Shown here piece by piece: positions 1-64,000 of a DNA stretch of 64,000 nucleotides. How positions within the stretch are numbered: position 1 is the stretch's first letter; every line of letters begins with the position of its first letter. The stretch spans positions 32,001 through 96,000 of IMG/VR virus record IMGVR_UViG_3300032229_000759. One strand, written 5' to 3'. Source of the stretch: a virus. Both the position numbers and the translations under genes were made by a program. The notes under the pieces are model-generated. The model was not told the origin of the DNA and ran no database searches. It worked only from the letters and a program-made list of their open reading frames with translations.

Positions 1-2178
1 ATTGAGAAAAGATATACTGCGGGGTCTGATGCTACTACCCAGAAAGTTTATGATTATTCTAACATCGCAGCAGATACGGTTTTAGATCCTGCATCTTACA
101 TAGGTGTTGGAGTAGGAGCTAAAGCTGTGGCAAATGCTAACAGATTAAATAAAATTAGAAAATACACAGAATCGGCTGCACAAACACAATTTGTGCCATT
201 GGAAGGATTGCAGCAAGCAGCGAATAACTTATATAGGAGATCGAATACTCCATTTACTAATCCCTTATCATTAGCGAGTCAAAATCCTATGCGATTTGTG
301 CCCGAAGCAGAAGCCGCTGCTGCTGCATATAGTACTAGGAATTTGGGAAAGGTGGCTGACGCCACTGTTTCTAGTAGTAAAGCGGCTCCAAAAGCTTCAT
401 CTGCAAATTCGGTTACTCGTGGAGCAGGGGAGCCTAGATCTCTTAAAGAAGCAAATGCGGGTTTTACTAATGATCAGCTTAATGATATTGCGAAAAAATA
501 CGGAGATCGCAGGAAATTTAATATTACAGACAGAGATTCCACTACTAAAGTCTCATCAACAAAAAAATCTAAAGAGATCAGTAATTTCTTAAATAGAGAT
601 ATTAATGAGTTGGTCACCAGCGGAGTTGCAAGAACTGCTTCTGGCATAGCTTCAATAGCTAAAGGAACCAGCAGAGCATCCAAGATTGGTATTGGGGGTC
701 TTTTAAAATTTGGAGCTAGAAATGCTATTCTTGGTGGTTTAACAGCAGGTAGCGCTTTTGGTTATGATTATTTGGGCGGATCAAATCCCTTTTCCGGAGG
801 ATATTCTGCGAGAAATGAAAATGTTAGAAGCAATCAATTAAATGAAAAAAGAAATAAATTACCATATAATAAATATCGTAATCCTAAAAAGAAATATACT
901 GGTGGATTAATATATGCTGCTGAAGGAACGTTAATTCCATACGAACCCAAAGGCACAGACACTGTTCCGGCAATGCTTACTCCTGGCGAATTTGTTATAA
1001 ACAGATCATCTACTCAAAAGCACTTGCCATTATTAAAAGCTATTAATAATAATAGTCTAGCAAACGGAGGAGTAGTATCTCCGATATATGCTCAAGACGG
1101 AATGAGAATAGGTTCTGCTGGTATAGGACCTAGAGAATCTTCTAGTCAAGATAAAGCCTTAACTTTATTGTCTGGTATATTACAAGGTATTAATCAACTT
1201 AATAAAAATCTACCAGCAGAAAAAACAAGATCAGAAGATCCCAAAAGAAGAGTATTAGGATCGTCAGTAGATGAAAACAGACGAGGACTGCCTGGTGAAA
1301 CTCCTATACAACAAGCTTTCAGAGAGGGTCGTAGCGTTAATGAAGTGAGAGGAGATAGAAAATTTGCTGCTGCTGCTGATAGACAAGAAAAGCGAGCAGG
1401 GTATGAAACTCAAAAAGCCATGAAGGCTCAAGCCTATGAAGAAAAACAGATTAGAGGCAGAATAGCATCTGGAAAAGCTAAAGATGGTGACCAGGAGAGA
1501 TTTGACGAGATAAGATTCAACGTTATGCCGGAAGAATCTAAACAAAAACAAATAAGAGATAGTTCTTTTGCTTCCCTGTCTAAAACAGACCAAGAGACAC
1601 TTAAGAATACCAACTCTTCGTATGCTGATAGCAGAACCAGACAGATAGATGAAAGATATTTTCCGGATATATCAAATCCTGCTGGACGAGCTACTGTTCA
1701 ACAAGGAGCAGTAGCCACAGCAACAACCCAAATAGCTTCTCCCGCTGCTGGTATGCCTAATTTTGATCAAATATTTGGACCCTTAACAACAAATGTAACA
1801 CAATTTACTCAAGCATTATCTACTGCAACTCCGTTCCTAAATCAAATAGCAACATTTGCATCTAATACTAATTTTCAAAGTCAGCAAGGCGGTGTATCTA
1901 ACAATAGAGACAATGGTGAAAGTGGCTCATTATCTTTAGACGGTATTAGCCAGTTTACTACAAAGTTTGAAGCATTTATTGGTCAACTTAAGGGACTAAA
2001 CTTACCGCCGGTCATTAATGTACAAGGTAATCATAAGGTTGAAGTGGTATTTAATGGAGCAAGTACTTTAGAAAACTTAACAACAGAATCTATACAGTCT
2101 ATGGTTTTAAGAGAAGTTAATAATGCTATGAACAAACTAAATCAAGATACTGAAGGTGCTTTAGGAGGCAAATCATAA
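1..2178 (+). CDS. Tail tape-measure protein, C-terminal part (5'-truncated by window)
   Basis: Frame is open from base 1. Contains the motif GTDTVPAMLTPGEFVIN typical of tape-measure C-terminal regions; A/G/S-rich; first gene of the tail block. Confidence 0.8.
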   Translation: MEKRYTAGSDATTQKVYDYSNIAADTVLDPASYIGVGVGAKAVANANRLNKIRKYTESAAQTQFVPLEGLQQAANNLYRRSNTPFTNPLSLASQNPMRFVPEAEAAAAAYSTRNLGKVADATVSSSKAAPKASSANSVTRGAGEPRSLKEANAGFTNDQLNDIAKKYGDRRKFNITDRDSTTKVSSTKKSKEISNFLNRDINELVTSGVARTASGIASIAKGTSRASKIGIGGLLKFGARNAILGGLTAGSAFGYDYLGGSNPFSGGYSARNENVRSNQLNEKRNKLPYNKYRNPKKKYTGGLIYAAEGTLIPYEPKGTDTVPAMLTPGEFVINRSSTQKHLPLLKAINNNSLANGGVVSPIYAQDGMRIGSAGIGPRESSSQDKALTLLSGILQGINQLNKNLPAEKTRSEDPKRRVLGSSVDENRRGLPGETPIQQAFREGRSVNEVRGDRKFAAAADRQEKRAGYETQKAMKAQAYEEKQIRGRIASGKAKDGDQERFDEIRFNVMPEESKQKQIRDSSFASLSKTDQETLKNTNSSYADSRTRQIDERYFPDISNPAGRATVQQGAVATATTQIASPAAGMPNFDQIFGPLTTNVTQFTQALSTATPFLNQIATFASNTNFQSQQGGVSNNRDNGESGSLSLDGISQFTTKFEAFIGQLKGLNLPPVINVQGNHKVEVVFNGASTLENLTTESIQSMVLREVNNAMNKLNQDTEGALGGKS

Positions 2179-5100
2179 TGTCAATGTCAGAAAGAATTTC
2201 CGGGGTTTTATATGTTGGTTCTGGTTTAATACCAGATATTACTTTGTCTAACACAACTGGCATTAACACTAGTTTTAACACCAACAAAGCCAATATAGAT
2301 TTTGCTGTTTATGGCACAGGCAATGGGTCTCTTTATTTTGATGCTTCTACAGGCAGACTAGGCGTAGGCACCGGACTACCGGACGCTATATTACACGTAG
2401 TGGCTCCGTGTGCTAAAGATGGACTTATTGTAGAAAGTGTTACTAATTGTCCTACTGGAGTAACTCTTTTACTAGTTCATAACCCACAAACCCCGCCCCA
2501 AACAGGCAGCTATCCTGCTATTATTAATTTAGCTGGTAGAGACACCAACTATCAAGAAATATACTATGGACAAATTATGTCCAAGATATTAGATCCTGTT
2601 ACCGGCTTTACCAGTGGCGAAATGATTTTTACTGTAGATGACAAGGGAGTAAATAAGCCAGTATTCCAAGCCAGTCTATTTAATACCATATTAGGTGGTA
2701 ATTCTACCGGTTCTGGTTTTAATTATACTCTCATAGGTAGCAATATCAAAGCAACCGGACATAACCTCATTAGTATTGGTGTTCAAAATACTGGACTTTA
2801 TACTAGTGGTATTGTTGTAGGTAATTATAATCGTGTTAATGGCGCCCAAACACTAGCTCTAGTTAATTTGTCTAATGTAATTGGTGCTAATAATACTACT
2901 ATCGGTGAGCTACTATATGTTAGTGGTACTCAAAATACTGTTGTGGGTCGTAATGTTGATGTTTCGGGTTCTTCAAATATATTATTGGGCAACAACAACG
3001 ATCTAGTATCTTCTGCTACCGTAGGACTCACACAACTATCGTCTATATCTGGACTATCAGGGATTGTTTTAGGTGTCGGTGCCACAAATGCTGGCCATAA
3101 CAATATTTATATAGGCAACGCTACTACTATTAGTGGTTCTAATAATAGTTTAATAGGATCGTTTGTTTCTCTAACCGGCAACACCAATATTGTTCACGGC
3201 AACAATGAAAATATTATAGGTTCTAAATTAATTTGCGTAGGTTCAGATCAAAATATAATTAATGTTAATAGTGGTTTAATCATAGGTAATAATGTTAACT
3301 TATTAGATTCTTATAATACTATATTAGTTGGCATGGGTAATAATACCAGAGAGGGCCTAGAAGAAAGTATTATTATCGGTATCAATAATAATTTGGCAAG
3401 CGGCACACCAACCAAGTTACTTTTGGTGGGACAAAACAATGTTACTAGAGATATTATTACCTCTTTGATCGTCGGCAACGCGAATAATGCTAGCGGCTCT
3501 ATAACCAACAGCTGTATCATAGGAGATACCAATGCTGTTCCACCCACTAGTAATAATAACTTAGTTTTAGGAGTTCTTAATAACCAAACAGGAGTTTATG
3601 TAGATTCTGTTGGGTCTATAAGTGGAACACCTCGTCGCACCACTGGTTCTATTAATAATTCTATATCTGCTGGTATTAATAATGTTATATATGGTGGTAA
3701 TACTGATACAATAGTAGGTAACAAAAATGCTATTTCTGGTTCTAATGTTAATATTATTGGATCGTATAATAATGTTAAAAATGCGTCTAATTCTTATGGT
3801 ATAGGTAATTCTAACTTTTTAATCGGAGATAGAATCGGTACTGTTGGTAGTAAAACCACAGTCATTGGAAGAGAATCTGTAGTTTTCAATACAGCAGATA
3901 AAAAAGTAGATGTTTTTGGTAGTGGTAATATTGTTATTGGTTATAATCAAGTGGTGTCTAGCGGCATAGCTATTGGTACATCCAATAGATTAGACGGAGT
4001 TAATAATATAGTATATGGACGTAATAATGCTTTGGGTTCTACTCGTAATCAATTTTATACCACAGACAATACCGGCGCTAATATTATTATTCCTAGTATC
4101 GGAATATTAAATAAATATATAGAAGGAGATCAGATTCTCGTTTGCTTACAGAATCCTCCGTCATTAGCAAATACTTTTGTCAGAGAAATATCAAACGTGG
4201 TAGAAAATACTATAGATAATACTACCACTATTACTGTTACTATACCTATGGCTATAGACTCATCCAACGGGTTCTATAGTATCAATAATACTTTCGACGA
4301 TAATAACCAGCCGATTACTACTGTTAGCGGATTAGTTATGCCATATCAAAGCCAGGGTGGCGCTGGCGGCGTTGAAACAGACCCCGTTTACGGTTCGCAC
4401 AACACCATTATAGGCAACAACAATTCTTATCTATTTAGTAGTGGTGTCATTATAGGAAATAATAATACTATATCTGGAGTTAAGAATTTAGTGCTTGGTT
4501 ACAATATCACAGGTATAGCCGACCACACTGTTTATATTGGTTCAAGCAATGACAATAAGATCATACTAAATGATTCTGCTCTAATAATTAATTCTGGACA
4601 AGCACAAAATAATTTTATTGTCAAGTCTTCTAATAATAATGTTTCAATTATTAATGCCACACTAAATAATAATAGAGTCGGCATCAACACAGACAGCCCC
4701 ACTTCTGCACTATCAGTGAGTGGTTTAATAACCACTAGCGGATTTAGAATGGGTTTTGCCGCACCAGATCAATATGTTTTAGCAACAGATATTAATGGTG
4801 TGGGATCTTGGCAGTTGCCTGTAAGAATTTCTGGAGCAGACGGAGGCTTATTATATAGAGTTAATGATAAAGTAGCCAGCGGTTTAAATAATGTTATTTA
4901 TACTCCGTCTACTAATCAGATTAATTTTAATTTAGGCGGTAATAATGGTTTTTATATTACATCTAGTGGTTTATTTGTTAATGATGATGCTTCGAACTAT
5001 AGATTCAGAATTAGAGGTAGTGGCGGCGTAGATTTTGCTCGCACATTATTTGATACAAACTTTAGTCAAAACAGATTAGACATCTTTAATATCGCTGGTA

Positions 5101-6545
5101 ATTCTGGTAATTTTTCTGGATTAACCGTTTCGAATTTTGTTAATCTACCAACAGGATTAACTGGCACATACTTGTTTGTAAATAACAGTGGTAGACTTAG
5201 TACAGCGGTTACTCCGGCTAATAGTATTTTGTTTGCTAATGAAGGATTATCAACAACCGGTAATACTAGTTTAAGGTGGGTTAACTCTCAAAGAGTTATG
5301 GCCATGGGTGCGACAGGTATTGTTTCCTATGATTCTTTATCTACGTCAACATTTGATGCATTATATAATATTATTTTAAGCTCTAATCCACAAATAGATA
5401 CAACATTTAATAATCTTGGTTTGGGTGGAAGATTTTCTGTGTTACGATCTGGCACATCACCCGCTGCTACTCGCGCAGGTTTTCATATATTACCAACAGG
5501 TTCTGTTGCTGTTAACGCAGAATTAAATGATGCACTAAGCAGAAATACCAATGGAGTAGCTCTATATGTAAATGGCAGATCATGGTCTAGAAGCTTAAGA
5601 ATCGGAGACGGAGCGGGTTCTGTTGCATCTGGTTTATATCTTAGAACAGATGGGGATGGTAATTTAATTCCTAGTCTTTTGGATATCAAAACCCAGATGA
5701 GTGGTTACTCTAGTGATGACGTTGGCTTCCCCAGTTATCCTATTAACGTATATTCTACCCCGCAGGGCGGCTCCAATTTCTTGGTAGACATTTCTTTTAC
5801 AAAAAGAAAAAGCGATGGCACAGACTTAAGTACGCTAGATGATGGTACTTATGTTGTGTGGGACGGAGATTCATGGAACAGTTCTAGATTCTTAAAGGCT
5901 TATCAATCCACTAGAACTGCTAATGATTTACAAACATCTAAAGGTATAGAGTTTGGTTACAAGTCTTTATGTACAAGGACTAACCATAATCATACATATG
6001 CCGCAGGCTCATTTAAGCCCACAGACGATTTTTATGATGGTTCTTCACAATATGCTAGGTACTATTTGAGAACACGCACTACAGACGGATCTCAAATTAG
6101 GCCATTGGTAACCAATTGGTCTAAGGATTCTATAAATGTTGTAGAAACATCAAATAATTGTATTAATTTAGGTAATTTTTCAGATTTTACTAATACTGAA
6201 TATGATAGAGTATGGACTTATAGAATTGAAGCTTCGGTTCTATGGCAAGCCGGTTCTACTCAAACGCCTAATCCTAACGCTACCAGAAATGGAGGAGGAT
6301 TTGTTATCGAAGGTTCTTTGATAAGAACAGCAAGTGGTATTAAATTTACTAAACTTGGTACAGAAACTCTTAGATATTATGGTGAGGCTATGCCGAATGG
6401 TATGGGAATGGGTACGGCGATAAATACTACAGACTCTCCAAGATTAACTATTCAGGCTAGTGGCGCAGTCGGATATACAGCCCTTTGGTCTGCTACAGCT
6501 TTTGTTACTCAAATTAATCATCCGGGCGGAGCTACATTATATTAA
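2178..6545 (+). CDS. Tail fibre/spike-like virion protein with beta-helix repeats
   Basis: 1455 aa with many (I/V)GxNN repeats and fibre motifs RLGVGTGLPDAILHV and RVGINTDSPTSALSV; TAATG-coupled to the tape measure. Confidence 0.65.
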   Translation: MSMSERISGVLYVGSGLIPDITLSNTTGINTSFNTNKANIDFAVYGTGNGSLYFDASTGRLGVGTGLPDAILHVVAPCAKDGLIVESVTNCPTGVTLLLVHNPQTPPQTGSYPAIINLAGRDTNYQEIYYGQIMSKILDPVTGFTSGEMIFTVDDKGVNKPVFQASLFNTILGGNSTGSGFNYTLIGSNIKATGHNLISIGVQNTGLYTSGIVVGNYNRVNGAQTLALVNLSNVIGANNTTIGELLYVSGTQNTVVGRNVDVSGSSNILLGNNNDLVSSATVGLTQLSSISGLSGIVLGVGATNAGHNNIYIGNATTISGSNNSLIGSFVSLTGNTNIVHGNNENIIGSKLICVGSDQNIINVNSGLIIGNNVNLLDSYNTILVGMGNNTREGLEESIIIGINNNLASGTPTKLLLVGQNNVTRDIITSLIVGNANNASGSITNSCIIGDTNAVPPTSNNNLVLGVLNNQTGVYVDSVGSISGTPRRTTGSINNSISAGINNVIYGGNTDTIVGNKNAISGSNVNIIGSYNNVKNASNSYGIGNSNFLIGDRIGTVGSKTTVIGRESVVFNTADKKVDVFGSGNIVIGYNQVVSSGIAIGTSNRLDGVNNIVYGRNNALGSTRNQFYTTDNTGANIIIPSIGILNKYIEGDQILVCLQNPPSLANTFVREISNVVENTIDNTTTITVTIPMAIDSSNGFYSINNTFDDNNQPITTVSGLVMPYQSQGGAGGVETDPVYGSHNTIIGNNNSYLFSSGVIIGNNNTISGVKNLVLGYNITGIADHTVYIGSSNDNKIILNDSALIINSGQAQNNFIVKSSNNNVSIINATLNNNRVGINTDSPTSALSVSGLITTSGFRMGFAAPDQYVLATDINGVGSWQLPVRISGADGGLLYRVNDKVASGLNNVIYTPSTNQINFNLGGNNGFYITSSGLFVNDDASNYRFRIRGSGGVDFARTLFDTNFSQNRLDIFNIAGNSGNFSGLTVSNFVNLPTGLTGTYLFVNNSGRLSTAVTPANSILFANEGLSTTGNTSLRWVNSQRVMAMGATGIVSYDSLSTSTFDALYNIILSSNPQIDTTFNNLGLGGRFSVLRSGTSPAATRAGFHILPTGSVAVNAELNDALSRNTNGVALYVNGRSWSRSLRIGDGAGSVASGLYLRTDGDGNLIPSLLDIKTQMSGYSSDDVGFPSYPINVYSTPQGGSNFLVDISFTKRKSDGTDLSTLDDGTYVVWDGDSWNSSRFLKAYQSTRTANDLQTSKGIEFGYKSLCTRTNHNHTYAAGSFKPTDDFYDGSSQYARYYLRTRTTDGSQIRPLVTNWSKDSINVVETSNNCINLGNFSDFTNTEYDRVWTYRIEASVLWQAGSTQTPNPNATRNGGGFVIEGSLIRTASGIKFTKLGTETLRYYGEAMPNGMGMGTAINTTDSPRLTIQASGAVGYTALWSATAFVTQINHPGGATLY

Positions 6546-6579
6546 GTTTTTAGAATATAGGATAATTTAGGATAAACAT

Positions 6580-8232
6580 ATGTCTACAGATACTTCGCCA
6601 GTAATAATGAAATACGGAGATTTTCAATTTTCCGCGAAAAGCGGATATCCCGTTCCTATGATATCTATTGGTCAAGACTATCAAAGAGATGGCGCTGGTA
6701 GGTGTGTTGGAGCCACGGTTAATATTACATTAGAGGGACAGATTTTTGCTAGTGGAGCTAGTGGGCTAGCATATTTATTAACTAAAGAAAGTGGTCTGAG
6801 AGATGCTTTTACCTACGATGGTAGAACTTTTAGTTTTGGATGTAATACTGATAACTATAAATATAGTGGCATTAAAATTAATAGATATAGTGCTAATAAA
6901 AGTTCCAATAATTGGATGTCCACTATAGATTATAGTATAGAACTAGTTTCAGAAGTAGCAAATACGGGATCTGGTATCTTTTATGTTACTAGTACTCAAG
7001 ACGATTGGACACTAGAAGTTTTAGACGAAAATAGTTATGCTCAGGGAGCTTTTAATTTATCATTACTAAATAGTAATAGAGTAATGCCGTTTGATCAAGG
7101 TAAAGAATATCCTTTTTATAGAATTACTAGAACTTTAGGCGCCATTGGTAAATATACTTTTTTACCTTCTGATAATAAGCCTACACCACCTACCGGTGGT
7201 ACTACAGCAATATCCAGAGCTAAAGAATGGGTTAATTATCAACTATCATCTTATCCCACATTTACTGGTATTATTAATGATACTAATATTAAATTATTTA
7301 ATTTTGCTAGAAATATTAATGCTAGTGAAGTTGCTGGCTCTTATAGTATTACAGATAGTTGGATAGGTATCCCAACCTCTGCTAATAACAATCCATATAT
7401 AGATGCTTTTACAGTAGAGAGTGTTTTGGATAGCAATCTAATACGCACAGTCACCATTAATGGTACAATTCAGGGATTAGAGCCTTTTAATAGTGGATTA
7501 GTTTATGATAAAACACAAGCTAAATATTTAGATTCTGAAACCAATAACAGAAATCTTAGAGATACTATCGATACCACCATAAAGTCTAATTTTCATGTGC
7601 CACAATCTTACTTGGGTACTAAATTTTATCACGCTATGAGCGGATATAGTGGAATTAAAAGTCAAGTTTATAATAGAGCTAGATCAGTATTTTTTACCGG
7701 TTCAACATATGGAGATTTTAGTTGGAGCGCTTCATTTGCTCCTTTTAAACCACAAGAAAATGGGTTGCATCCTATACCCATTTCTATTACTGAAGGATTT
7801 GATCCGGCCAAAGGCACCGTAACATACAGTTGGAGCTTTAATAATAGAACACAAAATATTATCAGTAATTCTTTAAGTGAAAGTTTAACTATTGATGATC
7901 AAGGAGCCACCCCTAATATTGCTTCTATTTTCGTGTTGGGTCGTTCTTTAGGTCCTATTCTACAAGACTTAGGCACATACACATCTTCCAGCAGAAGTGT
8001 AACTTTTGAAGTTGTATTACCCAGACCCTCTAGCTTAAGAAATATTCAATTTCCTGCTAATCAATATACCGAAATTAATAATGTTGTGGATTCTTGTAAA
8101 CCAGAACAATTAGTATATAATACTAATGCGCAGGGTATACGATCTTATGTAAAAAGTGATACCACTAACTGGAACCCATCCGAAGGAAGATTAGTAAGAT
8201 CTAAAACCTGGGAATGGGTAAGATGTTTCTAA
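6580..8232 (+). CDS. Putative virion tail protein (distal-tail-like)
   Basis: 550 aa, beta-rich, inside the tail block after the tape measure; AGGA Shine-Dalgarno upstream. Confidence 0.5.
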   Translation: MSTDTSPVIMKYGDFQFSAKSGYPVPMISIGQDYQRDGAGRCVGATVNITLEGQIFASGASGLAYLLTKESGLRDAFTYDGRTFSFGCNTDNYKYSGIKINRYSANKSSNNWMSTIDYSIELVSEVANTGSGIFYVTSTQDDWTLEVLDENSYAQGAFNLSLLNSNRVMPFDQGKEYPFYRITRTLGAIGKYTFLPSDNKPTPPTGGTTAISRAKEWVNYQLSSYPTFTGIINDTNIKLFNFARNINASEVAGSYSITDSWIGIPTSANNNPYIDAFTVESVLDSNLIRTVTINGTIQGLEPFNSGLVYDKTQAKYLDSETNNRNLRDTIDTTIKSNFHVPQSYLGTKFYHAMSGYSGIKSQVYNRARSVFFTGSTYGDFSWSASFAPFKPQENGLHPIPISITEGFDPAKGTVTYSWSFNNRTQNIISNSLSESLTIDDQGATPNIASIFVLGRSLGPILQDLGTYTSSSRSVTFEVVLPRPSSLRNIQFPANQYTEINNVVDSCKPEQLVYNTNAQGIRSYVKSDTTNWNPSEGRLVRSKTWEWVRCF

Positions 8233-8242
8233 AGGAATTATT

Positions 8243-11200
8243 ATGCCTTCAATTAAAACTTGCGGTGGCTCATTTATAGAAGTAGGCCCATACGAACAAA
8301 CGCTCTTTTTAGGGTGTAGTGTTACTAGCTTTAATATGAACTTGGGTTGGGGCGCAGATGCTAGTAATATTACAGTAAACTTAACACAAGATTCGTGTCA
8401 TCATCCGGTTTCTCAAAGATCCGGACCCCTAAGAACTTTAGCCACTAGCAAAGATAGTTTACCAGCAAATGCTCCATCCACAGCGTTAAATAATGTTAAT
8501 GGTATTTCTGATGATGCTAGTAAAAATTTACATAGACCAGTTATAAAAAATGTTTTAAATCAATTTGCAGAAGATAGTCCGGGTAAAGTATATTGGACAC
8601 TTAATGGAAAAGGCTATTGGGCCGGTCCAGATCCGGGGTTTGTAGGCAAATACTACGATATCATAGGGGCCCCTGCTTATTTTAAGTTTATGGACGGCAT
8701 AGAGTTTGGTGGAGTTATTGCGGATTGGAAAGTTAATAATTCTTTACAGTATGAAGTAAATATAAAAAGCTATGCAAGCTTATTGGGCGGATGTCAATTA
8801 ATTATAGACAATTATATTGGTTCTATATCTACTATTATCAACGATAATATTGCTGTACCAAGCTTAACTTTAGGAGATTTTAGCGGTTCTGTCAAAAGGG
8901 GTAATGTGCCCAATGTTTTTAATATATATGGATATTTAGAATCTTATGGTTTCGGCACAGCGGGTAAAACCGACGGAGGAGTATCTGCTTTACAAATATA
9001 TAGAGCCTTACAAGACTTAACAAACGGTACTCAAGGACCATACTCTCCTTATGGAGCTATTGTAGCTAAACATTTAACAACTTTAGAGGGTGGCTTTGTT
9101 AATGTCTCATCTACTAATATGACAGTTGATGGCTTAAGTATTAGTTTGGCAAACTTGGGTCTGTCCCCAAATATCCCTGCAATAGATGGTATATCTAGAA
9201 CTTTACTTAAATTAGATATTAGCGAAGTACCTGTTCCGCCCAATGATTTATATATTTCTAGTTCTTATATTAGTATTTTAGATTTTATTTCCCGTATTTG
9301 TAGTGGAGCAGGTTTTGATTTTTATGTTAGTTTCGAAAAAGATCTGTCTGGAAATTTTTCCGGTATACTAAAAATTAAGACAGTTAGTCGAAGGGTACAG
9401 CCTAAAAAAGATATTATTAGAAATATTATTAATCAAGCTGTGACCCAAGGACAAAAGATAGTTTCTTACAACTACGGACAAGAATTTAATGATCAAGAAA
9501 CAAGATCTATGTATATTGGAGGACCACAAAAAAGATTATTACAAGTGCTGTCCACACATTTGTCTAATAAACAATCTAGTTTAGTATTCGACCCATATGC
9601 TAAAGATGGTGGTGGAGCGTTTATTAATTATGATTTTTCTGATGGACAGCATAACTATATTAGAGTGCCAGATGAAGGCAACTATAGAATGAATCAATAT
9701 TCTACTGATGGTGGTGCCGCTGTCGGTCAAAATAATACTATTGATAATTTTAATCAATCAGATTCTTTGGGTAATTCTTTAACTATTGCTAAAGGCAATT
9801 ATTATCCTTCTGAGCAGGTGGTTACTCAAGACAATACTACGTCTCAAAATCCTCTTTTAAGAAACACAAATAGCTATCCGTTATATTTAGATTTAATATC
9901 TCCATTTTTTGGCACTCACGGAGACAATAGTGGTCAGAGCGAATCGTCTAATAGCGTATCATATCAAGAACCACGCAAGGTCTTTCTTGACACAAAAATG
10001 GGGCAACTACAAGTAGCATTTCGCACCAACGATATTACTACAATATTATCTAAACCATATTTTTCTAATGGTGAATTTGTAGTATTAGAAAATGAATTAA
10101 GGGCTGCTGGTTCAGGTTTCGAATCTTGGTTTACTTATTGTTTTGATAATATATTTTCTACTGATATTGCGGATTTGCTATATGCCTCTTTTAGAAATAA
10201 TTATCCTAAATTTGCTAATAAGAATAAATTTTTAGCTGGTCTTAGTATTATTAATTGGAATTCTATATCAAAATCCAGTGCTGTTCAAGCTAACGATCCA
10301 CGACCATATGCTATCAACATAGACAATGCCCAGCCATATGTTAAATTTTTATATAACGACTTACAAAAGGTGCATGCATTTTTTCAAAAAATAGCACAAG
10401 AGCATTATGGTAAACAGTACATGGTTCGTACCCCCCGTATGCAATGGTATAGAGACGGCGATTTAAAAGTATCTTTTGGTAATTTTGCCTACCCCGGTTC
10501 CGGGAAAATATTTACCGATTGGGAAATATCTCCAGACGGAGCATGGGAAGAACCGGGCAATGTTATAGATGATACTATGGTTGTTGGTTCTACACAAGCA
10601 GATTTATTTTGTGGCGACGACGGTAAAATTCAACCAATTTTAGGATTCAATGCTAATGGAGAACTAGGAAGCAGAGACTTATGGATAACAACTAATTTAA
10701 GCAATCTTAATAATCCTCATTTAATTGGAAGTTTAAGGCTTGTACAAACTCAAAGTGCTGTAACTGCCAATAATAATTTAGAGCCATTCTTTTACTTTCC
10801 TCTAGAGCATAATTTAGATCCTGATAGCTATCTTTATATTAAATATACAAGTCCTCTTAAAAGCTTGGGGGGACTCGGTAACACCGACTCCTCTATGTTA
10901 AATTTAAAAACTGCACACGGAACATCTATACCAGATTCTTGGCATTATAAAATGTATGTAAAGTCTACTGCTAATGATAAAATTTTGTATTTAGATGGAC
11001 AACCACGAGCCGTAATTTCTACTCCATCGCCAATTTTGGTAGGAGGCGGGAAAAATGACACAGAAGATTCGTTATTCTTTTGTTGCTTGCATGACGCTAT
11101 TTGCATACTAAACAATGGGTCCACTATGCCTAGAGGAGCGTCAACTTCTGGCCCTAGATTGAAAAATTCTTTAAATAATTTATCTACTATTTTATTTAGC

Positions 11201-13501
11201 TGGGGCCTGGCTAGTGTTTTAAGATTAGCTGGTAACAAACCTTCCTTAACTATAAATAATTCATCACAGAATGTGGGAATGATGAAAAAAGCTTCTTGTC
11301 CAGCCTTCGCCGCCCTACCTGTGCAATTCAATAGGGCAACTTATGGCCCATGGATTAATCATCCTGGTTTAGTTGGTAATTTAATTTTTCCTGGATTAAA
11401 TAATGTAGATAATTTAGTAAATAATATTGTTGGTGGGGTTAAGGTAGACGTAGACACCGGACTAGTGCCGTGGGAGTATGGTGGTATGGATGCTCTAGAC
11501 GCTGCTGTTATGAATAGAATTAAGGACGATATCAACTATCAACAGATTACTGAACAAGGAACTTTGGATGTTGCTGGTTTGGTGTTTGCTGGTCCTGGTA
11601 ATGCTCCATATGGTATTGGTGGTATTTTATCAGAATCTGCAAACGCAACTGCTGGGCCTATTATTAATAATATTAATATTTCTATAGGAGAAGGTGGAAT
11701 AACAACAAGGTATGGTTTAAGAACCTATGTTAAAAAAATAGGATTCTTCAATAAAGAAAATGCAGATAGAATTAAACAAATTAATTTAGAATTCTTAAAA
11801 AGACGACGAGAACTAAATAATAAAGTTAACGATAGTACAGCATATTTCAAAAGCAATGCTTTTACTAGTTCACAAGGAAATGGACTAGCTCCTGGAGAAA
11901 CACCAAAGCCATTAAGATGGAGTCCTTTAGAAGTACTAGCAGGAGGAGCATATCCCCATGTGCATTATACTAGCTCTGTTGATAATGCTTTTACTGATTT
12001 AGGATTTAGTCCATATTGGTCTCAAAAACCATATGGCAACAATGTTGAATATAGACCAAAAGATATGGCTAGATATTTAACTAACGTAGCAGTACAAGAT
12101 ATACAAGAATTGCCCAGAGAAATTCAGGATGATTTTGCTAATAAGTCTTTTATGAGTTTAGACGGTCTTTTGTCTCCTATATCTTTTTATCCTACTCCAT
12201 ACGGCTCTACATATAATATTACTAAATATCCTCGTTCTAGATGTCCTTTTTGTAAAGGTAGCAACGAATATTCTTGGGAAAGATATGATTTGTCTCGTAA
12301 TAAAAACGGTTTGCCCAGATCGATTTCTGAGTTACAAAATTTAAAAATCACAATAAAAGAAAAACCCTGTCCATTCTGTGAAGAAGATGTACAGAAAGAT
12401 AAAAGAAAATATATTAGCGCCTCTCCAAAAGAAACTACTCCGCCATATATTTTAGCAAGCGGAGAAGATGATCTTACTATTATTTCGCGCAATAGTTTGA
12501 ATGCTTTGAGTGGACTTAGTGGAAATCCTGTTATTAATTATGGAACACTAAATCCTATATTGTTACCTAGTGGCGAATTTAGCTGTTATCAAAATAGACA
12601 ACAGAATGATTTTACTTCTCACTCTATAGATCTGGTAGGATTTGGCTTAACCGTACCAGAAAATGAAAATTCGCTTAAGCCTGCTTATAGTGCAGATATA
12701 GAAAAAAACTTTTTAGATTATGATCAAAACTATATAGATTATTGCCAAGCTAATAATCAACAACCCATAGGCATTACGCCATCTAATAATATGAGATTTT
12801 TTGGTTTACGAGGACCGCTAATGGTACACGGTTGGGGTTATGATTTAGAGGGCTATCCTGTTCCTAATGCTTCTGGTGAATATAAGCTTCAAAACGGACA
12901 ACCAGTGAAAGACGAGAAAGATAATCATATATATAAAAATCAAACTAGAAATCCAGATGGCTCGTGGACTAAACCATATAAAGAAAATAGTTTTTATAAA
13001 GGCTGGGGACAGTTACCCGGCACATGGCCGGTTGGTCCTATAGATTTGCGATGGGACGAAAAAGCTGGTGTATGGACAGTTGGAGCAAATTATAAGTCGG
13101 TATGGATTGTACTAGAAACAGACCTAGTAAAAGGACAACCATCTAGAGGAACAATATTAGAAGATCAAATAGATAATAGTCCTCTACCGTCTGGTATAAG
13201 AAGACTAGTTTTTGTTAAGGACACACTAGGGGTCAGACCAGCACCCAGAGCAGCCCCGGTTTATTGTAAATATAATGGAGAAAATGGTTTTTATGAACCC
13301 ATATATAGCACAGTTTATACTAGTTCTGGTATTATAGCGGGAGATAACTCTGTAGATATGTATACTATATATAATAATACTAATAATACTACCTATAATA
13401 CTAAATTTGATAATCCTTTAGACTTTAATGTTAATAATGGGGACAAGGGCTTGTTTTCTTATATTAATGGTGTCTGGGTTTTACAGTCATATAGGTGCTG
13501 A
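8243..13501 (+). CDS. Large tail-tip/baseplate hub-like virion protein
   Basis: 1752 aa in the tail block; hub-like segments (FLGCSVTSFNMNLGWG; ISIGEGGITTRY); two CPFC motifs. Confidence 0.5.
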   Translation: MPSIKTCGGSFIEVGPYEQTLFLGCSVTSFNMNLGWGADASNITVNLTQDSCHHPVSQRSGPLRTLATSKDSLPANAPSTALNNVNGISDDASKNLHRPVIKNVLNQFAEDSPGKVYWTLNGKGYWAGPDPGFVGKYYDIIGAPAYFKFMDGIEFGGVIADWKVNNSLQYEVNIKSYASLLGGCQLIIDNYIGSISTIINDNIAVPSLTLGDFSGSVKRGNVPNVFNIYGYLESYGFGTAGKTDGGVSALQIYRALQDLTNGTQGPYSPYGAIVAKHLTTLEGGFVNVSSTNMTVDGLSISLANLGLSPNIPAIDGISRTLLKLDISEVPVPPNDLYISSSYISILDFISRICSGAGFDFYVSFEKDLSGNFSGILKIKTVSRRVQPKKDIIRNIINQAVTQGQKIVSYNYGQEFNDQETRSMYIGGPQKRLLQVLSTHLSNKQSSLVFDPYAKDGGGAFINYDFSDGQHNYIRVPDEGNYRMNQYSTDGGAAVGQNNTIDNFNQSDSLGNSLTIAKGNYYPSEQVVTQDNTTSQNPLLRNTNSYPLYLDLISPFFGTHGDNSGQSESSNSVSYQEPRKVFLDTKMGQLQVAFRTNDITTILSKPYFSNGEFVVLENELRAAGSGFESWFTYCFDNIFSTDIADLLYASFRNNYPKFANKNKFLAGLSIINWNSISKSSAVQANDPRPYAINIDNAQPYVKFLYNDLQKVHAFFQKIAQEHYGKQYMVRTPRMQWYRDGDLKVSFGNFAYPGSGKIFTDWEISPDGAWEEPGNVIDDTMVVGSTQADLFCGDDGKIQPILGFNANGELGSRDLWITTNLSNLNNPHLIGSLRLVQTQSAVTANNNLEPFFYFPLEHNLDPDSYLYIKYTSPLKSLGGLGNTDSSMLNLKTAHGTSIPDSWHYKMYVKSTANDKILYLDGQPRAVISTPSPILVGGGKNDTEDSLFFCCLHDAICILNNGSTMPRGASTSGPRLKNSLNNLSTILFSWGLASVLRLAGNKPSLTINNSSQNVGMMKKASCPAFAALPVQFNRATYGPWINHPGLVGNLIFPGLNNVDNLVNNIVGGVKVDVDTGLVPWEYGGMDALDAAVMNRIKDDINYQQITEQGTLDVAGLVFAGPGNAPYGIGGILSESANATAGPIINNINISIGEGGITTRYGLRTYVKKIGFFNKENADRIKQINLEFLKRRRELNNKVNDSTAYFKSNAFTSSQGNGLAPGETPKPLRWSPLEVLAGGAYPHVHYTSSVDNAFTDLGFSPYWSQKPYGNNVEYRPKDMARYLTNVAVQDIQELPREIQDDFANKSFMSLDGLLSPISFYPTPYGSTYNITKYPRSRCPFCKGSNEYSWERYDLSRNKNGLPRSISELQNLKITIKEKPCPFCEEDVQKDKRKYISASPKETTPPYILASGEDDLTIISRNSLNALSGLSGNPVINYGTLNPILLPSGEFSCYQNRQQNDFTSHSIDLVGFGLTVPENENSLKPAYSADIEKNFLDYDQNYIDYCQANNQQPIGITPSNNMRFFGLRGPLMVHGWGYDLEGYPVPNASGEYKLQNGQPVKDEKDNHIYKNQTRNPDGSWTKPYKENSFYKGWGQLPGTWPVGPIDLRWDEKAGVWTVGANYKSVWIVLETDLVKGQPSRGTILEDQIDNSPLPSGIRRLVFVKDTLGVRPAPRAAPVYCKYNGENGFYEPIYSTVYTSSGIIAGDNSVDMYTIYNNTNNTTYNTKFDNPLDFNVNNGDKGLFSYINGVWVLQSYRC

Positions 13502-13506
13502 GAATT

Positions 13507-16500
13507 ATGGGATGTTGTTCTATATTTAATAAATCTTTATTTAGTGACGTAAATATAGAGAACTTAGATTGTAATATTGATAGCTTAAAAAAGTTTATAC
13601 GCTCATACGACGATTCTATCAGCGGCTTGTGGCTTCCTATTATAATAAAACCAGACCAGAAAGCAGAGTATGGGGAATTATTGTCTCCGGCTCGCACCAC
13701 TATCAACAACCCTTTTGATCCTTGTAATTGTGTTTCTGATATTTCTAATGATTATAATGAGTTAGAGTCCGATACGGCATTTAATTGCTCTTATTGCTTA
13801 TCTATGCTTCCTACGAATTTTTCTAAGTCTTGGAAATTAAAAGACACTGACGGCAACGAATCAACTCAATCTTTTATTGCTGACTGCACAAGCGGCGCTT
13901 GCGACACAAGAATGCAAAAAGATGATTATTTAGCAAAAATTCCTTATATTAATCAAAAATACATCAATCAATTCTCAGACTTCAAATATTTACAAGAATT
14001 TCCTTCCATAACCAATGGAGGACTGGGTTTTGAGCATTTTGTATTTTCCCAGGGCGGAGCGCAGCTTAATAGTTTTTCTTACACTTCTAATAAATTTTAT
14101 ATCGACTGGGTGTTAAAGCCATGTTTATCGGAAATTCCTTATGATCCTTTAACGTCTTCATATAATAGCAAAGATGATCACGATAAAGCATATGCTAGAG
14201 CAATGCAAACAAATAAAACTTGTGGTAATTTTATTTTAACCACAGTTAATCCTTCCTATTCGGGTATCAATCCTTATTATCCTATTTTTAGTGGTTTAAT
14301 AGGTGACCCCGAGCAAGGTTCTGTAAGAGACTCTTATTCTAAATTATTGCCCAAAGCAGAAGATTTTACTTCTCCTTATGGCTTTACCAATCATACTTAT
14401 GACAATATTTTTGTTAAAACAGAAAGATTAGGATCTTATTGGAAATGGAACTATAAAGAAGGTATTTTAGGATGGTATAGACATTTTGATAAAGACAAAA
14501 AAGATGACACAAGGCCCATTAAAGGCATAGATTTATATATTGCTCCTGGTGATGTTTTTTGGGCAACTAATCAAGGACCAGAGCCTCCCCCAATAGCTAA
14601 TAGAGGAAATCCAGATATTAAAAGCTGTCCATCCGGCTTAAAACTTATTAAAAATAATATAGTTACAGGCGTTATTCCTAGCGGATCAGAATTTACATAT
14701 ATTTCTAGTAATCTATACTCTAGATTTTTAAATATTTATGCTAGAATAGATAAAAATGATCAGTTAATTAATTTAACGTCCAATGAGCCAATCAAAAAAT
14801 TTCGTTTGGCAGCTATGTTATGTACAGCTCCTCAATATGACGAAATTACTATTGATTTATTAAAACCCAATAAGGTAGCCGGTTTTGATGAAGCTCCATC
14901 TGTTTTAGAGGGCCGAGGAAAGAACGAAGAGAAAAACTATATTACTATTAATAATTTTGGACAAAATTTAGATTATAATCGAGATATGTCTACTAGCTTT
15001 ATTGGTAGTGTTAATGGTTTTGGTTTTATAAAAACAAAAAGTGATTTAATCAATACATTAGCAAATAAATATGGAGGATATTTGTGGTGTCCTATGGATT
15101 CTACTTTATCTTTAACTTATGATACAAAAATTAAAGACCAGTGTTATATAGATTTAAATTATGATATAGTAGTTAAAAATTCTTTAGTAAAAAATCAGCC
15201 CCAGTGTAGTACAGAAATTGATTGTTCAGAATTTACGGGTAACATATTTTCATATAATCAAAATTTATCACATAAACATACTTTAAGTAGTCAAATTAAT
15301 AGTATCAAAAACTATGCAACATCTTGTAATAACGGAGAGAACACAATAGCAGCAGTGGTACAAACCGCAAAACTATCTTTAAATAATAATAAAATAAAAG
15401 AGATTATAGCTTCCAGTGGTTGTTCCATATTTAATAATACCTATCCAAGAATTATTACTAGTAGCTCTACTAATAGTTGTAGATATTGTGGTCCACAATC
15501 ATCCTACGGACTAGTAACTAGTACAGATAATAATGTTTGTAAGAACGGAGACGGCACACCAGATAATTTTTGTGATTATAAATTGGCAAATTTTTACAAT
15601 AATAGCGAAAATCCACAAGCCGGTTTGATAGGAACCAGAATACCTAGAGAAATCATAGACGGTACACTATATTTTAAAAGACAGTATAACGCGTTTGTAT
15701 TTGATCCCCGAATAGACAAGGCAGCATTTCATCATCAAGACGGCGTTTATTTTGAATCTAATGTTTTTAGTTCAATTTCGGGATCCACCTACTTTCTGCA
15801 AAACTCATCTTCTAGTAGTAACACAGATGGACACGATGTATCTATTCAATTTGACACTAAAAAAGTTGGTATCAAACTATATTCTGTTAAGATAGAGAAA
15901 CTAAGAAGTAGTTCGGAGTCTTCTGCTGATTGTATAGCTTTTCCTAACAATGAGCCGTGTAAATGTTATGGATTAAGTTTGGTGCCATCATTTTTATTTA
16001 ATTGCAGGGATAGCTCTTTCACTTTTACTAATGATCCGGTATTTTTTACTCCTAATTTATCGACTAAATACGGACCTACATTTAAAGCTTATGGCGGATA
16101 TTCAGAAGATTATATTAATAAGTTATTTATAGAATCTAATAATCGTATTCCTAATCATCCAAGAATAGGTTCTGTTTTAAACTATTTATCTAAAAAAATT
16201 GATCCAGAATTTCCATACGGATGTGAACAATCTATTAGCTTAAATTTACCCAATTATGTAAAAAACTCTTGGTCTTTTACTATTTCTAATTTTAATACTA
16301 ATCATGCGGATGTTTGGGCAGAAATTCTAGAAAATGTTGATTTATTCAATCCTAATAATTATAGCGAAAATGAATACGGAGAAACCGAAGCTAGTACTAA
16401 TGTTGGCTATCAAAGATTTGCAAATAAAGTAGAAATTAATAATAAAACATTATATGATAAACAAAAAAAGATTATCTCTACTAAAAATGATTCAATTGGA

Positions 16501-19500
16501 GCTATTAATGTTGTTTTAACTAATCCATATTTAGTTTCTCTTATGGGAAATAGTATATATTTATATCCTCCAAGTGGCACGTTTTGTTCTAATGAAACAG
16601 TATACGGCGGTCGCGGAGATGAACTAACTATAGTTCCTATTAAATTTACCAGAATACCCAGAAAACAAATATTAAATTTTGGTATACATCCTATTCAACC
16701 CATGGGTACTTTAAGCGCCGGGGCTTTTCATCCAAACAAAGGATTAGAATACTCTAATACTACCTCACCTTTTGGCCCTTTATTTACTAATTATTCCTAT
16801 GTTCGTGATGAGTATTATTTTGATTATGATCGAGATATTTTTCCTATTGAAAATACATATACCGATCCAATAACGGGTGTTGAAACAACTACTACTTCTC
16901 CGCAAAGATTCCAAAGCTATGTATTCATTGGAGATCTAACTAAAAAAGTTAAAGACGTATTAAACCAAATTCAAAATTTAAATAACGATGTTTCTAAGCT
17001 TAGGTTGTATTTAAATATTAATAATCAATGGTATATATATAATACTTCAAATTTATTTGGTTATATAGCCAATAATAAAGCTTATAGTGGTCCACCACTA
17101 GCTTTTGAATATACTCATAAAGATTATAAACAAACTTGTCCTATATTAATACCTAGTTCTCCTAAAAAACATATTACTTTTAATTATTTGAGATCTCCTT
17201 TAGATAATGACGTGTTCGAAACAAGACGCTTCAACGACTTTCCTTTGTCAGTAGCTGTAGCAAAAAAATATGATCTATCATATCCATTTATTCCTGAAAT
17301 TTTTAATATTGAAGAAGTTAACAACAAAGTAATTCGTATAGAAGGTATTCGTCCATATTTTATGTTCGAAGAAGAGTTTTTACCCACACAGTCTAATGCT
17401 ACATCTATAGCCGGCTTAGAAAGCACCGTTATAGAAAAAATTAATGAGACTAATCCTTATGTGCATCTTGTGAATAAAGAACAAATTTGGATGTATAAAG
17501 GATACGGAGATAAAAGAGTCGTAGCTTCTTATTTATTAACCGGTCGAGGATCAGATAGTTATTATGATTTTTTGTATACTAATTTTAGCAATCTTAACAT
17601 AGATTTATTAGCTACTAATTCAGATGGATATATACATAATTCTTATAAAAAGATTAGCTCTATACCGTCTATATTTATAGAAGAATCTTATAGTAAAAAT
17701 TCATCCCCATTTATTGCTAAATATTTAAAAATAGAATATGTTGATACTTATGGTAATATAATAAAAAAACAAAATATAAGAAATAACGCTCGTCCTAAAG
17801 CCTATACATATTTTGTGCTAGATGGTAGGAGAAGAGATCTGGGGGATTTACCAGAAAAAATACAACAGATCACGTTGTATCAGTCTCTTCAACAAACACT
17901 AAAGAAAGAATTAGATCCCTATTTGACTAGCATAAATCCAGAACTGCGATCAATATCTTTTGAAGAAAAAATTAGACAAATACTCAGCAATACATATAGC
18001 GACTCTTCTGCTAATGTGCAATTTTTAAAGAATCTTCCTGACAGAGCTAAATGGTCAGATATTTTAAATTTTGACGGCAATATTATTAATGATATTACAA
18101 AATATAATTTTACTATCCATGACCATAAGCGTATCTATCCTAGTAGTTTATATCTAAATAATTTTTATAAATTAATTGTAAATTCTAATAGTAATCATTA
18201 TAACTTTCGTGCTTTATTTAATGGTGAGGATGACTGCAACTATAATGGCAATGTGTATTATTGTATACATCAAAAATATAATACAGAAAATCAAGATAAC
18301 TATAATATTAACAATAATTTATTATCTAATTTTAATAATTATTTACCATATATAGATATAAATATATTTTCTAATCGCTTTAGTTTCAGCGCCCCAACAC
18401 CTTCGGGTACGGTGCAAATAAGTGGTATCCACCAATACTTAGACATTGACCATGACTGGGAATCATATCATAATCCAGTAACAGGATCAGCATTATTTTG
18501 GATTAATATAGACCCAGCATTTGACCTAAAGTCTTGTTTAACTTTTGATCAAAAAATGTATTCTGATACATTTAGAATAGATGATGTGCCATATCAATTA
18601 TATGATATTGATTGTACTACTAATTATAATGCTGATGGATGCCGTCAAACATTTTTCCCAACCGTTCCAAATTCAGAGATTACATCTTATAATGTTTTTA
18701 ATTTTGAAACTGAGTATTTGACAAGAGTTACTGGAACGTCTCCATTTGTAAGATTTCCTGTATATTGTGATTCAGACGCTTTAGATACTTGCGGAAGCAA
18801 ATCGTGTGGTATTAAAACCGTTGGTTCAACATCTTGTAGCGGCATATATAAAATCTATGAAGAAAAAAATATCCCCATTACCGGCATACCAGAAAGTGTG
18901 CCATATATTATATCTTATGAAGGAGGTAATTATAACCCTCTAGGTAATAATCAACCTCACTATATTCAGCGCTTTGAATTATCCCCAGAAAATCCTTTAA
19001 TTGTTAGTTCGGGTTCTTCTTGTTCATTATTGCCATTAAGACCCAAAAGAGATTCCCTAAACAATAATAATAGATTATCTGTTTTAAACGAAGACTATCA
19101 AGCAGCATTAGAAAGCTCAATAGTAAATGATCATTCTGCTACTGTAGTGGACACAGATATATTTGCTAATGAAATGTTATTTAGATTAATGTATGGAGAA
19201 AAACAAAAAATTAATTTAAATACATTAAATAATCAAAATCAAAACATCACATATATGGATTTATTAAAGCATACAGACCCCAAAGTTACTGCCAAAGATA
19301 TATATAAAAATATTCCATATGAATATGATACAACCGCCCCAGTAGAAAACAGAATAATCACCGGATCCATATCTGTACAAGGAACCTTAAAAGTTGGTAA
19401 GTCAGTTAGTATAAGAATAGGCTCCCATAATCTTTCTTGTGGTGTGATTAAAGAGAATGGAGATATAAAAATTCAGGCCAACTATAATGGTGAATCTATT

Positions 19501-21594
19501 GAGGGAATTATACATCAAGAATATGTGGATAATAATTCCATTGCGGTATGTGGAGGACCGTGTTCTTCTCCAGATAGTAATACTACATATAATTTAATTA
19601 AAACATGTCAAGAATTACAACAATATAGTCATTCTTTATCAAGAGTTACTACCGGAGCTACATTGTTTAAACAGTGTCCCAAGCCGTGTGACCAAGGTTG
19701 TACCGAAGACGAATTAACAGACGTATCATTTCCATATTGGTCAGAACCATTACAAATAGGATTAGGGCCAGTGGGTAATGGGCCATGTGTTACTTATGTT
19801 GTATACAGTCCTTGCGCCGGAAACCAGGGCGGATGGTATCAAACTAATCATAATGTTGCTCGGTCTGTAGAAGACGGAATACCACAGGGATGTAGTATTA
19901 TTGCGAGTAATGAGGCAGAAATTAGTTTTAGCACCTACGCTAGAGGAGCGTTTGGAGGATGTTATCCTAAACCAATGAGAACACAAGTATCAGCAGATGG
20001 ACTCTTTAATACAGGAGAAGTAGAAGATTTTAATGGTGGGTTAATGATAAATCAGCCTGGAGCGATAGGAGACGGCATTAATATCACCCAGCCTTCATGC
20101 GGCACGTGTTTCACTCTAGATTATGAAGATCCATTAACTAAAAATAAGTTATATAATGTTTTTGGAGGAGGTTCTTATCCACCTTATCCTGGTAATACTT
20201 CCCAAAGTTGTGAATGCGCTAATTGGGAATATGGCTATTGTAGAAATACCAATAATGCATCTTTATGTGTGTGTAACGGCTTGCAATATGACTATAACGA
20301 ATTTGATTATAATTTTGAATATTGTAGATATAATATTACTTTAAAAGGTTATAAGAGACGAATAAACTATCCTTCTAATAATAGAATAATCACTATTTCT
20401 AAAGCTTGCTCATCAACCTCTGCAGGAACCACTAATGATCCTGGAGAGATTATGGGAGGAGGATCTGGCGGCCGGTCTACTGAAAACTGTATATGGATAG
20501 AATGTCCAGGTGCTATTCCTACAAAATGGCATATTTATGATGTAAAATCTAGAACTCAAAATAATGCATATAATCCTTTATGTCCACAACAATTATGCTC
20601 TGTGAACTATACTAATACCAGCATTACAATAAACCTAGCTTCTGGACAAAGTAAATGTTGGTATTTTACAGAATTAACGAGCAACAATGCTTGTCCATTA
20701 ATCAGTGTATCGGTTCCAGATAATAGCTTTACAGTTAGCGACACCATAGATAGCTATTGTGGATCTTGTTTAAACCAAGAACCAAAATTAACAATGAATC
20801 CTCAACAGCAACCCTGGGATATTATAGAAGAACAAAGAACTTGTGTCTTAGGATATATATTAACAGACGGTAACCCTAACATCGATGGTCCTGTTGGTAT
20901 GGGTGGTAGTGTGTGGTTGGCAGGATATTGCGGCATAAGAGCCTCTTTGTGTTATCAAAGAGAAGGCACAGGCGGCGGTGGACAATGTGGTAAAAATGCT
21001 CCAGATTCTTATCCTTGGAGCACCTGTATTTCTTATTCAGAACCGTCTGTTTGCGTAGGAGGTAATGATTCATCTATTGTGGGAGGCTGTAATATTCCGG
21101 TTAGTTTTCCATATTCTAATGGTAAAGCTGGCGAACGCATAGTATCTTTATGGAAAAAACAAATGTCTCAAATTTGGCTAAATACCGCACCGTGTCATAA
21201 TAATAAAAATAAATATACGGTGGGCGACATTGTGGAGGGGGTGGTGCCTGATTCGTGTAGTGAAGTTAAGTATACTAAAATTAATTATCCTTCTATGTCT
21301 TACAGAGCAACTTTTGGTGATCCGGTGGTTACACAAGGCACGATAGGATTTACAGTAGCATATTATACTTATACTTATCGTAGACCAAAAACTATACAAG
21401 ACGTATTTAAGGGAGAGGCATTAGTAGAACAATGCAATCAGGTTACATCACATAATCCTATAGGATCACTAAATATATCCGAAAAACACAAGACTTTTGG
21501 TTGCAGCAATGTAGCTCAGTGTTATGATACTGATGTTAATGGTTGTGATGATACCAATTATTGTTGTAGATACGGGAAAACTAACTATGAATAA
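13507..21594 (+). CDS. Giant cysteine-rich putative virion protein
   Basis: About 2695 aa (likely ATG 13507, MGCCS). About 83 Cys by manual count, roughly half of them in the last ~700 aa; end of the tail block. Confidence 0.55.
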   Translation: MGCCSIFNKSLFSDVNIENLDCNIDSLKKFIRSYDDSISGLWLPIIIKPDQKAEYGELLSPARTTINNPFDPCNCVSDISNDYNELESDTAFNCSYCLSMLPTNFSKSWKLKDTDGNESTQSFIADCTSGACDTRMQKDDYLAKIPYINQKYINQFSDFKYLQEFPSITNGGLGFEHFVFSQGGAQLNSFSYTSNKFYIDWVLKPCLSEIPYDPLTSSYNSKDDHDKAYARAMQTNKTCGNFILTTVNPSYSGINPYYPIFSGLIGDPEQGSVRDSYSKLLPKAEDFTSPYGFTNHTYDNIFVKTERLGSYWKWNYKEGILGWYRHFDKDKKDDTRPIKGIDLYIAPGDVFWATNQGPEPPPIANRGNPDIKSCPSGLKLIKNNIVTGVIPSGSEFTYISSNLYSRFLNIYARIDKNDQLINLTSNEPIKKFRLAAMLCTAPQYDEITIDLLKPNKVAGFDEAPSVLEGRGKNEEKNYITINNFGQNLDYNRDMSTSFIGSVNGFGFIKTKSDLINTLANKYGGYLWCPMDSTLSLTYDTKIKDQCYIDLNYDIVVKNSLVKNQPQCSTEIDCSEFTGNIFSYNQNLSHKHTLSSQINSIKNYATSCNNGENTIAAVVQTAKLSLNNNKIKEIIASSGCSIFNNTYPRIITSSSTNSCRYCGPQSSYGLVTSTDNNVCKNGDGTPDNFCDYKLANFYNNSENPQAGLIGTRIPREIIDGTLYFKRQYNAFVFDPRIDKAAFHHQDGVYFESNVFSSISGSTYFLQNSSSSSNTDGHDVSIQFDTKKVGIKLYSVKIEKLRSSSESSADCIAFPNNEPCKCYGLSLVPSFLFNCRDSSFTFTNDPVFFTPNLSTKYGPTFKAYGGYSEDYINKLFIESNNRIPNHPRIGSVLNYLSKKIDPEFPYGCEQSISLNLPNYVKNSWSFTISNFNTNHADVWAEILENVDLFNPNNYSENEYGETEASTNVGYQRFANKVEINNKTLYDKQKKIISTKNDSIGAINVVLTNPYLVSLMGNSIYLYPPSGTFCSNETVYGGRGDELTIVPIKFTRIPRKQILNFGIHPIQPMGTLSAGAFHPNKGLEYSNTTSPFGPLFTNYSYVRDEYYFDYDRDIFPIENTYTDPITGVETTTTSPQRFQSYVFIGDLTKKVKDVLNQIQNLNNDVSKLRLYLNINNQWYIYNTSNLFGYIANNKAYSGPPLAFEYTHKDYKQTCPILIPSSPKKHITFNYLRSPLDNDVFETRRFNDFPLSVAVAKKYDLSYPFIPEIFNIEEVNNKVIRIEGIRPYFMFEEEFLPTQSNATSIAGLESTVIEKINETNPYVHLVNKEQIWMYKGYGDKRVVASYLLTGRGSDSYYDFLYTNFSNLNIDLLATNSDGYIHNSYKKISSIPSIFIEESYSKNSSPFIAKYLKIEYVDTYGNIIKKQNIRNNARPKAYTYFVLDGRRRDLGDLPEKIQQITLYQSLQQTLKKELDPYLTSINPELRSISFEEKIRQILSNTYSDSSANVQFLKNLPDRAKWSDILNFDGNIINDITKYNFTIHDHKRIYPSSLYLNNFYKLIVNSNSNHYNFRALFNGEDDCNYNGNVYYCIHQKYNTENQDNYNINNNLLSNFNNYLPYIDINIFSNRFSFSAPTPSGTVQISGIHQYLDIDHDWESYHNPVTGSALFWINIDPAFDLKSCLTFDQKMYSDTFRIDDVPYQLYDIDCTTNYNADGCRQTFFPTVPNSEITSYNVFNFETEYLTRVTGTSPFVRFPVYCDSDALDTCGSKSCGIKTVGSTSCSGIYKIYEEKNIPITGIPESVPYIISYEGGNYNPLGNNQPHYIQRFELSPENPLIVSSGSSCSLLPLRPKRDSLNNNNRLSVLNEDYQAALESSIVNDHSATVVDTDIFANEMLFRLMYGEKQKINLNTLNNQNQNITYMDLLKHTDPKVTAKDIYKNIPYEYDTTAPVENRIITGSISVQGTLKVGKSVSIRIGSHNLSCGVIKENGDIKIQANYNGESIEGIIHQEYVDNNSIAVCGGPCSSPDSNTTYNLIKTCQELQQYSHSLSRVTTGATLFKQCPKPCDQGCTEDELTDVSFPYWSEPLQIGLGPVGNGPCVTYVVYSPCAGNQGGWYQTNHNVARSVEDGIPQGCSIIASNEAEISFSTYARGAFGGCYPKPMRTQVSADGLFNTGEVEDFNGGLMINQPGAIGDGINITQPSCGTCFTLDYEDPLTKNKLYNVFGGGSYPPYPGNTSQSCECANWEYGYCRNTNNASLCVCNGLQYDYNEFDYNFEYCRYNITLKGYKRRINYPSNNRIITISKACSSTSAGTTNDPGEIMGGGSGGRSTENCIWIECPGAIPTKWHIYDVKSRTQNNAYNPLCPQQLCSVNYTNTSITINLASGQSKCWYFTELTSNNACPLISVSVPDNSFTVSDTIDSYCGSCLNQEPKLTMNPQQQPWDIIEEQRTCVLGYILTDGNPNIDGPVGMGGSVWLAGYCGIRASLCYQREGTGGGGQCGKNAPDSYPWSTCISYSEPSVCVGGNDSSIVGGCNIPVSFPYSNGKAGERIVSLWKKQMSQIWLNTAPCHNNKNKYTVGDIVEGVVPDSCSEVKYTKINYPSMSYRATFGDPVVTQGTIGFTVAYYTYTYRRPKTIQDVFKGEALVEQCNQVTSHNPIGSLNISEKHKTFGCSNVAQCYDTDVNGCDDTNYCCRYGKTNYE

Positions 21595-22063
21595 TACTGC
21601 TTACTGTGATTTAAAGAGCACGGGCTCTTCGTTTAATAATAAGCCATTATATAAATGCGAGTATTGTGGTTTAACTGTTGGCTTAGAAGATCCTAATACC
21701 AAAATTATGTGTTTTAAAAAGATAGAGGATCTAGCACACGACATACATAAAAATCATTTACAAGACCCTAATACTTTTAAACCCACCCACCTATCTGATA
21801 AAAAAATACCAGAGCTTATATTAGAGGAAGCTAAAAAAGAAGCTATCAATAATGTCGTTACAGAAAATCAAACAGAAGAATTATGCACCCAAGAAGAGAT
21901 TAACAACAGATTAGCTATTTGCAATACTTGCGAATACTTTAAGGATAGTTCTTGCTTACTATGTGGCTGCGTAGTAGTTAGAGAAGCTAATCATAAAAAT
22001 AAGCTAGCCCATCGTAATCAAAAATGCCCTGCGGATAAATGGGGTCCTATTAATTTACCTTAA
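21587..22063 (+). CDS. Small Cys-rich protein with DUF6171-like C-terminus
   Basis: Likely start ATG 21587, overlapping the upstream stop; C-terminus RLAICNTCEYF..CLLCGC...CPADKW; N-terminal CEYC. Confidence 0.55.
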   Translation: MNNTAYCDLKSTGSSFNNKPLYKCEYCGLTVGLEDPNTKIMCFKKIEDLAHDIHKNHLQDPNTFKPTHLSDKKIPELILEEAKKEAINNVVTENQTEELCTQEEINNRLAICNTCEYFKDSSCLLCGCVVVREANHKNKLAHRNQKCPADKWGPINLP

Positions 22064-23003
22064 AACGCAAAACCTCTGTTGGTTCTAATCCATATATAGC
22101 AGTATATTGATTAGTGGTGATTTCTCCTTTGTTGTTAATTAACACAGTAACAGGAACCCTGCTATTACCAGACCAACTTTTGAAAAAATGTAGTCCAATA
22201 ACAACCTCTCCTTTAGGCTGGCTGTTTTTGGGCCAAAAAATATTTTCTACCGGCTTATCAGTTAAGTCTGTTGGAAACGCGTTTTTATCAACGTCTAAGA
22301 ACACCCCGTCTATACCATTTCTATACATCCAGCATATATAGCTGTATGAGTTTATTTTAGTAGACTTATAATTAACATGCAAATCTATATCGTCTGTGGT
22401 ATTCCAGGCTATAGAAATTTGTAAATCTCCAGTGCCAGCATTAGATTTTTTGAGACGTTTTTGTATTTCTCTAATATGGCCATTATCACCAGTACCTTGG
22501 TCACCAGTCCCAAGCCCCCTAGATGCTGTATAAGAGCCCTGGGTTGGCTTTGCTGCGGGTTGTTTAATATTTTGGGGTGTCTGATCGGGTACTAACTTAT
22601 TTAAAATTTGAGGATCCAAAGAGGCGACATATGCTGTTTCAGAACTATTGTCCGCAACATCAAGTTCGGGGAATTTAACATCAACCGATTCTTCATGAAC
22701 TACAGCATCAACCATCTTAGAACTTGCGCTTTGACCGATTAGAGATTCTTGTGCTTGATCCTCTAATATTTCTATTGATGGAAATTCTTCATGAGATACT
22801 TGCTGGTCTGTTTGAGTATTAAATGACAAGGTTAATACTATGGGCTTAGTATCATTTTCGCCTAAAGATATCAGGGCTAGTATTAATAGTAATACTGTAT
22901 GAAAAATGGAGCTTTGTAAAACACCACTATCGTATAGAGTTAAAACCCAATTGTCCCAGTAACTAAAGGAGTTTAACCTTTGTCCTGCTGATTTTTTTGC
23001 CAT
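22050..23003 (-). CDS. Membrane-anchored protein with YfaP/DUF2135-like C-terminal domain
   Basis: TM helix SSIFHTVLLLILALI, acidic linker, then GDLQISIAWNTTDDIDLHV..LDVD..PVENIFWP; likely start ATG 23003. Confidence 0.65.
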   Translation of the reverse strand: MAKKSAGQRLNSFSYWDNWVLTLYDSGVLQSSIFHTVLLLILALISLGENDTKPIVLTLSFNTQTDQQVSHEEFPSIEILEDQAQESLIGQSASSKMVDAVVHEESVDVKFPELDVADNSSETAYVASLDPQILNKLVPDQTPQNIKQPAAKPTQGSYTASRGLGTGDQGTGDNGHIREIQKRLKKSNAGTGDLQISIAWNTTDDIDLHVNYKSTKINSYSYICWMYRNGIDGVFLDVDKNAFPTDLTDKPVENIFWPKNSQPKGEVVIGLHFFKSWSGNSRVPVTVLINNKGEITTNQYTAIYGLEPTEVLRFKVN

Positions 23004-23305
23004 TTGTGCCAACCGTTGTTTGGTAACCAATTATTGTCATCATCTTTACGCTTAGGAAAGAGCGTTCCGCCTTTCTTATGCTGTCCAAAAGCTAATACTG
23101 CGCCACAATCAGCACATCTTAACTCATAATAATCATTGCCCTCTACGTTTCTTACTATAAATCTTAAGTTTTGACTCTTACATAGTCCACACTTTTCTTC
23201 AGAAAAAATCTCTTGAATCAAAGCTAATTCTTTAAAAATTTCTTTTTGTCCAGATGCTTCCAGCTCAAAAGACAATTTATCACTAGCTTTGTAAAAGACT
23301 TTCAT
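22973..23305 (-). CDS. Zinc-binding hypothetical protein
   Basis: 110 aa with CGLC and CADC pairs. Confidence 0.55.
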   Translation of the reverse strand: MKVFYKASDKLSFELEASGQKEIFKELALIQEIFSEEKCGLCKSQNLRFIVRNVEGNDYYELRCADCGAVLAFGQHKKGGTLFPKRKDDDNNWLPNNGWHKWQKNQQDKG

Positions 23306-23308
23306 AAG

Positions 23309-24040
23309 TTATTTCCATTGTGGGTTATAGCCTAACATATCTGTAGTAAGTTTTGATGTATCTTGCTGATAAGCGGTCAATTGTTGTATTACGCTAATAG
23401 CTTGATCATGTGATATATTATATATGTTATCATGGTCGATAGCAAGTGATTTTATTAAGTTATGCACATTAACGTTTAGCCTTTGTGCAATCACATCAAT
23501 AAAATTAATTTGATTAACGCTAATTTTAGAAACACTATTTTCATCAGGATGGTCTTCTATTTCCTTTGCTAATTCTTCTGCTGCTACTACCTTTCTTAGC
23601 TTTAGCGCTCTTCTTAAAGCACGACCTTCTGCTCTGGTTTCCGCTACTGCAACAGGATGATTTCTATAGATTTTATCACAATTCCCCCAATAAACATCTG
23701 CTGCTCCGTCTATAGTAATATGTTGCTCATTAGCTAAATATGTAATCGAATGTACTACCGTGGCTCTTTTTTCGTTACCGGGCTCAGGGGACTGAGTAAC
23801 ATTAGAAGTAGAACTGATGAGTATACAATTTAATGCTTCTTCAAATATGCGTCTTAGTCCGTCTGTTGTAGGATTGCCTTGTATTTTTTCGTCATCTGAA
23901 AGCAGACCAAGTACATAGTCTGTCCATGACAAATCACTAGTCTTGGGCTTATCAGTAGTTACCACGACCTCAGCATTCTTGACAACTCCATTTGTTTCAT
24001 TACTAACCACAGACGATTTCTTTTCTTTGTCCTTCGCCAT
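23309..24040 (-). CDS. Putative single-strand annealing protein (Sak/Rad52-like)
   Basis: Motif AVAETRAEGRALRRAL after a beta-hairpin and GAAD, resembling phage Sak-type annealases. Confidence 0.5.
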   Translation of the reverse strand: MAKDKEKKSSVVSNETNGVVKNAEVVVTTDKPKTSDLSWTDYVLGLLSDDEKIQGNPTTDGLRRIFEEALNCILISSTSNVTQSPEPGNEKRATVVHSITYLANEQHITIDGAADVYWGNCDKIYRNHPVAVAETRAEGRALRRALKLRKVVAAEELAKEIEDHPDENSVSKISVNQINFIDVIAQRLNVNVHNLIKSLAIDHDNIYNISHDQAISVIQQLTAYQQDTSKLTTDMLGYNPQWK

Positions 24041-24044
24041 TTAA

Positions 24045-24833
24045 TTAATCCTCTATTTCTATAAGACTATTTGTTTGATAAAGCTTATTATTGAGTACTT
24101 CTAATAATTTCTTATATAAGACGTTGCTACGAGCTTGTGAAAAATCATGAGTTTGTTTAATTCTAATTAGTTTAAGTCCTTTACCAATAATTAAACCGTT
24201 TTTCTTCTCGTCATATTTTTGATTTTTCTTCAAGGCATCTTCGCCCCATATGGGCAAAAAGTGTGATGGTCCATCCACCTCAATAGCCAAATTTATAGTA
24301 GGCAGAAAAAGGTCTATTTGCAACTTGGTATTTGATAATATTTGCTCTTTGTGAAAATCTACGTGCCAACCATCCACTAGTAACTTGTTTAATAGAAATT
24401 TTTCTAGCTTAGAACCAACCTTGCTACTAAGTCTAGCAGCATCATTCGCTGCTTTAACAATATTTTCTTTGTCTTCGATACTTAATTTTTCCCAGTTGGT
24501 TTTACTTTTTTGTTTTCTTTGTTTCAGTTCCTTTGCAGACAAACTCTCCCACGACTGCATCACCCCATTACCTATCTTATTTTTGGTGTCTTCACTTCTG
24601 GACATTCCTTTTGTGGGATGTTTATGCTTACCTGTAGATAGAGCGTTTTTTTGAGCAAGACTTTTGTCTCTGATCGGAACTTTGAATTTTTTTGCATCTC
24701 TTCTAATTTTATTAGCATATGTGTTATACTGTTCAGCAATATCGCCAAAGCTCATTTTTTTATTTAAATAAGTATCTAATATTAGCTGTTTTTTAGTCTT
24801 ATCATTCAGACTATCATAGTTTTGTGATGACAT
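24045..24833 (-). CDS. Vsr/DUF559-like endonuclease with HTH and NUMOD3-like motif
   Basis: N-terminal HTH, HPTKGMSRSEDTKNKIG, and C-terminal IDLFLPTINLAIEVDGPSHF..D..K..GLKLIRI. Confidence 0.65.
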   Translation of the reverse strand: MSSQNYDSLNDKTKKQLILDTYLNKKMSFGDIAEQYNTYANKIRRDAKKFKVPIRDKSLAQKNALSTGKHKHPTKGMSRSEDTKNKIGNGVMQSWESLSAKELKQRKQKSKTNWEKLSIEDKENIVKAANDAARLSSKVGSKLEKFLLNKLLVDGWHVDFHKEQILSNTKLQIDLFLPTINLAIEVDGPSHFLPIWGEDALKKNQKYDEKKNGLIIGKGLKLIRIKQTHDFSQARSNVLYKKLLEVLNNKLYQTNSLIEIED

Positions 24834-25281
24834 TATATATCTCCTCGCTATTGAATTCCGACATGAGAGACAGCGGCTGTTTCCAACATATGTTGCATAG
24901 TTCGTAGGTGTCTTTATTATTGGTGATTACTTCCAAGTTATTTTGCATATAAATGCTGTGCCAAAAACCATACGGCAGCCCGGGATTCTTTGACCATTCA
25001 GGTTCTGAAATATATAAGACCTGTTTTTTGGGACCCGGAAAAGTTTTAGTCAACATGGCACTTTTAGTATCAAATATAAATAAGATACCATCAAAATATT
25101 TAGCTTGTTGAATATGTAGTATATAGTATTTATGATTTAAATCTATATTATTAAATTGATTATTAAATAATACAATATTGCTATATGGTAATTTTTTGCA
25201 CAGCTCGTTTATACTATTCAGTATATTTTTTTGTTGCTCGTTGTCGGCAGCAATGTCTAACAAATAAAAGCCAATATCCAT
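24814..25281 (-). CDS. Hypothetical protein, possibly a GT-B-like half domain
   Basis: 155-aa Rossmann-like ORF at the end of glyco-cluster 1; no catalytic motif recognised. Confidence 0.35.
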   Translation of the reverse strand: MDIGFYLLDIAADNEQQKNILNSINELCKKLPYSNIVLFNNQFNNIDLNHKYYILHIQQAKYFDGILFIFDTKSAMLTKTFPGPKKQVLYISEPEWSKNPGLPYGFWHSIYMQNNLEVITNNKDTYELCNICWKQPLSLMSEFNSEEIYNVITKL

Positions 25282-25284
25282 GTT

Positions 25285-26073
25285 TTAATTTCCTTTCAGA
25301 GCTTTTAAGAATATGTTTTTTATAAATGCTCCATATGAAGATTGTGTTGAATCAAATGGCGCTAATGACCTTAGCTTAACAGACTTTATATTCTCTAGAA
25401 TGTCGCCTTCTATAGATATGTTTTGAATGCCACAAATTTGAGATTCTATATTATAGGAGTTGTCCAAATCTAGTAAATAAGAATAGCTATTAAATACTAA
25501 ATTGATATCTGGAGGAGATAACACACCCACATTTTGTGGGTTCTGATAATTAGCAGAATTAAATAAAACTATTTTTTCTTGACACTTAGGATATAAAACA
25601 TCAGACAGGACAGTGTCGTTTATTTCGTTATCGCTAGACAACATCACTGCTGTTTTATTATTTCTAGTCTGATTACTGAGCATAAAGATTTTATCATCAT
25701 ATAGTCTATCATATAGGCATTCATAGTCTGCAATCCGATCTGTGGCCATATTACTTCGTTTACCAACACACAGAATCTTATGCTTGTTCCAAAAGACTCC
25801 AATTTCATCATTTTTAATAGGAACATTAAGAAAAATACTAATCTTTACGTTGGCAGCATGATCTGTAATAAAATCATGCATTTCTTGAGAATACTCATTG
25901 GCTGGACCAATAATAATATCTGGTTTGTTTTGATGATAAACCTCAAATAAATTGCCGTGAAAATTCACAGCAGAAATATCATATTCATCAGAACTTAAAC
26001 TGAATAAGTTATGTAAAAATGACTTATATTCGTTTTCGTGGTTTAGATGTGCTAGTATTTTCTTTTTGGTCAT
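25285..26073 (-). CDS. Divergent glycosyltransferase-like protein (GT-B)
   Basis: KPDIII; C-terminal LVFNSYSYLLD..YNIESQICG resembles the GT-B EA.LCG segment. Confidence 0.4.
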   Translation of the reverse strand: MTKKKILAHLNHENEYKSFLHNLFSLSSDEYDISAVNFHGNLFEVYHQNKPDIIIGPANEYSQEMHDFITDHAANVKISIFLNVPIKNDEIGVFWNKHKILCVGKRSNMATDRIADYECLYDRLYDDKIFMLSNQTRNNKTAVMLSSDNEINDTVLSDVLYPKCQEKIVLFNSANYQNPQNVGVLSPPDINLVFNSYSYLLDLDNSYNIESQICGIQNISIEGDILENIKSVKLRSLAPFDSTQSSYGAFIKNIFLKALKGN

Positions 26074-26774
26074 TATGCGTACTCTTTAATTTTATTTTTA
26101 TCTTTTAAGCCGGTTATATGTATTAATTCGTCGTGGTTTAAAGCTAGTTCTTTATAACAAATATTGTGTCCAATAGATTTATTAATAATTTCAAATAAGA
26201 ACATATTGTCATAATATGTATCTATGTTATTGGCAATCGTTGTCAAGTCTTTATTACATAAATATACCATTCCAGACCAAATATGGGCGCCAATATCATA
26301 AAAGATATATTCTATATTGCCATTAGAATTGGATACTGAACCTAGAAATTTATGTTTCGTTTGATTTTTTTTTATTTTTTGAGACACAATCCAAGACTGA
26401 TCTGTATTTAAAATTTTATTTTTTTTACATCTAATCATAGTATCTATAGAAGTAATAAATAGTCCATCATATTTAGTATTGTCGTAGTGATCAATAATTA
26501 GCTTAAAAGCGTATCCTTGATTAGTAGTTAAAAAATAATTATTTAATATGATATTAATATGAGAAGGAATTTTTTTTTGTAGTTTTTCGTAACCAAAACC
26601 GGCAACTATGCTAATGTCGGTAGCTTCGCCCATAAACTTAACAACGTTATCTATTTGATGTAGTACTAATTCTTTGGCGTTATTATTAGGTTTAAGCAGT
26701 CCAATAGGCCCAAAAGACTTCATGCCCTTAGTAATTTCATAAGATAATATATATGACGCTATTTTATTTTTCAT
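26073..26774 (-). CDS. Degenerate nucleotidyltransferase-like protein (LicC/NTP_transferase fold)
   Basis: YILSYEITKGMKSFGPIGLL aligns with IILAAGxGxRMxSxxPKxLL; IVAGFGYEKL and N..F.TTN follow; the glycine-rich loop is altered. Confidence 0.5.
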   Translation of the reverse strand: MKNKIASYILSYEITKGMKSFGPIGLLKPNNNAKELVLHQIDNVVKFMGEATDISIVAGFGYEKLQKKIPSHINIILNNYFLTTNQGYAFKLIIDHYDNTKYDGLFITSIDTMIRCKKNKILNTDQSWIVSQKIKKNQTKHKFLGSVSNSNGNIEYIFYDIGAHIWSGMVYLCNKDLTTIANNIDTYYDNMFLFEIINKSIGHNICYKELALNHDELIHITGLKDKNKIKEYA

Positions 26775-27186
26775 TAATCTTTTGAATAACGGCTATGGAA
26801 TAAACATCATCTTGCATATTTTTGACAACCTCGAAGCCCGACACAGCATGAATAAAGGACAAGAAATCTGTATTAGTCCAACAAGACTTTAGTCCCAGCA
26901 CCAACTTAGCAAAATGCTCGCCATTAAAAGTACCAAACTTGATCTTGTGACAAATATTTTCTGGATTTAAAAAACGAACAGTTAATGTTCCACCCCTAGT
27001 CAATTTTTTAAGAGCTTCTATAAATATAGGATTTCTATCTTCTTGGGGTAATTTGTCGAGGGTTATAAAATTAATATTTTGAACATAGCCATTAGTAATT
27101 TGATTGAGATTACTAACATTAATATTAGAACAACCGTCTACTGAATCTTCTTTATCGTCTATTGTGATATTGATTTGATGAATCAT
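26764..27186 (-). CDS. Degenerate methyltransferase-like protein
   Basis: LKKLTRGGTLTV resembles the LKPGG motif; no GxGxG SAM-binding motif; 140 aa. Confidence 0.35.
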   Translation of the reverse strand: MIHQINITIDDKEDSVDGCSNINVSNLNQITNGYVQNINFITLDKLPQEDRNPIFIEALKKLTRGGTLTVRFLNPENICHKIKFGTFNGEHFAKLVLGLKSCWTNTDFLSFIHAVSGFEVVKNMQDDVYSIAVIQKINEK

Positions 27187-28109
27187 AAAATAAATGCCTT
27201 GTTGTTGGTTTGTACAATAACAGAATTAAATACCTTTGCAAAAGATTCGAAACTAAATTTATTTTTTATACTTATTGAACCATCTTCTGTGTTCTTTGGG
27301 TCAAGATTCTGAGTAACAATATTCATTAATTCATTTGGCTCATTAACAAAAACTAAGTTATCAATATCCCCATACTCTCTATTCACTGCTGGATGAGACA
27401 TAGTGACGCCCACACAACCAGCAGCCACAGCACATAAAAGATTAATAATATTATGTTCAGCTAAATCTATAACTACTTTATAGTGATTGAAAATCTCGTT
27501 AAGAGACTTTGTGGACATGCTGAGATTAGTTATAATGTCTCCTGACAAACCAGCATTTTTTGCTACGGCAGCAATTTGTTGAGCATACGGCAATCCTTCT
27601 GTGTTTATAACTAAAATGTCTTTTGTTCGTTCGTTGAACGGAGATAAACTTTTAAAGTTTGCTGGTATGCCATAATTGATTAGATAACTATTATCTAGTT
27701 TCCATGATTCTTGAGCAGCGCCGGTGAAGAATATTTTAACATCTTTTTTAAGTCTTTGATTAATAAGTGCTAGATCTTCTTTTTTAATATACGGAGGTCT
27801 GATTGAATGAGTGCATAAAATACCGTTTAAATGAAAATTTTTAAATGTATTATTTTGACTATAACCAATAATATTATTACTTATAGTTAAGTTGTAATTA
27901 TACAATGTGAGGTCTTTGGGCTCTAGATTGATTAGGTTGGGTATTGATATTGTGGGCTTGGCCTGAGCATTTACAATATTAAAATACTTATGATGATCTA
28001 ATGATACCAAGGTATGATCAAAACAATTATTTTGTGGAGCATATAGAATATTATATGGTTCCTGAGTAAATTTTTGTAGTATATTACCCGTAGTAAAACC
28101 TAGATACAT
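27183..28109 (-). CDS. Divergent GT-B (GT4-like) protein
   Basis: INYGIP..F, LNEIFNHYKVVID, and LLCAVAAGCVGVT where GT4 enzymes have LEAMAxG. Confidence 0.5.
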   Translation of the reverse strand: MYLGFTTGNILQKFTQEPYNILYAPQNNCFDHTLVSLDHHKYFNIVNAQAKPTISIPNLINLEPKDLTLYNYNLTISNNIIGYSQNNTFKNFHLNGILCTHSIRPPYIKKEDLALINQRLKKDVKIFFTGAAQESWKLDNSYLINYGIPANFKSLSPFNERTKDILVINTEGLPYAQQIAAVAKNAGLSGDIITNLSMSTKSLNEIFNHYKVVIDLAEHNIINLLCAVAAGCVGVTMSHPAVNREYGDIDNLVFVNEPNELMNIVTQNLDPKNTEDGSISIKNKFSFESFAKVFNSVIVQTNNKAFIL

Positions 28110-29227
28110 AGACGCTCTCCAATACTATGGTAACTAAATTGATCTATAATACTTTTACCGACTTCTCTTTTATCGGCAAGTTTTTGTTTCTCTGATTTGT
28201 GCATAGCGTAGACGGATCTCATATGCTCTATTAAATTGTACATATCTATTTTATACCAATATTCATGGGCATTATATAAATCAAATTCATTTGTTAGCGG
28301 CCTATTATTCAATATAACAGGTGTTTTATGACTTTTGATCAACCAGCCGTTATCGTTATTAATATAGTCGGTCATACCAGTATTGTTTGTCACAATAGGG
28401 GTTTTACCTAGAACCAGTGCTTCTGCTGCTGGTCTACAAAATGCTTCGCCCATAGAGGGCATTACAAAACAATCTCCAGAGTTATGTAATCCCACGATAT
28501 CTTTATCGGATAGTCTTTCTGTAATAATTAATTCTTTTTTGTATTTAGTACTAATATTAAGTTTTCTTTTTAAATTATCTATGTCTTTTTCGATAACTCG
28601 ATGAGATTCTGCTGGGCTCATGCCCCCAATACTACTTTTAATAATCAAAGACACCGGTTGTGTAATATCAAAAGCCAAATGAAAAGCTGTGACTAAATCC
28701 AAAACATTTTTACGTTCATTATATTCCCCTATAAAATAAAATTTAAAGGTTTTATCTATAGCAGGATGCAGAGTTAATTTATGAGTTTGATTATTTTTAA
28801 TAAAGTCTATGTCAAGAGGCTGGGATATAACCCTGATGGGCTTAATGACTCCAGACTTTTGTAGACACAATTTTTCTCTGTTGCTAGGTACCCAAACTTC
28901 ATCCATTTGATTGATATTATTAATACAGGTAGACTGTCCTATGTTATTGGTTTCTAAGACAAAGAGGCCTATATTTTTTGCATATTTTTTATTGAGAAAT
29001 AAATTATGGGGCAATACTTTTTGTATAACCACATCGTATTGATCAAAATAAGCATTCTCATACGCCAAGATTTGTTCATCTGGTTCGTATTCTGATGGAG
29101 CGCTGGTGAAAAAAATGGGCCTAGTAGTGAGATTGTTATACTTAGTGCCCAGGGCTTTTATATAGCTTTGTGTAGCTAAACCCCACCCATCATTTTGCCT
29201 ATACGGTCCTACAAATAAAATATTCAT
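28100..29227 (-). CDS. Glycosyltransferase family 4
   Basis: FYFIGEYNERKNV; DCFVMPSMGEAFCRPAAEALVLGKTPIVT (intact E-X7-E). Confidence 0.85.
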   Translation of the reverse strand: MNILFVGPYRQNDGWGLATQSYIKALGTKYNNLTTRPIFFTSAPSEYEPDEQILAYENAYFDQYDVVIQKVLPHNLFLNKKYAKNIGLFVLETNNIGQSTCINNINQMDEVWVPSNREKLCLQKSGVIKPIRVISQPLDIDFIKNNQTHKLTLHPAIDKTFKFYFIGEYNERKNVLDLVTAFHLAFDITQPVSLIIKSSIGGMSPAESHRVIEKDIDNLKRKLNISTKYKKELIITERLSDKDIVGLHNSGDCFVMPSMGEAFCRPAAEALVLGKTPIVTNNTGMTDYINNDNGWLIKSHKTPVILNNRPLTNEFDLYNAHEYWYKIDMYNLIEHMRSVYAMHKSEKQKLADKREVGKSIIDQFSYHSIGERLCI

Positions 29228-30903
29228 TCTTTTATATTTTCTTTCATATGAGCATATTGAATAAAGTCTTCATTTTTTAATTCTGGCAAATGATGCTTTG
29301 CGTTCTGAGCTAAGTTATTATTATTAATCATATTGTTAAGTACGGCTGTGGCCTTATCTAGACCGTAGGGTTCTGTTTGTATACCATTAATAGCGAATCC
29401 ATAGTCTAGGTCACGTATCATATTTAATAGCAATATAGAAGATGCGAACTGGTGATGGGGCATATGAGCTGATACCATCTTGGTAACAATATCGTATGGA
29501 TTTCTATTATTCACAGGTAAAGACTGTAAATCAATACTGTTCAATACGGGAAGATTTTCTGCCCATTTTCCTTGTAAACCAACCAATTGTACATTATCAA
29601 AATATTTTTCCCATTTTTCAGCAATATGGTCCCAATTATAGTGATCTTCTGTTAATTTTCTGGTTTCAAACCGTTTCTGTTCTTTCAGTACGCTGGGCAT
29701 AGCTTGGTATTCAGATAAAATTTCTATTAAATGGTTATTGTCTGGATATACTCTAATAGCTTTTGTCTCTAGTTCTTTAAAGCCTTGTCTAATTTTAATC
29801 GGATATCCATTGATTTTTCTGACAACATCACTCATCGCACTATAATCAACAGATGCTACTGGAACTCCACAAGAGGATGCTTCTACTTGAGGCATGCCGA
29901 AGCCTTCGCAAATAGCATATTGCACATAGATATCAAAAAGATTAATCACAACAGATAAATTTTGTGAAGAAATGCCTGAACTTACATTAGGCATAGAAAA
30001 AGATTTTTGACTACATTTTGGGCAATATGAAACAGGGTGCTGGTATAGGCTGGGTGCAAAGTATCCACAATTTTTACAACTATAAGTAAATAGTACTCTG
30101 TTGCCTACTTTATATTCTTTAAGTAGTTGAGGAATATCCCAACCCGCATCCGGATAGCTCGTATGCAAATACAGATAAGTCTTTTCTCCAATAGGATTTT
30201 TTTCTCTTTTGAATTTATGGAGTAATCCCTTAAGGCTGGAGAATAATTCTGGTACAAGTTTGCGTTTTTGATTACGCATAATACTGCCAATAATAAAGCT
30301 GTCCGGATCAAAACCAAAATGTTCTTTAAGACCCGATCTGTTGTCTATAGCTTTGAATGTATTAAGATCTACGCCGGGAGACGTAGTATCTATGTATCTA
30401 ATTTTATTATTGCTTTGTTCTAGCAGAGTATCTCTGCCGAAATCTGAGTAAGTAAAAATAGCGTCGGCGTGTAAGAATGTATCGAGCCATTCTTCTTGTT
30501 GTGGGGCAGAATCTACCGTGGGCATCAAGACCCAGTGATAAAATGGTCTTAATGGAGAGAATTGTTGGTATGAACTCATCCAATAATCTCTGACATCGAC
30601 TACTATATCGGGCTGAAAATCTAGAAGAACTCTTTCAAATCTCCATCTGCCGAATTGATTTTCCATAGAGCTATTATATTCTGAAGCCCTAGGGTCTTTA
30701 TCGTCAACAGCATTTGCATAATATCTCCAGTGAATACCCACGTCTTTAGGGTCGTTCACCTTTCCATAAGAAGCAAATTCTGCGATTTCGTACTTACCAG
30801 TACGATGCAGCCTTTGCAGTATTTCCCTAGCATAAGTACCAAAACCAGAATTTAAAAAACTAGCTTCGGAACACATCAAAATTTTAAGTTTGGTTTTAGA
30901 CAT
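29224..30903 (-). CDS. Glycosyltransferase family 4 with inserted zinc ribbon
   Basis: SGFG; PGVD; RNQKRK; CEGFGMPQVEASSCGVP (intact E-X7-E); CKNC..CPKC insert. Likely start ATG 30903. Confidence 0.85.
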   Translation of the reverse strand: MSKTKLKILMCSEASFLNSGFGTYAREILQRLHRTGKYEIAEFASYGKVNDPKDVGIHWRYYANAVDDKDPRASEYNSSMENQFGRWRFERVLLDFQPDIVVDVRDYWMSSYQQFSPLRPFYHWVLMPTVDSAPQQEEWLDTFLHADAIFTYSDFGRDTLLEQSNNKIRYIDTTSPGVDLNTFKAIDNRSGLKEHFGFDPDSFIIGSIMRNQKRKLVPELFSSLKGLLHKFKREKNPIGEKTYLYLHTSYPDAGWDIPQLLKEYKVGNRVLFTYSCKNCGYFAPSLYQHPVSYCPKCSQKSFSMPNVSSGISSQNLSVVINLFDIYVQYAICEGFGMPQVEASSCGVPVASVDYSAMSDVVRKINGYPIKIRQGFKELETKAIRVYPDNNHLIEILSEYQAMPSVLKEQKRFETRKLTEDHYNWDHIAEKWEKYFDNVQLVGLQGKWAENLPVLNSIDLQSLPVNNRNPYDIVTKMVSAHMPHHQFASSILLLNMIRDLDYGFAINGIQTEPYGLDKATAVLNNMINNNNLAQNAKHHLPELKNEDFIQYAHMKENIKE

Positions 30904-30940
30904 AGAAAAATGGGGGTGTGTTCGCACCCCCATCTCTTTT
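30904..30940 (-). terminator. Intrinsic terminator downstream of ssb
   Basis: Perfect 9-bp stem ATGGGGGTG/CACCCCCAT (30910-30933) with a 6-nt loop and T-runs on both strands. Confidence 0.75.
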
Positions 30941-30956
30941 TAGTGCATCTGATGGA

Positions 30957-31328
30957 TTAGAAACTTACAACTTCTTCATTAACTTCTTTGCTCTTCTTAG
31001 ATAGCTTAGTAATCTTAGAAAAGTTATTAACTCTAACCTTCAACGAGTTATGCTTAACTCCATCCTTTTCCCATGAATCATTACGTAATGATCCTTCTAC
31101 TAGAACCAGATCGCCCTTCTTGAAGGACTGTCCGATAATTTCTGCGCCACTATCCCATGCTTCACATGGTACAAAAGTTGTTACCTTGTCCTTTTCTCCA
31201 TTGGACTTGGTATACTCACGAGAAACAGCGACGGTAAAATTAACTACCGCAGTCTGCTTACCATTAGTATTAACAACACGCATTTCTGGATCACGAGCAA
31301 GATTACCACGTAAGATATTAATATTCAT
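30957..31328 (-). CDS. ssb: Single-stranded DNA-binding protein
   Basis: GNLARDPEMR, VNFTVAV, CEAW, KGDLVLVEGSLR..WEKDG; AAGGAG Shine-Dalgarno upstream. Confidence 0.93.
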   Translation of the reverse strand: MNINILRGNLARDPEMRVVNTNGKQTAVVNFTVAVSREYTKSNGEKDKVTTFVPCEAWDSGAEIIGQSFKKGDLVLVEGSLRNDSWEKDGVKHNSLKVRVNNFSKITKLSKKSKEVNEEVVSF

Positions 31329-31366
31329 TTATTTCTCCTTGAAAAAAATAACCAATGTACTACACT

Positions 31367-31394
31367 ATTATAGGAACCGACGGCCAAGCGTCAA
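31367..31394 (-). promoter_or_regulatory. Sigma70-type promoter for ssb
   Basis: TTGACG-16 nt-TATAAT on the - strand, followed by AAGGAG and the ssb ATG. Confidence 0.7.
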
Positions 31395-33016
31395 GTTTTC
31401 GGAATATACGTTTTTTCAACTATGAGAGAGTCTCCAGACTTCGATCTGTTACCCTTTACTATAACTACGTTGCCTTCAAACAACGTATTTCTATATAGTT
31501 TGTACGACTCTGGAAAGAAAACAACAGAATCAACAGAGCCTGTGCCGTCACTCATTGTTACGAAAGCCATCTCTAGTCCAGGAGTTTTGCCCGACTTTGT
31601 TTTAGTAACACTGATGGCTTCTATTTCTCCGCATAATATAAGATTGTCTTTAATCATGCCATTCTTAAAATCTTTACACGTAATATTAGTCATACTTATA
31701 TCATACATGTCTACCTTAGAGCAGGTCATACTGCACCCTAAAGTTTCATCCTCTATATCGGATATCCAATCAGGATTATCTTCTAGAGCGTATGGTGGCT
31801 TATTGAAATTATTAATTAAGCCTAAAATTATATTTTTACGATTCTTGTTTGATTTACCATTATGATATAAATCATATAGTGCATCCCCCAAACTTTTGTA
31901 TTTATGTGTTTTATCTGTGATAAAAGAACATTCTTTTTTAGTTAGTTCTGACATTAAATTAAATTCAAATAACATAGAAGATCTATTTTTATTGAGATAA
32001 GAAAGAGCTCCTGCTTGTATGAGAGCTTTTGCCGATGTAGAATTAATGTTTAATAATACTTTCATCAGCATATCTATCCATGTCATAAGATCAAAATCTA
32101 AAAATTGTTCATCTTTTAATTTAATGAGTTTGTCGAATACGGACTTACCGAAACCTTTAATATCTGTTAGTCCAAAATAAATTTTTTCATTCTTTAATAT
32201 AAAATACTGATTCATGTTTCTAATGTCTGGCAGCCGCACAGAAACATCCATCTCATTAGCATTCTGTACTAATTCCTTGATTTCTGCTTTTGGGTCTATT
32301 TTATCTTTAGCAAATCTCAAATAGGCCGCAAAAAAAATTCTTGGAAAGTGAGCTTTTGTGTAAGCTGATAAATAACTATTAACAGCATAACTAACCGCAT
32401 GACTTTTATTAAAGGAATATCTTTGAGATTTTTCTATCCATCCGAAAATTTCTTCTGCTTGTGACGATGATACTAGATTTGCTTTTTGTGAGCCCTCTAT
32501 AAATTTAATTTTAATTTTAGCCATTTCTTCTGGTTTTTTCTTACCGATGGCCTTACGCAACATGTCTGCTTCTTGCAAATTAAACCCGGCTACAACTCTG
32601 GCAATTTCCATCGCCTGTTCTTGATAAATCATCTCTCCGTATGTAGTTTTTAAAACAGGTTCTAAAACTGAGTGGTAATAATCCACTGATTCTAGTCCAT
32701 TCTTTTTATCTATATAATGATTAGAAACTGTTTTTCCATCTCTAACAGCCTCTAAACATCCGGGTCTCAAAATACTAATAAGAGCAGAAAGCTGCTCCAT
32801 GTTTTGGGGTTTTAATTTTTTAGCCATAGACTTACCAAGCCTAGACTCTAGCTGAAAACACCCCTTGGTATTACCGTCTGATATAAGATCCCAAGTTCTT
32901 TGACAATCTAGATCAATGTTTTCTATTTTTGGATCAAAAATCAATTGCGTGATCTTATCTCCATCCAAAGACACATTAAAAGAACATCCGCAAGGATACT
33001 GAAATTTTTTCGACAT
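31391..33016 (-). CDS. dnaE: DNA polymerase III alpha subunit, C-terminal half (fingers, HhH, OB)
   Basis: GCFQLES, LRPG, YQEQ, ADMLRKAIGKK, YSFNKSHAVSYA, FGLTDIKGFG, MAFVTMSDGTG. Confidence 0.93.
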   Translation of the reverse strand: MSKKFQYPCGCSFNVSLDGDKITQLIFDPKIENIDLDCQRTWDLISDGNTKGCFQLESRLGKSMAKKLKPQNMEQLSALISILRPGCLEAVRDGKTVSNHYIDKKNGLESVDYYHSVLEPVLKTTYGEMIYQEQAMEIARVVAGFNLQEADMLRKAIGKKKPEEMAKIKIKFIEGSQKANLVSSSQAEEIFGWIEKSQRYSFNKSHAVSYAVNSYLSAYTKAHFPRIFFAAYLRFAKDKIDPKAEIKELVQNANEMDVSVRLPDIRNMNQYFILKNEKIYFGLTDIKGFGKSVFDKLIKLKDEQFLDFDLMTWIDMLMKVLLNINSTSAKALIQAGALSYLNKNRSSMLFEFNLMSELTKKECSFITDKTHKYKSLGDALYDLYHNGKSNKNRKNIILGLINNFNKPPYALEDNPDWISDIEDETLGCSMTCSKVDMYDISMTNITCKDFKNGMIKDNLILCGEIEAISVTKTKSGKTPGLEMAFVTMSDGTGSVDSVVFFPESYKLYRNTLFEGNVVIVKGNRSKSGDSLIVEKTYIPKT

Positions 33017-33019
33017 ATA

Positions 33020-33709
33020 TTAGGACCCAAAAGAATCTTTAAACTTTATTTTTTGACTCAGATTTCTGTGCAACTTAAGGAAACGAATTAATATTTCTGC
33101 ACAATCTTTTACATCTTTTAGAGCGTCGTGAGCCCCTAATTTAGATATGCCTAAATAATCTCTAAGAGTATCTAGTGATAAATTTTTGACATCATTATTG
33201 TTTTCAAACCAATAAAAGACCAAATTCATAATATCTAAAACATCTCGTGGATAAAAAATATCTGATCTGTCTTCTTTATTCACATTACCATATTTACGAC
33301 TCAAGCGATCTATAATAGGCAAATCAAACCTATTGATATTATATCCCGCAGCGATAGGAGCGCTGAACTGACTCTTTTTAGATGATCGAGTATGATGCAT
33401 CATTAAATAATTGGTAAACAATTTCCATGATTGATCTTGTATTGGATATTCTTTCCACTCAGATAAAATTTGTTCTTTGGTTGATCCTCTGACCTTAGCA
33501 TGAAAATCCAGAATATCCGTTTCATAAACATAATTATCATTTTTTTCTAACACTTCTGGCTTAAAAAAGATATTAAATTCTGAATTAGGCACAATTTCCA
33601 ACTTAATAGGATCAACAATAACAGCGGCTATTTGTACTGGACTACAACCCCTGGGATCCGAGCCATCAGTTTCAAAATCAAAAACACATATTTTATTATA
33701 GTTAATCAT
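33020..33709 (-). CDS. DEDDh 3'-5' exonuclease (DnaQ/epsilon-like)
   Basis: VFDFETDG (ExoI), GYNINRFD (ExoII), HDALKD (ExoIII). Confidence 0.88.
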   Translation of the reverse strand: MINYNKICVFDFETDGSDPRGCSPVQIAAVIVDPIKLEIVPNSEFNIFFKPEVLEKNDNYVYETDILDFHAKVRGSTKEQILSEWKEYPIQDQSWKLFTNYLMMHHTRSSKKSQFSAPIAAGYNINRFDLPIIDRLSRKYGNVNKEDRSDIFYPRDVLDIMNLVFYWFENNNDVKNLSLDTLRDYLGISKLGAHDALKDVKDCAEILIRFLKLHRNLSQKIKFKDSFGS

Positions 33710-33897
33710 TAAGCATTCTCTATTTTTTCTACTTGAATTAGCGGCAGCACCTGTATTTTTTGGTCAGAATTAGCAGTTACACAAGCATTAAAACATGTAC
33801 AACAACTTACTCTTTCTTCTGGTGTTTTAACATATTCTATACCATTCATTTTAAATTTAGAACCAACTTCTAGGTCCATAAACTTAACCGTACTCAT
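33709..33897 (-). CDS. Small hypothetical protein (62 aa, SCCTC motif)
   Basis: Fills the gap between dnaE-N and the exonuclease; AGGAG Shine-Dalgarno upstream; TAATG coupling downstream. Confidence 0.6.
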   Translation of the reverse strand: MSTVKFMDLEVGSKFKMNGIEYVKTPEERVSCCTCFNACVTANSDQKIQVLPLIQVEKIENA

Positions 33898-33900
33898 ATT

Positions 33901-35775
33901 CTATTCTCCTTTATTAAGCATGTCTGTTATTGTCATAATTTTATCCAACATCGCTACGCCAAGAATATCGAATTTTATAATTCCCAGAGATTCTAGGTCT
34001 TGCATCTCCATTCCGGCTATCATCTGATCGTTTTTTGAATCGTATACCATAGGACATAGGGTGTTTAGTGATTGGGCACTTATTGCTATGCCAGCGGCGT
34101 GTTTGGATTGATTAGACTTGGTGCCCTCTAATCTTATAGCCTGTTCAAATCTTTTAGCAAGCGGCCCCTGTAGTTCATTATTATCGTCAATATAACACCA
34201 TTCTTTGAGTTTTTCTGGCTCATTCTCTAAAGCCCACCTAATAATAGAGGCTTCCCCAGTCTCCTCTTTCATTTCTTGAAGATCGTCCGCTATTTTAGCT
34301 TCGTCTGGAATTCCCTTAGTAATTTTATTCATTTCTTCAAATGAGATATTGCCGTAAACTCTAAGAACATCTTTTATAGCGCCTCGGCCTTTAATAGTAT
34401 TGAAAGTAATCATTTGAGATACTTTGTCATGACCATAACACGTTTTAATATATTCAATAATGTTTTCTCTTTTATTGATAGGTACGTCTACGTCGATATC
34501 GGGCATGGAAATATGATCTTTACTATTTCTACCAGCATTATAAAATCTATCAAATAAAAGATTATACTTTAATGGGTCTATACTGGTAATACCAATAAGA
34601 TATGAAACTAAACAACCAGCAGCACTACCTCTACCTGGGCCGGGTAGCCAATTATTTTTTCTTACATAGTCCACTATATCTTGCACAATTAAAAAGTAAC
34701 TAGACAGCCCGGCTCCTTGTAGTACTTCTAGTTCATATTTAATTCTATCGACATAAGATACTTGTAATTCTTTATCTATGGCTGGCGCTATTTTATTCTT
34801 CCATCCGTGGCGACATAGTTCTCTCAAGTATTCATCAGCAGACATATTATTAGGACAGGCAAATGGGGGCAGATTTGGCTTACTGAGTATGTTGTATTCT
34901 TCGCACATATCAGTTATAATTCTGGTATTTTCTATTTCTTCTTCTGTGTGCAAAAAATTCATTTCTTCTTGGGATAGTATATGAAAATTATCCGAAGTAA
35001 AAAAACAGCCTAGCGGAACTTCTTCGTCATTACTAATTTTTCTGCTAATTTCCGGAAAAGTTGTTTTAAGATTATTGCATAATAAAACTCTTTGATCCAC
35101 AGCATCTTCTTTACGACAATAATGGGCGTCTGGGGTGCCGATAATTTTTGTATTAGTAAGCTTACTTAGCTCTCTAATAGCATCCGTTAAAATAATCTGT
35201 AATGGAGTATTTTCTTTATCCATTAATTGGGCTTCTAGAAAGAAATTCTCTTTACCAAATACATTTTGTAACTTACCGATTTCTGTTAATCCAACAGTCT
35301 TCCAATCGGGTATAAGCTGATTCTCATGTGTTATTTTATCTGCTAAGTAAGAGCCTAGATGGCCACAAAACCCAATAATATTGCCAGTTAATAATGAGCC
35401 CAAAGTTTCTAAATTAATTCTAGGTTTGTGATAGAAAAAATCTGGACGATTACTTTCTGAAACTATTTTAATGAGATCCTGCCAACCGGCGTAATTTTTT
35501 GCTAAAACAAGAAAGTGACTTAGGTTTTTGTTTTCTTTAGATTGATCTGTAGGGTCTCCATCACACAAATATAACTCACAACCCAAAATAGGTTTAATAT
35601 TTTGTTTCTTCATTTCTGCATAGAACTTAACAGCTCCGGCTATATTTCCGTGGTCTGTTAGGGCACAAGCTGAGGCCCCTATCTCTATGCATCGTTGTGC
35701 AATATCTTTGGGTTGTGGTAGGCCGTCCAATAAGCTGTATGTAGAGTGACAATGGAGGGGATTATAGGTTTTCAT
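33901..35775 (-). CDS. dnaE: DNA polymerase III alpha subunit, N-terminal half (PHP + palm)
   Basis: LHCHSTYSLLDG, TDHG, GPGRGSAAG, MPDIDVD, HAAG, KFDILG. Confidence 0.95.
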   Translation of the reverse strand: MKTYNPLHCHSTYSLLDGLPQPKDIAQRCIEIGASACALTDHGNIAGAVKFYAEMKKQNIKPILGCELYLCDGDPTDQSKENKNLSHFLVLAKNYAGWQDLIKIVSESNRPDFFYHKPRINLETLGSLLTGNIIGFCGHLGSYLADKITHENQLIPDWKTVGLTEIGKLQNVFGKENFFLEAQLMDKENTPLQIILTDAIRELSKLTNTKIIGTPDAHYCRKEDAVDQRVLLCNNLKTTFPEISRKISNDEEVPLGCFFTSDNFHILSQEEMNFLHTEEEIENTRIITDMCEEYNILSKPNLPPFACPNNMSADEYLRELCRHGWKNKIAPAIDKELQVSYVDRIKYELEVLQGAGLSSYFLIVQDIVDYVRKNNWLPGPGRGSAAGCLVSYLIGITSIDPLKYNLLFDRFYNAGRNSKDHISMPDIDVDVPINKRENIIEYIKTCYGHDKVSQMITFNTIKGRGAIKDVLRVYGNISFEEMNKITKGIPDEAKIADDLQEMKEETGEASIIRWALENEPEKLKEWCYIDDNNELQGPLAKRFEQAIRLEGTKSNQSKHAAGIAISAQSLNTLCPMVYDSKNDQMIAGMEMQDLESLGIIKFDILGVAMLDKIMTITDMLNKGE

Positions 35776-36815
35776 TCAGAGCTTCCGGGTGCTTTGTAGT
35801 GTCCTATACTATAGCCTGGAGTTTGGTATTCGTCAATCACAGCTTTTATCCCCTTTAGGTCTGTGTCGTGTTTTACTTGTTCACACTTGGTCATATATTG
35901 GTCTTTAGGGATTAGTTGACCATCTCTATATTCTAGAATTGGCAGTATGGAAGTATTGGCAAAAGTGGTTTTACCAAAATGACACAACTTGTTACATTTC
36001 CAGCTTTTGTTTAATTGTGGTCTTTGTGTATTTTTAATAATTTCAAATTTTTCTTTAATCATTAATTCTGTTTTATATAAGTCGCTCTTATCAAAACAAA
36101 TAGAAAATACTCCGCCATCATTAATGAAATTAATAGATATCATCACATGATCTATTTCTGGATACAAATGCTGTATAGCATAATGATACATTCTTAACTG
36201 TGGATCATTTTGTAGTTTTTGATGTGTTTTTTCTTCTCCGGTTGCCCAGTCTAATCTTCTTCCTGTTTTCCAGTCTATTACTTCTAGAGTCTTGTCGTTA
36301 ACCTTGGTAATTAAGTCTATAGTGCCCTTAATAGCTAAATTACCCTCTAGTATACCTTCTTTAGTATCATATTTATAATATGACCATGGTTTTTTAATTT
36401 CTATATCAAAATGTTGTTCAGGCTCTACGATATGTCGATTTCTCGGATCAAACATTCCATTGTTATACGTTAGTGCTTTGTGTACCCAGGTATGACAATC
36501 TTTATAGTCTTTAATATCCCATTCGTGATGTGTAAACTTGCTAGTATAATACTTATATATTTTTTCTGTAATAGTATCTAAATTATATTTTTCAATATTA
36601 ACCTCTCCAATAATATCGTCTACAAAACTTTTATTTTTATTTTGTTCAGTCAGTTTGATAAAAGCTAAAATCTCTAAAACCTTATGGCATATGGTTCCCT
36701 TGTCTGCTTTTTTATTGGACGGCGATCTTATTCCTAATATATATTCGAAAAAATATTGTTGTGGGCACATAGAGTGGGTGCCATAACTAGATGATCTAAG
36801 ATAGGTTATTATCAT
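35772..36815 (-). CDS. PD-(D/E)xK nuclease, Cas4/AddB-like
   Basis: N-terminal CP..Y, GTICH, GTIDLI, IDWKTG, QLRMY, C-terminal C..LC..C. Confidence 0.8.
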   Translation of the reverse strand: MIITYLRSSSYGTHSMCPQQYFFEYILGIRSPSNKKADKGTICHKVLEILAFIKLTEQNKNKSFVDDIIGEVNIEKYNLDTITEKIYKYYTSKFTHHEWDIKDYKDCHTWVHKALTYNNGMFDPRNRHIVEPEQHFDIEIKKPWSYYKYDTKEGILEGNLAIKGTIDLITKVNDKTLEVIDWKTGRRLDWATGEEKTHQKLQNDPQLRMYHYAIQHLYPEIDHVMISINFINDGGVFSICFDKSDLYKTELMIKEKFEIIKNTQRPQLNKSWKCNKLCHFGKTTFANTSILPILEYRDGQLIPKDQYMTKCEQVKHDTDLKGIKAVIDEYQTPGYSIGHYKAPGSSE

Positions 36816-37405
36816 ATATGGTTTTTATTCACGAGGGTGGACAGGAAGGAAAAGACAATTTGAGTTTGTTGTTTTATGTCTATGGTATTATTATCTATAA
36901 TAAGATCAAAATTGTTAGAGTCATAATTTTCTGGATCTAATGCAATTTCGCTCGAATGAGTAGAATGATAAGGATTACGAGTTAATTTGATAACATATCC
37001 CCCTGCTGATTTGACCGCTTCAACCTCGTTGGGGAACCTACAATCTGCAATAATAGCGACCTCTGGCTGTTCTAAAACGATTTTTTTAATGGTTGCGCCT
37101 GCCCACACATCATTTTTTAATGTGCGGAAAATATCGGTTCCCACGAATTGCATCACTTCTCTCGCCGTAAGGTTGGTATTATTCCAATACATATTGGTCA
37201 ATGTGTTTTTATCTATATCATCTCCATAACACTGACTATGTGTCATCCCCAATATATTCATACATATATCTTGTTTTAGCGGATCGGCAAAGTTGTAAAT
37301 TTTACCAGATAAATTTATCTGTTCTTTAAAAAAATATAGACTAGCTTCTGCACAAGTTGTTTTGCCAGATTGTTTTCTTCCGGCAAAAGCTATAATATAT
37401 GTCAT
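36812..37405 (-). CDS. Deoxynucleoside monophosphate kinase
   Basis: AGRKQSGKTT, FADPLK, REVMQFVGTD, IADCRFPNE. Confidence 0.88.
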   Translation of the reverse strand: MTYIIAFAGRKQSGKTTCAEASLYFFKEQINLSGKIYNFADPLKQDICMNILGMTHSQCYGDDIDKNTLTNMYWNNTNLTAREVMQFVGTDIFRTLKNDVWAGATIKKIVLEQPEVAIIADCRFPNEVEAVKSAGGYVIKLTRNPYHSTHSSEIALDPENYDSNNFDLIIDNNTIDIKQQTQIVFSFLSTLVNKNHI

Positions 37406-38553
37406 ATAATACCTTTTAAAAACTCCTTAATTTCTGTGTTAATTTGTTCACAGGACATTTCTCCAACATCGTTGGCGCTAATTGTTGGTACAAAAATACG
37501 ATATGTGTTTTTGCATTTGTTTTTTATTTGTTCTGCTGCTTTACGCCCCGCTTCATCATTATCGGTCAAGATTACTAGTGTCATTGCTCCAGAAGAATCC
37601 AAAATAATTTTTTGTCTATCGCTTAAAGAAGAACCAAACATAGCAACACTATTATGTATGCCATTTTCTTCTAGTCTCCACACATTGCCAGGGCTTTCTA
37701 CAATAAGTGCTGTGGCTGTCGCTTTAATATTCTCTTTAGCAAACCAAAAATTATATAAACAATTTTGGCTTTTAAAGTTAGCACTATGTTTCCATTTTGG
37801 ATTTTGCCATCTTTTTTCTTCATCGGGACAAACATTGTTGCTGTCATGATAACAATCGCAGTTATTACATTTGTCAAATAAACTCCTACCAGAACAGCCT
37901 ATCATATATTTATAGTCGTTGTCATATATAGGCACAACTACTCTATTATACATTTCTTTATCTGGCTTGTTGCAAACCCCGACGTCGTATTTATCTAGTG
38001 TGTCTAGCGAATAATTTCTATTAATATAATATTCTGCGGGCCTGATTAAAGAATTTCTAACCTGATTTCTGGTAGGAAATTTAGTAGAATTTTCTTTAGG
38101 GGTAGTATTAATATAATTGACTACGCTAGTAAACAGTCTTTTATCTTTTTCTACCTTAGAAATTTTGATGTGTGATATGTCTTTTTTAATAAACGCTAGA
38201 GCAAAATCTATGGCTTCATCAAATGAACACGCTTTGTCCCCATTTTTTTCCCATTTATACTTTTGATGAGAAATAATACCTCTTAAAAAACCGAGCACGG
38301 AACCCTTAAAAATTTTCTCACAGCCATGTGTTCTGCATTTCCAGTTACCCCTATAAGTATCGCCCTCTGGATATAAATTCACAGCAGATATATTATCTCC
38401 ACCGTGTATGGGACAAGCCATAGAAATCATTTTATTATTTGATCTATACTCTATTTCAAACAAATCTAAAAGAGCGTGTATATTGTCACACACTTCGTCG
38501 CAAACTATCTTAAGTTTTGCTTGATCATTCAAAAGGGATTTCTTCACTTGCAT
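37402..38553 (-). CDS. DNA primase (CHC2 zinc finger + Toprim)
   Basis: CPIHGGDN..WKCRTHGC; VESPGNV; LTDNDEAG; likely start ATG 38553. Confidence 0.85.
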   Translation of the reverse strand: MQVKKSLLNDQAKLKIVCDEVCDNIHALLDLFEIEYRSNNKMISMACPIHGGDNISAVNLYPEGDTYRGNWKCRTHGCEKIFKGSVLGFLRGIISHQKYKWEKNGDKACSFDEAIDFALAFIKKDISHIKISKVEKDKRLFTSVVNYINTTPKENSTKFPTRNQVRNSLIRPAEYYINRNYSLDTLDKYDVGVCNKPDKEMYNRVVVPIYDNDYKYMIGCSGRSLFDKCNNCDCYHDSNNVCPDEEKRWQNPKWKHSANFKSQNCLYNFWFAKENIKATATALIVESPGNVWRLEENGIHNSVAMFGSSLSDRQKIILDSSGAMTLVILTDNDEAGRKAAEQIKNKCKNTYRIFVPTISANDVGEMSCEQINTEIKEFLKGII

Positions 38554-39982
38554 TTTGTTCTTCAACAATAAAGCCATCTGATGTTCTTCCTCTATTATTA
38601 GCAACTTCCAATTTAGTTCTACCTTCGGTAATCTTGGCACACCAGCCTTGCATATGACAATTTATATAATCGTTGTCATCCAAGCCTCCGCCATGCCTAC
38701 TAATTAATGGTATTAGTTTACGATTGCCATTATCCGGACCATCTTCCGCAATTTCCTCTGGCGTTTTTCTTTTAAATATACTGAAATTACTACACAGCCA
38801 TATAATTCTATCTGAGCCACTCGCCGTATCGGTGCTTTCTTTGGTTATACCGTCTCTGTTTAACTGTATAAAGGCTACTATTGGCACTTTGTATCTAACA
38901 GCAAAGTTATGCAATGATGTCATCATAAAACCAAGAATTTGATATTCCTTTAAGTCTTGGCTCATACCAGCACTATCCATAAGTTTAAGATAATCATAAA
39001 AAATAACGCAGTCTTTAGCTGTTCCATCATCTTTAAGACCAACTTCTTTTAGAAGCCAGCGTCTCATAATAGCTAGCTGATCTTCAAAGGGCTTGCCCGC
39101 TATGCTTTTGTGATATAGGGGCGTTTTGGCTAATAGACGAGAAGCTGATATTAGTTTGTTTTTTTTGTCTGGAGAATCTGCAAACTTACCAGTTTCTATA
39201 GTGTTGATTTCAATCTCTGTCATCATTGCTAAGATACGATTAATATGGTCCTCTTTATTCATTTCGGTATCCATATTAAGTACAGGTACGCCCAGTTTTG
39301 CTATATTATAACCTAAATTATCCGATAATAAAGTCTTACCAGTTTTGGGTCTAGCTGCTATTACATTAACCGTGCCTCTTCTTAGACCTCCGCCAATAGA
39401 TTGATCATAGGCCGGAAATCCAGTGGGAATACCCACTTGATCAATGGGATTAGATTCCAAAGCCAGAATATATTCCTCTATGTTTTCGCCAATAGTTACC
39501 GGATGATTATCTGTATCATTTAACAAGGAGGTGAAATTAAAAATAGTTTCTTCTGCTATTCCTAAAATAGACCCTACAGGCTCTGTGCCATTAACATCCA
39601 AGATTTTTTCTTGTGCTAGTTCCAGCTGTTTACGCAATAGCCTAGCAATTTCTAATTTTCTGATTTTAGCTGCAAATTTTCTAACATTATCTAGACTAAC
39701 AGGAAAATCCATAATAGCCTTCAAGTGTTGGGTTTCTTCTTTTTTTGTAATTATATGAGAAAAACCCAGCTCTTCTGCCACAGAAAATATAGTTGCTATA
39801 TCTATACTTGGCTTTTGTTCTCTTTCACAAACTGTTTTTAGACATTTAAATATAATAGCATTACTATCTATAGTAAAAGAGGTGTCTTGAATAATATCCG
39901 CTATGTCCAAATACGCCACTTCGCCATAATTGCAAATGCCAGATAAAACGGCGCGTTCTGCGGCCACATCACATAAAATCAT
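38525..39982 (-). CDS. dnaB: Replicative DNA helicase
   Basis: AERAVL, GIPTGF..D, AARPKTGKT, DTEM, DYLKLM, QLNR. Confidence 0.92.
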   Translation of the reverse strand: MILCDVAAERAVLSGICNYGEVAYLDIADIIQDTSFTIDSNAIIFKCLKTVCEREQKPSIDIATIFSVAEELGFSHIITKKEETQHLKAIMDFPVSLDNVRKFAAKIRKLEIARLLRKQLELAQEKILDVNGTEPVGSILGIAEETIFNFTSLLNDTDNHPVTIGENIEEYILALESNPIDQVGIPTGFPAYDQSIGGGLRRGTVNVIAARPKTGKTLLSDNLGYNIAKLGVPVLNMDTEMNKEDHINRILAMMTEIEINTIETGKFADSPDKKNKLISASRLLAKTPLYHKSIAGKPFEDQLAIMRRWLLKEVGLKDDGTAKDCVIFYDYLKLMDSAGMSQDLKEYQILGFMMTSLHNFAVRYKVPIVAFIQLNRDGITKESTDTASGSDRIIWLCSNFSIFKRKTPEEIAEDGPDNGNRKLIPLISRHGGGLDDNDYINCHMQGWCAKITEGRTKLEVANNRGRTSDGFIVEEQNASEEIPFE

Positions 39983-40006
39983 ACAAATATTCCTGTATCC
40001 TTTTTA

Positions 40007-40387
40007 TTAACCCGCTGTTCCTGAACACCTGTTACACTTATATCTATCTAGAGAATCGGTAATCAAAACAGGATTAACTTCTTCTTTTTTCCCGCACACC
40101 CTGCAAGAAACCTTAATTAGTTTAAATTTTCTAGCCCTTGGCACAGGAGGCTGAGTCGCTAATTTTTTATCAACTTCTACATCTTCTTTGTGCATTCGTC
40201 TTTCTGGCATATCGTCAAACTTATTACGACTATGTGATACGTCGTTGGTTTTTATATTATTGTTTGTAGGATTAGTCACGGCTTCATGATCTTTTGTCTC
40301 AGTTTTAGTTTCTTGGGGAGGAAGCATAGACTGTAACATTTGAATCATTTGCTGAATTTGCTGAGGATTTAAACTTATATTATCCAT
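40007..40387 (-). CDS. Hypothetical protein with C-terminal zinc ribbon
   Basis: CRVCG and YKCNRC. Confidence 0.55.
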   Translation of the reverse strand: MDNISLNPQQIQQMIQMLQSMLPPQETKTETKDHEAVTNPTNNNIKTNDVSHSRNKFDDMPERRMHKEDVEVDKKLATQPPVPRARKFKLIKVSCRVCGKKEEVNPVLITDSLDRYKCNRCSGTAG

Positions 40388-40871
40388 ATTTAGTACTCTT
40401 AATTTTTTGAATTGATAATAAAATGTCCGATAGATTCTTCATAGAATTAGCTAAATAAGACAGTCTATCAGTTCTCTGTTTAGCATAGATTTTTATTTTA
40501 TTGAGAGCCTGGGCCTTATCATTATGCTTAATAGCCTGATTAGATTTTTCTATGTATCCATAGCCTTTATAGTTGTTGATATCATCTGCTATAGCAGCTT
40601 TAGTGTTTTCGTCGGCCCAATTGTGTCTGGCTATTTCTCTATTAATGGTTCTTTGTATATGAAAAGAAAATTGACCAAGCCTATAGGAAATTTGTCCACA
40701 GTCTTCTGGTGTTAATTTTTCCAGCTCGTCCCTGCTCATCGTCAAATAACCATTGAGTTCCTGTTCAGATAATACGCCGGGATTGTATTTGGGCAAGCCG
40801 AGTTGATTTTCGTACTCGTCTAATAGAACATCCCAATCCTGTAGTTCTTCTTTAGCTGTTTTGGTGCTCAT
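40380..40871 (-). CDS. Helical protein, possibly a UvsY-like recombination mediator
   Basis: Coiled-coil pattern, two genes downstream of recA; likely start ATG 40871. Confidence 0.4.
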   Translation of the reverse strand: MSTKTAKEELQDWDVLLDEYENQLGLPKYNPGVLSEQELNGYLTMSRDELEKLTPEDCGQISYRLGQFSFHIQRTINREIARHNWADENTKAAIADDINNYKGYGYIEKSNQAIKHNDKAQALNKIKIYAKQRTDRLSYLANSMKNLSDILLSIQKIKSTKYG

Positions 40872-41271
40872 TTTTAATTCTGTCCTTCCATTCATCTAGT
40901 TTTTCGTGAAACGGCAACTCTATATAGCTGATACTATTGACATGGCACCACTCTTGTTTTTCTTGGTCTCTTTTTTTGTGTTTGATAAAACCTAATAAAT
41001 TATTATGATAAAAAGGCACAAACTTATAGTGTTGTTCACCATGTACTTCTATGCATCTCTTTAAAAGGGGTATATAAAAATCTAAGTATAATGTTTCAGA
41101 CCTTCTTAAGGGTATCGCTACTTCTTCCAAAACCTGCATAGTTGGAAATAGTTCATGTATTAAATTTCTAGCGGTTAGATGAAATGAAGATTTATTTTTT
41201 ATACTTCCATGGGCGATACCGCCTATTAATTGCCATTTTACGGTATTGCCATCTAAATCTTTGACATTCAT
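40852..41271 (-). CDS. Vsr/DUF559-like endonuclease
   Basis: LYLDFYIP..IEVHGEQHY..KRDQEKQEWC..I.YIELP. Confidence 0.7.
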   Translation of the reverse strand: MNVKDLDGNTVKWQLIGGIAHGSIKNKSSFHLTARNLIHELFPTMQVLEEVAIPLRRSETLYLDFYIPLLKRCIEVHGEQHYKFVPFYHNNLLGFIKHKKRDQEKQEWCHVNSISYIELPFHEKLDEWKDRIKNEHQNS

Positions 41272-42287
41272 TTGATACCCATGGTGCTTTTAACTTCTTT
41301 TAATAAGCTATGATAAACTTTGGGATTATCTACTAAATATTGTCTTAGCTTTTCTGTTCCTTGAAATTTGGGTTTGTCTTCTACAGAAGTAAGCGTGTAC
41401 CATGCTCCGCCCTTATGTATGAGTCCAATATCCACAGCCAACATCAATAACTCCATTTGCTTATCTATGCCTTGTCCATATCTGATATAGCTGGTTATAG
41501 TACCGCCAGGAGAACCTAAAGCAGAACAAATAACTTGCCATTGTATTTCTTGTCCAATTTGCTGACCATCTTCTGATGAACCAACTTTCCACGCTTTATG
41601 AAATTGTGCTCTCAGTTTAATATCTGTTTGGTAGGCAATAGCTTGTCCACTTTTTTCTTTCCATTCAACGTGACCAGTGCCGGGATTGCCCATTAAATGA
41701 GTAATACCAATAACAATATTTCTATTTACCGGAATAACGTTTGCTACTTTACGACAAAACTTAGCTAATAATTTAGCTCCGTCTGCTCTTTGCATCTTAT
41801 TCATATCCGATGTAATCTCGGTTTCTGTACATAAAGCAGAATACGAGTCTATGATTAAAACTGATCCTGGTATTTCGTTTATAATTCTTTCGGCGATCTG
41901 TAGATATTCTTCTGCGTGTAATATTTTTCCTTGTTGAGATCCTATGACATGAAAACGCTCTAGATTTAATCCTGGTATACCTTCCAAATCTCTCTTTTTT
42001 AATCTACCTTCTATATTTAGGTAATACACTTCTCTGCCTTCTTTAAAGCCAGCGTAAGCATATTCGGGTTTTTGTGCTGTTGCGGCAAAATCTAATGAGG
42101 TTGTGGTTTTTCCACACTTAGGTTGCCCTGTTAAAATCATGAAACTTCCTTCTGGTACTCCTCCATTTAAGATAATATCAAGAGAAGGACTTACTGGGAT
42201 TGTAATAAGTTTTTTATCAACAACGGCACTAGCAGTTAGCATAATTTCTGTGCCGAAATTTTTAATTACGTCATCTTTTAAACTCAT
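41268..42287 (-). CDS. recA: RecA/UvsX-like recombinase
   Basis: SLDIILNGGVP, GQPKCGKTT, IIDS, GQGID, GAWY, FQG. Confidence 0.88.
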   Translation of the reverse strand: MSLKDDVIKNFGTEIMLTASAVVDKKLITIPVSPSLDIILNGGVPEGSFMILTGQPKCGKTTTSLDFAATAQKPEYAYAGFKEGREVYYLNIEGRLKKRDLEGIPGLNLERFHVIGSQQGKILHAEEYLQIAERIINEIPGSVLIIDSYSALCTETEITSDMNKMQRADGAKLLAKFCRKVANVIPVNRNIVIGITHLMGNPGTGHVEWKEKSGQAIAYQTDIKLRAQFHKAWKVGSSEDGQQIGQEIQWQVICSALGSPGGTITSYIRYGQGIDKQMELLMLAVDIGLIHKGGAWYTLTSVEDKPKFQGTEKLRQYLVDNPKVYHSLLKEVKSTMGIK

Positions 42288-42718
42288 TGATCTAATCCTT
42301 TTAGTTTAGAAATAATATTTTTACCTGAAGAAATTTCTGTAGGCCCAAATGTCTTATTTTGATTTCTATTAATGGCCAGAGTAAGATTTTGATTTTCTTG
42401 TGTCATTAGAGTGATTTGTTCTTCTATTATAGAAGGTAAGTGAGGAGCCCGCAAAGAGTAAATTTTTTTACCCTGTGGTGTCTGTAGAGCGCGAACTATA
42501 GCTTTGGGCTCGTATTGTTTAACTAATTTATTAGCAGATGCTATTTGATTTCTATAAAAGGCTGCCCATTTTTTTTGAGTCCAAAATTTATAATGAAGAT
42601 CTGCTTTATCCAAAATAGCCTTGCGTTCACAAATCAATTCCGTAATGAACTGAGCAGCGGTGACTTGTTTGCCGTTAGAATATTTAGAAAGATACTTGTC
42701 TGGAGAATTATCCATCAT
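42284..42718 (-). CDS. Hypothetical protein
   Basis: ORF ATGA-coupled to recA; likely start 42718 or 42715. Confidence 0.55.
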   Translation of the reverse strand: MMDNSPDKYLSKYSNGKQVTAAQFITELICERKAILDKADLHYKFWTQKKWAAFYRNQIASANKLVKQYEPKAIVRALQTPQGKKIYSLRAPHLPSIIEEQITLMTQENQNLTLAINRNQNKTFGPTEISSGKNIISKLKGLDQ

Positions 42719-43121
42719 TTTTTGTATTAAAGTTTTGACAAGTTTTTTCCAAAGAATCGTGAAAGATTTCAAAAAATTTATTCATATATTGTTGATAATC
42801 TTCTTTGGCCTTAACAGGAATATGATAAAATTTTTCTAATACCTCTATATTATCTGATAAATATCCTTTACTATCAACCTCTGAGACTTCTGCTTTGATG
42901 GTTACTGTAATCTCATATGGTCCTACAGTCAGTGTTTTAGGATGTAAAACCTCTGGATGTTTACTACTAAAGTCGGGATTGTCAGACATCTTATCCCAAT
43001 GATCAAACTTATGTGTCTTAGCATCATGCAGCACAGAGGATAGTTTAGTCTCTATTTTTTCTAAGAGAGCCTTTTCTTCTGTGCTTAAATCTTTAAAGAT
43101 ATCTGTATGATCTTGATTCAT
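42708..43121 (-). CDS. Hypothetical protein
   Basis: 137-aa ORF in a tightly packed operon. Confidence 0.55.
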   Translation of the reverse strand: MNQDHTDIFKDLSTEEKALLEKIETKLSSVLHDAKTHKFDHWDKMSDNPDFSSKHPEVLHPKTLTVGPYEITVTIKAEVSEVDSKGYLSDNIEVLEKFYHIPVKAKEDYQQYMNKFFEIFHDSLEKTCQNFNTKNDG

Positions 43122-43468
43122 TTTTGATTAGGCCTAAAGATTCCCTTTTCTCTTTTTGGTATATTATGTGATGCTTTTTTAAATTCATCATTTAATTGAG
43201 AGGCTTCTTTGGTCATTATCGACACGTTTCGTGTTTTACCAGCGCTCTCTGTAATCATTAGATTTTTAGAACTGGGCTTTTTAACTGGAGAAGACACTGT
43301 TTTAATTTTTGAGGTTTCCTCGTCTTGAGTATTAGTTTTAATAACATTAGACACCTGAGTATCTGTTAAAGACAATTCACCAGAAATTTTAGACAGAGAC
43401 CATCCTTGACTATGTAGCCAAAGAGTCGCGTACTTTTGTGTTTTATTAACTCTAGACATTTCACTCAT
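43118..43468 (-). CDS. Putative HTH DNA-binding protein
   Basis: WLHSQGWSLSKISGELSLTDTQVSNVIK fits a helix-turn-helix pattern. Confidence 0.5.
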   Translation of the reverse strand: MSEMSRVNKTQKYATLWLHSQGWSLSKISGELSLTDTQVSNVIKTNTQDEETSKIKTVSSPVKKPSSKNLMITESAGKTRNVSIMTKEASQLNDEFKKASHNIPKREKGIFRPNQK

Positions 43469-43862
43469 CCTCTCTTTCTGCATTAGATAACCAAGCCGTA
43501 TTTTTAGTAGACAAAAACTTTACATACCACTCAAATACTTTTTGACTTACTTCCTTGTGTTTATTGTTAGATCTGCACACACGATCCAAAAAACTCTTTG
43601 GGTGTTCTTGACCATAAATAGACACAGGATTATAAAACTTGCCACTAGTATTAAGTCTAACAATATATTTTATAGTATTATCTTTGCGTATAATTTTTTT
43701 AGCAAAGACGCTCTCAGAATCTAATTTCACTCTAGGATTACCTTCTGTATCTATAAAGTCTTCTAATCCAGCGAGTGTATAATAGTTATCTTCTGATGAT
43801 GCATCGGTGCTTTCTGCGGTATATCTACTTTCTGGTTTATAAATAAAACTGTTGTCGCTCAT
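43461..43862 (-). CDS. Hypothetical protein
   Basis: ORF in the operon; likely start ATG 43862. Confidence 0.55.
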   Translation of the reverse strand: MSDNSFIYKPESRYTAESTDASSEDNYYTLAGLEDFIDTEGNPRVKLDSESVFAKKIIRKDNTIKYIVRLNTSGKFYNPVSIYGQEHPKSFLDRVCRSNNKHKEVSQKVFEWYVKFLSTKNTAWLSNAEREDE

Positions 43863-43876
43863 AATAAGTAGCCTCT

Positions 43877-44230
43877 CTATTTGGACCAACGATATTTAAA
43901 ATTGGGTTTTTGTATTCTAGACATGCCAGACGGTAATTCTTTGGTAGATTTTTGTTCTTTGTATTCGTTATGTTTTGATTCTAGATTAGCTTTATGGTCA
44001 CTGCTCATTTTATCTCTATTACGATTGGCTAAATCTCCAATAGTTTTTAGATCGCTATCATTTTTTATGACGGACGTATTTAAACTACCCAAATCCTCTA
44101 AATAGTTTCTAGATACAAAATCTATACTTTGGCATTGAGGACACATAGTTTTTTCTTTATATTCACGAATAGAACATACTATACTAAATACGGTATTACA
44201 TTTATCGCAAGAATATGTGTATTCAGGCAT
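43877..44230 (-). CDS. FmdB-family zinc-ribbon protein
   Basis: MPEYTYSCDKC..F......CPQC. Confidence 0.75.
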   Translation of the reverse strand: MPEYTYSCDKCNTVFSIVCSIREYKEKTMCPQCQSIDFVSRNYLEDLGSLNTSVIKNDSDLKTIGDLANRNRDKMSSDHKANLESKHNEYKEQKSTKELPSGMSRIQKPNFKYRWSK

Positions 44231-44810
44231 TATAATAAGACTCGGGTAGATAAACAGACCATTCCTCCGGTATGTCTGATCTTATCTTAAGGAGAAGGTT
44301 CGATACTGGCAAGTACTTTAAGCTTCTATTCGGGACTATAGGAAGATTTCTTAGTGGCATATTGGCCTGTGATGGTGTTCTATTACCCTTTTTTCTATTA
44401 CAGGCTACGCAGGCCGTAACTATATTAGTCCAACAAGTAGGTGAACCACTTTTATTTTTCCACACAGACTTAGGAATAACATGATCGTAGGTTAATTCTG
44501 CTGTGTCTTTTTGAATCCCACAGTATTGACAGCTATAACTATCCCTAATAAATAAATTTTTTCTCGAAAAATTCACACTTTGATAATTTATCTTAAAATA
44601 CTTAACAGTTTTTACTACTGCCGGGATGGGTATTTTTTTATTATTTGTGCCCTGTATATAATCGTTTTTATAGAAGTCAATAATATCAACGCCAAATTTA
44701 GAATTTAGCTGATGTTTACATGACCAAATAATAGCTCTTTTCCAACTAATAATACCCAAAGGAGAATAATCAGCATTTAATACCAAGCATTGACTATTTA
44801 TCTGTCTCAT
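44223..44810 (-). CDS. HNH endonuclease (McrA-like)
   Basis: LVLNADYSPL, RDSYSCQYCG, TYDHVIP, WTNIVTACVACNRKK. Confidence 0.88.
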   Translation of the reverse strand: MRQINSQCLVLNADYSPLGIISWKRAIIWSCKHQLNSKFGVDIIDFYKNDYIQGTNNKKIPIPAVVKTVKYFKINYQSVNFSRKNLFIRDSYSCQYCGIQKDTAELTYDHVIPKSVWKNKSGSPTCWTNIVTACVACNRKKGNRTPSQANMPLRNLPIVPNRSLKYLPVSNLLLKIRSDIPEEWSVYLPESYYNA

Positions 44811-45528
44811 GTTCGAAATTGTCTAATCTACTAATAATTTTTGCAATAATGGGATTTCTAACGATATCTGATAACTCTAATTTAGATATACCTATACCAT
44901 CAACACCAGACAAGGCTCTAATAACATTATAGAATCCACCTTGTATATGTTTATGTAAATCAGACTGACTGGTATCCCCAGTTAAAACCATTTTGCTACC
45001 ATTACCAATACGTGTCAATAACATTTTTAACTGATCATACGAAGCGTTTTGACATTCATCAGCAACAATAAATGCATTATGAAAATTACGACCTCTCATT
45101 AATCCTAATGGAACAATTTCTATTTTATTATTTGTTTTTAGGCTGCTATACATAGCAGAAGATATGAAGTGATTAACCTCATCAAATAATGGCAATAAAT
45201 ACGGGTGTAGTTTTTCTTCTGCTGTACCGGGTAAATATCCTATTTTTTCTCCTGATTCTACTACTGGTCTAGTAATAATAATCTTAGCTACTTTATTATC
45301 TAATAAATATTCTAAAGCCATGCCAATAGCAATGTGTGTTTTACCACTACCGGCAACTCCTTGACAAAAAGTAATCGTGTTTTCTGCTACTGCTCTGATA
45401 TATTCTTTTTGATTTTCTGATCTTGGTCTTAATCTATTCCTGTAAATTTGACTAGGCGACGAAATTTCGTTTGTAGCATCTATAGTTCTGGATTTTCTCT
45501 TGGCGCTTTTGTTATTTTTTTTTCTCAA
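44794..45528 (-). CDS. phoH: PhoH-family ATPase
   Basis: GVAGSGKT, ITRPVVESGEKIGYLPG, MRGRNF, DECQN, LTRIG, GDTSQSD, VRNP. Confidence 0.93.
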   Translation of the reverse strand: MRKKNNKSAKRKSRTIDATNEISSPSQIYRNRLRPRSENQKEYIRAVAENTITFCQGVAGSGKTHIAIGMALEYLLDNKVAKIIITRPVVESGEKIGYLPGTAEEKLHPYLLPLFDEVNHFISSAMYSSLKTNNKIEIVPLGLMRGRNFHNAFIVADECQNASYDQLKMLLTRIGNGSKMVLTGDTSQSDLHKHIQGGFYNVIRALSGVDGIGISKLELSDIVRNPIIAKIISRLDNFEHETDK

Positions 45529-45574
45529 TGCGTACCCTTTGACTATAAAGACAGGTATACCAATTTACATTAAT

Positions 45575-45581
45575 ATACACC
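45575..45581 (-). promoter_or_regulatory. Intergenic GGTGTAT motif upstream of phoH (candidate phage promoter)
   Basis: - strand reads GGTGTATATTAATG; the core recurs in three other gaps. Confidence 0.45.
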
Positions 45582-45597
45582 ACTTATATAGCATTTC

Positions 45598-46059
45598 TTA
45601 TTGTAATCCACTAGATCCAAAGCCTTTATTGGATCGACTAGTTTCTGACAAATCATTGGATTCCTCAAACTCAAAATTATAGTGTTTTTCGATGATTAAT
45701 TGGGCTATACGATCCCCTCCCTTTAATTTAATCGACTCATAGGGGTCTGTATTATGTAGCACCACTCCTAGTTCTCCTCTGTATGAAGAGTCAATCACTC
45801 CTGCTAAAACATCTAGGCCATTTTTAAAAGCCAAACCGGATCTTGGCGCTATTCTGCCATAATAGTGTTTGGGTATCTCCACCATCAATCCTGTTCTAAC
45901 CAATATTCGACCCAGAGGAGGAATATGTATATCGTCTAAACATCTAAGATCTACCCCGGCATCGTCTGGACTATTTCTAGATGGCCTGGATGCTCTAGAA
46001 TCAACAATTTTAAATTTAATGAAATGTGTGCCCTTATCCCCTGATATAGTTTTGATCAT
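45598..46059 (-). CDS. dut: Trimeric dUTPase
   Basis: AGVDL, IAPRSG, GVIDSSYRG, DRIAQL, R..GFGSSG; likely start ATG 46059 (ATGA overlap). Confidence 0.93.
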   Translation of the reverse strand: MIKTISGDKGTHFIKFKIVDSRASRPSRNSPDDAGVDLRCLDDIHIPPLGRILVRTGLMVEIPKHYYGRIAPRSGLAFKNGLDVLAGVIDSSYRGELGVVLHNTDPYESIKLKGGDRIAQLIIEKHYNFEFEESNDLSETSRSNKGFGSSGLQ

Positions 46060-48254
46060 AGCAGACAAGCCCCTCCAGCACAACTGATTTCTTCAATACC
46101 CACAGTATTATCTTCTGTTTCAGACAACTGGGTATAGTCTACTTTCTTAAACGAATCATATAAATCACAATATATTTTCCAGTTATATGCGTCTTTCATA
46201 CAATATGTTAATCGTCTTAAATCATCAGCAAAATATTTATTAGCAAATCTTTTCATTTTTGTTAAAAACAATAGTTTGTCTTGAGAATCTGCTTCTTTGC
46301 TTTGGTTAAGACTTACATAGTCACATGCTGCCCACAGATTATTATTGAAGGCATTTAAACCCAGCTCTATAAGTCCAGAACACCACAAAGCAGCGTCTCC
46401 ATATTCTTTAACTATTTCACGACTAGTGTAAACTGTAGTGAATGGGGCTTGAGGATAATCTTTGTCTCCACTTTGAGGTATTAAAGAAATGCCTGCAAAA
46501 TACTTACGATTATCATATATAAACTGAGTTACATCATCCCACTCATCTGGCTTTACTGTCACTGTATTGCTTACATTATGACTCAAATATTCTTGAGTAC
46601 ATAAAGATCTGTTCTTTCCGGACTGCACCCAATTCTTTTGGGTTTCTTTTACTACTTTTAACATCTCGACAGCGGGAAGCTGATTCTTTAATTTAGCTCC
46701 GTCTGGCACTTCAATAGGAAACTTAACCACCTCGTCTGTATTGTTCGCGGACCATACAGACTTTGCACACGCTTGAGGATTAACTTTCTTAAAGTGTTGA
46801 TATGGTGCTTCTAAAACATTTGCCTGTACATGGCGAATATATCTTTTTGCATGATGGGGATGTATGCCAGAACTTGTACCCAACATACTAGAAGATGTTC
46901 CTTCTGGCTTTAGGCATGTAACTCTAGCAGCCTGATTGATTTTGATCTTGGTCGCAATTTTTTTATTGGTATCTACTGCTATTTTTGCACCCTTGGTCAA
47001 AACCTTTTCAGATAATACTAATTCATGCTTTTCCATAGTACCGGTCAATGACACACCAAGCAAAGCTTCTCTATTAAAAATTCTTTCGCTAATTTCTCCT
47101 AAATAGTCTAGCTTAGTAAAACCTGCTTGTAGTGTACCTATAATAGCTGCGGCTTTACAAGACTCAAAAAAATCATCTTCATCTACTACAGAAGAACAAT
47201 TAATAGTAGATAAATTACATCCTTGCCATCCGCTTTTACCTGTCACTTCATCTACTGGCCACATACCTATTTCTACACAAGGATTAAAAATCATAGCATC
47301 AGATTCGCTCCAAATAAATCCGGGTTCTCCGAATTCTTTCACTGATTGCATAAGCTTGGAAAAATCTTCAAACTTCGTAGACTCTTTAATTAATAGTGCA
47401 GAATTATTGCTTCTGGCTCTTTGTGGATTGTCCATGTACCAGTTGCCGGTCTTTGCTTTAGCCATTTCTTCATCATCATGACTAAATAGTGCTAATGATG
47501 CACTTCTACGAACACCGCCTGATAGTACAGCATCACTACTGTGCATAACAATATCGTATGCATCAATCGGCTTTAATTTTTTTTGCCCATTATTAATACA
47601 TCTATCCAATAATGCTCGAATTTTTTCTAAACCATTTGCTAAAGGCTCATGTCCTGGTGCTTTACCTACGCCCGAAGCTAACGAAGAACCTTTTGGCCTA
47701 ATATTAGAATAATCAAAAATAATATTGGTATTTTTATATTGCTTGAATTCATCCACGGGCTTACTAAAATATGAGCTTAATAAAACACCCAGAGCATCAG
47801 ACCAACCTTCGATACTATCTTCTATAGTATATGTAATAGTATTTTTTATAGTATTTTTTGGATTATGTTCTAATTCTGGTAATTTAGCGACGTGATGCTT
47901 TTGTACGCTAAAACCAGTGCCGCTACCACACAACAGCAACCAGAAACATTCTTGAAAAAATCTGAGACGATCACAATAACTAGCAGTACAATTATAAATT
48001 TTAGCGTTACGTTTTAGAATGGGATCTCCACCAAACTGTAAGGCTCTTTGACTACCTAATACTTTTCTTTTATACATCATATCATAAGCCCAGTCGATAT
48101 CTTCGGCTATGCCAAACTCATCGTACTTGAGATGCATCATATTCCTAACTCTGTCTACCGCTTCTTTCCACGTTTCTCTGCGATTTTTGTCTTCTAACCA
48201 ACGAGCATATTTGCTAACGAATGTATAATTTTGTAGCTCTTGAATAGCAGACAT
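46056..48254 (-). CDS. nrdJ: Class II (adenosylcobalamin-dependent) ribonucleotide reductase
   Basis: RRETW, YNC, GSGTGF, GGVRRSA, NPCVEI, CNL, KPEGT, C-terminal CAGGAC; no beta-subunit gene adjacent. Confidence 0.85.
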   Translation of the reverse strand: MSAIQELQNYTFVSKYARWLEDKNRRETWKEAVDRVRNMMHLKYDEFGIAEDIDWAYDMMYKRKVLGSQRALQFGGDPILKRNAKIYNCTASYCDRLRFFQECFWLLLCGSGTGFSVQKHHVAKLPELEHNPKNTIKNTITYTIEDSIEGWSDALGVLLSSYFSKPVDEFKQYKNTNIIFDYSNIRPKGSSLASGVGKAPGHEPLANGLEKIRALLDRCINNGQKKLKPIDAYDIVMHSSDAVLSGGVRRSASLALFSHDDEEMAKAKTGNWYMDNPQRARSNNSALLIKESTKFEDFSKLMQSVKEFGEPGFIWSESDAMIFNPCVEIGMWPVDEVTGKSGWQGCNLSTINCSSVVDEDDFFESCKAAAIIGTLQAGFTKLDYLGEISERIFNREALLGVSLTGTMEKHELVLSEKVLTKGAKIAVDTNKKIATKIKINQAARVTCLKPEGTSSSMLGTSSGIHPHHAKRYIRHVQANVLEAPYQHFKKVNPQACAKSVWSANNTDEVVKFPIEVPDGAKLKNQLPAVEMLKVVKETQKNWVQSGKNRSLCTQEYLSHNVSNTVTVKPDEWDDVTQFIYDNRKYFAGISLIPQSGDKDYPQAPFTTVYTSREIVKEYGDAALWCSGLIELGLNAFNNNLWAACDYVSLNQSKEADSQDKLLFLTKMKRFANKYFADDLRRLTYCMKDAYNWKIYCDLYDSFKKVDYTQLSETEDNTVGIEEISCAGGACLL

Positions 48255-48315
48255 AAAATCTCCTTTAATGATATTTATTGTTTATTAGAATTTAAATTTT
48301 TAGGATAGTAAACCT

Positions 48316-48322
48316 ATACACC
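48316..48322 (-). promoter_or_regulatory. Intergenic GGTGTAT motif upstream of nrdJ
   Basis: - strand reads GGTGTATAGGTTTA. Confidence 0.4.
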
Positions 48323-48324
48323 AG

Positions 48325-49155
48325 TCAAATAGTATGCTTCTGCTCATTCAAGAAATGCATATGACATAAATTTCCAAGCTCAGAATAAGCGATGTTTTTG
48401 TGACTACCATCATGAATCTGGTTAATGTATATCCAATTAATAATTTTTTTTGTGCTATCTTCTGATAGCAAATATTCCATACTCAAATTATTTTTATCTA
48501 CGGTAGCTTTAATCATATGCTCACAATCACAACCCTGGATTGCATGCCATGGCTGAATACCCGGGTTTTGTTGACATATTTGATCGTATTTATTTTTTAA
48601 ATCATAAATTTCATCACGACTAGGAATAAAATTGATTGCTTTTTTGATAATATAAAAATTAGTCTGTGGATAACAATATTTTGTATCTAATATGGCTTGA
48701 CATAATTCGTTTTGGTTATAATCAGAAAAAGCTCCGTAGCCGATATTATTGATATAATAAAAGTCTTTGTTGGCAGACACCTGTTTATTAAAAATAGATG
48801 CTTCTACTAAAACATCATTAGATAATTTCCATACATAGTCATAATCCAAAGACTTAACATAATCAAAAATTATCGAGTCAGATAAAAATGTACCAAAAGT
48901 ATGTCCTAAATTTTCCGTGACCACAATATGTATTTTACTATTGGGTATAAGTGGAGACAGCGTTGCTTCTACCTTATTGATCAGGTCTTGCTGTCCATTT
49001 AATGAGAAGACTAAATCCCTAAATCTGCTTAAAAATGATCTATTAATAGATACATATGTAGACAAAATATCGAGATCACCAGTACTCTTGAGCGTTCCTA
49101 CGGAACCATATATAGACCTATCAACAATTTCACCTAGGGTTATTGAACTTTCCAA
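48325..49155 (-). CDS. Hypothetical protein, GT-A-like
   Basis: NLGHTFG..D, YDYVWKLSNDV; start uncertain (TTG 49155 or ATA 49143). Confidence 0.45.
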   Translation of the reverse strand: MESSITLGEIVDRSIYGSVGTLKSTGDLDILSTYVSINRSFLSRFRDLVFSLNGQQDLINKVEATLSPLIPNSKIHIVVTENLGHTFGTFLSDSIIFDYVKSLDYDYVWKLSNDVLVEASIFNKQVSANKDFYYINNIGYGAFSDYNQNELCQAILDTKYCYPQTNFYIIKKAINFIPSRDEIYDLKNKYDQICQQNPGIQPWHAIQGCDCEHMIKATVDKNNLSMEYLLSEDSTKKIINWIYINQIHDGSHKNIAYSELGNLCHMHFLNEQKHTI

Positions 49156-50144
49156 AATGAATAAATCCCCTTGTCTAACTCGTAAGAATCCCATATAAAC
49201 TGCTGTCTGGATGGTTGTGCTTGAGCCCACGACCACATATCAGACAAGCCATCCTGCAAAGATGTTATATGTCTAAATCCAAGAATGTCAACAGATTTTT
49301 GATACGTGGGAAAAGCATATTTAACCTCGTGTCTACCTTCTAGATAAACTTTACTGCCTCCGCCCATCACTTGAATTAAAACATCTGCTGCGTTATCAAT
49401 AGTGCATTCGTGTATGCCTCCCAGATTAATAATTTGTTTGGAAGCCGAGGGTAAAACAGCAGAAAGGAATAATGGCTCTAGGCTATCATCAATATAGCTG
49501 AAAGCCCTTTGCTGTTGTCCGTCTCCAAAAATAGTAATAGGTTTATTATTCAAGTGTTGGTTCATCCATATGCCTAGAACATTACGATACTTATCCCAAA
49601 TATTCTGTTTTTTTCCATAGACATTATGAGGTCTAATAATGCACCAATCCAAGTTGTGTTGTTGACCAGCTGATTGTATATCCATCTCACAAGCAAACTT
49701 GGCTATTCCATACGGATCAATGGGCTGAGGAATCATCGCTTCATCAAATGGTGTTGGATTATTTCCATAAACAGCCATACTAGAAGTGAACACCAATCTT
49801 TTTACGTTATGCTTAATGCAATTATTGATTACGTTCGCTGTGCAAATTAAATTATTTTTGTAGTTAAATTTTCTAATAAATGGACTCAAGCCTTCCGCCG
49901 CATATGCCGCTAAATGAAACACATAATCCGGCTGTGTTTGTTCAAAAATTTCATCCACTTTACGATCTAGCAAATTAATTGGATAAAAGTTTACTTGAGG
50001 ATGTATATTTTCAATATATCCTCCGCTCAGATCATCTATGCCATAAACATTATATTCATTAAAATATTTAGTTATAATATAGTCAGCTAAATTAGAACCC
50101 AATAATCCTGCGGCCCCGGTAATTAAAATATTTTTTTTATTCAT
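49140..50144 (-). CDS. NAD-dependent nucleotide-sugar epimerase/dehydratase
   Basis: ITGAAGLLG, DDLSGG, FTSSMAVYG, YGIAK, RPHNVYG. Confidence 0.92.
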   Translation of the reverse strand: MNKKNILITGAAGLLGSNLADYIITKYFNEYNVYGIDDLSGGYIENIHPQVNFYPINLLDRKVDEIFEQTQPDYVFHLAAYAAEGLSPFIRKFNYKNNLICTANVINNCIKHNVKRLVFTSSMAVYGNNPTPFDEAMIPQPIDPYGIAKFACEMDIQSAGQQHNLDWCIIRPHNVYGKKQNIWDKYRNVLGIWMNQHLNNKPITIFGDGQQQRAFSYIDDSLEPLFLSAVLPSASKQIINLGGIHECTIDNAADVLIQVMGGGSKVYLEGRHEVKYAFPTYQKSVDILGFRHITSLQDGLSDMWSWAQAQPSRQQFIWDSYELDKGIYSFWKVQ

Positions 50145-50952
50145 AAAAATTAATACCTCTAATTATTTCTTTTGCATTTGGCTTGTGAGAATTTGAGGGC
50201 CTGTGTATATATGGAGCAAATCCCCATTTTTGAGCAAATATTGTGGATGCTATCTGCTCGCTGCCGATAAAGGTGCTAGCATCATTTGTATCTGTAGATT
50301 TTTTAGTTGCTATACTACCAAAATGATAAAAATTTAAATTTCTAGTACGCATAAATGTTATGTTTAATAGTTCTAGTTTGAGGAAAAAATCCCAGTCACA
50401 AACAAACGGAGACGGATAAATTAAATCAAAACCACCTACGGCCATAAATAATTTTTTACTAATGCAGAATGGAAATATCTCTCCGTCGTTCGTTAGTTCT
50501 TCTGAGGTTCTAAAAGAGGGTTCTATTTCTAAAAATTCTCTGTATCTGAAATCATCTACTGATCCAAAGTCGTGCGTGATAAAATTAAAAATACTATGTT
50601 GTTTTTCTATTTGATTTGGGGATATCACCACATTCTGAGTCATCTTATCACATAAAATGCGATCCCATTCTTTTGGAAAAACATTATCGTCATTTAGAAT
50701 TAATAACCAAGAATGATGAGCATAATATGCTCCTATATTAATAGAGAACGGCATGCCTTTATTTTGTGGATTAATAACAAAATGAACATACGGATTTTCT
50801 TGATACGATAGTATGATAGATTCATATAATTCTGGAAATCCATCAATTACACAGATGAGTTCGCTTTCGGTTGTTCTGGTTTCTAAAAAAGACTGAATAC
50901 AAAAGCTTAAGCACTTGGGGTTTTTAAACGATGGAACAATCGCTGAAATCAT
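50137..50952 (-). CDS. Glycosyltransferase family 2
   Basis: ISAIVPS, CVIDG, ILNDD, VGGFD, DWDF; likely start ATG 50952. Confidence 0.85.
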   Translation of the reverse strand: MISAIVPSFKNPKCLSFCIQSFLETRTTESELICVIDGFPELYESIILSYQENPYVHFVINPQNKGMPFSINIGAYYAHHSWLLILNDDNVFPKEWDRILCDKMTQNVVISPNQIEKQHSIFNFITHDFGSVDDFRYREFLEIEPSFRTSEELTNDGEIFPFCISKKLFMAVGGFDLIYPSPFVCDWDFFLKLELLNITFMRTRNLNFYHFGSIATKKSTDTNDASTFIGSEQIASTIFAQKWGFAPYIHRPSNSHKPNAKEIIRGINFYE

Positions 50953-51767
50953 TATTTTAATCCTAGCTTTGGGCAAGAAATGGTGGACGGCTTGTCTATT
51001 ACCCTATTATAAACAAGATTGTACCAAAAGTCATATTTATATGGATTATCTGTCATCGCATCGAATACAGAATAACATTCTTCATCTGTTGCTACGGTAT
51101 TAGGCCACATCTCTAAACCCAGAGCATGATCGACACCCCTATTGTATTTTGTTTCCGGGCTTAGTAGTTCGGAGTTAAACCAAAAAAATGTACCAGCATA
51201 ATGAAATTTAACACCAAACATATTACCATATATAGTTTTTAAGCATCCAATAAATTTATATTTATGAGTTAAAATTATTGGCTTGATATTATTAAAAAAT
51301 AAATCTAGATTATATTTATATAATGTATTTACCCATGCTGTTATCGCATAGTCTTTTTCTGAATGAGTACATCCTTTGCTATGACCATAAAAAGTATAGC
51401 TAGATTTGATATTATTAGCTTGTAGTAATTGAAATAATAGTGGTGATGCTTTATCAAAAAAGTGAAGGGTTTCACGACTATCGACGTTATTGATAACTGG
51501 TATAAATTGCACACCATGTGACTCAAATGTTTTGATAATTAAATTAAAAATTTTATTATTGTCAAATTTATTGTCTGGACTAGAAAGAGTAAATATTTTA
51601 TAGCCATTAAAAATTTCAATATGTTCTTTTATTTTGGATATGGCATAGCAAATCTTCTCATGCTCTATACAATGAAAATGAAAAATTAGATTAAATTTGA
51701 TTTCATTATCTTCTACTGGTGTTTTTTTATTTATAACATTTTTATTGCCAAATAGCCAATTAAGCAT
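50952..51767 (-). CDS. Hypothetical protein, putative glycosyltransferase-like
   Basis: FYGHSKG and HYAGTFFW motifs; lies inside glyco-cluster 2. Confidence 0.45.
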   Translation of the reverse strand: MLNWLFGNKNVINKKTPVEDNEIKFNLIFHFHCIEHEKICYAISKIKEHIEIFNGYKIFTLSSPDNKFDNNKIFNLIIKTFESHGVQFIPVINNVDSRETLHFFDKASPLLFQLLQANNIKSSYTFYGHSKGCTHSEKDYAITAWVNTLYKYNLDLFFNNIKPIILTHKYKFIGCLKTIYGNMFGVKFHYAGTFFWFNSELLSPETKYNRGVDHALGLEMWPNTVATDEECYSVFDAMTDNPYKYDFWYNLVYNRVIDKPSTISCPKLGLK

Positions 51768-52458
51768 AAGAGCCCCAATCGGCTAGTGGAGACAACCACT
51801 CTGTTTCACCATGAGTGCTATAGCCCGGAATAGAAGAAATTAAAAAAGCTTGATTTTGCATAAGTTCTATAAACATTTGAAAGTCGTTAGGGTGTGTAGA
51901 GGATGTCCATTTCCTTAATATTTGCTCGTATTTTTTTATGTTTTCTCCTGTACTAGCAAATGTCATGGTTGTGGAATTAGTAATTTTCCAATGACATGAC
52001 GATGTTAAATACACCCTAGTATTTTCAGCACCCCCTTTACAGAATTGATTTCCTCCTAATTCTGGGTCAAGATATTTATCTGGATGATCATATAGAGTAA
52101 TAAAAGGAAAATTAAGGCCAAAGCCTTCTAATAAAATTTTATCAGCCAGAGGCTTATGTAGATAATCGTTCTCTACAAAATATATTTGGGCTTCTGAAGG
52201 CAGCTTGAGAGCCATATCTAGGGCGATATTAAAAGTACCGGCTCCGTGCCCAACAGAAACTAAATGAATATTTTTATAATCAACTTTGCTACTTAAAAAC
52301 TCTAGTGTTTGTCCACTAACGTTATCGGCAATAATATATAAATTAGCCAGATAGTTATGAAAAATATTACAAAAATTATGAAAACAGGAATAGTTATTTA
52401 TGTAATTTGGTTTATTTTTTTTGTAACCATTATTAGATATTCTGTATATAATGTGCAT
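51760..52458 (-). CDS. Putative GT-A glycosyltransferase
   Basis: IIADN, IYFVENDYLH, LYDHPDKY. Confidence 0.6.
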   Translation of the reverse strand: MHIIYRISNNGYKKNKPNYINNYSCFHNFCNIFHNYLANLYIIADNVSGQTLEFLSSKVDYKNIHLVSVGHGAGTFNIALDMALKLPSEAQIYFVENDYLHKPLADKILLEGFGLNFPFITLYDHPDKYLDPELGGNQFCKGGAENTRVYLTSSCHWKITNSTTMTFASTGENIKKYEQILRKWTSSTHPNDFQMFIELMQNQAFLISSIPGYSTHGETEWLSPLADWGSYA

Positions 52459-52462
52459 AATT

Positions 52463-53050
52463 TTATCTTAAGTCTATAATAATACAGATATCGTCTGATC
52501 TATTGATGGATAAGCTGGCGTTATAAATAGATGCTTTACTTCTTAAATGTGTAGGTATTGAGGAAAAAACATCTACAGCTACTTCATGAGAAATAATGTC
52601 TTCTATAATATAGACGCCTTTAGGAGATAAAAATTGAGTACACGTGTTAACCAAGTGTTTTTGGAGAGAAGACTCATGAGAAGCATCGTCTATTATTAGA
52701 TCAAATGAATATTGCTTGTTGCGTAACCAGTCTAAAAAAATATCTAAAGAGACATCTCCCTCATAAAAATCATCAAATAAATCACACCAAATTAGTTTAG
52801 ATGGTATATGATGAGAAATAATGCCTTTGGTTAGATCTGCTCCTACTAAAAATTTACCAATCTTATTGTCTCTTAAAAATTTAGCAAAGCCACAAGAAGC
52901 TGTTCCTATTTCTAGTATGGTTTCTGGTTTTGTTATAAAAACAGAATTATATAAATTTTTATAGTTATGTCCCGCCTTAGCATCTAATAAAATACTACCT
53001 CTAAACTTATCTGTATCTTCTAATGATGATAAATAGTCAAACTCAAACAT
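52463..53050 (-). CDS. Class I SAM-dependent methyltransferase (sugar O-methyltransferase-like)
   Basis: ILEIGT, FDLIIDDASH, LSPKGVYIIED. Confidence 0.75.
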   Translation of the reverse strand: MFEFDYLSSLEDTDKFRGSILLDAKAGHNYKNLYNSVFITKPETILEIGTASCGFAKFLRDNKIGKFLVGADLTKGIISHHIPSKLIWCDLFDDFYEGDVSLDIFLDWLRNKQYSFDLIIDDASHESSLQKHLVNTCTQFLSPKGVYIIEDIISHEVAVDVFSSIPTHLRSKASIYNASLSINRSDDICIIIDLR

Positions 53051-53058
53051 ATTAAACC

Positions 53059-53664
53059 CTATAATAGTTTACTTACAGTAATGTCAAAATTGTTATGTTT
53101 AATCACTTGATAATTATTTTCTTTTAAATAGTCTATGGTTTTTTGTAGTTTAGAACCAGACTTAAATGGACCATCACTATGCACCGCTTCGAAAGTAATA
53201 TTATTAATATTATGCTTATTAAAATCGATACTTAATATAATGTCACAGTCATGGCCTTCCGTGTCGATATATAAATGCTCTATTATACCATCTAGTCCAT
53301 TATGAGCTATAAAATCTGTGAAGCTATAACACAGAACTCTTACTACAGCTATGTTACCAGAGTGCCCGTGCGTCACCAAATGATCATGGTTGAATGAGCA
53401 GTGTTCATCAAGATTATTTATATTGTTTCTTAGTTCTTTTTGATAATATAATTCTAAGTTTCCGGTATAGTTTGATATAGCACAATTATAAAATTTTATA
53501 TCGTTTAGTAATGTAAACGGCTCATAATTTTCTTTAAGTCTTTTAAAATTAGATTCTAGAGGTTCTATCAAATGTATTTGAGTATTATCAATACGAAGAC
53601 CAACAGCACTCATTAATTCATCTTTACCTCCACAGGCACCAATTTGTATAATGTGTTTTTTCAT
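53059..53664 (-). CDS. FkbM-family methyltransferase
   Basis: IQIGACGG, IEP, NCAIS, LYIDTEGHD, ITFE. Confidence 0.82.
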   Translation of the reverse strand: MKKHIIQIGACGGKDELMSAVGLRIDNTQIHLIEPLESNFKRLKENYEPFTLLNDIKFYNCAISNYTGNLELYYQKELRNNINNLDEHCSFNHDHLVTHGHSGNIAVVRVLCYSFTDFIAHNGLDGIIEHLYIDTEGHDCDIILSIDFNKHNINNITFEAVHSDGPFKSGSKLQKTIDYLKENNYQVIKHNNFDITVSKLL

Positions 53665-54296
53665 GTTAAAGTCTCATAAAAGGTATTCTGTTCTCTTTGT
53701 TTAAGAATATTTTTTTTATGTATGATAGCAAGATCGGGGGAGGCTTTAATTACTGCGTTCTGTGTATGTCCTGTGATGTGCTCATGAACTCTACCCTCCC
53801 ATTTAATGGAGGGTGAATTTCGATAGATTCTAGGTTGATAGTCTGGCCAATTAACCCAGCCAAACTCGTTGGTTTTCCATGACCATTTTTTTACATCTTC
53901 TGGCGTTAATCCTTCAACAATATTAATTCTTGGCAAATGATATAGATCTATATCCTGTGCTTCTTTAAGTATTTCTCTGTATGTCAAAAGCGTTTTTGGT
54001 TCTATAAGCTCATCAGCATCCAAATTAAAAATATATTTTTGTGATGCTAAAGAATTCATATAGTTTTTCATTTCAGCAAAATTATTTTCAAAATGAAACT
54101 CTGCATACTTATCAACAGACATAGATTTTATTATATCTTGAATTTCAGTATATAAACTAGACATCTTTTCGAGATCTCTTTGATATGTTTGCAAAACTAT
54201 GATTTCTTCATTGTCTGTTTTGTGAGTCTTTAATAGACTAAGGAGCTGGGTAATTTCATTTTTTTCTTGGTATGTAGAAATACAATAAGATATCAT
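53661..54296 (-). CDS. Glycosyltransferase family 2
   Basis: ISYCI, IFNLDADE, PRIN, WPDYQPRIY, VHE; likely start ATG 54296. Confidence 0.82.
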   Translation of the reverse strand: MISYCISTYQEKNEITQLLSLLKTHKTDNEEIIVLQTYQRDLEKMSSLYTEIQDIIKSMSVDKYAEFHFENNFAEMKNYMNSLASQKYIFNLDADELIEPKTLLTYREILKEAQDIDLYHLPRINIVEGLTPEDVKKWSWKTNEFGWVNWPDYQPRIYRNSPSIKWEGRVHEHITGHTQNAVIKASPDLAIIHKKNILKQREQNTFYETLT

Positions 54297-54754
54297 ATAG
54301 ATATTCCTTGCAGCCAAGATAGATCAGGATTGATATATTCAATACTCATGCCACTCATTTTGATAAATAAATCAAATCTGTTTTGTTGTTCTTGGTCAAA
54401 TAGGTGTGTGCCGTGTCCTTGTTTCATAAAAACTTTAGTAACTCCTTCTTGCCACAAAGCCATGATACAATCGTTGCATGACTGGCCAGTAACATAAGCT
54501 ATTCCATTTTCTGGCCTAATAGTACAATTAGATAGGGCGTTTCTTTCAGCATGAATCATCCAAGGATACTTATCTGGTCTGGTTTTAGGTAGCTGTGAAT
54601 CGTCTAGACCCTTGGGAAAACCATTGTACCCAACGCCTAAAATGCGATTGTTAGAGTCTGTAATAATACATCCGTGTTTGGTTTGTAGGTCATGACTACG
54701 CATCGACACCGCGTGTGCCAAACCAATAAAATATTCTTGCCAGCTAGGTCTCAT
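54293..54754 (-). CDS. dCMP deaminase (ComEB-like)
   Basis: RPSWQEYF, GYNG, HAERNA, CNDC; likely start ATG 54754. Confidence 0.9.
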   Translation of the reverse strand: MRPSWQEYFIGLAHAVSMRSHDLQTKHGCIITDSNNRILGVGYNGFPKGLDDSQLPKTRPDKYPWMIHAERNALSNCTIRPENGIAYVTGQSCNDCIMALWQEGVTKVFMKQGHGTHLFDQEQQNRFDLFIKMSGMSIEYINPDLSWLQGISI

Positions 54755-54759
54755 ATCAT

Positions 54760-54787
54760 GTAATAGAAAAAAGACAGATCGAGTCAA
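54760..54787 (-). promoter_or_regulatory. Candidate sigma70-type promoter for the dCMP deaminase/glyco-cluster 2 operon
   Basis: TTGACT-16 nt-TATTAC on the - strand; same geometry as the ssb promoter. Confidence 0.45.
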
Positions 54788-54797
54788 GGATCTAGAG

Positions 54798-57521
54798 TTA
54801 TTCGAGATTGTCTACACAACTGTTATCTGATGTAATTTCACCAGCCACGTTTCCATAATTGCATGAGCCGCTTACAAACACAGCATTACCTAGTACAGAA
54901 CCATAATTATTAGAATAGTTGATAAAATAACCAGAAGATTGAATCGTACCATAATTGTTTGATCTTGAAAAAAATCCACGATTTAAATCTCCTTGGTTCG
55001 TGCTGGAACTAAATGTACCAAACTGTACCTTACCAAAGTTATAACTATCGCTATTAAAATAACCTTCTAGCAAAGCTCCAAAATTATTACTGTTAGAAGT
55101 AAAATAAGATGTGGTTTTGGTGTTTCCGGCATTAGTAGCATTATTAAAAGTAACGACACCCACATTGTCTAGACTGCCACTATTTGTTCCAAAATAGAAT
55201 GACACATTACCGGATCCAGTGATATTGCCCTCGTTGTTTGCTAAAACCCCACTAAATGTAACTGTGCCATTTAATTTAATGTTATCTTTATTTTTACTGG
55301 AGTCATTAAACAATAAATTATTAGCATTATTAATACTACCTAAATTAATAGAATAATTATAAAATTTAATATTTTTTTGTTGAGACTCAATACTTGATAA
55401 GTTTTGACTATAATCAAAAAATTCTATAATAGAACCGTCTATATCTGACTTATTAGATGAAAAATTATAAAATTTAGCCCTAGATAAAATGTTACCCTCG
55501 TTAATTCCACTATTAATAAAAGTACCTAAATCAACTTCTCCTCTGTTGATAGAATATAAGCCAAATTGTGCTTCATAACAGGTTTTATAGTTAATAGCAT
55601 TTTCAGAAAAAAAACTAGCAGATAAACCTGTTCCATAATTTTGACTATTTCCAATAAAATTGACTAGGTTCGCCATGCCATAGTTTTTGCTTTCATTTCC
55701 AAAAATAGCAGCCTCTATTACGGATCCATAATTCTTACTAACATTATAAAATGATCCATTTTTAATTATACCACTATTAACACTACTTCCACTAAAATAA
55801 CAAAAATCACCCAATCCTTGATTTATGCTGTTGCCATTAAAATACATATTAACACCACTGCCATCAACGTCCGACACGGATCTGTCATAAAAATTACCCA
55901 GAGACTGTATTTTATTTGAGTTTTTAGATTGATTATAAAATGATCCAGAAAGACTGACTATCTTTTTATTAGAACTACTGTCATAAAACAATCCGTGTCT
56001 TATGGTTCCAGAATTAATGCCGCTGCTATAGAAATATCCCGAGCCTTGGCTAATATTACCGCTTGCGCCATTATTTGATCCGTTATAAAAATATATTTGT
56101 CTACCGTTTATTGTTCCTAGGTTATGTGATTGGTTGTAAAAATAAATTAAATTGGAACCATTAATACTATTATTATTCAAAGCTTTACTATCAAAAGCGA
56201 TGTTTTTGGCTTGATTAATACTTCCTTTATTTGGAGAGTTTTGAAAAATACAATTAGTAATATCTGTAACATTACCCCTATTTTCACAGCCAGATTGAAA
56301 TATGCATGTATTAATCTGAGATAGATCGTTTTCATTATGAGAATTATTTAAAAATTCTATTTTTATACCGGAGCCGGTAATATGTCCATTGTTTGTAGAA
56401 AAATCTGAAAACTGAATATTGCAAGTAGCGTCACTAGAAATGTCACCATTATTTGAAGACATATTAAAATTGATAATACCGATGCCATCTATTGATCCGC
56501 TGCTAGCATTTGCAGAATTTCTGAAGTCGCAGGAGCCACTCGTCAAAGTACCGTGATTGGTGGAATATTCTAAAATTGAATTGCCTAAAACTTTACCATA
56601 ATTGTTAGCAAAAATAAATTTAGTATTATTTAAAAGCTTGCCATAATTAGATGCATTCCCACTAAAAAGACTTAAGCCATCTACAGCTCCATAATTAGTA
56701 GAAGATCCTAAAAATTGACTATAGCCAGAAACGATACCGTAATTATTAGAATCAATAAAAATAGTAGGACCCACACAAGTACTATAATTATTACTACCAG
56801 AAAAAACAACAGGACCACTTAAAACGCCATTATTAGTACTATTAATAAATAATAGTTTGCCATCAAGAACTCCGTTATTTGTGCTGTTGTCAAAAGTAAA
56901 ATTACCATATCCACTAGCAATAGATATCGAGTTGTTAATAAAACTAAATGTGCCATCCAACAAAATGCCACTATCTTGAATATCGCAAGCGTCGAAGATG
57001 CCAGAGGTGCTTTGTATAATATTTTGAAATTGTTCTCTTCTTTTAGTTATGTCTGTATTAACAAACTGAACAGTCTCTGTGCTGATATAACAGTCTTCGA
57101 GTTGCGAATTCAAGATGAGTCCCGACTTAGCTATATCTAATACAGTATGTTTAATAATTCCACTATCTATAGATAAAGATGCAATAGACCACTCACACAC
57201 GCTGTCTGATTCCCAGTGTTCACATAGTATGTAGGGGTCTATAATTAATATCTCCCCTTCCATTCTCTCGCACCCAAAAGAAAAATAAACCGGGTCTTCT
57301 GGATCAATTAATGTACCAGCTATAATTTTTAAATTAGTAAATTCTAATAAAGGTATACGATTAAAACATGAATCAATAGATAAATTTAAAATATAATTAG
57401 TCGGTATAATGCTTGCATCATCTATTTCATTTCTGGGAATAGCTCGGTTTGGTTTTGATAACTGATCGTCTTTGTACCAATTATTAGGATTACAAAAGAC
57501 TGGAGAAGACGGTTGTGTCAT
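54798..57521 (-). CDS. Asn/Gly/Ser-rich beta-solenoid repeat protein
   Basis: Dozens of ~15-18-aa F-x(2,3)-S-x-N-x-G repeats over ~700 aa. Confidence 0.65.
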   Translation of the reverse strand: MTQPSSPVFCNPNNWYKDDQLSKPNRAIPRNEIDDASIIPTNYILNLSIDSCFNRIPLLEFTNLKIIAGTLIDPEDPVYFSFGCERMEGEILIIDPYILCEHWESDSVCEWSIASLSIDSGIIKHTVLDIAKSGLILNSQLEDCYISTETVQFVNTDITKRREQFQNIIQSTSGIFDACDIQDSGILLDGTFSFINNSISIASGYGNFTFDNSTNNGVLDGKLLFINSTNNGVLSGPVVFSGSNNYSTCVGPTIFIDSNNYGIVSGYSQFLGSSTNYGAVDGLSLFSGNASNYGKLLNNTKFIFANNYGKVLGNSILEYSTNHGTLTSGSCDFRNSANASSGSIDGIGIINFNMSSNNGDISSDATCNIQFSDFSTNNGHITGSGIKIEFLNNSHNENDLSQINTCIFQSGCENRGNVTDITNCIFQNSPNKGSINQAKNIAFDSKALNNNSINGSNLIYFYNQSHNLGTINGRQIYFYNGSNNGASGNISQGSGYFYSSGINSGTIRHGLFYDSSSNKKIVSLSGSFYNQSKNSNKIQSLGNFYDRSVSDVDGSGVNMYFNGNSINQGLGDFCYFSGSSVNSGIIKNGSFYNVSKNYGSVIEAAIFGNESKNYGMANLVNFIGNSQNYGTGLSASFFSENAINYKTCYEAQFGLYSINRGEVDLGTFINSGINEGNILSRAKFYNFSSNKSDIDGSIIEFFDYSQNLSSIESQQKNIKFYNYSINLGSINNANNLLFNDSSKNKDNIKLNGTVTFSGVLANNEGNITGSGNVSFYFGTNSGSLDNVGVVTFNNATNAGNTKTTSYFTSNSNNFGALLEGYFNSDSYNFGKVQFGTFSSSTNQGDLNRGFFSRSNNYGTIQSSGYFINYSNNYGSVLGNAVFVSGSCNYGNVAGEITSDNSCVDNLE

Positions 57522-57536
57522 ATAAATTATATTATA

Positions 57537-59114
57537 CTAGGGTTTAAAATATAAAGGACCCATATTATCATTTAATAATTTATATTTATGTATAGGATAA
57601 AAAGGTCTATAATCTAAATTTTGAGCAGGGAAGCCGTCTACTAGGGACAATGCGACTATTAAACCAAATGCTCGTTGTCTGTCTGAGCACTCAAAAGGAA
57701 CACAAGATCCTTGTTCTGTACAACCTCTGGTCCTGTTTTGATCTTCTGGTAGACAGGGCGGTGGGCAATATTGATCTTGACAATCTATAAAATCAGGAGC
57801 CCTATTGAATCTTGTTATACAATTTAAGTGACTTTCTGTGATTAAAAAACTACCCGGAGGAATAGGTCCCCAACTAGGTTCTCCTCCACTATTCCATTCT
57901 CCCCAACTATTAGCTATTAAAAAAACACATTCTGGATATTCAATTTTAGTATCATCGTATCCTATAATATTATATGTATGATAAATATTTTTATCTGGAT
58001 AAGTTAAACCTGTTGAGTCCCTCTGGTCTGGAAAACCCACGTTAGTAAATAATAAAACACCATATCCATTATATAATAAGTCTTTAACACTAGAGATAAT
58101 ATTTGTTGTAACAGCAGATATCGTTCGTGCTCTCTGTACATTTTTAAGATCCTCTACATTGCCGTATGAATCATAAAAAGATTTTTGAGTGTCTTCTTCG
58201 TTTTGTTTTTTAATTTCTATAACAGTATTATTAATATAATCGTAACCATTTAATGATTGAAAATGTTTTAGAAACATGTCATTATGACAAGCATAAAAAT
58301 TAGATCCTGTATTATTAATAAAATTAGCATAACCCCCATAGCTTTTTCTTTTTAGTATACCTATGTGTTTCAAAATTTTATCAATCCAACCAGACAAAAC
58401 ATTTCCTCCAAATAAATTGTCTTCAGTCGGTACTAAATACGAAAAATCAAACCGACTTGTTCCTGGACCTCCACAACATTCATTGATTCTGCGAACACAA
58501 TCTCCACCACAACAAGGGTTGTCACCAGTATCGTCTTCCGGACAGGCTCCACAACTACCGCATATTTTACTCCCATCTTCAGCTAAACCACAGGAGTGCG
58601 GCGCTCCAACTGCACCAATAATTGTACCTCCATTTTTTGTATTTTCTATACAACTCATATCCCCACAGCCAGTAGCCCTACCAGATAAATTTGTTTCTGA
58701 TATAATATCTGGTCCTAGCATCATCAAACAATCCCAAAGAGAATTACCACAAAAATATTCTAAATATTCCGTCGCCATTCGATGCTCCCATTTAGTATAT
58801 GACCTACTAGCTTCTATGGCACACGCTCTGGCGAGATCACAGCCGTTTCGTACAGCATGGGACGTTCCGCTTTTAATAGTGGGTTGAATTTCTGTAAAAG
58901 CTCCAGCATCTATAGTGGTCAAAAACTTGTAGGGTAATCCTAATTGGTTAGCTCCGCTACCATCAATTTTTTGAGAAATTTTATTATAACATGGATACTT
59001 CACATGTTTCAAAAATTGTACCATCCTTATCAAGTCATAAGGAGTACCCACACCCTCATAATTTATACAGGGGTTTAAAGAATATTGATAATATAATTGT
59101 TTGGGTGTTAACAT
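57537..59114 (-). CDS. Papain-like (C1) peptidase homologue lacking the catalytic Cys, with Cys-rich inserts
   Basis: Aligns with 60398-61324; EIQPTIKSGTSHA replaces ERQVTGDCVSHA; H..IIGYDD and IANSWG retained. Confidence 0.75.
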   Translation of the reverse strand: MLTPKQLYYQYSLNPCINYEGVGTPYDLIRMVQFLKHVKYPCYNKISQKIDGSGANQLGLPYKFLTTIDAGAFTEIQPTIKSGTSHAVRNGCDLARACAIEASRSYTKWEHRMATEYLEYFCGNSLWDCLMMLGPDIISETNLSGRATGCGDMSCIENTKNGGTIIGAVGAPHSCGLAEDGSKICGSCGACPEDDTGDNPCCGGDCVRRINECCGGPGTSRFDFSYLVPTEDNLFGGNVLSGWIDKILKHIGILKRKSYGGYANFINNTGSNFYACHNDMFLKHFQSLNGYDYINNTVIEIKKQNEEDTQKSFYDSYGNVEDLKNVQRARTISAVTTNIISSVKDLLYNGYGVLLFTNVGFPDQRDSTGLTYPDKNIYHTYNIIGYDDTKIEYPECVFLIANSWGEWNSGGEPSWGPIPPGSFLITESHLNCITRFNRAPDFIDCQDQYCPPPCLPEDQNRTRGCTEQGSCVPFECSDRQRAFGLIVALSLVDGFPAQNLDYRPFYPIHKYKLLNDNMGPLYFKP

Positions 59115-59151
59115 AGTTAGCCATAATACGAGATAAGCTATCTATGATATA

Positions 59152-59158
59152 ATACACT
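59152..59158 (-). promoter_or_regulatory. Intergenic AGTGTAT motif upstream of the pseudopeptidase
   Basis: - strand reads GAGTGTATTATATCAT. Confidence 0.4.
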
Positions 59159-59173
59159 CTTGTAATATTTTGA

Positions 59174-59422
59174 CTAATTTGTTGTTAGCTTATTATATAA
59201 CACTAGTGATAAAACAGCCCCTGCTGCACCAGCAAATAAACCGGCTGGAGACAATGAATCGTAACTACCTATTAAATATAGAATAGCTCCACCCATATAG
59301 GATCCAGCTACGCCTAAAGCTACGGTTTTTATAAATCCAAAATTCTCTTCTCCGGGCACTATGCTTTTAGCAATAGATCCCACGAATAAACCATAAACAC
59401 ACCACACTAATAAACTAAACAT
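59174..59422 (-). CDS. GlsB/YeaQ/YmgE (transglycosylase-associated) membrane protein
   Basis: GLFVGSIAKSIVPG, LGVAGSYMGG, AAGAVL; three TM helices. Confidence 0.82.
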   Translation of the reverse strand: MFSLLVWCVYGLFVGSIAKSIVPGEENFGFIKTVALGVAGSYMGGAILYLIGSYDSLSPAGLFAGAAGAVLSLVLYNKLTTN

Positions 59423-59813
59423 TTGCTGTCTCCACTAGGGTTTGTAGTTCTTCATCCGTGAGGGTTTCTCCGTTGTCTAAAAGACTATTAACTATTGACA
59501 AAGAATATTTATTATAATCATCAGGCTTCATTTCTCTTCTTAAGAGTTTCTTGATTCTCATTTTAGTAAACCATCCTCGGCGAACACTATACTCTTTTAC
59601 TTGTTCTCCATATAATGAGTATTTCTCGGATAGTGAGCAATCTTTATTCAATTTATTTTTATTGCATTCTTGTAGTATTCTTATCAAAGTAAGTATAATA
59701 CTAATTATCATCAAAATAGTAAAGGGGTCGAAACTATGATTATCATTCTTAGGAAGATTAGACTTCTCTAAAACTTTTAATGCAATATTTTTAAGTTGTT
59801 CTTTATTATCCAT
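59415..59813 (-). CDS. Putative membrane protein
   Basis: Hydrophobic segment DPFTILMIISIILTLIRILQEC. Confidence 0.55.
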   Translation of the reverse strand: MDNKEQLKNIALKVLEKSNLPKNDNHSFDPFTILMIISIILTLIRILQECNKNKLNKDCSLSEKYSLYGEQVKEYSVRRGWFTKMRIKKLLRREMKPDDYNKYSLSIVNSLLDNGETLTDEELQTLVETANV

Positions 59814-59815
59814 TA

Positions 59816-60139
59816 TTATTTACCTTGTGGCTTTTTAATAGGGCAAACACCATTGGGACAATCATTTTTGACTGGGGCAGCCGCGGCTTGAGTTGACAAT
59901 CCTTGTTCTGGTTCGCAATAATTACACTCTATTTTTTTAATACCATCACCACTCATATACCATCCCTTGCCTTTGCAAACGGGACAATCTTTGCGCTTGT
60001 GTTTAACAACAGCGTTGTCTGAATGCTTGCTTTTAATAATAGCTCCAGCAAGTGTTACTGGAGCGGTCGTAGATCCATAATATGGTCCGCTGAACCATAA
60101 TAATGAAACACCCAATAAACAAATAATGCTTTTATTCAT
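59816..60139 (-). CDS. Signal-anchored protein with DnaJ-like CxxCxGxG zinc finger
   Basis: N-terminal hydrophobic segment, CPVCKGKG..CNYC, C-terminal CPNGVCP. Confidence 0.6.
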   Translation of the reverse strand: MNKSIICLLGVSLLWFSGPYYGSTTAPVTLAGAIIKSKHSDNAVVKHKRKDCPVCKGKGWYMSGDGIKKIECNYCEPEQGLSTQAAAAPVKNDCPNGVCPIKKPQGK

Positions 60140-60140
60140 T

Positions 60141-60344
60141 TTATTTTCTCCATGGAAGAGGAACTATATTGTCTATAGTATCAACCACTTTTTTAAGAGG
60201 TCGTGGACGATTAGGTTTATTTACTGGGGGATTGTCAACTTTAGGCTTTGGAGATAGTTTGATTATTAGATTAACCAAACGTTCAAGAACACTTACTATC
60301 AGATTTACGAGACCTCGTATTTTTAATCGATCTCTAAGATTCAT
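60141..60344 (-). CDS. Small basic amphipathic protein
   Basis: AAGGAG Shine-Dalgarno before ATG 60344; 67 aa. Confidence 0.55.
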   Translation of the reverse strand: MNLRDRLKIRGLVNLIVSVLERLVNLIIKLSPKPKVDNPPVNKPNRPRPLKKVVDTIDNIVPLPWRK

Positions 60345-60371
60345 AGAATACTCCTTATGGTATATATTATA

Positions 60372-60378
60372 ATACACC
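60372..60378 (-). promoter_or_regulatory. Intergenic GGTGTAT motif
   Basis: - strand reads GGTGTATTATAATATA, followed by an AAGGAG Shine-Dalgarno. Confidence 0.5.
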
Positions 60379-60397
60379 ATTAATAGCAGTCTAATAA

Positions 60398-61324
60398 TTA
60401 TAGATAATCATCAAATCCGTAGTCTGGTAGTTTTTGTACAGGAAAGCCGTCAAAGTTGCTAAATGCGTATGCTCCGTTTTGAGCCAGCATACCTTTTGCT
60501 ACATCTGCATGGATTAAAAAAGAACCGTCTGGGATAGGACCCCAATCTGGATGTCCACCGTCGTTCCATTTACCCCAACTGTTTTGAACCAGGAATGCTA
60601 ATTCTCCATTAGTATCATCGCATGCTGTCCATGCCATAGCATGTGCCCATGAGCCAGACTGTTTAGCAAAACCTTTTTTATCTCGTGTGCTACTGAATCC
60701 ATAACTAGAACAAACACTTAATCCATAACCATTAGCTAAAGCGTCTCGTGCTTCTTCTACTGTTCTTACAAGACTGACTGTTTTTATTTGATGGTCATTT
60801 GCTAAATCTATAACGGGGTCTGGCAATCCTCGACCACCCCATCCTGCTCCAAGCATACCTTGATACTTAGAAAGATCTACAACGCCCTTATAGTTTTTCC
60901 TTACTAAAACACCACCATACTTACTCACAAACTCTGCTGCTCTAGCACAACTCATACCCTGTCCGCCGTGTCCACGAGCACCGTAAATCCCCTCTGTTGC
61001 GCCCCTGGCTATCCAACTCTCTCTATCTGCATGAACATCAATTTCTACTGCTCGACTAATATCACAAGCGTTTCGTGTAGCATGTGAAACACAATCTCCA
61101 GTAACTTGTCTTTCATTATAAGGATGTTTATCAAACTTTAAAACACTCTTATAGGGGGTTGACAACTTGCCTTTTCCTGTGCCGCTTACTCTTCTGCTAG
61201 CATCACCAAATAATGGATATTTAGACACCTCCATTAAATGGTCATATACGTGAGGCTCCCAAAGGCACCCGCTAAATCCTTGACGATACTGATCGTATAA
61301 TTCTTTTGGAGTAAAACGTGGCAT
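60398..61324 (-). CDS. Papain-like cysteine peptidase (C1 family), catalytic residues intact
   Basis: QVTGDCVSHA (Gln, Cys), WAHAM (His), LVQNSWG (Asn). Confidence 0.85.
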   Translation of the reverse strand: MPRFTPKELYDQYRQGFSGCLWEPHVYDHLMEVSKYPLFGDASRRVSGTGKGKLSTPYKSVLKFDKHPYNERQVTGDCVSHATRNACDISRAVEIDVHADRESWIARGATEGIYGARGHGGQGMSCARAAEFVSKYGGVLVRKNYKGVVDLSKYQGMLGAGWGGRGLPDPVIDLANDHQIKTVSLVRTVEEARDALANGYGLSVCSSYGFSSTRDKKGFAKQSGSWAHAMAWTACDDTNGELAFLVQNSWGKWNDGGHPDWGPIPDGSFLIHADVAKGMLAQNGAYAFSNFDGFPVQKLPDYGFDDYL

Positions 61325-61815
61325 TATTTACTAGCCTCATTATAAGCCCAGGCTAAAGCATTAAAACCCTCTACTGCCTTAACTCTTAGGTTAGAAGTTA
61401 AATTAATGTTATCATCCCCGATACTTGCTACAATAACTTCTTTAGCTTCTTTGGGTAGATCAGCATACTTACCCTTGATGTCTAATCGTAGCATAACACC
61501 GGCTATGCTATTAGCTTGACGAATTTCATCAGTATTTTTGATTACTAAATCTTCACCATCTAGTTGTACTAATCGGCCCAAATCTATGCTTAAGTCTCGT
61601 AATCTTTTGAAATCGTTTTTTGAACCATTAGAAGCTTTTAACAAATTAATTACGTCTTGTGCTTCTTTCTTAACATTTTCATCTGATGGAGATACCAATT
61701 CCATGACATCTATATTAGTAGGATTATTATTTCCTCTTAAAAAATTCAAATCAAATTTAGACAAGCCTAATATGATTAGTAGACCAGCAATCGCTAGAAT
61801 AATTTTATTATTCAT
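61324..61815 (-). CDS. Signal-anchored helical protein
   Basis: MNNKIILAIAGLLIILGL N-terminus; TAATG-coupled to the peptidase. Confidence 0.6.
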   Translation of the reverse strand: MNNKIILAIAGLLIILGLSKFDLNFLRGNNNPTNIDVMELVSPSDENVKKEAQDVINLLKASNGSKNDFKRLRDLSIDLGRLVQLDGEDLVIKNTDEIRQANSIAGVMLRLDIKGKYADLPKEAKEVIVASIGDDNINLTSNLRVKAVEGFNALAWAYNEASK

Positions 61816-62186
61816 TTGACTTCACCTTCTTTATTGGCACAGATCGTGGGACTAAGATAGGGAAACATTTGATCAGCAACCTTCACGGCTTCTGCACAAC
61901 CATTTTGTACTGCTAGGTCTCTGGTCTGTTTCCAGCTTACGACTAATTTAAAAAATGTATCTTCGTTGATTTTAGAAGCTACATTATCAAAAGCTACTGG
62001 TGGAATGGTAGGAGTTATTGACTTAATGCCCTTAAACTTATCAACCAAATCCGCTACTAGTTTTTGAACTGGACTGAGTTTATCTTTAAATAAAACCCAT
62101 AGTACTAAGCCCATACCGGCATATAGGGCTAGGTCTGTGCCACTCACCCTGCTACTAAACTCTTGAAAGCTTTCTGTAAAATTCAT
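61812..62186 (-). CDS. Single-pass membrane protein
   Basis: TM segment LALYAGMGLVLWVLF. Confidence 0.55.
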   Translation of the reverse strand: MNFTESFQEFSSRVSGTDLALYAGMGLVLWVLFKDKLSPVQKLVADLVDKFKGIKSITPTIPPVAFDNVASKINEDTFFKLVVSWKQTRDLAVQNGCAEAVKVADQMFPYLSPTICANKEGEVK

Positions 62187-62200
62187 TAGATTATTCCTTA

Positions 62201-62629
62201 TTATTTTTCTGATATTCTGGGTTTAACATTAACAAATGCGTTAGCTTTTATAGCCGGATCAACAAATACGCCAGTATTTCTAAAAGTAGTTACCATCGCG
62301 TCAATTGTGGAACTTACCAAAATCATAAGAAATGCTTTGACATACTTATGTATAATAGGTTCTAAGAGATTTGGCACAAAGGGAATATCTACTACTATAA
62401 AAACACTATCATAGAACTTATTCAATAATTCCATAGCGATAGCTTTTTTATCTTTACCAGCTAAATCTGACGACGTACTTTCTATGGTCTGAATAATACT
62501 AGCAACAGCTAATTGCAAAATTTTCCATGCTTGAGCTAAAGCTACAACTTTAATTTCATTCAGAGATATTTTTGCTTGATTTATTAGTTTTTCTAGTTCT
62601 AGGTTTATTGCTTCTTTTACTGTTAACAT
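62201..62629 (-). CDS. Hypothetical protein, possibly holin-like
   Basis: AGKDKKAIA motif and amphipathic helices, reminiscent of LL-H-type holins. Confidence 0.4.
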   Translation of the reverse strand: MLTVKEAINLELEKLINQAKISLNEIKVVALAQAWKILQLAVASIIQTIESTSSDLAGKDKKAIAMELLNKFYDSVFIVVDIPFVPNLLEPIIHKYVKAFLMILVSSTIDAMVTTFRNTGVFVDPAIKANAFVNVKPRISEK

Positions 62630-62912
62630 CTTTTTTACTCCTATCGTTAATTTTATTTGCTATGTTTCGTTCTTGTTGACTTGCTGTATCCCACCAAGTT
62701 TTTTTAATTTCTTTTCTACTATTAATATACTTATATAATATTGCTAATTGACCACCAATCAAAATCATACTTTCAACACCATGACTGACATCACGAATAA
62801 GATCTTCTTTTTGGCTGTTCTCTCCTATTAAACCTATTAGATATAAACCACTAAAAATAAAGCTTACTGCTGTAAACCAGAATTCGCTTGTACGATAACC
62901 CGGCTTTACCAT
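62556..62912 (-). CDS. Putative holin
   Basis: KPGYRTSEFW, two TM helices and a very basic C-tail; GGAG Shine-Dalgarno. Confidence 0.55.
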   Translation of the reverse strand: MVKPGYRTSEFWFTAVSFIFSGLYLIGLIGENSQKEDLIRDVSHGVESMILIGGQLAILYKYINSRKEIKKTWWDTASQQERNIANKINDRSKKDVNSKRSNKPRTRKTNKSSKNISE

Positions 62913-62952
62913 ATTTAATCTCCCAAATGTTACATTATATAATAAACAAAAA

Positions 62953-63150
62953 TTATAAAGTATCTACTGATTTCACAAAAATACCATTATAGAATCTGTT
63001 GTCATATTTAGCTTCTATTCCACTCATTGCTGGATTATTTTTAACATAATAATTATATGTATTATATTTACCTGTAAATGTAGTAGTAGTTACCGAAGAA
63101 CCATTTTTAACTGGATTACCAGAAACTGCTGTTTTAATATCGTTTGCCAT
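62953..63150 (-). CDS. Small hypothetical protein
   Basis: 65-aa ORF filling a gap in the operon. Confidence 0.5.
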   Translation of the reverse strand: MANDIKTAVSGNPVKNGSSVTTTTFTGKYNTYNYYVKNNPAMSGIEAKYDNRFYNGIFVKSVDTL

Positions 63151-63155
63151 AAAAT

Positions 63156-63473
63156 TTACCTTTCTATTCTATCTTCTAGGGCTTCTAAAGTTTTACCAAG
63201 AGTTGCTATTTGAATTTTAAGCTCGTTCATGACTTCTGTATTACGTTGTAGTGCATTTGCAAAAACTGTTTGATTTTCTTTATTACTATTTAATCTTTCC
63301 ATAATAAATTGTCTATCGTGTAAATAGGGAGATTGAGTTTCTATCATATGAGTTACTTCTGTTTTTGTAGCCATATTTTTACCAATAGACACCCAAAAAC
63401 CAACCATTGTTACAATAATACCAATGCTTGTTGTTGCTATGTTTTCCCAAAAATGTATGATTGTATCACTCAT
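63156..63473 (-). CDS. TM + coiled-coil protein (XhlA/holin-accessory-like)
   Basis: N-terminal TM IGIIVTMVGFWVSIG; C-terminal heptad repeats; GGAG Shine-Dalgarno. Confidence 0.55.
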   Translation of the reverse strand: MSDTIIHFWENIATTSIGIIVTMVGFWVSIGKNMATKTEVTHMIETQSPYLHDRQFIMERLNSNKENQTVFANALQRNTEVMNELKIQIATLGKTLEALEDRIER

Positions 63474-63490
63474 AAATTTTCTCCATAAGA

Positions 63491-63527
63491 ACTAAAAGCC
63501 AACGACACTCAAGGCATCATTGGCTTT
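63491..63527 (-). terminator. Intrinsic terminator-like hairpin
   Basis: - strand AAAGCCAATGATGC-CTTGA-GTGTCGTTGGCTTT (14-bp stem with G-U pairs), then TAGTT. Confidence 0.65.
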
Positions 63528-63554
63528 AAGTTAGCTTATTAGTTGTTAATAAAT

Positions 63555-64000
63555 TCAGCCAGTTTTAGCCTTGTAATCATTACCTGTTACTGGGGCGGGT
63601 TGGCCTAACTTATAAGTTAATTGACCAGGAACAGCACGACTTGGTGTTGCTGCTGTGTCTGTTGCTAAAGAATCTGTAGCCACAACAGGGAAACCATTAT
63701 CAAACTGACCAGTATATCTGTTATACTTGTTAGCTCTAATAGCTGTTGTAAATCTACGGGTTCTTAACGTTTCTAACTTATGAATACTTCTGACTAAAGC
63801 GGGTACATTGGCACCTGATAATAGTGCTGTGTTGCTTACTCCGCCTATTGTAGATGTGGTTCTCATAGCGACCCCATCTCTATCTCCGTATGCAAAAGCG
63901 CCTCCAGATACAGCTTTATCAGCCGAGCCGTTATCAATTACTGTCGATGCAAAAACGCCTGTGTTGTAGCGAGAAACACCTACATTAGTAAGTTTACCAG
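63555..64000 (-). CDS. Hypothetical, likely virion protein (5'-truncated by window)
   Basis: Frame open from 63998 through the annotated ATG at 63866; A/T/G-rich; followed by a terminator. Confidence 0.55.
   Translation of the reverse strand, partial: GKLTNVGVSRYNTGVFASTVIDNGSADKAVSGGAFAYGDRDGVAMRTTSTIGGVSNTALLSGANVPALVRSIHKLETLRTRRFTTAIRANKYNRYTGQFDNGFPVVATDSLATDTAATPSRAVPGQLTYKLGQPAPVTGNDYKAKTG

Follow-up and report, generated by a model that had tools for sequence, protein, structure and literature searches.

How might a large phage lyse its host when no muramidase or amidase can be recognised in its genome? The question arises at a block of eleven genes between positions 59174 and 63473 of the window, by which we mean the whole 64,000-nucleotide stretch analysed here (positions 32,001 to 96,000 of IMG/VR record IMGVR_UViG_3300032229_000759). 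The phage is large, uncultured, and aquatic, and the record represents about half of a jumbo phage genome of 223 to 244 kb. The first-pass annotation had described a tightly packed, mostly membrane-associated cassette with an intact C1 peptidase as its sole recognisable enzyme, and had suggested that this peptidase may act as the endolysin. Our answer is graded: the peptidase is probably an envelope-directed protease, and the chances that it is the lysis enzyme are about even.

All eleven open reading frames (ORFs) were present on the minus strand, closely packed or overlapping, and a hydropathy scan combined with reading of the translations placed a transmembrane (TM) or signal segment in most of them, which bears out the description of the cassette. 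From the highest to the lowest coordinate, they are as follows.

63156 to 63473, minus strand: TM and coiled-coil-like protein, 105 amino acids (aa); one TM segment, then a coiled-coil-like C-terminal part (hydropathy)
62953 to 63150, minus strand: soluble small ORF, 65 aa; found at 50 of the 80 close loci
62556 to 62912, minus strand: KPGYRTSEFW membrane protein, 118 aa; TM segment and basic C-terminal tail; 77 of 80 close loci
62201 to 62629, minus strand: GKDKK protein, 142 aa; two hydrophobic segments (hydropathy)
61812 to 62186, minus strand: protein whose N-terminal region is weakly hydrophobic, 124 aa; 77 of 80 close loci
61324 to 61815, minus strand: signal-anchored helical partner, 163 aa; N-terminal TM or signal segment (hydropathy)
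60398 to 61324, minus strand: predicted C1A (papain-family) cysteine peptidase, 308 aa; no signal peptide; assigned from the AlphaFold model and invariant residues
60141 to 60380, minus strand: small ORF, a doubtful or variable gene, 79 aa; recovered at only 23 of the 80 close loci
59816 to 60139, minus strand: CxxCxGxG protein, 107 aa; CxxCxGxG...CxxC motif of Zn-ribbon or DnaJ type (translation)
59415 to 59813, minus strand: single-TM protein, 132 aa (hydropathy and survey of close loci)
59174 to 59422, minus strand: GlsB/YeaQ/YmgE-family protein, 82 aa; three TM segments

Two further sequence features accompany these genes.

63495 to 63527, minus strand: 14-bp hairpin and T-rich tail, immediately upstream of the gene that opens the cassette
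60366 to 60393, minus strand: promoter-like site TAGACT-16-TATAAT with a recurrent GGTGTAT motif inside, directly after the peptidase stop

The promoter-like site divides the cassette into two units and overlaps the annotated start of the ORF at 60141 to 60380, the least secure of the cassette genes; translation of that ORF more probably begins at Met13 (60344), which is preceded by an AAGGAG site.

Next, we looked into what the small proteins might be. The TM and coiled-coil-like protein is built like a class III holin or an i-spanin, and its gene is the best conserved among the small ones of the cassette (82% median identity across close loci); the protein had no Pfam match and a single weak PHROG match (phrog_1009, unknown function, E value = 0.003). 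The KPGYRTSEFW protein, with no family match in Pfam or PHROG, is a candidate holin by architecture only. Its gene shares a 74-nt overlap with that of the GKDKK protein, which lacked a Pfam match and weakly matched the PHROG family phrog_6918 'holin' (E value = 0.006). No small membrane protein of the cassette matched a holin or spanin family better than this (Pfam and PHROG), reading the translations by eye revealed no gene for a lipoprotein or an o-spanin-like protein, and profile comparison found no relatives of the small membrane proteins in distant lineages, so that they are unconserved in sequence beyond the close clade. The GlsB/YeaQ/YmgE assignment, proposed earlier from the sequence, was upheld by the Pfam family Transgly_assoc (E value = 7.3 × 10−6, 26.6 bits, with the cut-off at 25.3), and the median identity of this protein in close loci was 77%. 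The N terminus of the CxxCxGxG protein looks signal-like by eye, and the hydropathy scan placed no segment there. This protein matched Pfam DnaJ_CXXCXGXG and Lar weakly and phrog_12574 at an E value of 1.4 × 10−5; it occupies the slot held by exported thioredoxins in distant relatives and showed no similarity to them by profile comparison.

We then examined the 308-aa ORF, the only recognisable hydrolase of the cassette. It had no Pfam match at an E value of 0.1 or below (PF00112 included), no PHROG match, and no match among PDB sequences. Its AF2 model was of high confidence (pLDDT = 94.8) and superimposed on xylellain (3OIS) by VIA with a Z score of 20.9 (rmsd = 3.0, 231 aligned residues) and on procathepsins and pro-Der p 1 with Z scores of 17 to 19, the top 20 rows all being C1 peptidases. 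Foldseek gave a best E value of 2.5 × 10−9 and 248 matches at E ≤ 0.001, with C1A structures first; these fold matches rule out a CHAP or NlpC/P60 identity. In an alignment with 56 relatives (31 to 52% identity), Q73, C78, H228, and W250 were invariant and S249 nearly so, while N248 lies within the consensus NSWG motif, which was kept in the relatives. The model places the catalytic Cys at the N terminus of a helix that begins at residue 78. Read from the alignment columns, the catalytic-site codons are the following.

61106 to 61108, minus strand: Gln73 (oxyanion hole)
61091 to 61093, minus strand: Cys78
60641 to 60643, minus strand: His228
60581 to 60583, minus strand: Asn248

The catalytic Cys codon had been placed at exactly this position in the first-pass annotation. 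In the Atlas, PF00112 is annotated on 12% of the members of one near cluster, and a second cluster bears the automatic name 'Peptidase C1A papain C-terminal domain-containing protein'. The first ~70 residues look like the final part of a C1 pro-region, and the VIA alignments to pro-forms take in model residues 4 to 70. Judged by modelled fold and motifs and not by profile, the protein is a divergent member of the C1A papain family, and it is best explained as an active, zymogen-like cysteine peptidase. A paralogue (BLASTP, E values = 6 × 10−23 and 3 × 10−15) is encoded outside the cassette.

57537 to 59114, minus strand: peptidase paralogue, 525 aa

Aligned to the family profile with hmmalign, the paralogue has Gly, with Ser beside it, in place of Cys78 and keeps the His and Asn-Ser-Trp residues; it also carries two Cys-rich inserts.

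The peptidase is under strong constraint. More than 2,100 homologues were found at about 80% identity, and its median identity across 80 close loci was 81%, versus 54 to 63% for most neighbouring cassette genes. Several homologues carry inteins inserted exactly at C78, H228, and N248 (junctions TGD|C...HN|CVSH, SWxH|C...HN|CMAW, and FLVQN|C), and homologues P0121, P0122, P0130, and P0160 matched Pfam Intein_splicing, Hom_end_hint, and LAGLIDADG_3; the window copy has no intein. The precision of these insertions marks the three positions as the most constrained sites of the peptidase. Intein insertions at the catalytic sites of this peptidase family are new here. Conservation this high, together with inteins, is unusual for endolysins, and we count it against a role in lysis.

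Is another lytic enzyme encoded elsewhere? Pfam profile searches of the record found none of PF00959, PF01510, PF01464, PF01551, PF01520, and PF13539. We extended the search to 13 muralytic families (covering CHAP, NlpC/P60, M15, M23, amidases, GH19/24/25/108, SLT, and Hydrolase_2), all of which were absent from five complete close relatives of 223 to 244 kb, the CHAP and NlpC/P60 models giving one sub-threshold match only in the clade. For six of the 13 families, the search likewise came up empty in 20 distant carriers of the module, six of which are at least 98% complete. As a positive control, the same search picked up GH24 in a cultured jumbo siphophage; the GH19 and GH108 negatives stand without a positive-control match. 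The C1A fold of the peptidase lies outside the known muralytic catalytic families. Thus, the early reading that the cassette has no recognisable muramidase or amidase was borne out, and within the limits of the 13 Pfam models the peptidase is the sole lytic-enzyme candidate in the complete genomes. An endolysin from outside the known Pfam families could still exist in the clade.

Where the peptidase acts is suggested by its partners. The stop of the signal-anchored partner gene and the start of the peptidase gene share 1 nt in the window, and 51 of the 58 partner homologues listed from related loci likewise terminate at the opening base of the peptidase match, which suggests translational coupling of the two genes. 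The AF2 model of the partner (pLDDT = 86) consists of a TM helix and a 5-helix bundle, for which no clear fold match, muralytic or otherwise, was obtained; the candidacy of the partner as a hidden muramidase was rejected, its fold being a plain helical bundle. Among 150 peptidase representatives, 110 had no export signal, as is true of the window peptidase, and 14 had an N-terminal extension of at least 100 aa starting with a TM segment. A hidden Markov model (HMM) of the window partner family matched the N-terminal extension of six fused peptidases (E values from 1 × 10−5 to 2 × 10−8), and an HMM of the exported-thioredoxin cluster matched C-terminal extensions in four; one protein, P0174, combines anchored partner, peptidase, and thioredoxin. 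Unfused thioredoxin partners carry signal peptides. These fusions to an anchor and to a thioredoxin-type protein are new here, and since they join the peptidase to a TM-anchored protein and to a thioredoxin of an exported type, it probably works outside the cytoplasm.

Across 88 distant loci, a signal-anchored protein (clusters c3 and c6) was encoded at position −1 of the peptidase in 48, and the exported thioredoxin cluster lay just downstream in 64. In the window lineage, the thioredoxin gene is ~14 kb away and adjoins the gene for an exported trypsin-like protease. Over tens of kilobases, the gene order follows that of a distant relative (GT4 ... c8 ... peptidase ... RNR, PhoH, RecA), so part of the conserved synteny reflects lineage collinearity. 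A conserved linkage of the cassette, an expectation attached to the lysis proposal, therefore held for the peptidase and the exported partners on either side of it, which stay linked in distant relatives and are fused in some; for the small membrane proteins, it was not seen beyond the close clade.

We infer a lysis role from this context. In the scheme that we favour, an envelope-directed module would have three conserved parts, namely, the anchored helical partner, the peptidase core, and the exported thiol-redox protein. Because it has no signal peptide, the peptidase would build up in the cytoplasm until a neighbouring small membrane protein opened the inner membrane and gave it access to the periplasm. 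There, the anchored partner would dock or activate it, the exported redox protein would keep Cys78 reduced, and the enzyme would cut envelope peptide bonds, either in peptidoglycan stem or cross-link peptides or in structural envelope proteins. It would thereby stand in for the muralytic endolysin missing from the phage clade. As a tentative generalisation, a very large and abundant clade of tailed phages from water, uncultured and with genomes of about 80 to 245 kb, may have dropped muralytic endolysins and may lyse by a C1A protease and redox system that is periplasmic, membrane-docked, and thioredoxin-served and cuts peptide links or disulfide-stabilised envelope proteins. If true, phages would have a third enzymatic means of lysis in addition to endolysins and single-gene wall-synthesis inhibitors. 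No description of a peptidase/anchor/thioredoxin module was found in the searched literature.

The genome setting bears on the main alternative, which is that the module remodels the envelope during infection while an unrecognised enzyme performs lysis. The cassette lies in a strand block of replication and nucleotide-metabolism genes, and the GGTGTAT motif also precedes phoH, nrdJ, the peptidase paralogue, and the trypsin-like gene; a putative promoter motif common to phoH and nrdJ would thus drive the second half of the cassette, which we count against a lysis role. An early or middle-type setting of this kind suits remodelling, as do the fusions that put the peptidase outside the cytoplasm and the further exported proteases (trypsin-like and subtilisin-like) encoded beside the exported thioredoxin. 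Together, these proteins would trim host surface or periplasmic proteins, possibly for receptor destruction, superinfection exclusion, disabling of envelope defences, or nutrient release. The family also occurs in bacteria: in Mucilaginibacter chromosomes, a member sits beside GT87, GT2, and deacetylase genes in polysaccharide gene clusters, which is not a lysis context and again counts against lysis. However, no other lysis enzyme was found in the 11 records that are at least 98% complete, and most copies of the peptidase lack an export signal, a better fit to holin-dependent release than to early secretion. We regard remodelling as rather unlikely.

An accessory role of the spanin or LysB type appears quite unlikely. 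Here, an unrecognised muralytic enzyme would degrade the peptidoglycan, and the peptidase would act last, cutting protein tethers or outer-layer proteins such as outer-membrane lipoprotein links, the S-layer, or disulfide-linked outer proteins. The fold neighbours include Cwp84, an S-layer-processing C1 protease; the pairing with thiol-redox proteins suits disulfide-linked substrates; and family members lie beside an exported partner in Planctomycetes metagenome-assembled genome (MAG) contigs. The idea nevertheless requires a hidden endolysin, for which the Pfam models yielded no candidate in those 11 records, and the reading of the cassette turned up no lipoprotein or o-spanin-like partner.

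Very unlikely is a protease that acts in the cytoplasm, in host takeover or in phage-protein processing (virion maturation included), and lies by chance among membrane-protein genes: the missing signal peptide, the conservation and inteins typical of core enzymes, and a zymogen-like N terminus suggestive of regulated activation would suit it, but the fusions to a TM-anchored partner and to an otherwise exported thioredoxin type, the apparent coupling with a signal-anchored protein, and the fact that the genome already encodes a ClpP-type head maturation protease at another place argue against it.

The reading of the peptidase as an envelope-directed, possibly lytic enzyme can be set beside known systems. 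Xylellain of Xylella fastidiosa, procathepsins B, L, K, and X, pro-Der p 1, and procaricain have the same two-lobed papain fold, made up of a helical L domain and a beta-barrel R domain (Z scores of 17 to 21 over 231 to 249 aligned residues), and the same Gln/Cys/His/Asn-Ser-Trp set, and the N-terminal segment of the window peptidase aligns with the end of their pro-regions. Identity to them is only 11 to 19%, and unlike the zymogens, the window peptidase is phage encoded, lacks a secretion signal and a long I29-type prodomain in cis, and has a separate membrane-anchored partner. Its Gln-Cys spacing is one residue shorter than that of papain. Cwp84 of Clostridioides difficile (Z score = 16.7) is a C1A protease with an envelope protein as its target, the S-layer precursor; in contrast to the window peptidase, it is a secreted host housekeeping enzyme with lectin-like and cell-wall-binding domains.

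Phages are known to use clan CA Cys-His enzymes on peptidoglycan peptides, as in CHAP, NlpC/P60, and the mycobacteriophage LysA N4 and N5 domains. The initial view that papain-fold endolysins comprise only CHAP and NlpC/P60 was too narrow, since LysA N5 domains have been assigned to the papain family and likened to C39 (PMC3314691), and BFVD includes phage proteins of C1 fold under the names 'Peptidoglycan binding-like' and 'N acetylmuramidase'. The CHAP, NlpC/P60, and LysA domains are minimal papain cores fused to wall-binding or glycosidase domains, with Z scores to the window peptidase far below those of C1A structures (10.2 for the C39-like structure 3ERV).

SAR endolysins of the P1 Lyz type are regulated by thiol-disulfide isomerisation. 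By analogy, the fused members of the peptidase family are likewise N-terminally anchored and the module includes thiol-redox chemistry, whereas the window peptidase belongs to another enzyme class and has no anchor of its own.

In layout, the cassette resembles lambda S-R-Rz/Rz1 and T4 t/e, where a signal-less soluble hydrolase is likewise encoded among small membrane proteins, and in some relatives the peptidase block is followed by TerL and portal genes, a placement reminiscent of the lysis genes of lambda. It differs in that its membrane proteins could not be assigned to a holin or spanin family and its hydrolase, whose lytic function is a prediction, is a C1A protease and not a glycosidase, an amidase, or an M15, M23, or CHAP peptidase. 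The module further includes two conserved partners that lambda and T4 lack, the anchored helical protein and the exported thioredoxin.

The 308-aa product of the minus-strand ORF at 60398-61324 had no match in Pfam, PHROG or PDB-sequence searches. A word-indexed search retrieved 2,103 family proteins, mostly about 80% identical, and clustering at 50% identity gave 1,439 representatives for the family; a search for related loci among the genome contigs with homologue P0222 found nothing. Across 56 relatives (31-52% identity), Q73, C78, G123, H228 and W250 were invariant and the NSWG motif was kept. The top structural neighbors of the AlphaFold model (pLDDT 94.8, pTM 0.93) were all C1A peptidases, including xylellain (Z = 20.9); procathepsin B, pro-Der p 1, procathepsin X and procaricain aligned with Z scores of 17.6-19.2 and Cwp84 with 16.7, while staphopain, streptopain and C39-like peptidases scored far lower (Z = 9-11). 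The zymogen alignments take in model residues 4-70, and the N terminus of the protein therefore resembles the end of a pro-region. These neighbors and the invariant catalytic residues bear out the first-pass annotation, which had called a C1 peptidase and correctly placed its Cys codon (61091-61093), and we conclude that the protein is very probably an active C1A peptidase.

Many homologues were 640-1,040 aa long, aligned to the query in two or three separate segments and contained intein splicing, Hint and LAGLIDADG domains. The junctions (marked by slashes) read TGD/C...HN/C78-VSH in at least 12 representatives, SWxH228/C...HN/CMAW in six and FLVQN248/C in one, which locates the inteins on each catalytic residue; such placement singles these residues out as the sites under the strongest constraint in an important gene. 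Papain-type (C1) proteases are unusual intein hosts. Among homologues P0121 to P0267, LAGLIDADG inteins were observed at all three catalytic residues, with two inteins in some proteins.

The gene directly upstream (61324-61815; here, the partner) encodes a 163-aa protein with an N-terminal transmembrane (TM) segment. In the window, its stop codon and the peptidase start share one base, and almost all of the 58 partner homologues from related loci likewise finish at the first base of the peptidase match. In the predicted partner structure, a TM helix leads into a bundle of five helices, and no structural neighbor is convincing; a hidden muramidase was rejected on this helical-bundle model (best Z = 6.8; no Foldseek match at E ≤ 0.001). 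In 88 distant loci, whose peptidases are 37-57% identical to homologue P0204, a signal-anchored protein (clusters c3 and c6) occupied position -1 in 48, and a signal-peptide thioredoxin-domain cluster (Pfam, E = 7.8e-11) occupied positions +1 to +3 in 64. About one-tenth of the representatives carried an N-terminal extension of at least 100 aa that opened with a TM segment. An HMM of the window's partner family matched the N-terminal extension of six peptidases (E = 1e-5 to 2e-8), and one of the thioredoxin cluster matched the C-terminal extensions of four. The 651-aa homologue P0174 unites partner, peptidase and thioredoxin, and P0165 adds an intein; the metagenome contigs that encode the fused proteins span 2 to 34 kb. 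Since the partner's best profile-profile matches, two upstream-partner clusters, reached just 12-16% probability, the link between the partner and these clusters rests on the fused proteins. The fusions show that partner, peptidase and thioredoxin work together. Export of the thioredoxins that occur unfused makes it most probable that the peptidase is tethered to the membrane and has its site of action outside the cytoplasm. That it works on the envelope side we consider likely.

The thioredoxin of the phage's own genome lies about 14 kb from the peptidase and has a signal peptide and a WCKYC motif (Pfam, E = 6.8e-14); downstream of the peptidase there is instead a CxxCxGxG protein with a signal-like N terminus. 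Next to this thioredoxin lie a trypsin-like protease of the S1 type, whose N terminus is signal-like, and an S8 subtilase. The three genes stand in a row past the window end (L006:11541-13749, genome 105541-107749) and resemble a second protease-plus-redox set of this phage.

The peptidase belongs to a group of eleven minus-strand ORFs at 59174-63473, described in the first-pass annotation as a lysis-like membrane cassette. These are genuine open frames with Shine-Dalgarno-like sites, the membrane features named there are present, and the last ORF matches the GlsB/YeaQ/YmgE family (Pfam Transgly_assoc, E = 7.3e-6). One 79-aa ORF is doubtful, being found in 23 of 80 close loci and having a start that overlaps a promoter-like site; the order of the remaining genes is kept in 50 to 80 of these 80 loci. 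The genes for the KPGYRTSEFW and GKDKK proteins, both with good ribosome-binding sites, share 74 nt (62556-62629) that are read in different frames. In distant relatives the small membrane proteins were unmatched: profile-profile comparison with the distant-locus clusters recovered only the flanking upstream gene c8 and a dCMP deaminase. Conservation of the small membrane proteins is limited to the close clade, which counts against a simple lysis reading, as does the position of the cassette in a block of genes for replication and nucleotide metabolism. Collinearity of the genome with a distant relative (GT4 gene, c8, peptidase, RNR, PhoH, RecA) makes linkage in the wider neighborhood partly inherited order; it is the fusions, not synteny, that give the true evidence of functional coupling.

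Also counting against a simple lysis reading, a GGTGTAT promoter-like motif that is shared with phoH and nrdJ precedes the second half of the cassette and a peptidase paralogue:
60372-60378, 59152-59158, 48316-48322 and 45575-45581 (window) and 107296-107302 (genome), minus-strand intergenic gaps: GGTGTAT(T/A) motif
57537-59114, minus strand: 525-aa peptidase paralogue, preceded by a GGTGTAT promoter-like site (59152-59158) of its own
54798-57521, after the paralogue: 907-aa Asn-rich repeat protein
The motif partly overlaps a TATAAT-like hexamer. Genome-wide it occurs nine times on the minus strand and seven times on the plus strand, the word itself showing no enrichment; what is notable is its position ahead of start codons. 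In the paralogue, the catalytic Cys is replaced by Gly beside a Ser, His and Asn-Ser-Trp are retained, and there are two Cys-rich inserts; the protein is a pseudo-peptidase or else a Ser variant.

The plus-strand block of the genome carries tail genes, with fibers and a 4,009-aa tape measure that implies an exceptionally long tail. The tape measure lies before the window (L004:1080-13109) and is followed by fiber-like proteins of 3,160, 2,699, 1,752 and 1,455 aa. The long minus-strand block holds a split DnaE, DnaB, RecA, SSB, PhoH, dUTPase, an RNR-like gene and glycosyltransferases, with the cassette next; past the window end come the S8 subtilase, the trypsin-like protease, ClpP, RuvB, RIIB, a sigma factor and thioredoxin. 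The window covers bases 32001-96000 of a 112,254-bp IMG/VR virus record, in which neither capsid nor terminase genes nor tRNA genes were found. Five complete relatives (L007, L020, L028, L037 and L049; peptidase 78-99% identical; terminal repeats in three) measure 223-244 kb, which makes the record about half of a jumbo siphophage genome and its CheckV completeness of 81% an overestimate. In 50,697 records of cultured phages, tblastn found no counterpart of the peptidase, of two distant homologues or of c8; a megablast search with 24 kb of window sequence was equally negative, and the closest TerL match in cultured phages was only 25-28% identical. Cultured phages thus include no close relative of the genome. 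Metagenome-assembled bins with close copies were labeled Flavobacteriales (two), SAR202, Dehalococcoidia and Promethearchaeota, which are bin labels and not host evidence.

We searched for a canonical endolysin in the record and its relatives, and no tested Pfam muralytic family was found in the record or the complete relatives. Six-frame translation of the record lacked Phage_lysozyme, Amidase_2, SLT, M23, Amidase_3 and M15_4, and ORF-by-ORF scans showed no muralytic family among the best 25 families listed per set. The five complete relatives lacked Phage_lysozyme, Amidase_2, SLT, M23, Amidase_3, GH25, GH19, VanY, CHAP, NlpC/P60, M15_3, GH108 and Hydrolase_2, the lone exception being a subthreshold NlpC/P60 match (15 bits) in a 906-aa ORF of one relative; the absence of GH19 and GH108 shows little, as neither search was backed by a positive control that responded. 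Six of the tested muralytic families were likewise not found in 20 distant records that bear the module, of which six are at least 98% complete. As a positive control, a cultured Caulobacter phage of 223 kb gave a GH24 domain (E = 2e-23) in the same search. An unrecognized muralytic fold may exist in this clade.

We regard the first-pass proposal that the peptidase is the endolysin equivalent as evenly balanced. Remodeling of the envelope rather than lysis, which would share the envelope-side location, is unlikely; bearing on it are two Mucilaginibacter chromosomes (two species) in which a family member follows GT87, GT2 and polysaccharide-deacetylase genes:
L170:4799-8936: Mucilaginibacter locus, family member without signal peptide
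L172:4705-8951: Mucilaginibacter locus, family member without signal peptide
This occurrence indicates that the enzyme is not everywhere tied to phage lysis. A role as an accessory factor of the last lysis step, which would leave wall cleavage to a fold such as the unrecognized one, is rather improbable. Least probable is a cytoplasmic or virion protease; the genome encodes a ClpP-type head maturation protease elsewhere, which makes the role of prohead protease unlikely.

In the textbook view, lysis by tailed phages requires a peptidoglycan hydrolase. The present clade is widespread (more than 1,400 peptidase clusters at 50% identity, including genomes of 223-244 kb), yet it shows no tested muralytic family and instead retains a strongly constrained papain-type protease coupled to membrane and thiol-redox partners. 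Should the module prove to be the lysis enzyme, it would extend the catalogue of phage lytic mechanisms, account for the endolysin-less annotation of many uncultured phages and make available a new class of envelope-active enzyme with a built-in redox switch. For experiments, the fusions and intein positions offer handles on the catalytic residues, on the interface with the partner and on the compartment.

Literature searches found no published description of the module. A wall-acting papain-superfamily peptidase is not unheard of, since the N5 domains of mycobacteriophage LysA are papain-family and C39-like (PMC3314691) and C1-fold proteins of uncultured phages in BFVD bear names such as "Peptidoglycan binding-like," "N acetylmuramidase" and, in many cases, Peptidase C1A, names that serve as leads only. 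Compared with these precedents, what is new is that the module occurs in genomes without a glycosidase or amidase of the tested families and that it combines a full C1A enzyme and a pro-like segment with two partners, one anchored and the other a thiol-redox protein.
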